From a virus (Duplodnaviria; Caudoviricetes): 30,952 bases of DNA. The position numbers and the translations under genes are program-made. The stretch covers positions 1 through 30,952 of the IMG/VR virus record IMGVR_UViG_3300030207_001297; one strand, written 5' to 3'. This document shows positions 1 through 30,952 of this stretch, in pieces; positions within the stretch are counted from its first letter, which is position 1; each line of letters begins with the position of its first letter. Below the pieces are notes generated by a model. It did no database searches. It was not told the DNA's origin and saw nothing but the letters and a program-made list of their open reading frames with translations.

Positions 1-1
1 T

Positions 2-37
2 TACGATTTAGAATATGAAGTAATAGGAGAAAGATAA
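2..37 (+). CDS. 3' end of an upstream gene, probably tail/stabilisation protein (partial)
   Basis: Frame 2 reads YDLEYEVIGER*; its TAA overlaps the ATG at 37 (TAATG). Product inferred only from position. Confidence 0.5.
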   Translation, partial: YDLEYEVIGER

Positions 38-294
38 TGGCACAAGCACCAAGATATACACCTAACCCAGTTCCTGATAACCCTGAAGATTTACCAAAAT
101 ATATATTAGAAGAATTAATTAAACTACAAGGTGCATTACAAGAATCACCTACTACTTTTATTGAGGTTAAAAACGCAACACCTGAAAGAAAGAAACAAGG
201 AGATATAGTTTATGCTGACGGCTCAAACTTTAATCCTGGAAGTGGCGAAGGAATATACTTTGTAAACGCAGCAGGTAATTATACAAAATTATGA
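37..294 (+). CDS. small virion/tail-associated hypothetical protein
   Basis: 85 aa ORF with AGGAG RBS, coupled to both neighbours, inside the structural block. Confidence 0.6.
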   Translation: MAQAPRYTPNPVPDNPEDLPKYILEELIKLQGALQESPTTFIEVKNATPERKKQGDIVYADGSNFNPGSGEGIYFVNAAGNYTKL

Positions 295-722
295 GTGCAT
301 ATATATCAGGTATATCTAACGATAGAATTGACGATGTTTGGGATACTGTAAAATTATTTATTGAAATGGGAAACAGTAAAAGCAAACAAGAAATGGGCAT
401 AGATGACATATACGAAAAATTAATTAATAGAGATATGCAGCTATGGATTATCCAAGATGAGTATGCAGAAATACTTGCAGCACTTACAACAGAAATAATG
501 ATATACCCAAAGAAAAAAACTTGCAGAATTGTTACATTAGGTGGCACTGAACTTGATGAATGGGTAGAAGGATTGTTGCAAGTCATAGAGACATGGGCAA
601 TAGATAATGGATGCGAAGCTATGGAAACAGCTTGTCGCAAAGGTTTTATCAAAAAGATTAAAAAGTATGGGTATGAACATACATACACTATACTTGGAAA
701 AGAATTAACTACACTACACTAG
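291..722 (+). CDS. GNAT-fold (acetyltransferase-like) podoviral morphogenesis protein
   Basis: Motif ...IETWAIDNGCEAMETACRKGFIKKIKKYGY is typical of GNAT-like genes that precede ejection proteins in podoviruses. Confidence 0.6.
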   Translation: MSAYISGISNDRIDDVWDTVKLFIEMGNSKSKQEMGIDDIYEKLINRDMQLWIIQDEYAEILAALTTEIMIYPKKKTCRIVTLGGTELDEWVEGLLQVIETWAIDNGCEAMETACRKGFIKKIKKYGYEHTYTILGKELTTLH

Positions 723-731
723 AGGTAAATT

Positions 732-1634
732 ATGAGTAAAGGTGGAGGAACAACAGTACAAAAGGCAGACCCTTATGAAGGGCAACGACCTTTTTTAGTG
801 GACACATATCAACAAGCACAAAATTTATACAATCAAGGTCCAATGCAATTTTTTCCTGACAGGACATTTGCATCACCAACAGAACAACAACTAACAGCAG
901 AGCAAATGGCAACCCAAACTGCACTAGGACCACAGTCGCAGTTAGCAGGGAATATTCAAGCAGCACAGAATTATAGTTTGATGTCACCTCAAAACTTAGC
1001 AACCAATCCTTACTTAGCTGGAGCAACAGAAGCTGCACTAAGACCTCTATTTACTCAAACGCAAGGATTATTGCAACAAGCGAGGAGAGATGCAACAGGT
1101 GCAGGACAGCTAGGCAGTGATAGACAAGCTATATTAGAAAGCAATGTTATTGGTAATTACTTACAACGAGCAGGTGATATAACATCTAGTATGTATAGCG
1201 ATGCTTTTCAACAAGCACAACAAAATCAGTTAAGAGCATTAGCCGTAGCACCACAAACATTACAAGCATCTCTAGTTCCTTCTCAGACACTAGCATCTGT
1301 AGGAGCTATGGAACAAGCTAGACAACAACAAGCTATTGATGATGCAAGAGCAAGATTTGAATTTGCACAACAAGCACCAGGTCAAGCACTAAAAGATTAT
1401 ACTAGTGTTATACAAGGCACAGTATTACCTGGCACACAAACAACATCAGGTGCTGAACCTAGCTTTGGGCAGAAGGCAATCGGTGCAGGTTTGCTAGGAG
1501 CAGGTGTTTATGGAGCAGGAGTAGGAACAGGAGTGTTTACAGGAGCAGGAGCTAGTGCTACCCCTGGTTTAGTAAGTAATCCTGTGGGTGCTTCAATAGC
1601 AGCAGCAATAGCATTAGCAAGTTTATTTAGTTAG
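732..1634 (+). CDS. DNA ejection/internal virion protein
   Basis: MSKGGG start, Q/A-rich helical body, Gly/Ala-rich hydrophobic C-terminus; GAGGT RBS; position. Confidence 0.65.
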   Translation: MSKGGGTTVQKADPYEGQRPFLVDTYQQAQNLYNQGPMQFFPDRTFASPTEQQLTAEQMATQTALGPQSQLAGNIQAAQNYSLMSPQNLATNPYLAGATEAALRPLFTQTQGLLQQARRDATGAGQLGSDRQAILESNVIGNYLQRAGDITSSMYSDAFQQAQQNQLRALAVAPQTLQASLVPSQTLASVGAMEQARQQQAIDDARARFEFAQQAPGQALKDYTSVIQGTVLPGTQTTSGAEPSFGQKAIGAGLLGAGVYGAGVGTGVFTGAGASATPGLVSNPVGASIAAAIALASLFS

Positions 1635-1642
1635 GAGAAATC

Positions 1643-2425
1643 ATGTCAGATACTTTTTTAGGTAAAAATTATTTAAATTATTTTACAAGCATCTTTAGAG
1701 ATAAAGAAGAAGAAACTAAATTATATGAGCAAAATATACAAAGGAACTTAGGTTTGCTAAACCAATCTAACCTGGATAATTTAAGGACTGCATATAGTAA
1801 TGACCCTAGTTTTTTTACACCAAACTTTGACCCAAATTTAATGACAGTAGAAGATAGAATAAATGTTAGAGATATGAAACCTGATTTTAAAAATGTTACA
1901 GATAATATATATGAAATAAAAATGGGAACTGGCGACATAAGATATCAAATAGGTGAAGGAGGAACAGCTAAAAAAACAAACATCACACCTAAAAATATAA
2001 ATGCTATAAATGAATTTATAGAGAAAGAAAATCGAATGTCAAAATTTAGAGGTGCTAACACTGTTTATACTATTAATGATACGGCAGGAAAAACAGGAAA
2101 AGAATTAATTGATGCACTAACAGCGAAACCATACAGTCCTGCAATACAGTCACAAATAGAATCAACAAGACAAGCTATGCAAGGTCCAATAACAGACGAT
2201 GCAGCAAAAAATATTATGAGTATGTTTGATACAGGAAATTATGGTATGCAAAATACTGTTGCTAAACCTGTAATGGGAACATCAAGCATGATGAATTTTT
2301 TACCATTTTTAATGGCAGCAAGTAAAAATAATCAACCTAAAGTAGCACCAATGCTTACACCAGTAGCTAATCCAGGATTATTTGCACAAAGAGAAAAAGA
2401 TTTATATTCAATGTTTAGGAGTTAA
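1643..2425 (+). CDS. hypothetical, probable internal virion protein
   Basis: 260 aa ORF with AGGAG RBS, within the ejection-protein block. Confidence 0.55.
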   Translation: MSDTFLGKNYLNYFTSIFRDKEEETKLYEQNIQRNLGLLNQSNLDNLRTAYSNDPSFFTPNFDPNLMTVEDRINVRDMKPDFKNVTDNIYEIKMGTGDIRYQIGEGGTAKKTNITPKNINAINEFIEKENRMSKFRGANTVYTINDTAGKTGKELIDALTAKPYSPAIQSQIESTRQAMQGPITDDAAKNIMSMFDTGNYGMQNTVAKPVMGTSSMMNFLPFLMAASKNNQPKVAPMLTPVANPGLFAQREKDLYSMFRS

Positions 2426-2426
2426 T

Positions 2427-2993
2427 ATGGCAAAAGATGACGACCCTTTAAAAAGTATAGCTGAAGGATTAGGAGGTATTGTTGCTCCTGCAAGTTTAGC
2501 TAACGACCCAGCAAAAATGTTAGAAGCAATACGCAATGCTTCTCTTATAAGATTAGGTATAGGTTTACAAACCGATATGAGAGCAGGTGAGTCTGCATAT
2601 ACTCGCATGGGAGAGGTTGCAAAAGATGCAGCAGAACAAGTAAAAACATTAGCAGCAGCACAAAAAGGAATAGGTACAAAAAGAAAAGATTTAACAACAG
2701 AGTTTGGGAAAACACAAACTGCATACAATAAATTGTTTTATGTGCCTGACGAAATGACAGGAGCATTAAAACAATTAAGACAAGACTTTATGGAGTTAGG
2801 AATTACCCCACCATCGCAAGAATTTTTTAAAAATAATTTATTTACAGAAGATTATTTTTTAGGAAACACAGGACAAGGAGATAATTATTTAGAATTTCAT
2901 AAACAACAAGTAATTAAATCAAAAGAAAAAGGAGAAAACCCTCCTACATGGGAAGAAAGTTTTAATACATATAACATAATTAGAAATTTATAA
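2427..2993 (+). CDS. hypothetical, probable internal virion protein
   Basis: Start moved to ATG 2427 (MAKDDDP...) after the AGGAG RBS; TAATG coupling to the next gene. Confidence 0.55.
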   Translation: MAKDDDPLKSIAEGLGGIVAPASLANDPAKMLEAIRNASLIRLGIGLQTDMRAGESAYTRMGEVAKDAAEQVKTLAAAQKGIGTKRKDLTTEFGKTQTAYNKLFYVPDEMTGALKQLRQDFMELGITPPSQEFFKNNLFTEDYFLGNTGQGDNYLEFHKQQVIKSKEKGENPPTWEESFNTYNIIRNL

Positions 2994-5900
2994 TGCCAAT
3001 AACAGATGAAGATAGAGAATTATATAATACTATAAATGGTACTGTAACACCAGGCAAGGCAGTTATTGACCCAAGTGACGAACAGTTGTACGACAGAATT
3101 AATGCAGGTTCAAACTACGAAGCTATATTAAATAACGAAATAGGCATAGATTCACAGTCTGTGCCAGGGATTAATAATGAAAAAGAAGCACTAGCATTTG
3201 CAGGTACAATGGGTATGCTTGACACTTATAGAGGTGTGAAGCAATACTTTGGGTTTGACGAAAAAGAAATGAAAGCAGACCAAAGAAAATTAAATGCAAT
3301 ATTTAGAAACAAAGATTATGGTGGTAAGGCATTTGCAACTTATATGGGTGGTATTATTGCTGACCCTGCTGGATGGATTATACCTCTTGCAAAAGCAAAG
3401 TCAGTAGCATCAATGGTTAAACAAGGTGTTGCATACGGAACTGCACTTGGAGCTGCTTCTTATGTAGACGAAGATAGTGGATTTACAAGATTAGAACAAG
3501 CTGGATTAGGTGCTGTTGGTGGTGGTGTTATAACAGGCACACTAGGTTTAGCTGCTAGAAGATGGGCAGGATTCGACACTCCTGCTGTAACAAGAAAAGA
3601 ACAACTAGAAGAATTGCCAAGCAAAAATTTACAAATAGAACAAACAAGAACTAGAGCATTAAGAAGGCAAGATGCTGAATTAGCAAGACTTACATCTACA
3701 GAAGAAAAACTTACAGCAATACAATCTTACAAAAAAAATGTAGCTATCCCAACATGGAACGCATGGGTAAGAAATCCTATGAGACCTTTAGGTATGGCAG
3801 GTGGTGGATTTGTTGCATACAATATGCTCGATTTAATACCTGAAGAACATGAAGAAACGGCAACAGATTTTATAAGAAATGTTGCATTGGTAGGAGTTGG
3901 TATAGCAGCAGGTAAAAAATTTGGAGATGTATTAAACAGAACAGAATTTGTAAACACTGCAATACATAGAGTTTCACCTGAAAATAGGATGCACCCTGAA
4001 ATATTAAGATTAGCTGATGAGTTAGATGGCAGGGTTGGAACATATTACAATAGAGTTTCTTCTTTAAATAAAGATGTAGAAAAGCTAGACGATAATAGTA
4101 GAAAAATTTTATATAATTTAATGGGTGGTGACTTAGGCAAGGATGAATTAATTGCTTTATCTAAAGGAGAAATAGTAAATAGAAAAGTAAGAGCAGTAGG
4201 TGACATTAATCCTGTAACTAAAAAACCTTGGACTAAATCAGAAATATCTCAGCTTTCGCCAAACGAACAACTTGCTCTTAAAAATAAAACAATGAAAGAC
4301 GAAAGAGTAGAAGATTTTTTAGGCATAGGATTGCCAAAAGAAACTAACAAGTTGTTAAAAATGAATGACGAACAAACTCAAATAATGAAAGAAATAGGCG
4401 AAGATTTAAGATTGGCAGGTATCATTGATGACCAAACTTTTAAAACAAACATTAACAACTACATAAAAAGAAATTATGAAGGACTAGAAAAAACATTAGG
4501 TCCAAACAAAGCAAACAAAATTACAAATACATTAGCTAAAATTAGAGGAGATTCTTTATACAGCAGGGGTTCTGTTTATAATTTAGGAAACAAAAGCACT
4601 TTTACCAAAGATGAGTTAAAAGAAATTGTACCTGAATTAAGAGCAGAAAGAAGATATGATTATAGAATAAATCAAACTTATGGAAAAACAAAAGACCAGG
4701 CAGGTAATATTCTTAACAGAATAGATGATGTTGCAGACCCTCAATACAACAAAGCATTAACACCTGCACAACAAGAATCTAACTTTGGGGTTGTTATAAG
4801 AAAAGACAAAGACAATCCTGATAAGTACCAAATTATAACACAGCTTAGTAAAGCCGAAAGACAATCATTAAATGAAATAGAAGATGTATCTATGTCTTTA
4901 GCTAAAAGTGCATTAGAGTTAAGAACATCTGTTGGTATTGGTAAATATTATGCAGAACTTTACAACACTGGTATTGCAAAAGGTTTTGTAATGAACTCAT
5001 CTGATGCTTTAGTCAGCAGGTTAGCTAAAGATGGTTACAGGATATCTGAAACACCAGGTAAAAACGGCAGACCAATTATACAAACAGACGCAACAGATAG
5101 AATTGAAAGAGAAATGTTTGTTTTAAGAAGCCAAGACCCAACCTTGCCAAAAAGATATACAACAGGACAAGATGAATATGGACAACCATTGCCAAAAGTA
5201 CCTTACATTAATTTAGGAAGATATAACAAACTTCAAAAAGAATTAGAAACTGAACAGAACAAAGCATACAAAGAATATTTAAAAATAAAAAAACAAGAAG
5301 AAATAAAATATAAATCAGCAACCTTAGATAACCCATACACAAGGACAAGAAAATTAGCTGACGGAACTGAAATAAAAGAAGATTTTGTTTATGTGCCTAA
5401 GATAACAGAGGATGACCCAACAGGAACAGGTAAAGCATTTACTAAATTTGGTGGTGAAGATGGAACTAAAATACCAACCTACGGAAAGCTAAATGGTAAT
5501 TTAATTAGAGTAGATGAATACAAAGATATGCAACTACTTAAATCTCTTAGAGAAAATGATGGGTCAAGATTATTAGGAGAAGGTTATTTTAAATTAAATA
5601 GTTTTTGGAAAAAAACTAAAACAGTTTACAACCCTGCTGTTCATGTAAACAATTACATATCAAATTATACTTTGTATTATGGTGGTAATGGTGCATGGAA
5701 ACAATTAGGTAAAGTACATAATGATGGAACAATAAAACAAATACTTGGTTTTGAAAGAGGAACTGTTAAATGGGATGATTTAGATGATGATTTAAAACAT
5801 ATGTATCGAAGTGGAGTATTTGGCAGAGATTTAATTTCAGCAGAATTAAAACTAGCAGACGCAGAAAGACTAGCTAAAATGTTTTCAACAAAAGAAGCAG

Positions 5901-7042
5901 AACAAACAGGTGATTGGTTTGCTAGTGCTATAAAAACTATCGACAATCAATTACAAAAAACTAAAATTTTTAACCCTATAAAAAAATTAGGTCTTGCCCT
6001 TGACGATAAACTGTCTGCTGCATATCAATTAGAAGATAGGTTGTTTAGAGTAGCATTATACAGAAGCAGACTTAATCAAGTTAATCCTGAAACAGGAATA
6101 AAATATACAAGAGCAGAAGCAGCAAGAGATTCTATAAAACAGTTCGTAGATTATAATATTAAATCTAAATTTGTAAATCAAATAAGAAGTTCGGCAGTAC
6201 CATTTTTATCATACTCCTATCGCATCATACCAAGACTTGCTGAAATAGGTTTAAAACATCCTGAAAAAGTAGCAGTTATTGCAGCATTAGGATTTGCTGC
6301 TAATGACATTTCAAGAGGATTAACTGGTGCATCTAAAGAACAAATGGATTTAGAAAGAAAGTTCATGCAAGATTACAACAAACAAAATATGTTTGGATTA
6401 GGAGCAATGCCTGAAGCTAATATAAGAATCAAAGGTGGTGACAAACCTAAATATTTTAACTTTAGCAGAATGTTGCCAGGTGGAGATGTCTTTATGGTAG
6501 GTGGTGCAACTCCAGGAGAAGTTCCATATTTACCGAGATTTGTACAACCAGGTGGTCCTGCATATGGTTCAGCATTAAGAGCAGTAGGTATTGACCCATT
6601 TACTTTAAGACCTGATTCAGTCAATGAAATTGGCATGAGTAGGTCAGAAATAGGTTTAGAAAGAATTAGCAAAATTGCTAAAGATTTTATACCAAACATA
6701 CCTGGTATTCCTGGTAGTTTTTCATCTAAAAAAATATCAAGAGCATATGAAAGAGAATACGGAGATGCTCCTAAGTACAATACATTAGACGACCCATTAA
6801 CAACTATGGAAGCAGTCGCAAACTCTTTAGGATTCAAAATAAATACAGCAGATATAAATAGATTAAGAAGGTTTAAATCGGCAGAAGCTAATCAAATATC
6901 TTCAAGATTTAATCAAAAAAGAAAACAATTAAACAATGACAGAATGAAAGGAGTTATATCTTACGAAGAATATTTAGATGAAGCACAACAATTAAAATTA
7001 GATTTTAAAGAAGCATTAGATGATTTAAGGAGTGAAGAATGA
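2993..7042 (+). CDS. large internal virion/DNA ejection protein
   Basis: 1349 aa; Gly-rich hydrophobic hairpins near the N-terminus; C-terminal region (AVPFLSYSYR...YFNFSRMLPGGD) resembles large polyvalent/ejection proteins; last gene of the ejection block. Confidence 0.7.
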   Translation: MPITDEDRELYNTINGTVTPGKAVIDPSDEQLYDRINAGSNYEAILNNEIGIDSQSVPGINNEKEALAFAGTMGMLDTYRGVKQYFGFDEKEMKADQRKLNAIFRNKDYGGKAFATYMGGIIADPAGWIIPLAKAKSVASMVKQGVAYGTALGAASYVDEDSGFTRLEQAGLGAVGGGVITGTLGLAARRWAGFDTPAVTRKEQLEELPSKNLQIEQTRTRALRRQDAELARLTSTEEKLTAIQSYKKNVAIPTWNAWVRNPMRPLGMAGGGFVAYNMLDLIPEEHEETATDFIRNVALVGVGIAAGKKFGDVLNRTEFVNTAIHRVSPENRMHPEILRLADELDGRVGTYYNRVSSLNKDVEKLDDNSRKILYNLMGGDLGKDELIALSKGEIVNRKVRAVGDINPVTKKPWTKSEISQLSPNEQLALKNKTMKDERVEDFLGIGLPKETNKLLKMNDEQTQIMKEIGEDLRLAGIIDDQTFKTNINNYIKRNYEGLEKTLGPNKANKITNTLAKIRGDSLYSRGSVYNLGNKSTFTKDELKEIVPELRAERRYDYRINQTYGKTKDQAGNILNRIDDVADPQYNKALTPAQQESNFGVVIRKDKDNPDKYQIITQLSKAERQSLNEIEDVSMSLAKSALELRTSVGIGKYYAELYNTGIAKGFVMNSSDALVSRLAKDGYRISETPGKNGRPIIQTDATDRIEREMFVLRSQDPTLPKRYTTGQDEYGQPLPKVPYINLGRYNKLQKELETEQNKAYKEYLKIKKQEEIKYKSATLDNPYTRTRKLADGTEIKEDFVYVPKITEDDPTGTGKAFTKFGGEDGTKIPTYGKLNGNLIRVDEYKDMQLLKSLRENDGSRLLGEGYFKLNSFWKKTKTVYNPAVHVNNYISNYTLYYGGNGAWKQLGKVHNDGTIKQILGFERGTVKWDDLDDDLKHMYRSGVFGRDLISAELKLADAERLAKMFSTKEAEQTGDWFASAIKTIDNQLQKTKIFNPIKKLGLALDDKLSAAYQLEDRLFRVALYRSRLNQVNPETGIKYTRAEAARDSIKQFVDYNIKSKFVNQIRSSAVPFLSYSYRIIPRLAEIGLKHPEKVAVIAALGFAANDISRGLTGASKEQMDLERKFMQDYNKQNMFGLGAMPEANIRIKGGDKPKYFNFSRMLPGGDVFMVGGATPGEVPYLPRFVQPGGPAYGSALRAVGIDPFTLRPDSVNEIGMSRSEIGLERISKIAKDFIPNIPGIPGSFSSKKISRAYEREYGDAPKYNTLDDPLTTMEAVANSLGFKINTADINRLRRFKSAEANQISSRFNQKRKQLNNDRMKGVISYEEYLDEAQQLKLDFKEALDDLRSEE

Positions 7043-7470
7043 TACCAATGGAATTACTGTCAATGTTAGCATCCACTGTGTTAGGTGGCATCATGTCTAT
7101 CATGGCACAGAAAGGACAAGCCGAACAAGAAAAACAAAAGATGTTAATGCAACGAGCAGGATTCGCAGCTAAACAAACCGACAAAGCTCGTAATGTTTCT
7201 GACCCACATACTAAACACACAAGAAGATGGATAGCATTGATGTGCGTATTCAGTATTATTGTAGTGCCAATCGTTGCACCTATATTTACTGATGTAAACA
7301 TTGCATATCAAATAGTAACTGAAGCTGACAGTGGTTGGTGGATATTTGGTTCTACTTATGAGACCTCATACTTTGAAGAAGGCAATACAATTTTTATAAC
7401 TAACTTACAATCACACACGATATTCTCGATTATCGGACTTTACTTTGGAGGGTCTTTAACTAGAAAATAA
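7039..7470 (+). CDS. holin-like membrane protein (3TM type)
   Basis: Hydrophobic N-terminus, TRRWIAL followed by a TM helix, and C-terminal IIGLYFGGS resemble GTA-type 3TM holins. Confidence 0.5.
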   Translation: MIPMELLSMLASTVLGGIMSIMAQKGQAEQEKQKMLMQRAGFAAKQTDKARNVSDPHTKHTRRWIALMCVFSIIVVPIVAPIFTDVNIAYQIVTEADSGWWIFGSTYETSYFEEGNTIFITNLQSHTIFSIIGLYFGGSLTRK

Positions 7471-7472
7471 TT

Positions 7473-7721
7473 ATGGCAATCGAAAGAGCAGGTGAAAAAT
7501 TTTCAGGATACAACAAACCAAAAAGGTCTAGGAAAGGTGGCAAGAAATTTGCCGTGTTAGCTAAAGAAGGCAACACTATAAAACTTATTAGATTTGGTGA
7601 TGCCAACATGACCATTAAAAAAAATATACCATCAAGAAGAAAGTCGTTTAGAGCAAGACACAAATGTGATACTGCTAAATCTAAATTAACAGCAAGGTAT
7701 TGGTCATGCAAAAAATGGTAA
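7473..7721 (+). CDS. small basic protein of a family common in aquatic viruses (DUF5754-like)
   Basis: KLIRFGD...RRKSFRARHKC...ARYWSCKKW motif. Confidence 0.6.
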   Translation: MAIERAGEKFSGYNKPKRSRKGGKKFAVLAKEGNTIKLIRFGDANMTIKKNIPSRRKSFRARHKCDTAKSKLTARYWSCKKW

Positions 7722-8293
7722 AAGGATTAATTGCATTAGTATTAATAATATTAGTTTTATGTATTGAACAATCAATAGCCGACACTACATCTAGTGGTGC
7801 TACTGACCTCAACCAAACTAATACAAGTGGCACTAACACAAGTATAAGTGGTGGATATAGTTCAGAAACAACTTATCAATCAGGTAGTAGTTCCAATACT
7901 ACAAATACTACCAACAATAGTTCTAATACCAAAACTGCTGTCAATCCATCTAATGCACCTGCTATGAGTGTATATGGACAAGACAGTTGCGTCATACCAT
8001 TAGCAGCAGGGATAACTGTTATTGGGTTTAGTGGCACATATGGTAGTTATTATACAGACCCTGCCTGTGAATTAAGAAAGAAAAGTAAACTATTAAATAA
8101 ACTAGGCATGAAAGTTGCAGCGATATCGTTGATGTGTCAAGACGATGCAGTCTTTGATGCTATGATGAACGCAGGTACACCATGTCCTGTTGATGGATTA
8201 ATTGGCGAACAAGCAAAAGCAAGATGGCTAGAGAAAAGAAAAGAAGATTTATCTAACGAAACTAGCAAAAGGTCTATGACATGGAACGATTAA
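7715..8293 (+). CDS. signal-peptide-bearing, Ser/Thr/Asn-rich, Cys-containing protein
   Basis: ATG 7715 (MVKGLIALVLIILVLC...), low-complexity T/S/N tract, Cys-containing C-terminal domain. Confidence 0.6.
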   Translation: MVKGLIALVLIILVLCIEQSIADTTSSGATDLNQTNTSGTNTSISGGYSSETTYQSGSSSNTTNTTNNSSNTKTAVNPSNAPAMSVYGQDSCVIPLAAGITVIGFSGTYGSYYTDPACELRKKSKLLNKLGMKVAAISLMCQDDAVFDAMMNAGTPCPVDGLIGEQAKARWLEKRKEDLSNETSKRSMTWND

Positions 8294-9621
8294 TATTTAT
8301 ATTATTATTCCCTTTGACTTTATTTGCAGAAGAATTAACAACCAATAACCTAATTACTAATGGCACATTTGATAATGGTACAAATGGCTGGACTTTATCA
8401 GGTAATGCAGTACGAATAAATGATTGTTGTCCAGGAGGACACGACCTAGAGTTTGGAGATAGTGGCAGTATTGAGCAATCTTTCAATCTTACATCTGATA
8501 CTATAACTCAAACCATGCTTGATAATGGCATTACTCTTAACTCTAGTGTTGAAGTACAAAATGGAGAGTGTGGTGTAGCACAATGTTGGGGTGGTCAAGG
8601 TGGTGCTGATAGCTTTACAATAAGATTACAAATAAGAGATAGCAATAATGAAATATTGGCAACAACTAGTCAAACTAGGACAAATGTTACAGGCATCAAT
8701 GGTAAAGATTTCCAAGATACTCTCTCGTATACAGGGATTAATAGTAACATTGGAAATATTCTTATTAGTGGGACTGATGCTAATGCTCCTGCTAGTCTTG
8801 GTGGTCCTAATGTAGACAACATATCGGTTACTATGACGTATGATGATACAGTTTTAACAGCTACACAGACAGAAGAACTACAAGAAATACAAGAAGTTAT
8901 ATCATTTATTGAAACAGAACCAATAGAGTTTGAAGAAATAGTTATACAAGAATTTATAGAAGAAAATTATGTTTTGGAATTTCCAACAATTATGGTAGAA
9001 TTATCTGAAGAAGAAAAATTTGTTGAGGAATCATTAGTATTAGAAATTTATGAAGAACCAAAGACCGAGCAGGAAGTCACAACAGAAATCGAAAGTGAAG
9101 AAATTGTCCTTGCAGAGGAGCAAGGAGGAACTGAAGAAGTATCTTCGAGAGAAGAAAGAAGTGTTGTTGAAGAACAACCCACATCTGCTAACAGCAATGA
9201 AGAAAAGGTTGAAACCGAAACAACAGGAAGCAACCAACCTACCGAAACCACAGAACAAAACACTGTGGCAGAAGATGTTAGAGTGGATACAGTCAAAGAT
9301 ATCACAAATCAAATAGAAAAAACTGTAGCTAATATAGATAAGCAATTAGTTTTAACACAACAAATAATTGCAAAGGTTATGCAGAACGATTCTATGATTG
9401 ACTCGTACTTATCTACTAATATGAATTTATTTAAAAACCAACCTACTATTAATGGAGGAGTTTATAATGAACAAAGACAATATGTTGATAATAGAGTGCT
9501 ATATGCTGAGAATCAAGATGTTTATAATGATGTGGTCTTTCGTTATCAAAAACAAATTGATGAAGCTATGGATGAAGTTATAAGAACACAAGAACATTTA
9601 AGGAGAATCCGTGGATATTAA
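8281..9621 (+). CDS. secreted protein: jelly-roll/carbohydrate-binding-like domain, acidic linker, C-terminal helix
   Basis: Signal peptide MERLIFILLFPLTLFA; NLITNGTFDNGTNGW is a CBM-like start; long Glu-rich linker. Confidence 0.6.
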   Translation: MERLIFILLFPLTLFAEELTTNNLITNGTFDNGTNGWTLSGNAVRINDCCPGGHDLEFGDSGSIEQSFNLTSDTITQTMLDNGITLNSSVEVQNGECGVAQCWGGQGGADSFTIRLQIRDSNNEILATTSQTRTNVTGINGKDFQDTLSYTGINSNIGNILISGTDANAPASLGGPNVDNISVTMTYDDTVLTATQTEELQEIQEVISFIETEPIEFEEIVIQEFIEENYVLEFPTIMVELSEEEKFVEESLVLEIYEEPKTEQEVTTEIESEEIVLAEEQGGTEEVSSREERSVVEEQPTSANSNEEKVETETTGSNQPTETTEQNTVAEDVRVDTVKDITNQIEKTVANIDKQLVLTQQIIAKVMQNDSMIDSYLSTNMNLFKNQPTINGGVYNEQRQYVDNRVLYAENQDVYNDVVFRYQKQIDEAMDEVIRTQEHLRRIRGY

Positions 9622-9838
9622 ATTAATTACTGGAATAATAGGATTAGTAATCACTATTGGTGGGCTGTTTGTTTACCAAGGTCAGTTAATACAAAGAGTA
9701 GAGGTTTTAGAAAGCAAGACAGCACCTAATATAAAACCTCTTGAACAAGACATTGCTATTAACAAAGCAGAGATTGCAGTTCTAAAAGCAAAAGTAGACG
9801 AAATAAAAGCGAGAAACGACAACCCCTTATCACAATGA
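9611..9838 (+). CDS. single-TM coiled-coil protein
   Basis: N-terminal TM helix followed by heptad-rich LEQDIAINKAEIAVLKAKVDEIK; AGGAG RBS upstream of a GTG start. Confidence 0.6.
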   Translation: MDIKLITGIIGLVITIGGLFVYQGQLIQRVEVLESKTAPNIKPLEQDIAINKAEIAVLKAKVDEIKARNDNPLSQ

Positions 9839-10020
9839 TTTATGAATCACTACTACTGGCACTTGTTATTGCTGTAGTAATGGTGATTCATCCTGAGTTT
9901 TTTTCTTGGTTTTTTACACATATAAAAACTAAGTATCTTAGACCTGAAGTTAGTATCTTCGAGTTATTAATCATCGGAATAATCATATACATATTAGTAT
10001 TGATATATCCAGGAGAGTGA
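9835..10020 (+). CDS. small two-TM membrane protein
   Basis: Two hydrophobic segments; ATGA overlap with the previous gene. Confidence 0.5.
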   Translation: MIYESLLLALVIAVVMVIHPEFFSWFFTHIKTKYLRPEVSIFELLIIGIIIYILVLIYPGE

Positions 10021-10232
10021 TTATGTGTGCAAGAGCAGTTCCGTTCTCTGATAAAGAAATGGAATACATCTGTGCAATATTTGCTATAGACTCTAAAGCT
10101 AGAATCAGCATAAAAGGTAAACTTGAATCAAGAGAAGATTACTTATATGGTGGTATCGAATGGGAAGAAGGGTATATACCTATACCTTATGACCAAGTTT
10201 TGGAGAAAATGAATGAGCAAAAAGAAACATAA
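10017..10232 (+). CDS. hypothetical protein
   Basis: 71 aa ORF (start may be ATG 10023) with AGGAG upstream; fills the gap in the operon. Confidence 0.5.
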   Translation: MIMCARAVPFSDKEMEYICAIFAIDSKARISIKGKLESREDYLYGGIEWEEGYIPIPYDQVLEKMNEQKET

Positions 10233-10428
10233 CGATGTGATTAACCACCCTGACCATTATACGAAAGGGATAGAAACAATAGATTACATACGAAGCTGGG
10301 GTATGGACTATGTTACTGGGAACATAATAAAGTATGTAACGAGATACCCATATAAAGGTACTGCTGTGCAAGATTTAAAGAAGGCACGATGGTACATAGA
10401 TTATTTAATCAAGGAACTAGATGAATGA
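10213..10428 (+). CDS. DUF3310 family protein
   Basis: INHPDHY...IETIDYI...GNIIKYVTRY..K...QDLKKARWY signature. Confidence 0.85.
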   Translation: MSKKKHNDVINHPDHYTKGIETIDYIRSWGMDYVTGNIIKYVTRYPYKGTAVQDLKKARWYIDYLIKELDE

Positions 10429-11504
10429 CAATACATGATTCAGGTGGTAATTATACCAACCTTGTCCAACAACAACATGATGAAGATAATAATTTATTAA
10501 GTTGTCCTAAGTGTGGGTCAACTCACTTAATTAAAAAAGGTAGAGATAGCAAGACACAAGGACAACCACAACGATATCAATGTTCTGAATGTGGACACAA
10601 AACAGTACACCCTAAAAAGTGTATGAATTACGAAGTAGACAATCCATTCACAGAAGAAGAAATACCTACTGATGAATTGATACAACAACGGATTGATGTT
10701 TTTAATCGTAAAGAGAAACGAGAGAACAACGAAGAATTTTTAAATATAAAAATCAAAGACGACAAACCTATTGGTTTATACATATGTGGCGACCCACATA
10801 TAGATGACGATGGTTGCGATATGCCAAGTCTTATTAAGCACATGGATATCACTAACAAAACTGATGGGATGTTTGCTTGTAATGTAGGAGACTTGCAGAA
10901 CAACTGGGCAAGAAGAACAAAACTTGCAGGGTTGTGGGCAGAACAATCAACTACTAGCACACAAGCATTTCAACTTACTGAATGGTTGATTAGATATACT
11001 GATTGGTTATTCATTGTTGCAGGTAATCATGATATGTGGTCAGGTGATGGTGACCCTTTGAAATGGATATGCCGACCACTTAAAACTACATATCAACCAC
11101 ACAACATAAGAGTCAAGCTACACTTACCTAGTCATAAAATAAAAGTTAATTGCTCACATAATTTTAGAGGGAACTCTATATACAATACGGCACACGGCAT
11201 TGTAAGACACGCACTTTTTAATTCAAGAGACCATTTGTTAATGGCAGGACACAGACATATCAGTGGATATATGCCAGTTAAAGATGCAAATGAATCTATC
11301 ATCATGCACTGTGTACAAGTTGGGTCATATAAAAAGTATGACAACTATGCAAAGATGTTAAATCTTCCTAACAAAATGATGTCGCCATGTGCAGTCGCAA
11401 TATTTAATACAAGATTACCTGATACACACCCTGACTTTACTAAGATATTTTGGGAAGTAGAAGAAGGTGCAGAATACCTAACTTTTTTACGGAAGAAAAA
11501 ATGA
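10425..11504 (+). CDS. Zn-ribbon fused to calcineurin-like metallophosphoesterase
   Basis: CPKC...CSEC ribbon; GDPH, VGD, GNHD, SH and GHRH metal-binding motifs. Confidence 0.8.
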   Translation: MTIHDSGGNYTNLVQQQHDEDNNLLSCPKCGSTHLIKKGRDSKTQGQPQRYQCSECGHKTVHPKKCMNYEVDNPFTEEEIPTDELIQQRIDVFNRKEKRENNEEFLNIKIKDDKPIGLYICGDPHIDDDGCDMPSLIKHMDITNKTDGMFACNVGDLQNNWARRTKLAGLWAEQSTTSTQAFQLTEWLIRYTDWLFIVAGNHDMWSGDGDPLKWICRPLKTTYQPHNIRVKLHLPSHKIKVNCSHNFRGNSIYNTAHGIVRHALFNSRDHLLMAGHRHISGYMPVKDANESIIMHCVQVGSYKKYDNYAKMLNLPNKMMSPCAVAIFNTRLPDTHPDFTKIFWEVEEGAEYLTFLRKKK

Positions 11505-11860
11505 GAGCAAGACTTACGTTAATACATTGGGAAGATGCAATAACCCCCACTGATGGTTGGACAGATATATCTGAATTGGTTTCAGAACTAGCTGACTGTG
11601 TATCTGTAGGTTTTGTTGTAGAAGAAAATGACAAGACTATTACAATCGTATCTCATATATCAGGAGATGATGAAGGTACAGATATAGATGGTAGTTTAGT
11701 CCTGGATAAGAGTTGGATTAAATACAGACAAGATTTAATTATCAATCATACACCTGATAAAGATATTGCTGAACTGGTAGGCAAGTGGTTAGATGGTAGC
11801 TTGATTGTTAAGAAAGCAAAAGACAAACTTAAAAGGAAAACAAATGCCGAGAACAAGTGA
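11501..11860 (+). CDS. conserved phage hypothetical protein (W.DA...GW...SVGF type)
   Basis: ATG 11501 overlaps the previous stop; IHWEDA...CVSVGFVVEE motif. Confidence 0.6.
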   Translation: MRARLTLIHWEDAITPTDGWTDISELVSELADCVSVGFVVEENDKTITIVSHISGDDEGTDIDGSLVLDKSWIKYRQDLIINHTPDKDIAELVGKWLDGSLIVKKAKDKLKRKTNAENK

Positions 11861-12344
11861 TATAGAAAAAGAACAAAAGTTTATAGATTACTTTACCAAT
11901 GGAAGCACTGCATCAAATGCAACTGCGTCTGCCAAGAAAGCAGGGTACACAAAAAACCCTAGCCAACATGGTTATTGGTTAAGAAAAAAATATGAGAAAG
12001 AAATCAGAAGCATAAACGAAACCAAGATTACTTCAACATCTAGCTTGGCTATTGATGTGCTAAAAGATTTACTTATAAACTCTGAACAAGATTCAGTCAA
12101 ACTTAACACAGCTAAACTGTTATTAGAACTAGGTAATTACAGCTCACAAAACATTAACCTAACTGTTGATGATACTAAAAACAAAACAGACGAGGAGTTG
12201 ATTAAAGAACTCAACGAGTTGTTGCTTAAAGTTCCAGGGTTTAAAACTAAACTAGGTTTCAAGAACTCTGCACAGGATGTGGAGTCTATGGATAACACCG
12301 AATCAGACCCATCTAATCAAGCCGAGAAGCCGTTATCTCATTAA
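11844..12344 (+). CDS. terS: terminase small subunit-like protein
   Basis: ATG 11844 after AAGGA; EQKFIDYF...NATASAKKAGY HTH typical of TerS; downstream VKLNTAKLLLELG and TDEELIKEL motifs. Confidence 0.7.
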   Translation: MPRTSDIEKEQKFIDYFTNGSTASNATASAKKAGYTKNPSQHGYWLRKKYEKEIRSINETKITSTSSLAIDVLKDLLINSEQDSVKLNTAKLLLELGNYSSQNINLTVDDTKNKTDEELIKELNELLLKVPGFKTKLGFKNSAQDVESMDNTESDPSNQAEKPLSH

Positions 12345-12874
12345 CAACCTAGCTTTGCTAGTGCTGTCATCTCAATATCTATAATCTTTTTCATGGCATC
12401 TTCATATAAGTGTTTGATTTTCTTATATGTTTTGTCATCTATTCTCATAATAGATTTTCTTACCACATCATCAAATATAAATACCCCATCCACGCAATGA
12501 TTACACTTAGTAATTGAGTTGCTTAATATGATTGAGCCAACCCCATTACAAAATGGACAGGTGTGCATCGTTGATTCCATGAACGAACAGCTCACTACGG
12601 AGGAGATAAGCTCCTCATCCATGTCATCAACTTCTTCCCATAGCTTAAATTTGAGGAAAAAACTATGAGAAATATATTCTCTTAAATTTTTCTTAGCTCC
12701 ATCATCATCAAAATATTTAGCCAATATAATATTGACCTCATAATTTTTCAATCCATTGTAAGATAATATTGTTTGTATGTCACTGGCACTAACAGAATCA
12801 TGAGACTTGCTAGTACCAATGCCATTCATATCAATAGATTTAGGAAACAATATTGATAAGATTTCTAATTTCAT
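12341..12874 (-). CDS. antiterminator Q-like Zn-finger protein
   Basis: CPFCNGVG...CNHCVDG finger with a helical C-terminus; last gene of the early operon, as for lambdoid Q. Confidence 0.5.
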   Translation of the reverse strand: MKLEILSILFPKSIDMNGIGTSKSHDSVSASDIQTILSYNGLKNYEVNIILAKYFDDDGAKKNLREYISHSFFLKFKLWEEVDDMDEELISSVVSCSFMESTMHTCPFCNGVGSIILSNSITKCNHCVDGVFIFDDVVRKSIMRIDDKTYKKIKHLYEDAMKKIIDIEMTALAKLGC

Positions 12875-13197
12875 TTATCAATACTTCTGTTATAAAGTAT
12901 CCCACCAATTTTACTTGTATAATTTTTTACTGTCTCACCACTATCAAAATAAGTCCTATCGCCATGTAGATAATATTCTGCCGTGTTCATAGCATCAAAT
13001 ATATACTTTAATTTATATTTTCTAACATAAGAATTTATAATTCCTTGCCATTTATAATCATGAGGAATACATACATACAAATTATAATCTTCTAAAATAT
13101 TGGTATAATATTTTTGTGCCAGTTCTTGTCTCTGTTCGAGAGTAATGGTATTTACAATTTTACCATCACTCCCATACACTTTTTCTTCAATAATCAT
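12871..13197 (-). CDS. hypothetical protein
   Basis: 108 aa, ATGA-coupled within the - strand operon. Confidence 0.55.
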   Translation of the reverse strand: MIIEEKVYGSDGKIVNTITLEQRQELAQKYYTNILEDYNLYVCIPHDYKWQGIINSYVRKYKLKYIFDAMNTAEYYLHGDRTYFDSGETVKNYTSKIGGILYNRSIDK

Positions 13198-13433
13198 TTG
13201 TTATCTAAGTGTTTCCAAACTCTATACTTTTCTTTTGCTATAGTTCTGAATTTAACCTTGTATCCTTTTTTGTAAGCATCATGCCTTACAGCATCTACGA
13301 TTCTATAATCATTTACAACAAAAGATTCTCCACCTTCCATAGCACTCAAAGTATCTAAGTAAGTTTGGTACTTACTTACCCTGCCTGTATCAACAATATC
13401 TTTCTCTATCTTAATACTAACTTTGTTGTTCAT
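13194..13433 (-). CDS. small putative DNA-binding protein
   Basis: GRVSKY...MEGGESFVV...KFRT....YRVWK pattern seen in small phage DNA-binding proteins. Confidence 0.5.
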   Translation of the reverse strand: MNNKVSIKIEKDIVDTGRVSKYQTYLDTLSAMEGGESFVVNDYRIVDAVRHDAYKKGYKVKFRTIAKEKYRVWKHLDNK

Positions 13434-13644
13434 TCAGTTTTTCTTTCCTCGCTTTAGCATACTCTCTCATCTTAGCTAATCTTTCCTGCCTTTGTTCAGG
13501 AGTTTCATTAGCCAATTTCATTTTCTTCTTACTTAAAAGACCAGGCACACCATCCCTATCGTGTTTATTTTCTTGATAGTATTTCCTAGTGTACTCGTTC
13601 TTTCTATCCCTGTTTTTGGAATACCATCTATCCCAATCATTCAT
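13417..13644 (-). CDS. basic helical hypothetical protein
   Basis: 75 aa, K/R/E-rich, AGGAG RBS. Confidence 0.55.
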   Translation of the reverse strand: MNDWDRWYSKNRDRKNEYTRKYYQENKHDRDGVPGLLSKKKMKLANETPEQRQERLAKMREYAKARKEKLNEQQS

Positions 13645-13647
13645 GTT

Positions 13648-13926
13648 TTACTCCTGTCTGTTTGACTCTTTTATTTGTAGGTTAGCAGACTTGTATCCTT
13701 TGTCCTCCTCTATCTGACCCCATAAAGATAAGTCATATGTGACTCCTTTCTTAATATGAAAGTCCTCATGAGCTTTGAACTTATTATTACCTGCTATTGG
13801 TTTAGGGTTAGTCCCCTCTGTTTCTTTATGTATTTGTAATTGTTTAAACAATACCTCTACAATATCTTTGTAGTCCTGTCCGAAAAACAGTTTCATTGAT
13901 ATTCTATCTTTGTTTTGCTCTGACAT
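13648..13926 (-). CDS. hypothetical, possibly SSB-like beta protein
   Basis: Start moved to ATG 13926 (MSEQNK) after GGAGG; follows the ERF/exonuclease module; YDLSLW...SANLQIKE. Function inferred. Confidence 0.45.
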   Translation of the reverse strand: MSEQNKDRISMKLFFGQDYKDIVEVLFKQLQIHKETEGTNPKPIAGNNKFKAHEDFHIKKGVTYDLSLWGQIEEDKGYKSANLQIKESNRQE

Positions 13927-13927
13927 A

Positions 13928-14284
13928 TTATCCTCCATTCTGTTGGTAGAACCCTTTTTCTCTGCGTTCATTAGCACTCAGTGTTTGAAACAAACGCAAC
14001 TTGTGTTCTAAGTTATTTATTTTCCCTGTTAAAAGGGACTCTTGTTCTTTAGCTTCTGCAATCTTATCAACATACTTAATAACATCTTCATCCGTACTAG
14101 CTATAGAGTCTTTCATTGACTGTGTTGCTTTTAAATCAGCAGTATTAATCATAGCTAATGAGTACGCAATCTTGCGTTGCTCTGTATATTTATAAATATC
14201 AGCAGTAGCTTTTGCTCTTTTCTCCGTGAGCTTGTCGTGATAGTCCAATGCTTGTTCTAATTCTATATCAGGCAACTTGAACAT
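13928..14284 (-). CDS. coiled-coil protein (possible recombination mediator)
   Basis: All-helical 118 aa in the recombination module. Confidence 0.5.
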   Translation of the reverse strand: MFKLPDIELEQALDYHDKLTEKRAKATADIYKYTEQRKIAYSLAMINTADLKATQSMKDSIASTDEDVIKYVDKIAEAKEQESLLTGKINNLEHKLRLFQTLSANERREKGFYQQNGG

Positions 14285-14903
14285 CTAACTCTCCATCATA
14301 TATAAACTCTTTCTTGTGAGTTCTTTTTGTTTTAAAGTTCTTATCCATCTCTCCTTTAAGTAGATAGGTAGAGAACTCAAATATTTTTGGGAACATAAAG
14401 TCATGCACATACTTTTCATTCTTTGGTATATACATGATAGTTGAATTATTCATCTGATATACACAGACCCATGTCCCATCCTTACCTGTAAGATACTGTT
14501 GAAAATATATCTGAGGTAAATACCTATGAATATATTTTTGAGCATCATCTTGCACATAGTATGGAGCTTTTATTTCTACCAGGTGATTGTCCCCTATGTA
14601 TCCATCAGGAGTACATGACAATATTACTGAGTCATCATTGTTGCTCATGTAATCTGCCTGAGTATTTATCTGTTCTCCTAATAAATCTAAACCACAGTTA
14701 TGAACTAAGTCACCTGTATGTAGCATAACCTCTGCTATACCATACCTCTCACAATCTTTTCCGTGTTGTGTGTACTCTTGATTGACAGGTTTCTCATCTT
14801 TGTTTCCCACAAGTATTTCAAAATAGTTTTGCCTGGAGCAATAGGCATCCGTGCCTATCACCCTACTAATCATACTTGCTCTTAGGTTATAAACTTTGCC
14901 CAA
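14268..14903 (-). CDS. YqaJ/lambda-exonuclease family nuclease
   Basis: LRAS, HG...E, SCTPDG, VEIKAP and YLPQ motifs of the PD-(D/E)xK exonuclease. Confidence 0.85.
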   Translation of the reverse strand: MGKVYNLRASMISRVIGTDAYCSRQNYFEILVGNKDEKPVNQEYTQHGKDCERYGIAEVMLHTGDLVHNCGLDLLGEQINTQADYMSNNDDSVILSCTPDGYIGDNHLVEIKAPYYVQDDAQKYIHRYLPQIYFQQYLTGKDGTWVCVYQMNNSTIMYIPKNEKYVHDFMFPKIFEFSTYLLKGEMDKNFKTKRTHKKEFIYDGELDVQVA

Positions 14904-15390
14904 GTTCTTCAGCTCCTACGGATTTACTTTGAATTTTATCTTTAAGTTTTTCCAAGTCTCCGTTGATGTTGGTATTACTCTTTACAACCTTTGGTTTCTT
15001 ATTGGTTTTCTTTTCCTCGGTAGCTTTATTACCATCGTCATCTTCAGATGGTAGACCGAACAACGACTGCAACCCATATCTTTTTGCATAAGTTATACCT
15101 GACCCCATCTGATGTGGGTTATCTATATCTTTGCATTTGACTGGGACTTTACAATTAATAACATCATTACAATCTATATGTCTTATAATAGTTTCAACAT
15201 ATACATTTTGTTCTGAGTCATAATCTATCCTTTGCACAAATACTAAACCAAACTGACTAGCTTGATTGACAGCACTTATGACATCCTCCAGGGTAGAGTA
15301 GTCGCTGTTAAAGTGTGGATTGTTTCCACCCTTGTTTGCACTTACTTTGAGTTTATGAAACTCATTGAGTGCCATTAATAGTTTATTCAT
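14887..15390 (-). CDS. erf: ERF family single-strand annealing protein
   Basis: NPHFNSDYSTLEDV and MGSGITYAKRYGL...GL..EDDDGN signature. Confidence 0.92.
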   Translation of the reverse strand: MNKLLMALNEFHKLKVSANKGGNNPHFNSDYSTLEDVISAVNQASQFGLVFVQRIDYDSEQNVYVETIIRHIDCNDVINCKVPVKCKDIDNPHQMGSGITYAKRYGLQSLFGLPSEDDDGNKATEEKKTNKKPKVVKSNTNINGDLEKLKDKIQSKSVGAEELGQSL

Positions 15391-15599
15391 ATGTTTGTAC
15401 CTCCATATGTTTCTCTAAGGTTTTTTGTTTGACTTGATGGTTTACAACCATGTCTCTTTCGACACTTACCCAGTATTTCTCTGTCCTCATCACAGTTATA
15501 AATACCATCCAAGTGTCCTGGTTTATAACAGGTGACTAATCCGTCACCATGTTTATCTCTTGCATAACAGACAAAGTCTGTCTTTGGATTGTAGCTCAT
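15387..15599 (-). CDS. Cys-containing hypothetical protein
   Basis: 70 aa with AGGAGG RBS, directly after a promoter. Confidence 0.55.
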   Translation of the reverse strand: MSYNPKTDFVCYARDKHGDGLVTCYKPGHLDGIYNCDEDREILGKCRKRHGCKPSSQTKNLRETYGGTNI

Positions 15600-15619
15600 T
15601 CTATACCTCCTAATTGTTT

Positions 15620-15648
15620 AATATATACTAACGCATTATGTATGTCAA
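15620..15648 (-). promoter_or_regulatory. sigma70-type promoter for the recombination genes
   Basis: Minus strand TTGACA-17 nt-TATATT, followed by AGGAGG and ATG 15599. Confidence 0.7.
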
Positions 15649-15923
15649 TCATTAAGTAAATCATTTACTATCTCCAACAATTCTTCCTGCGTTCCATATT
15701 TTTCTTCCCACTTCTTTGTATTAGTATGCACCCCATCTCTGCCTTGGTGGTGTTCCCAACAGAGAGGTAGAGCATCCTTGCTCTTTTGACCCATCCCTAG
15801 ACCTTTAGTTCTAACATGATGTATACAAGGGTCGCTGTGTACTCCGTACTGTAATCGACACACGATACATCCCAGGGAAACTAATCTTTGATAGTATTCC
15901 CTAGTTTTTTTATTTGGCTTCAT
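15645..15923 (-). CDS. Ref/DUF968-like HNH Zn-binding nuclease
   Basis: LGCIVC...CIHHVR..GMGQK...LPLCWEHHQG signature. Confidence 0.75.
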   Translation of the reverse strand: MKPNKKTREYYQRLVSLGCIVCRLQYGVHSDPCIHHVRTKGLGMGQKSKDALPLCWEHHQGRDGVHTNTKKWEEKYGTQEELLEIVNDLLND

Positions 15924-16125
15924 GCAATATGTACTCTACAAAATAACCATCTTTACCTTTTTGCTCTACACTTTCGATGTTGTATCCATCTCTGTGTCTG
16001 AGGTTAAAGATAATTGCTGATAGTCTTGTTGCTCTGTACTTAGTAAATGCTGTCCAGGTTGTGATACTGCCATACTTAATCAAGTGTTCTAGTACCTTCC
16101 TAGCTTTACTTTTCTTCTTCGCCAT
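15910..16125 (-). CDS. winged-helix HTH protein
   Basis: VLEHL...GSIT...A...ATRLSAIIFNLR..GYNI motif; GGAGG RBS. Confidence 0.75.
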   Translation of the reverse strand: MAKKKSKARKVLEHLIKYGSITTWTAFTKYRATRLSAIIFNLRHRDGYNIESVEQKGKDGYFVEYILHEAK

Positions 16126-16543
16126 GTCTGACCTCCATTGTGTTTTTGTTCTTGAAGTTTTCCAAGAACTGTTTAATTTTAACTCTGTTTTCAGCTACCA
16201 CTTTCTCATCAATGACAACTGAGTCCTTGCTTATTTGTTTTCTAAATCTCTCCTCACGCACATACTTGTGTGATAACTCCTTACATATTTGTGCTACCTC
16301 TCTTAAATCAGGACACCACTCCTTGCTCTCCATCAATGGACTATTGACATTGAACAAGTCGTTATGAAGTACCTCATCAATGTAGGGTACTTGATTGAGT
16401 GTCCTTTTCCATACTTTAGCTGTCAATGATAAGTCTCCCTTACCATTGACTGCCGTGCCATAGGATGACTTAAACTTGTGTCCGAAAAAACTATTCATCA
16501 TTACAAAAAAGTTTGCAATGTCCTCGTCATTCATCATAATCAA
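16106..16543 (-). CDS. replication protein P/helicase-loader-like protein
   Basis: Directly downstream of the initiator; FGHKF.SSYG...W...EWCP.L.E pattern. Confidence 0.5.
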   Translation of the reverse strand: MIMMNDEDIANFFVMMNSFFGHKFKSSYGTAVNGKGDLSLTAKVWKRTLNQVPYIDEVLHNDLFNVNSPLMESKEWCPDLREVAQICKELSHKYVREERFRKQISKDSVVIDEKVVAENRVKIKQFLENFKNKNTMEVRHGEEEK

Positions 16544-17003
16544 CTACCTCTTTCCTTAATAACCTTATCCTATCAGCTTCTTTATCAGCAACAGATTTAT
16601 CTTTTGTATTATTATCTAATATATTCTTATCTATTCTAGGTGTAAGTTTGTTGTTAGATGCTGACAAGTTTCTTCGTACTGCTCTACTATAATTGTCCTG
16701 TATTTCTTTGAGTTTTGGTACTGTGATTTGAATACTTTTACCAAAGTCTTTGCTTACTAACAACTCGCTTTGCTCAAAGTTTGCCAATAGTTTTGTCAAA
16801 GTTCTTTGATTGATACCACCTAGCATTGATTTGAGGTAGCTTGTTTGAAACTCAACTGTTGGATTGTCTACATCCTCAACCCTCATTGATACCATCTCTA
16901 CTATGCAAAAGTAAAATCCGTATCCTTGAAGGAAGTTTGGCTCACAAGCTAACCTCAGTCTTGCTGATTGGTGGCTATCACTCTTATGTTTAAACCACTT
17001 CAT
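16527..17003 (-). CDS. phage replication initiator/replisome organizer-like protein
   Basis: MKWFKH.SD start, GYGFYFCIVE, and a C-terminal low-complexity IDKNILDNNTKDK tract typical of phage initiators. Confidence 0.6.
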   Translation of the reverse strand: MKWFKHKSDSHQSARLRLACEPNFLQGYGFYFCIVEMVSMRVEDVDNPTVEFQTSYLKSMLGGINQRTLTKLLANFEQSELLVSKDFGKSIQITVPKLKEIQDNYSRAVRRNLSASNNKLTPRIDKNILDNNTKDKSVADKEADRIRLLRKEVVDYDE

Positions 17004-17206
17004 TCCTGTTCTCTTTTCTGCTCTGCTAAAGACTCAACCATCATATCCCACCTTGTTTCAAGGTCGTCTAAATATTTGGTGGCTTCCTCTCCAGGCATAC
17101 CTGCATCCAATAGAAGTTTATAAGCATGACCTCTGTTATAATCTTCTCCTGAACTTTCAATTTCCTCCATCGCATCGAAGTACATTGTGTTGTATGTTCT
17201 ACTCAT
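17000..17206 (-). CDS. acidic hypothetical protein
   Basis: 68 aa with GGAGG RBS. Confidence 0.55.
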   Translation of the reverse strand: MSRTYNTMYFDAMEEIESSGEDYNRGHAYKLLLDAGMPGEEATKYLDDLETRWDMMVESLAEQKREQE

Positions 17207-17218
17207 TTACTTTTCCTC

Positions 17219-17518
17219 CTATTTTATTTCTCTCAATGTTTCCCATTTTCTAGCATCATCTAAATCTAAATCAATTTGATAATACTTTTTAGTAACTGGA
17301 CTCCAATAAGTTTCATAATGAATTAAATCTCCATCACTTAATTCAAGTTTTAGATGTGCTAAATCTTCTTTTTCTTGTTTTCTTAATTTCTTAACTTGTT
17401 CATCTGAGTAATCAAACTTATTCTCATATGTATAAGTCAAATCAATCTCGGAAAATATTACATTGTCATCATCATCTGTAATACATTTTCCACCTAATTT
17501 TTCTATCTTATCTTTCAT
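17219..17518 (-). CDS. hypothetical protein
   Basis: 99 aa with GAGG RBS. Confidence 0.55.
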   Translation of the reverse strand: MKDKIEKLGGKCITDDDDNVIFSEIDLTYTYENKFDYSDEQVKKLRKQEKEDLAHLKLELSDGDLIHYETYWSPVTKKYYQIDLDLDDARKWETLREIK

Positions 17519-17782
17519 TTACTTTTCCTCTTTAATTAATTTTTTAAGTGCCATGACATATGCGTCAGGGTCAGCTAAATCACAAATTAAATCTAACTCA
17601 TGATGTTTTTTATTTATGTGTGTTCTATCAGTGCCAACAGCATAAGGTCTCCCCAATGCCTTCATTCTTCCCCATGCCCATATCTGATTATTAAATGTGC
17701 CAAGTTTAGATTTTTCTTCTAAGATACCATCTTCGTCTAATAACGGCTCATCAGAGAACACTTCATTATATTTCTTGTTCAT
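17519..17782 (-). CDS. hypothetical protein
   Basis: 87 aa; no obvious SD; preceded by a structured element. Confidence 0.5.
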   Translation of the reverse strand: MNKKYNEVFSDEPLLDEDGILEEKSKLGTFNNQIWAWGRMKALGRPYAVGTDRTHINKKHHELDLICDLADPDAYVMALKKLIKEEK

Positions 17783-17793
17783 AATTCTTTTTA

Positions 17794-17856
17794 GGGTACA
17801 CTAGATAACACTAAGAGACAGTGAGAGTCCTTTCGGACTGGCTACCTAGTGTACCT
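17794..17856 (-). other. three-way-junction structured intergenic element
   Basis: Minus strand: outer stem GGTACACTAGGTAG/TTATCTAGTGTACC (2 G-U), inner AGTCC-GAAA-GGACT and CACT...AGTG hairpins. Confidence 0.6.
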
Positions 17857-17862
17857 GAGATA

Positions 17863-18159
17863 CTACATCTCACTCCTGATGTTTTTTAATACATCTGCTA
17901 TTAACATATCTAATTGCTTCCTACAATCATCTGCCGTTGCATCCTTCCATCCGTCTAAGAATTGGTCTGCATTGCTTGTCATCATAGATAACATCTTATC
18001 GTATGAGTCCGTAATGTTGTTTACCCTCTCGGACATTGGTATGTTTGCACTGATGTATGTATGCAATCTTACCTTTGCTACTGGGTCTTTTGGTAGACCA
18101 TTGAACATCAAGTGTTCAAGCATAGCATTTTTAAATTTAGTTTCTAATTTCTTGTCCAT
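17863..18159 (-). CDS. hypothetical protein
   Basis: 98 aa with ACATAGGAG leader like the repeat family. Confidence 0.6.
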   Translation of the reverse strand: MDKKLETKFKNAMLEHLMFNGLPKDPVAKVRLHTYISANIPMSERVNNITDSYDKMLSMMTSNADQFLDGWKDATADDCRKQLDMLIADVLKNIRSEM

Positions 18160-18166
18160 GTTTCTC

Positions 18167-18694
18167 CTATGTGTCTATGAACTTAGCTTGTCCACAGTTT
18201 TCCTGTATGTATCTTTTACGTAGTTCAGGGTTATCTCCCATTAATATCTTAACCAGTAAGGCATCATCACTACACTCTGATATCATCTTGTTTATTTTCT
18301 TAACACGACTATCCCACATTGTTCCTCTGATTATACACTTTTTCCTCTTGATATCAACAACTTCTAAAACTCTTTGTTTTATTAGATTGTTTACTTGCCT
18401 GAGTATCTGTCCGTCAGACTGGTCTTTTGGGTTGCCGTTCCTGTAATGTTTGAAACGTGGGAATACCATCTTCAAGTAAGTGTATAACTTACTCTTGTGG
18501 AAAACCCAATTCCTACCTTGTGGATGTTTCTCTCCACAAAAACAATCCGTGCCATACCCATCATATATAAATATTCTTAGTATCAAATCTTGTATATCTT
18601 CAGGTGTCTCAACCACACCATCAAAGAATGACAACAGATATTTTTTATTCTTTGTTAATCTTTTAATATTACACCTCCGTATACTCGTGGTCAT
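18167..18694 (-). CDS. hypothetical protein (start uncertain: ATG 18694 or ATT 18667)
   Basis: Long basic ORF within the operon. Confidence 0.55.
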   Translation of the reverse strand: MTTSIRRCNIKRLTKNKKYLLSFFDGVVETPEDIQDLILRIFIYDGYGTDCFCGEKHPQGRNWVFHKSKLYTYLKMVFPRFKHYRNGNPKDQSDGQILRQVNNLIKQRVLEVVDIKRKKCIIRGTMWDSRVKKINKMISECSDDALLVKILMGDNPELRKRYIQENCGQAKFIDT

Positions 18695-18872
18695 AACCTT
18701 GATAATCCTCGATTATTTCCCCTGTTACTGCATTTTCTCTATACACATCATAGTAGCCACAATCTTTGCAACCCATAATGTGTCCTATTTCATCATCACT
18801 AAATGTTTCTATGTAGGCATTGTATGATTTACATTCAGTACAACACCATCTTCCTGTACTACTACTCATCAT
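18669..18872 (-). CDS. Zn-ribbon protein
   Basis: CTEC...CKDCG; GGAGG RBS. Confidence 0.6.
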   Translation of the reverse strand: MMSSSTGRWCCTECKSYNAYIETFSDDEIGHIMGCKDCGYYDVYRENAVTGEIIEDYQGYDHEYTEV

Positions 18873-19068
18873 CTTCCTCCTGTATCTTTGGCTCGAAACC
18901 TAACTCAGACTTGATATACTTTTTTTCATCTTCGGTATAATGTTCTTCCCAAAAACTCTCGATATCAAATTCTTCCCATTGTTTAGTTCTTGTTTCTAAA
19001 AAATAAAGTTCTCCATTAATAACAGTTAGAGTTCCTTTATCTTTAATTTGTATAGATTTATTTGGCAT
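18862..19068 (-). CDS. acidic hypothetical protein
   Basis: 68 aa with GGAGG RBS. Confidence 0.55.
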   Translation of the reverse strand: MPNKSIQIKDKGTLTVINGELYFLETRTKQWEEFDIESFWEEHYTEDEKKYIKSELGFEPKIQEEDDE

Positions 19069-19086
19069 TTTATTTATTCCTCCGTT

Positions 19087-19281
19087 CTATATAATTATTA
19101 TCGTTATAATCAATATCAGTCCCACACTGCTTGACCAAAACAGAACAAACTCCTCATGTCCTGCTCTCCACATCTCGATTAAATATACAATCGTTGCTCC
19201 GATTAATGCAATCGTGCAAAACAATCCCATATAAAACCATATGTAAACTACCATATCTAATTCATCCATATTTGCTGTCAT
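19087..19281 (-). CDS. small two-TM membrane protein
   Basis: Two hydrophobic helices; AGGAGG RBS. Confidence 0.6.
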   Translation of the reverse strand: MTANMDELDMVVYIWFYMGLFCTIALIGATIVYLIEMWRAGHEEFVLFWSSSVGLILIITIIII

Positions 19282-19294
19282 AATTTTATTCCTC

Positions 19295-19456
19295 CTAACG
19301 TTTCAATTTATCTTTGATGTCCCAAGCCAACTGCATTTCACCAGAATAATTCTTATCTGTCTTAGTGCCATGACATTCTTCACACTCATCAATGTATAAA
19401 TCTAACCCTAGTTCAAGAATTTTTATTTCTACCTCTGTTAATTTAATTGTTTTCAT
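19295..19456 (-). CDS. 53 aa hypothetical protein (not in the ORF track)
   Basis: MKTIKLTEVEIKILELGLDLYIDECEECHGTKTDKNYSGEMQLAWDIKDKLKR*; AGGAGG RBS; fills the gap exactly. Confidence 0.65.
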   Translation of the reverse strand: MKTIKLTEVEIKILELGLDLYIDECEECHGTKTDKNYSGEMQLAWDIKDKLKR

Positions 19457-19475
19457 TTGCTATTCCTCCTATTTG

Positions 19476-19802
19476 TTATCTGTATAAATAAGTTTTACCC
19501 TCAAACTCAATCTGAGCATAATTAACTGCACAATCTCTTGCCCATTTATCCCAATCAACACAATAAGCTAGAGGGTTTTCTTCTCTCCTTAGATTTTCTA
19601 AGTATCCACAATCATATGCAAGTTCTTCGCAATACTCTGTGAAATCATCTTCATGTATAAAAATTATTCCACACTCCCAATCATCAGGATTACCACCATC
19701 ATTTACGACTTCATATTTAAGCTCCTTTATAGCTTTTATTCTGTCGCTATCTGTACTTTTATTATTCAATTCATCTTCTAAATCTCTGCTATCTAATATC
19801 AT
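19476..19802 (-). CDS. ArdA-like acidic antirestriction (DNA-mimic) protein
   Basis: Very acidic; FTEYCEELAYDCGY...YCVDWDKWARD resembles the ArdA C-terminal Y.D.E..ARD motif. Confidence 0.55.
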   Translation of the reverse strand: MILDSRDLEDELNNKSTDSDRIKAIKELKYEVVNDGGNPDDWECGIIFIHEDDFTEYCEELAYDCGYLENLRREENPLAYCVDWDKWARDCAVNYAQIEFEGKTYLYR

Positions 19803-19807
19803 AATTT

Positions 19808-19855
19808 TATTCCTCCTATTTGTTAGCTGTACCCTGGGAGACTAGCTCCCAGGAC
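19808..19855 (-). repeat. partial copy of the intergenic element (GC hairpin + RBS only)
   Basis: CCTGGGAG-ACTAG-CTCCCAGG, identical to the copy 5 hairpin core. Confidence 0.8.
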
Positions 19856-19865
19856 ATCACTGTAT

Positions 19866-20066
19866 TTATACCTCTTCATAACTGTCAGGATACTCAGGCT
19901 TGTGATTTATCCATGACCCTGCTACTGATACATTTACAATCGACTCTCCATGGTGATTATCATGTGCCTGTTTAATAGCATAACCCTCGGCTTGTTCCTG
20001 GGTTTCAGCTTTTACATAATATTCACTAGTAAATGTAGTATCTATTGTTACTTCAAAATATTTCAT
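19866..20066 (-). CDS. DpnD/PcfM-like small protein
   Basis: MKYFEVTI....EYYVKAETQEQAE pattern. Confidence 0.5.
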   Translation of the reverse strand: MKYFEVTIDTTFTSEYYVKAETQEQAEGYAIKQAHDNHHGESIVNVSVAGSWINHKPEYPDSYEEV

Positions 20067-20070
20067 AATT

Positions 20071-20175
20071 GTCTCCTATGTTGTTGAATTTCATAGCATT
20101 GTTGCTATGTATATGTACACCTGTGATGTACATATATATAACAACTACCTGACTACACTAGGTAGCCAGGTGTTG
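20071..20175 (-). repeat. intergenic triple-hairpin element, copy 1 (divergent)
   Basis: gtctcctatgttgttgaattt, catagca/tgctatg, tatatgtaca/tgtacatata, cctgactac/gtagccagg. Confidence 0.85.
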
Positions 20176-20185
20176 ATGTCATATA

Positions 20186-20467
20186 TTAACTTTCTTCTTT
20201 TGGTTCTATGCCGTACTTGTCATGCAAGATACCATCCACAATCTCCTCAAAATCAGACTCTTTAACGAAATCTTCTACATCTTCATAAGTTGTTATGTCG
20301 AAGTCAGACGGACAGAAATTGTCATGAGTAAGTACATCACCTCTGTTGATTTCTTCTTCAACGGCTGATTGTATATCCATATCAGCTTCAAGGTTTTTTA
20401 TCATTGTTCTCAACTCTTGCACTTGATTATATAATCCAAAAGTAAGTATGTTTAATATTGTTTTCAT
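20186..20467 (-). CDS. acidic hypothetical protein
   Basis: Start at ATG 20467 (MKTILN) after AGGAG; D/E-rich. Confidence 0.6.
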   Translation of the reverse strand: MKTILNILTFGLYNQVQELRTMIKNLEADMDIQSAVEEEINRGDVLTHDNFCPSDFDITTYEDVEDFVKESDFEEIVDGILHDKYGIEPKEES

Positions 20468-20470
20468 ATT

Positions 20471-20570
20471 GTCTCCTATGTTATTGATTTTCATGATGTT
20501 TTATCATGTATATATACACTCACGATGTATATATATATGATACCCAGGGAGACAAACTCCCTGGGATATC
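20471..20570 (-). repeat. intergenic triple-hairpin element, copy 2
   Basis: catgat/atcatg, tatatataca/tgtatatata, cccagggag/ctccctggg. Confidence 0.92.
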
Positions 20571-20576
20571 TTTTTG

Positions 20577-20765
20577 CTAAAGATTAACTTTCAAATTATC
20601 TATATCATCTCCAAACAATGTGACTTCTAATACTTCCGTTAAGTCTCCGTCATCATCCTTACCATAAATGGTAATTGTCCTAGAGTTGTAAGTATCCTCT
20701 TCATGAGGTTTACTAATACTAATTTTTTGGACATGGTGAGTTGATATTCTTGTAGAATTATACAT
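20577..20765 (-). CDS. small hypothetical protein
   Basis: 62 aa exactly between copies 2 and 3; AGGAG RBS. Confidence 0.6.
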   Translation of the reverse strand: MYNSTRISTHHVQKISISKPHEEDTYNSRTITIYGKDDDGDLTEVLEVTLFGDDIDNLKVNL

Positions 20766-20770
20766 AATTT

Positions 20771-20872
20771 TCTCCTATGTTATTGATTTTCATGATGTTT
20801 ATATCATGTATATATATACCTGATTGATACATATATATATGATATCCAGGGAGACAAGCTCCCTGGAATATC
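20771..20872 (-). repeat. intergenic triple-hairpin element, copy 3
   Basis: catgat/atcatg, tatatatata/tacatatata, ccagggag/ctccctgg. Confidence 0.92.
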
Positions 20873-20877
20873 TTTTG

Positions 20878-21777
20878 TTATTGCATTTCATCCAAGTAAT
20901 CCACTACTTGCTGTGCTTTTGTTGAAGCTGATATCAATGCTCCTGAGTTATCCTTCAATCTAGATATCCAACAGTTCAGATATTTTGCATGGTCAGGTCT
21001 TGGCTCATGGTCAAGTCCTAGCTCAATAGATAGCATTGCTGATGATATCTCAGCAACCAACTCCTCGTAAGCATACTCATTATCTTCAAATGATTTTGGA
21101 GCTTTCCCAAATCTATTCAATCTCTTTTCATGCCCAGTCCAGTGCGATAATTCATGTAGCTTAGTGCCATAATAATTACCAGTAGAACTTGCATCCAGGG
21201 TATCTATGAAGGAAGCCTTATAAGGCATCCCTATGAAGTCCTGATGTGGAGAATAAAAAGCATGGTCAAAGCCGTGCTTGATTGTAGCTCCTGTATTCTC
21301 AATGTATTTATCAATATCAGCATGAGATTTTACTTCAGATTTTTTTACAACTGGGTCTTTATATCTATAATCACAGGTTATCCAGTCCAGGTATTTTTTA
21401 GAAATGACCTGGTCTCCGTTCCATACATTATAATATCTAGTTATCCAGTATACACCTTCTAGTAAAATGTCTCCTGTATCCTCATCAACCTTCTTTTTCT
21501 CGGACTGTTTAAAGAATATGATTGGCTCAGATTTACCTGAAACCATGTATCCCTTATCATTCCACTGTTTAAAAGAAGCCCAGGTATTAGATGCAAAACC
21601 ACGGGATGCTTTAGCAAAGCCTAACAGCATTACATTTATACCACGGTATGCCTTCTTATTTAGAAGGTTAATAGGTGCACAAGTAGCTGTCCAACATTTG
21701 ACCCAGTTAGTGCCAACCTTGGACATACTATCAATTAGACCTGATACGATGTCATTGAGTTTATCTTTTAGTTTCAT
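20878..21777 (-). CDS. ardC: ArdC-like antirestriction protein (ssDNA-binding domain + zincin-like metallopeptidase)
   Basis: YRGIN..LL, WASFKQW, AFYSP..D.I.MP, HELSHWTGH..RLNR, YAYEELVAE, Y...W...L motifs. Confidence 0.88.
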   Translation of the reverse strand: MKLKDKLNDIVSGLIDSMSKVGTNWVKCWTATCAPINLLNKKAYRGINVMLLGFAKASRGFASNTWASFKQWNDKGYMVSGKSEPIIFFKQSEKKKVDEDTGDILLEGVYWITRYYNVWNGDQVISKKYLDWITCDYRYKDPVVKKSEVKSHADIDKYIENTGATIKHGFDHAFYSPHQDFIGMPYKASFIDTLDASSTGNYYGTKLHELSHWTGHEKRLNRFGKAPKSFEDNEYAYEELVAEISSAMLSIELGLDHEPRPDHAKYLNCWISRLKDNSGALISASTKAQQVVDYLDEMQ

Positions 21778-21781
21778 AATA

Positions 21782-21878
21782 GTCTCCTATGTTATTGATT
21801 TTCATGATGTTTATATCATGTATATATACACTTTCAATGTATATATATATGACATCCTGGGAGCTAATCTCCCAGGAT
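21782..21878 (-). repeat. intergenic triple-hairpin element, copy 4
   Basis: catgat/atcatg, tatatataca/tgtatatata, atcctgggag/ctcccaggat. Confidence 0.92.
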
Positions 21879-21897
21879 AATATACTGTTTGTCTAAT

Positions 21898-22068
21898 TTA
21901 TTCGTTTAACATTCTCTCGAACATAGCTAGATGAAAGCGATATTCACCAATAATGATATGAATATTATCATCTTTATCTGCTAAAACTTCAGGTCTTACA
22001 TTTTTTGCATACCAATCAAGTCTAGATTTACAGTATTTAATTTTCTTTTTTATTTCTTGTTTCGACAT
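21898..22068 (-). CDS. small hypothetical protein
   Basis: Start at ATG 22068 (MSKQEI) after AATAACATAGGAGA, a leader-only copy of the repeat. Confidence 0.6.
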   Translation of the reverse strand: MSKQEIKKKIKYCKSRLDWYAKNVRPEVLADKDDNIHIIIGEYRFHLAMFERMLNE

Positions 22069-22087
22069 TTTATTTTCTCCTATGTTA

Positions 22088-22435
22088 TTATGCAATTTCA
22101 TTTCCATGTGAGTCAGTCAATGGTTGCTCCAGTTCATGTGACAACCTTACAGCCGTTAAATCTACGGCTAACCATGTCATGTTATTCTCAAAAGTTGTAG
22201 CACTTTTGCATCTATTCAAAGTCTCCCACTCGAAAATATTTTCACCTGTCTGTTCAGCATAATCTGTGATTATCTCCCATATCAAGTCTTTATTTTCTTC
22301 ATAAAATTTACATGTATCATTGTAATAAATAAGCTCACTAACAGCTCCATTGATACAGCCGTGCATGGCTACATCATTGATAAAACCTTCTGATTCTTTT
22401 TCATTATCAAATAATAGTTCTTCAATTTTATTCAT
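22088..22435 (-). CDS. acidic protein, candidate Ocr-like DNA mimic
   Basis: Start at ATG 22435; HGC..G.VSELIYY.DT..FY...W motif; strongly acidic. Function inferred. Confidence 0.5.
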   Translation of the reverse strand: MNKIEELLFDNEKESEGFINDVAMHGCINGAVSELIYYNDTCKFYEENKDLIWEIITDYAEQTGENIFEWETLNRCKSATTFENNMTWLAVDLTAVRLSHELEQPLTDSHGNEIA

Positions 22436-22439
22436 ATAT

Positions 22440-22536
22440 CCTCCTATGTTGTTGATTTTCATGATGTTTTATCATGTATATACATACTCACTGAATATGT
22501 ATATATATGACATCCTGGGAGACTAGCTCCCAGGAT
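22440..22536 (-). repeat. intergenic triple-hairpin element, copy 5
   Basis: catgat/atcatg, tatatacata/tatgtatata, atcctgggag/ctcccaggat. Confidence 0.92.
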
Positions 22537-22545
22537 AACATAACA

Positions 22546-22806
22546 TTAATTAAACAAGTGATTCTCAGCATTAAAATCAAAAATCGCTTTGAACTCAATC
22601 ATATCAAATTCAAAAGTTAAGCCGTTAGACATAACGTCAAAACAATCTAACCAAGAATTATTATCAATGTCATTAGCACAATGATTAAGATATTCATTGA
22701 TGTCTTGCTCTAAGGCTCTAATAACTTTTGATTGTCTATGATTTAAGTCCATGATTATATTTCTGTAATCATTAAGAACTTGTTCAGTTATGTTATTGTA
22801 TTTCAT
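22546..22806 (-). CDS. acidic hypothetical protein, first gene of the early operon
   Basis: 86 aa between copies 5 and 6. Confidence 0.6.
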   Translation of the reverse strand: MKYNNITEQVLNDYRNIIMDLNHRQSKVIRALEQDINEYLNHCANDIDNNSWLDCFDVMSNGLTFEFDMIEFKAIFDFNAENHLFN

Positions 22807-22810
22807 AATA

Positions 22811-22940
22811 GTCTCCTATGTTGTTGATTTTCATGGTAAAAACCATGTATATATACACTCAATCGAATGTATATATATATGGTTTCAGGGAGAAACCCAT
22901 ACAACCATACTAAGATGATAAATGGCACAATCTCCCTGAA
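22811..22940 (-). repeat. intergenic triple-hairpin element, copy 6 (expanded loop)
   Basis: catggt/accatg, tatatataca/tgtatatata, ttcagggaga-37 nt-tctccctgaa. Confidence 0.88.
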
Positions 22941-23221
22941 TATAGGATATGAAAATAAAATAAACTTTTTTCGATAGTGGCTTAGTCAGTCCCAGCATAC
23001 GATATATCCAATAATATCCCTTCTACGACCCAGCTACTGTTGTATTTCATTCCAGTTCAGGAGAGGTAAGTTAGTGACTTTTACTCCCATAATGAATACA
23101 GGTCTTGATTAGTATTCTAACGGCTTCGTATTTTATCTAATCATCTCCGATTATAGCCTGACCCTGAGTCTCAAACTAGATACGATACTTGTAAAACATA
23201 TTTTTTCTAGCCTGTAATTGA

Positions 23222-23251
23222 ATTATATACATACTTTAATTCTTATGTCAA
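23222..23251 (-). promoter_or_regulatory. consensus sigma70 early promoter
   Basis: Minus strand TTGACA-18 nt-TATAAT. Confidence 0.8.
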
Positions 23252-23285
23252 ACACTATATCAAACAAACATCAAATTAATTTATT

Positions 23286-23746
23286 TGTACAAAAAATGAA
23301 CGATTTTTCTATGATAAAATCAATAACTTACAAGTACATTTAGAAAACAATATCTTCATAAAAATCAATGACTTACGGAGATAATATGTCAAATATTAGC
23401 AAAATACCATATGCTCCAAATTTGCCCCATTTTGACCATTTTATCCTGTCTGACATACAAAGTACCCTGAAACCTAATACCCTGTGAGAGTCCCATATAT
23501 ACCCTAAAACGCTTAGAACCATTCTAAAAATATTGTACAAAAAATGAACAATTTATACGGCTTATTCTTTTAGATTTCGCCGACCTCCGACAGTGTCATA
23601 TATAGATATATAAAGGGATACAATAAGGCTATTATTTTAGATATATATTATCCTGGATGATTAGATATGGATGTCCCTATGTCCACACCCACACTGTACA
23701 AAAAATGTACACTAATAATTGTATACAAAATGAACGATTTTATACG
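23286..23746 (+). repeat. four TGTACAAAAAATGAAC-like direct repeats
   Basis: Copies start at 23286, 23534, 23695 and 23720. Confidence 0.8.
23318..23375 (+). promoter_or_regulatory. two IHF-consensus sites
   Basis: AATCAATAACTTA (23318-23330) and AATCAATGACTTA (23363-23375) match WATCAANNNNTTR. Confidence 0.55.
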
Positions 23747-23869
23747 AAGTTGGAGACCCCCTTGGCACAGGTGGCGACATATATATCTCCAATCCACTCA
23801 TTGGTGGCTAGTTTCATCCTGTTTAACATTTGTAGACCCTAATAGCACCTATCTATTTTTCATAAACTA

Positions 23870-23898
23870 TTGAAATAGCTAAAAAAAATCTATATACT
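23870..23898 (+). promoter_or_regulatory. possible sigma70 promoter for terL/late operon
   Basis: TTGAAA-17 nt-TATACT; very close to the terL RBS, so uncertain. Confidence 0.45.
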
Positions 23899-23913
23899 TT
23901 GAGGTGGATTACT

Positions 23914-25338
23914 ATGTCTATTGAATTACAACGCATACAAGAGATAACCAATACTCTTGAAAAACGGCAACAAGAAAACAAACTAAACTATTACGAACCC
24001 TATAAGTTTCAAAAGAGATTTCATGAATCATCTTCAGAAGCCAACCAAAGATTACTTATGGCAGCTAATAGGGTGGGTAAGTCCTATGTGGGTGCTATGG
24101 AAATGGCTATACATTTGACAGGAGAATACCCTGAATGGTGGGAAGGTAGGAAGTTTGATAAGCCAATTAAGGCATGGGTATGTGGTGCGAGTAATGAAAC
24201 TACAAGGGACATATGCCAAAAAGAATTATTTGGGCAACCTGATAATCCAAGAGATAAGGGAAAAGGGAGTATCCCTAAACACCTAATTGGTGAGACCACA
24301 AGGAAACCTGGTGTACCAAATGCTCATTCTTCTGTTCTAGTCAAGCATATATCAGGTGGGTGGTCTAGGGTTGCCTTTAAAGCATACGAAATGGGTGCTG
24401 AAAAATTTATGGGGGAGAGTATAGATTTGATATGGTTGGATGAAGAACCACCACAGGATATCTACTCTCAATGTATTACAAGGACATTAGATAGAAAGGG
24501 TATGGTTTATTTAACCTTTACACCTGAGTCAGGGATGACCGAAGTGGTACAAAATTTTACGAATGATTTACGACCTGGACAAGCATTGATAACTGCTGGT
24601 TGGGAAGATGCAGACCATTTAACTAAGGATATGAAAGAACAAATCCTAGCTGCTCTACCACCACATGAAAGAGATATGCGTTCCAAGGGGATACCAATGA
24701 TTGGTAGTGGTTTAGTTTTTCCTGTCTCAGAGGACAGCTTGACCTGTGAACCCTTCGTGATTCCACCCCACTTCTCACGCATCGCAGGTCTCGATTTTGG
24801 CTACGACCATCCTACAGCAGTAGTATGGGTAGCATGGGATAGAGATGATGATATCGTCTATATCTATGATTGTTACAAGATGGCTAAACAAACTCCTGAT
24901 TATCATGCGTCTCATATAAACGAGAGAGAAGGTAGTCATTATATCCCTATATCATTCCCACATGATGGCTACCAGCATGACAAAGGAAGTGGTATTACAT
25001 TGGCAGAACAATATCGTCATGCCCATGTCAATATGCTTCCATTTCATTTTGAAAACCCACCAGCACTAGGTGAAAAGAAAGGAAACCTAAGTGTAGAAAC
25101 AGGAATCATGGATATGCTAACACGCATGGAACAAGGGAGATTTAAAGTATTTAATACTATGTATGATTGGTTTGAGGAGTTCAGATTATACCATCGTAAA
25201 GATGGGAAGATAGTAAAAATAAAAGATGACCTTATGTCTGCAACAAGATATGCAGTTATGAGTTTAAGACATTCAACAACAGAAACATCTAGGTGGAATA
25301 GTAAAGGTAGACTAGGACCTGATGTCGCAATAGTTTAG
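23914..25338 (+). CDS. terL: terminase large subunit (P22 gp2-like)
   Basis: ATG 23914 after GAGGTG; Walker A MAANRVGKS, Walker B LIWLDEE, LTFTP, nuclease GLDFG..HPTA and DDLMSATRYA. Confidence 0.95.
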   Translation: MSIELQRIQEITNTLEKRQQENKLNYYEPYKFQKRFHESSSEANQRLLMAANRVGKSYVGAMEMAIHLTGEYPEWWEGRKFDKPIKAWVCGASNETTRDICQKELFGQPDNPRDKGKGSIPKHLIGETTRKPGVPNAHSSVLVKHISGGWSRVAFKAYEMGAEKFMGESIDLIWLDEEPPQDIYSQCITRTLDRKGMVYLTFTPESGMTEVVQNFTNDLRPGQALITAGWEDADHLTKDMKEQILAALPPHERDMRSKGIPMIGSGLVFPVSEDSLTCEPFVIPPHFSRIAGLDFGYDHPTAVVWVAWDRDDDIVYIYDCYKMAKQTPDYHASHINEREGSHYIPISFPHDGYQHDKGSGITLAEQYRHAHVNMLPFHFENPPALGEKKGNLSVETGIMDMLTRMEQGRFKVFNTMYDWFEEFRLYHRKDGKIVKIKDDLMSATRYAVMSLRHSTTETSRWNSKGRLGPDVAIV

Positions 25339-25345
25339 GAAAATA

Positions 25346-27391
25346 ATGACAGATATAAAAACAGACAGTGAATTAGCTGCACATTTAGAATCAGAAATAC
25401 AAAATGCTACAGGGCATATGAATAGCGAACTCTCTAGTCAGAGAGAAGATTCTATGAAATATTACCTTGGTGAGAAATTTGGTAATGAGATTGATGGCAG
25501 GTCAGAAATAGTTACAACAGATGTTAGGGATACTGTGGAATACATTATGCCTAGCTTGATGAGAATATTTACAACCCATAACAATATTGCTGAGTTTGAA
25601 CCTGAAGGACCTGAAGATGTGCAAGTTGCACAACAAGCTACCGACTACTGCAACTATGTATTTAATCGTCAAAATAACGGCTTTAAGGTCCTCTACGATG
25701 CCTTTAAGGATGCACTCATAAGCAAGACTGGTATAGTCAAACACTATTGGGAACAGAAAAGAGAGTTGGTTAAAGAAAGTTATACCAATTTAACAGAGAT
25801 TGAGTACCAATCTATATTAGCAAATGATGATTTAGAGGTAGTTGAACACACCGAAAACCTAGAACAGAAAGAACAAGTAGATGATTTTGGTAATTTAGTT
25901 TCACCAAAGATAGTTTCGCATGATGTAACTGTAATGAACAACAAAGTTCATGGGCAAGTTAAGGTTTTATCTGTACCACCTGAAGAATTTTTGATTTCAA
26001 GGAGAGCAACAGACATAGAATCTGCACAATTTATTTGTCATCGAGTTAAAAAAACAGTAAGCGAATTAATTTTAGAAGGATTTGACCCCAAAGTTGTAGA
26101 TTCACTGCCATCATATTCGCAATCACAAGCAGAATTAAACGAAGAAAGACTAGCAAGGTTTAGTTATGACGATGATTCTGTACCACCTGATGAAGGAAGG
26201 GGTGCAAATAGACAGGTTTGGTTAGATGAATGTTATACCAGGGTAGATTTAGATGGAGATGGTATTGCAGAACTTAGAAAAATTACCAAAGGTGGCAATA
26301 CTATCCTTGATAATGTAGAAATAGACTACATTCCCTTCTCAGCTATCTGTCCTTTACCCATTCCCCACAAGTTTTATGGAATGTCGGTGGCAGATACAGT
26401 CAAAGATATTCAATTAATCAAATCAACTATTGTAAGAAACATATTAGACAATATGTATCTGACTAATAACGCAAGATATGCAGTATTAGCAGGGCAAGTA
26501 GAGTTAGATGACTTACTTACTAGCAGACCTGGTGGTATTGTGCGTATGCGTAGTCCAAATGCAGTAACTCCACTACCAACTCCACAGATGTCAGGCGATG
26601 CTTTCAATATGGTTAAGTATCTTGACCAAATAAGAGAAGAAAGAAGTGGTGTATCTAAGATGTCACAAGGATTAAACCCTGATGTTCTTACATCTCATGT
26701 AACTTCAGGTGCAATATCAGCAGCAACAGAGTCTGCTATGCAAAGAATTGAATTGATTGCTCGTATATTCGCAGAGACTGGTATCAAAGATGTGTTTAGA
26801 TGTATTTATCAGTTAGTGCAAAGGTATGAAGATAGACAAAAAATGGTTTTCCTTAACAATAAGTTTGTGCCAATAGATGTTTCTAAGTGGAAAGACAAAC
26901 TAAACTGCACTATTAATGTAGGTGTAGGAAGTGGTAGCCAACAAACAAAGATGCAAACGATGGGTGGTATAATGCAAATACTAAATGTATTAGTGCAACA
27001 AGGTGGTATGGGTACATTAGTTACACCACAGAACTTATACAACGCAATTAGCGAATACATAAGCCAGGCAGGATACAAAAACACTGATGCTTTTGTTTCT
27101 AACCCTGCGATGATGCCACCACCACAACCACCACAACCTACTGTTGAAGAAAAGATTGCAGCACAAAAAGGACAAATAGAATTACAGAAACTACAACTAC
27201 AAGCTGCTGAACTTGAACTAGATACCAAGTTAAAACAACAAGCACTTGAATTGAAGAAACGAGAAGCACAAGTTGATTTCTTAATTAAGCAACAAGAACT
27301 TGAAATTAAAAAACAAAAAGTAGACCAGGGTGAACTAGAGATTGCACTCGAAGCTACACAAAACAGACCTGTAGCTATAGGAGATACATAA
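25346..27391 (+). CDS. portal protein (P22-like, with C-terminal barrel)
   Basis: 681 aa after terL; DVRDTVE.IMPSLMRIF, AQQATDY.NY, PIPHKFYG; long coiled-coil C-terminus. Confidence 0.92.
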   Translation: MTDIKTDSELAAHLESEIQNATGHMNSELSSQREDSMKYYLGEKFGNEIDGRSEIVTTDVRDTVEYIMPSLMRIFTTHNNIAEFEPEGPEDVQVAQQATDYCNYVFNRQNNGFKVLYDAFKDALISKTGIVKHYWEQKRELVKESYTNLTEIEYQSILANDDLEVVEHTENLEQKEQVDDFGNLVSPKIVSHDVTVMNNKVHGQVKVLSVPPEEFLISRRATDIESAQFICHRVKKTVSELILEGFDPKVVDSLPSYSQSQAELNEERLARFSYDDDSVPPDEGRGANRQVWLDECYTRVDLDGDGIAELRKITKGGNTILDNVEIDYIPFSAICPLPIPHKFYGMSVADTVKDIQLIKSTIVRNILDNMYLTNNARYAVLAGQVELDDLLTSRPGGIVRMRSPNAVTPLPTPQMSGDAFNMVKYLDQIREERSGVSKMSQGLNPDVLTSHVTSGAISAATESAMQRIELIARIFAETGIKDVFRCIYQLVQRYEDRQKMVFLNNKFVPIDVSKWKDKLNCTINVGVGSGSQQTKMQTMGGIMQILNVLVQQGGMGTLVTPQNLYNAISEYISQAGYKNTDAFVSNPAMMPPPQPPQPTVEEKIAAQKGQIELQKLQLQAAELELDTKLKQQALELKKREAQVDFLIKQQELEIKKQKVDQGELEIALEATQNRPVAIGDT

Positions 27392-27552
27392 TGGCATTTC
27401 CTAAATACAACCCTGATTACGATAAACAACCAAGAGCAAAACTTATTTCAAAAGAAATTAAATTACTTAAATCAAAAGGGATAAAACAAAAACAAGCTGT
27501 AGCAATGGCTTTGAATATGTTTCCTAAAACAAAAAAATTACCATTGGCATGA
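27391..27552 (+). CDS. 53 aa basic protein (not in the ORF track)
   Basis: MAFPKYNPDY...QKQAVAMALN...LPLA*; AGGAG RBS; TAATG and ATGA coupling. Confidence 0.65.
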   Translation: MAFPKYNPDYDKQPRAKLISKEIKLLKSKGIKQKQAVAMALNMFPKTKKLPLA

Positions 27553-27755
27553 AAGACTTAAACGAATTAAATACAGAGATAGAACTTATTAAAAAAGATA
27601 TCCATGATATTAAAACGAATCATCTTGCACATATGGAAAAAGATATGCGAGATGTAAAGATAGAGGTGTTTAGATTTAAATACATAGCTTGGACAGCTAT
27701 CGTTATTTTTATTCTAGCGACAGATAAATTTACAGAAATATTGAGGTTAATGTAA
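27549..27755 (+). CDS. coiled-coil + C-terminal TM protein
   Basis: IKTNHLAHM coil followed by a hydrophobic helix. Confidence 0.6.
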   Translation: MKDLNELNTEIELIKKDIHDIKTNHLAHMEKDMRDVKIEVFRFKYIAWTAIVIFILATDKFTEILRLM

Positions 27756-27829
27756 TGGCACAAGGATACGGAAATAAAAAAAGTAACAAGAAAAATAAAA
27801 AAAATAATAATAAAAAAGGCAAGTGTTAA
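27755..27829 (+). CDS. 24 aa Lys/Asn-rich peptide (not in the ORF track)
   Basis: MAQGYGNKKSNKKNKKNNNKKGKC*; TAATG overlaps at both ends; GAGGT RBS. Confidence 0.55.
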   Translation: MAQGYGNKKSNKKNKKNNNKKGKC

Positions 27830-27999
27830 TGGGAGCAGGGACTAAACATTATTTTAAAACAGGTAAAGAATACAAAGGTGCAGTGCATAAGATGCCTAAT
27901 GGTTCAATTCATACAGGAAAGAATCACACCAAAACATCTAAGGTAGTTGTGCATTTTAAAGATTTATCTGATAGAGCAAAGAAGGTTGCAAAAGCATAA
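27829..27999 (+). CDS. 56 aa His/Lys-rich protein (not in the ORF track)
   Basis: MGAGTKHYFKTGKEYKGAVHKMPNGSIHTGKNHTKTSK...; TAATG at both ends. Confidence 0.65.
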   Translation: MGAGTKHYFKTGKEYKGAVHKMPNGSIHTGKNHTKTSKVVVHFKDLSDRAKKVAKA

Positions 28000-28142
28000 T
28001 GGCTAAACTATGTGCAAAAGGTAAGGCAGCAGCTAAAAGAAAATTTAAAGTATACCCTAGTGCATATGCAAATATGTACGCATCAGGAGTATGTTCAGGA
28101 AGAATCAAACCTAAGAAGAATGGCAAGAAAAAAAGGACTTAG
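27999..28142 (+). CDS. 47 aa basic protein (KFKVYPSAYAN type; not in the ORF track)
   Basis: MAKLCAKGKAAAKRKFKVYPSAYANMYASGVCSGRIKP...; TAATG start. Confidence 0.65.
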   Translation: MAKLCAKGKAAAKRKFKVYPSAYANMYASGVCSGRIKPKKNGKKKRT

Positions 28143-28371
28143 AGAATGGGTCAAAGAAAAATGGGTAGATATTGGTGCACCAAAAAAAGATGGTAAGTAT
28201 CAACCATGTGGTCGTTCTAAAGGAAGTAAAAGAAAATATCCTAAGTGCGTACCTTTAGCAAAAGCCAAGAGTATGACTGCTGCACAAAAAAGGTCTGCTG
28301 TTGCTAGGAAAAGAGCAGCAGGTAACAAAGGACCTAAACCAACTAATGTGAGAACTTTTGCAAAAAAATAA
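28120..28371 (+). CDS. basic protein (DUF5872-like)
   Basis: ATG 28120; GLREWVKEKWVDI...CGRS...YPKCVP motif. Confidence 0.65.
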   Translation: MARKKGLREWVKEKWVDIGAPKKDGKYQPCGRSKGSKRKYPKCVPLAKAKSMTAAQKRSAVARKRAAGNKGPKPTNVRTFAKK

Positions 28372-28549
28372 ATATACAAATAAAGATTTACAAAACTTAA
28401 TGTTGAAATACAGAATTTCAATCAATGAGCTATTCTTAAAAACTGGTATACCAGCAAATAAACTTAAAGGATATCTCGCTGGGAGAATAACTATACCCAC
28501 TAGCTTAGTGGATAGAATCAAGCAGATAGGAGAAATAAATGACAGATAA
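28358..28549 (+). CDS. XRE-like HTH protein
   Basis: ISINELFLKTGIPANKLKGYLAG...P HTH pattern; TTG start uncertain. Confidence 0.55.
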   Translation: MQKNKYTNKDLQNLMLKYRISINELFLKTGIPANKLKGYLAGRITIPTSLVDRIKQIGEINDR

Positions 28550-28805
28550 AGACAAACAAATAAAAGATGGGCAAGATGCTCAAATTATTTTGGATAACCC
28601 ATTAGTTATTGGAGCTTTTAATAAAATATTAAACGAAGGCTACCAACAATGGATATCAACCAAAGCTATTGATAAAGATGAAAGAGAAGCACTCTATCAT
28701 CAACAAATAGCAGCTTTAAAGTTTAAACAAGTTCTAATTAATACTATTGAAAATGGTAAGTTATTAGAAGAAGAAAGAAAACAGGAGGGTAAAGCTAATG
28801 GCTAA
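28539..28805 (+). CDS. conserved helical head-module protein
   Basis: A..ILDNP...AF...W.ST...D..EREALY motif; precedes the scaffold; AGGAG RBS. Confidence 0.65.
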   Translation: MTDKDKQIKDGQDAQIILDNPLVIGAFNKILNEGYQQWISTKAIDKDEREALYHQQIAALKFKQVLINTIENGKLLEEERKQEGKANG

Positions 28806-29844
28806 AATATCCAAAGCAACTCCTGACAACAATATACCAGTTACGGAAAGCAAACATAAAGGTATTCCTGTTACTGATGTTGCATCAGCACAGGCAGCAC
28901 TACTTGCTCAATTACAAGCTCCAGCTTCGGAACAACCTGTAGAGGAAGAAGTGCAAACAGAAGTAGAGGATAATACTTCTGAACAGGCAATGGAAAATGC
29001 CGAATCAGTTGAAGCACAAGCAGAAGATTCTAATGAATTAACTGTAGATGATTTGGATACTGACAACCAGTCTGAAGGAAACGAGACACCTCAAAACTAT
29101 ACTGTCAAAGTTGATGGTAAAGATGTTGAGGTTACCCTTGAAGAATTACAGGCAGGTTATAGTAGACAAGCTGATTACACTAGAAAAAGTCAAGTATTGG
29201 CAGAGCAACGCAAACAGATGGATGATGAACTCTTAGCGACTCAACAAGAAAGACAGCGATACTCTCATGCTTTAGAGCAATTAGGAGATTCTACTGATTT
29301 TGAAATTAATCAATTCAAAGATGTAGATTGGAATAAACTCAAAGCAGATGACCCTATGGCTTATATTCAACAGAAAGATGCTCTTAGAGATTTACAAGAC
29401 AGCAAGAATAAAATTGCTGAAGAAAAGAAAAAACTTGTAGAGCAAGAGCAAAAAGAATATGAAGCAAATATGATGAAACATCGTGAAACTCAAATACAGA
29501 TATTATCAGAAAGATTACCTGATTGGGTAGACCCTGCAAAAGGACCAAAGCTAAAACAAGATATTAAAAGTTTTGCTTTATCCAAAGGGTTTAGCGAACA
29601 GGAAATCAATATGTTAATTGATGCAAGAAGTATCGAAGTTTTAAATAATGCAATGAAATACGAAAACTTACTCAATGCTAAAATAGCTAAGAAAAAAGTT
29701 AAGACAGTACCCAAGGTAACTAAACCAGGTGCAGGTGTTTCAAAAGCAGAAGTAGATTCAGAGAAAGTAAAGCAACAACGAGCAAGACTTAAACGCACAG
29801 GCAAAGTTGGCGATGCTGCCAAAATGCTTGAAGGTTTAATCTAA
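28798..29844 (+). CDS. capsid scaffolding protein
   Basis: Acidic N-terminus, YTVKVDG.DVEVTLEEL..GYSRQADYTRK motif, coiled coil; directly before the capsid gene. Confidence 0.88.
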   Translation: MAKISKATPDNNIPVTESKHKGIPVTDVASAQAALLAQLQAPASEQPVEEEVQTEVEDNTSEQAMENAESVEAQAEDSNELTVDDLDTDNQSEGNETPQNYTVKVDGKDVEVTLEELQAGYSRQADYTRKSQVLAEQRKQMDDELLATQQERQRYSHALEQLGDSTDFEINQFKDVDWNKLKADDPMAYIQQKDALRDLQDSKNKIAEEKKKLVEQEQKEYEANMMKHRETQIQILSERLPDWVDPAKGPKLKQDIKSFALSKGFSEQEINMLIDARSIEVLNNAMKYENLLNAKIAKKKVKTVPKVTKPGAGVSKAEVDSEKVKQQRARLKRTGKVGDAAKMLEGLI

Positions 29845-29875
29845 TACTAACTTTTAACACAGAGGTGTAATACAA

Positions 29876-30817
29876 ATGGCACAATTAAGTAATACATTTG
29901 AAACCTATGATGCTGTGGGAAATAGAGAAGATTTACAAAATGTAATCTATGACATTTCCCCAACAGATACACCATTTATGTCTAGCATTGGAACTGGCAC
30001 AGCTACTTTCACTAAGCACGAATGGCAAACTGATTCACTAGCAGCAGCAGCTTCAAATGCTCAAATCGAGGGTGATGATTCACCTTCAGCAGCAATGTCA
30101 GCTACTACTCGTGTTCTCAACTATACACAGATTTCATACAAACCTGTAATGGTTTCAGGCACACAAGAAACAGTAGTTCATGCTGGTGTAAACTCAGAGT
30201 TAGCTTATCAAATAGCTAAAGCTGGTAAAGAACTTAAAAGAGATATGGAGCTAGACCTTACTGGTAAAACAGCAGCTACTGCTGGTTCAGGTAATGGTGG
30301 AGCTGCTCGTAAGTCAAGAGGTTTTGAATCTTGGACTACAACTAACAACTCTTATGGTTCAGGTGGTTCAAACTCATCAGGTACTGTCACTGACGGAACT
30401 CAAAGAGTTTTAACTGAAGCATTACTCAAAACAGAAATGAAAAGCTGTTTTGATAATGGTGGTAACCCTGACCTACTATTAGTAGGTTCATTCAACAAAC
30501 AAAAAGTATCAGGATTTACTGGTAACTCAACTCGTATGGACATGGCAGAAGATAGAAACCTAGTGGCTACTATTGATGTTTATGTTTCAGACTTCGGTGA
30601 AGTCAGAGTTGTTGCTGATAGATTCCTTCGTTCTTCAGGAAGAAGTGCTTTATTGGTTGAAACAGAAATGTTTGCGACTGGCTTTTTAAGACCTTTCCAA
30701 ACAATAGACTTAGCAAAAACTGGTGATGCTGAAAAGAGATTACTCTTAACAGAATGGACACTAGTCGCTAAAAATGAAGCAAGTTCAGCAACTATTGCAG
30801 ACTTAACAACTTCATAA
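29876..30817 (+). CDS. major capsid protein (SU10/DUF5309-like)
   Basis: GNREDL..VIYDISP.DTPF, HEWQTD.L, N.TQI, KELKRDME, YVSDFG, LAKTGDA motifs. Confidence 0.93.
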   Translation: MAQLSNTFETYDAVGNREDLQNVIYDISPTDTPFMSSIGTGTATFTKHEWQTDSLAAAASNAQIEGDDSPSAAMSATTRVLNYTQISYKPVMVSGTQETVVHAGVNSELAYQIAKAGKELKRDMELDLTGKTAATAGSGNGGAARKSRGFESWTTTNNSYGSGGSNSSGTVTDGTQRVLTEALLKTEMKSCFDNGGNPDLLLVGSFNKQKVSGFTGNSTRMDMAEDRNLVATIDVYVSDFGEVRVVADRFLRSSGRSALLVETEMFATGFLRPFQTIDLAKTGDAEKRLLLTEWTLVAKNEASSATIADLTTS

Positions 30818-30847
30818 TAAATTTCATATATCCTCTTATATATGTTA

Positions 30848-30890
30848 GGGGAGAGTTTTTACTCCTATGGTTTTCTCTCCCCACCTTTTT
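30848..30890 (+). terminator. intrinsic terminator-like hairpin after the capsid gene
   Basis: GGGGAGAG-19 nt loop-CTCTCCCC, then ACC and a T-run. Confidence 0.65.
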
Positions 30891-30899
30891 GATACCAAA

Positions 30900-30947
30900 T
30901 TAATAATGACCTTGAAGAAGGTATCGCTTCGGAACGAGGGTTATTAA
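30900..30947 (+). other. structured element (three-way junction)
   Basis: TTAATAAT/GTTATTAA outer stem, ACCTT-GAAG-AAGGT hairpin, and a C-TTCG-G capped hairpin. Confidence 0.5.
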
Positions 30948-30952
30948 CACGG

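Follow-up and report, generated by a model that had tools for sequence, protein, structure and literature searches.

Repeats between the early genes of a marine phage are probably RNase III processing signals at which gene cassettes are exchanged

The early genes of a marine tailed phage are punctuated by a covarying RNA repeat that is probably a processing signal for host RNase III: it would divide one early mRNA into pieces, the downstream ones refolding a hairpin at their 5' ends, and cassettes have been gained, lost or moved there in relatives. We analysed a 30,952-nt virus sequence (IMG/VR record IMGVR_UViG_3300030207_001297; hereafter the window). Its terminase and portal genes indicate a dsDNA tailed phage, and the best cultured match of its TerL is a Pelagibacter phage (59.5%), with Vibrio phages at 58–59%. 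We infer RNase III cleavage at the repeat from modelled structures and rules established for E. coli.

Six full copies, with hairpins H3, H2 and H1, a linker and an SD in mRNA order, lie on the − strand of the window where the first-pass annotation had placed them (Table 1). The linker pattern AAWTCAAYAACATAGGAG has six matches on this strand, none on the + strand and none when reversed as a control. Copies 1–5 fill stop-to-start gaps of 109–121 nt and copy 6 stands ahead of the first gene; two partial copies comprise H3 alone or the linker alone. From the marine phage clade that includes the window phage we aligned 59 distinct copies, having dropped L086, L088, L093, L095, L096 and L102 as well as L110, L112, L115 and L128 (≤36 bits) as pattern false positives before counting, and having handled micro-ORFs spanning repeats (family F1) as read-through of repeat sequence. 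Paired cells made up 98% of this alignment compared with 17–50% in slid controls, both-sided changes occurred at 9 of 11 H2 pairs and 2 of 5 H1 pairs, and the covariation score was reached by 0 of 500 shuffles, a count that is not a probability because the copies are related. The six covarying copies proposed earlier were thus borne out. A search of Rfam yielded no family at gathering score (best 25 bits against a 100-bit cut-off), which supports the idea of a structured single-strand element outside Rfam; matches below threshold were mainly miRNA models, on the long hairpin described below. Among 50,697 phage records, a class I copy had no match and a class II copy chance matches only. A genome scan returned two distant matches only. 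Counting against the RNase III reading, a copy was present at just 4 of the 55 TerL-relative loci searched.

Table 1 Features of the repeat array and associated genes in the window
Feature	Position	Strand	Remarks
Sigma70-type promoter	23222..23251	−	only 12/12 site
Copy 6 (first)	22807..22940	−	long-loop H3 22886–22940, H2 22848–22877, H1 22832–22847, linker, SD
Copy 6 predicted 3' cut	between 22848 and 22847	−
86-aa ORF	22546..22806	−	no family
Copy 5	22436..22545	−	H3, H2 22477–22505, predicted cut before 22476, H1 22460–22476, linker, SD
115-aa DUF7222 protein	22088..22435	−	PF23864, E 3e-22
Partial copy	22069..22090	−	linker + SD only
56-aa ORF	21898..22068	−	no family; missing from L081, L111
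Copy 4	21778..21897	−	H3, H2 21821–21847, predicted cut before 21820, H1 21803–21820, linker, SD
ArdC anti-restriction protein, 299 aa	20878..21777	−	PF08401 E 2e-19, PF18818 E 3e-39, phrog_7245
Copy 3	20766..20877	−	H3 20845–20867, H2 20809–20837, predicted cut before 20808, H1 20791–20808
62-aa ORF (family F6)	20577..20765	−	missing from L111, L092; upstream of ArdC in L113/L114
Copy 2	20468..20576	−	H3 20543–20565, H2 20509–20535, predicted cut before 20508, H1 20492–20508
93-aa ORF (family F5)	20186..20467	−	missing from L092
Copy 1	20067..20185	−	H3 20147–20171, H2 20110–20136, predicted cut before 20109, H1 20092–20109
66-aa ORF	19866..20066	−	no family
Partial copy	19803..19865	−	H3 (19831–19856) then SD
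108-aa ORF	19476..19802	−	weak ArdA C-terminal lead: Pfam E 0.0085 (below cut-off), atlas 0.86
ERF ssDNA-annealing protein + YqaJ exonuclease	14268..15390	−

The triple-hairpin description proved incomplete in that 17 of the 59 copies lack H3 and the 5' arm of H1 has a second partner. This arm (Y) has as its partner either the H1 3' arm (Z) or the sequence flanking H2 on its 5' side (X), and X–Y pairing extends H2 below its base into a 16–20-bp helix with one conserved mismatch. X–Y pairing spans 4 bp in every copy, with both-sided changes at two of the four pairs, and the adjacent position is mismatched in 58 of 59; the register of H2 had been chosen without use of the X–Y pairs. Predicted energies of the long fold and of H2+H1 are equal, differing by 0.27 kcal/mol on average and with the long fold the lower one in 33/59 copies, and nascent RNA is predicted to adopt the long fold in 59/59. 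Counted from the predicted 3' cut, the upper stem measures 11–14 bp, and the lower stem is 4 bp in every copy; counted from the 5' cut, the shortest stem is 9 bp, below the 11-bp minimum for RNase III (PMC1540722). Three-way X–Y–Z covariation draws on just three Y types, which weighs against RNase III. A distant sub-clade retains the 11-bp stem, the single mismatch and the lower stem. Exceptions also weigh against RNase III: the first copy of the L067 sub-clade lacks H1, L134:4996 lacks the mismatch, and two diverged copies outside the 59 (L097:1352 and L108:1188) break pair 5. The argument that mismatches become G-U pairs only on the − strand turned out to be a weak guide to the active strand: the distinct non-Watson–Crick pair types number 9 G-U, 4 A-C and 5 other, on the + strand the central A-C becomes G-U, and the antisense fold is as stable as the sense fold in 4 of 6 window copies, a further point against the RNase III reading.

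We compared nine registers of the long fold with the rules for E. coli RNase III (PMC1540722), from which the host enzyme may differ. One register alone has A-U or U-A at pb2, pb4 and lower pb2 in 59/59 copies (next best, 42/59), a fit that AU-rich stems achieve easily and that is to that extent less telling for RNase III. Scored with the matrix of E. coli in vivo substrates (PMC6212723 Table S4; threshold −25.5), 40 of 59 copies lie at or above threshold at register 0 and 41 at register +1, which are best in 18 and 20 copies, respectively; because the two tie on the raw matrix, the exact cut is uncertain by one base. The symmetrised matrix ranks register 0 best in 45/59 copies over 24 positions and 55/59 over the core, and order shuffles give p<0.05 in 42/59 at register 0 versus 0/59 at both +1 and −1. 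Pair 11, tested for the UA/UG of the distal box, is G-U in 25 copies, U-G in 20, U-A in 10, other in 4 and A-U in none (n=59); G-U here lowers E. coli cleavage 50-fold (PMC1540722). Numbered from its sequence record, T7 R1.1 has U-G at pair 11, like 20 of the 59 copies, and six copies are identical to R1.1 at pairs 9–13 in the same register. Against RNase III, between the cuts lie two pairs, mainly A-U or U-A, where E. coli prefers G-C. At register 0 the 3' cut would fall immediately ahead of H1, and the released mRNA would thus begin with a blunt hairpin.

Two competing folds could also belong to an RNA that is never cut, in which the long helix forms in transcription and H1 displaces it by branch migration, with a role in timing, pausing or insulation (as a roadblock to RNase E or in translation restart). 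The folds are isoenergetic, RNAalifold chooses H2+H1, Z forms one pair more with Y than X does, and hairpins by themselves can shield mRNA segments, as set out in the available part of PMC3997798. We nevertheless consider an uncut RNA unlikely: it leaves unexplained the fixed 11–14-bp upper stem, the pair 11 wobble, the T7 R1.1 pairs and the extra mismatch linked to H3 loss, and neither fold includes the SD, for which predicted openness rises just from 0.52 to 0.69 upon cutting. It is very unlikely that the same structure is read by some other nuclease, be it RNase E, RNase G, a Mini-III or a protein of the phage. In favour of one, H1 is followed by an A-rich single strand and many early ORFs have no family, but it is the RNase III rules specifically that the register satisfies, and no such nuclease was present among the 45 ORFs scanned.

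Under the RNase III reading, transcription by the polymerase of the host would begin at 23251, from the one sigma70 promoter. As transcription proceeds, X, H2 and Y, whose pairing and covariation we observe, are predicted to fold first, and RNase III would make cuts staggered by 2 nt in the resulting helix; if E. coli rules apply, the 3' cut would immediately precede the C of CAU. Once freed, Y would form H1 with Z, and the downstream mRNA is predicted to begin base-paired (in a product starting at that C, the C is predicted paired in 59/59 copies) and to resist 5'-end-dependent decay, with an open A-rich linker leading from H1 to the SD. The upstream mRNA would retain a 3' hairpin, and the pieces would carry one gene or a few genes each.

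H3 is an optional addition to the core, and the copies without it carry an extra mismatch instead. A mismatch in pairs 1–5 is present in 17/17 of these class II copies and 0/42 class I copies, and an H3 of −15 kcal/mol or stronger in 0/17 and 29/42, respectively; the remaining 13 class I copies are first-in-array copies. Class I, a clean duplex, would probably be cut on both strands, with the upstream mRNA keeping H3 as its 3' hairpin. Class II has its extra mismatch by the 5' scissile bond and would probably be cut on one strand, the GC-rich H2 serving as the 3' hairpin. The association of extra mismatch with H3 loss lies in the counts themselves; this cause for it is one that we infer, and class II may be a single lineage. 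A terminator or attenuator repeat of PeSL type, kept mainly as homology for shuffling, would give H3 another role. Terminator-like hairpins coincide with H3 of copy 1 on the − strand and of copies 2 and 3 on the + strand (5 found versus 1.5 expected), and hybrid repeats exist (see below), yet 17 copies have no H3, homology alone selects no compensatory pairs, and, as there is no internal promoter, termination would silence downstream genes. We judge this reading highly improbable.

The operon layout is polycistronic, with copies filling the gaps and one promoter upstream, from which transcription as one unit is predicted. The sole 12/12 sigma70 site of the window (TTGACA-18-TATAAT) lies ~415 nt upstream of copy 6, and TTGACA-led sites (10–12/12) recur 399–466 nt upstream in L087, L114, L082, L089, L103, L109 and L075. 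Inside the repeats there is no −35/−10, the best candidates scoring 8/12 in window copies and 9/12 across 21 loci. The genes are therefore not independent transcription units, contrary to the earlier suggestion that the element makes each a self-contained expression unit. The label 'anti-defence genes' is firm for ArdC and for no other gene in the array. The DUF7222 protein, considered as a possible Ocr-like mimic, showed no sequence match to T7 Ocr and gained no support for such a role from BLASTP, PDB sequences or the atlas; PADLOC gave one weak match only.

Relatives, compared for gene gain, loss and reordering, have breakpoints in repeats. Where cassettes have been lost or moved, the repeats are hybrids, namely in L092 (c3/c1), L111 (c3/c2) and L113/L114 (c3/c2 in L113), with crossovers inside the repeat at points that differ between hybrids, and so the proposed recombination handle gained support. 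An assembly chimera was rejected for L092, in which the parent copies share just 12 nt, and for L113/L114, in which the moved cassette region is 85% identical to that of the window and the shared stretch holds a private variant; it is possible for L111 alone (30 nt shared). Genes without repeats also vary among relatives, which counts against the RNase III reading. In four DNA contig sets we found no cassette-circle joints; contigs break at every repeat, so these sets neither prove cassette order nor exclude circles. Near-identical copies allow cassette swapping by homologous recombination, and with genes in the window for ERF (annealing protein) and YqaJ (exonuclease), likely a recombination pair, an integrase is unnecessary in principle; ERF/YqaJ would be the likely agent of the exchange that the hybrids record.

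Crossovers inside the repeat would also fit a DNA-level element (cruciform or ssDNA hairpin, IHF-like site) that serves for site-specific recombination or as a special promoter. The linker matches the IHF consensus WATCAANNNNTTR in 26/59 copies, and the central A-C is G-T on the other strand. However, that consensus occurs in 0/6 window copies, the six matches in the window equal chance (mean 4.6), crossover points vary, and the copies have neither −35/−10 nor an attC core pair, making such an element distinctly unlikely. As for integron attC sites, one of six copies has a single core-like word, none has the RYYYAAC/GTTRRRY pair, and no integrase is present among the 45 ORFs scanned. CUP repeats and the ssDNA promoters of plasmid leading regions were compared for promoter in the repeat, regulator binding site and single-stranded DNA entry, features given in the available part of PMC6289460. 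The window copies contain no promoter, and DNA enters single-stranded in the CUP systems, unlike that of a dsDNA tailed phage, in which a role as ssDNA has no support.

Rather more tentatively, the repeat may be a modular cut-and-refold joint, in which a strand-swap switch exposes an RNase III site in the nascent RNA and, once cut, seals the new 5' end with a blunt hairpin, the extra mismatch sets single or double cleavage and hence the need for a 3' hairpin, and the same joint is the crossover site of integrase-free, post-transcriptional cassettes, each gene having its own stable mRNA. With T7 RNase III sites and PeSL shuffling, the broad idea is old; strand-swap refolding and the mismatch/H3 trade-off had no description in the literature searched. 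If true, one promoter would yield a separately protected mRNA for each early gene and permit reshuffling without disturbed expression, classes I and II would form a natural test of the open question of what decides whether RNase III cuts one strand or both, and synthetic operons would gain a compact insulating part.

The verdict that no known analogy fits exactly was not supported: the long fold has the geometry of the T7 early RNase III signals (R0.3, R0.5, R1, R1.1 and R1.3), which had been set aside, and the R1.1 pairs recur in six copies. As in T7, the hairpins occupy gaps between genes of a single early operon, here predicted to be transcribed by the host, and precede an anti-restriction gene; an A-rich linker leads to the SD, and some copies share the U-G and U-A of upper-stem pairs 11 and 12. 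In contrast to the 1x1 mismatch here, T7 sites have an asymmetric internal loop, their gaps share just 6–17 nt whereas the window-family repeats share up to 46 nt, they have no separate H3, and folding of the five gaps of this single genome gave no covarying competitor hairpin. The early RNase III sites of SP82 and SPO1 are hairpins between small early host-takeover genes; in SPO1 most gaps have their own promoter-like site and have no sequence in common with the window repeat family, and model R1 gave no match in T7 or SPO1. The PeSL cassettes of RB49 and phi1, in the portion of PMC2839356 available, are likewise ~100-bp intergenic repeats running from stop codon to SD and ATG, at which homologous exchange, without an integrase, produces chimeric copies and the gain or loss of ORFans. 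Each PeSL has a strong sigma70 promoter and a terminator, unlike the promoterless window repeats, and RNase III is mentioned 0 times in that portion. The S. aureus cspA 5'UTR, as described in the accessible text of PMC3386247, is a single chromosomal leader, unlike a repeated intergenic module that would protect the upstream 3' end and act as a crossover site.

The six full and two partial copies of the repeat reported in the first-pass annotation were confirmed at their positions in the array, which heads the minus-strand operon, and the suggestion that they belong to no described Rfam family was upheld by an Rfam search that returned weak matches only, mostly to miRNA models. The miRNA-model matches cover a hairpin of 19–20 bp, longer than the TA-rich hairpin (H2) as annotated, a clue that led to a second fold. 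In pattern scans, viral contigs contributed 21 stretches and metagenome contigs 41; after removal of ten poorly folding loci, parsing yielded 156 copies, 59 of them distinct, which were aligned (A2). A search model (R1) recovered all of these and, in addition, diverged copies in L067–L069, L075, L097, L108, L134 and L135 (L numbers denote contig loci of related phages), and found a copy in 4 of the 55 TerL-relative loci searched (80 fetched). Two further scans gave matches within the same phage group alone, so the family is limited to a subset of a single marine group of phages; the sequencing runs holding the window sequence are labelled marine or seawater metagenome. In a distant sub-clade (L067, L075, L153, L154 and L156), the first element lacks the small hairpin (H1) and consists of an 11-bp stem, a G-G mismatch and a 6-bp lower stem; the reverse complement of an IHF-like word lies in the arm and loop of this element in L067, L075 and L156.

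As initially proposed, the H2 and H1 stems are kept by compensatory change, with 98% of cells paired and two-sided change at 11 of 16 pairs in the 59-copy alignment. The 5' arm of H1 (Y) can also pair with the flank 5' of H2 (X): four X–Y pairs occur in 59/59 copies, UA/CG and CG/UA exchanges make two of them compensatory, and the position facing the C of CAU, where H1 starts, is unpaired in 58/59 (A-C in 47, C-C in 11). Pairing with X and with the 3' arm of H1 (Z) gives Y two mutually exclusive partners, and with only three Y types the independent covariation events are few. The predicted energy gap between the folds averages 0.27 kcal/mol, the long fold (X/H2/Y helix) being lower in 33/59. 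A transcript ending before Z is predicted to adopt the long fold in every copy, and in an RNA beginning at the C of CAU that C is predicted to be paired in all 59.

The repeat appears to match RNase III substrate rules, a good fit that falls short of proof. For the E. coli enzyme, Pertzev and Nicholson (PMC1540722) describe a minimum length of 11 bp, a distal box of UA/UG and a proximal box that must have A-U/U-A at positions 2 and 4. Numbering was anchored on the T7 sequence (from the 3' cut, pair 5 A-U, 6 G-C, 11 U-G and 12 U-A), in agreement with that source. When the predicted 3' cut is set immediately 5' of the C of CAU (register 0), A-U/U-A pairs occupy proximal-box positions 4 and 2 and mirror position 2 in 59/59 copies versus 0–42 at eight other registers. 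The fit is tempered by the relatedness of the copies, by the readiness with which AU-rich stems satisfy such rules and by the choice among nine registers. At pair 11, 45/59 copies have a wobble (U-G 20, G-U 25) and none has A-U, and pairs 9–13 are all identical to T7 R1.1 in six copies, including the type of window copy 6. Taggart et al. also report distal-box U-G enrichment for B. subtilis (PMC11780869). Altuvia et al. give a matrix for in vivo E. coli substrates (PMC6212723, Table S4); at its 5% false-positive threshold, 40/59 passed in register 0 and 41/59 in register +1. A symmetrised matrix placed register 0 best in 45–55 of 59, and order shuffles gave a mean z of 1.9 there versus 0.3 and 0.0 at neighbouring registers. 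Also against the fit, the central pairs are not G-C, and a G-U pair 11 suits the E. coli enzyme badly.

Two repeat designs were distinguished. Class II copies (n = 17) have a GC-rich H2 tip, start directly after the upstream stop codon and lack a strong GC hairpin (H3). Next to the predicted 5' scissile bond, pair 2 or pair 4 is mismatched in 17/17 class II and 0/42 class I copies, which, as class II may share one origin, is one strong association rather than 17 events. H3 reaches -15 to -24 kcal/mol in 29/42 class I copies; the remaining 13 each open an array, with no gene upstream and a long-loop H3 partly beyond the folding window. Loops or bulges can confine RNase III cutting to a single strand, so that the product keeps a hairpin at its 3' end (PMC1540722), and a review by Nicholson gives the same account of mismatches (PMC3867540). 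On the simplest reading, the upstream mRNA would require one 3' hairpin, namely H3 where H2 is excised and H2 itself where only the 3' strand is cut. At the other end, S. aureus cspA is stabilised by a 5'-terminal hairpin left after RNase III cutting (PMC3386247), and single-stranded ends with a 5'-monophosphate are favoured by RNase E (PMC3997798). The plus-strand T run following H3 in copies 2 and 3 could end antisense transcription.

The claim that no known kind of element fits did not survive: the kind is known from T7 RNase III sites (RNA role) and PeSLs (exchange). PeSLs show the same exchange pattern (PMC2839356) but contain promoters, and this repeat has none; the best promoter-like site inside elements of 21 loci scored 9/12 against sigma70. 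A literature search, with most subscription papers (including SP82/SPO1) outside its reach, found no described repeat of such a kind. Two features seem to be new: a covarying strand swap by which the predicted cut site acquires a blunt hairpin, and the trade-off between extra mismatch and H3.

The proposed role as a recombination handle was supported by hybrid repeats at absent or moved cassettes. Cassette content and order differ widely among related loci. L111 and L113 carry a copy3/copy2 hybrid and no 62-aa gene behind ArdC; L092 lacks two cassettes and has a copy3/copy1 hybrid, even though its parents have only 12 nt in common; in L113/L114 the 62-aa family lies ahead of ArdC and DUF7222 is absent; and L111 joins a class II core of the L082 clade to a window-type linker. 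H3 moves with the preceding gene and the linker with the following one. Genes further downstream, without repeats, likewise differ between relatives, so the repeat channels exchange and is not required for it. The window's ERF and YqaJ genes are the likely machinery, a role presumed by analogy with known phage annealing systems. Four DNA contig sets tiled the region near 100%, with contigs breaking at repeats and no joints. The DUF7222 gene end (last ~30 nt; LTDSHGNEI) is nearly invariant in the window, L081, L082, L105 and L111, across clades with 75% identical TerL, and cassette junctions directly behind it mark a second crossover patch. Gene content also varies among element-less early genes, several of which follow short ATAGGAGGA-type repeats.

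Coordinates of features in the window and related loci
Feature	Sequence	Position	Strand
SU10-type portal and capsid	window		
TerS-like gene	window	11805-12344	
SD-bearing ATAGGAGGA-type repeats	window	15600-19830	-
H3 and T run, copy 2	window	20543-20580	+
H3 and T run, copy 3	window	20845-20880	+
DUF7222 gene end	window	22070-22130	
Leader between promoter and copy 6	window	22945-23215	-
Sigma70 site	window	23251-23222	-
Non-coding control region	window	23280-23745	+
IHF-consensus words	window	23318; 23363	
TerL	window	23899-25338	
First element without H1	L067	near 8906	-
ArdC alleles, one slot	L103; L075	5836-6744; 3360-4265	
ArdC alleles, one slot	L090; L097	1600-2520; 1720-2634	

Among array genes, ArdC is the firm assignment; a 108-aa gene weakly resembles ArdA, sequence comparison gave no link between the DUF7222 protein and Ocr, and no family was assigned to the window's remaining array genes. 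An anti-defence array is plausible from gene position and demonstrated for one gene. Phages that are otherwise close carry ArdC alleles of very different sequence in one and the same cassette slot, which suggests that the entire gene was replaced.

The window, a complete virus record of 30,952 bp, encodes a portal and capsid of SU10 type. The early/replication operon lies on the minus strand between the TerS-like gene and TerL, the whole inverted block of 11.5 kb parting the two. The sole 12/12 sigma70 site in the window lies ~415 nt ahead of copy 6, and TTGACA-led sites scoring 10–12 occur 399–466 nt upstream in 7/20 related loci, several others being too short or lower-scoring. The ~275-nt leader has a predicted fold of -52.7 kcal/mol and no convincing ORF. 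The control region ahead of TerL, possibly an origin or packaging site, contains at least three TTGTACAAAAAATGAAC repeats and two exact IHF-consensus words that resemble the repeat linker, with similar words in L075 and L153.
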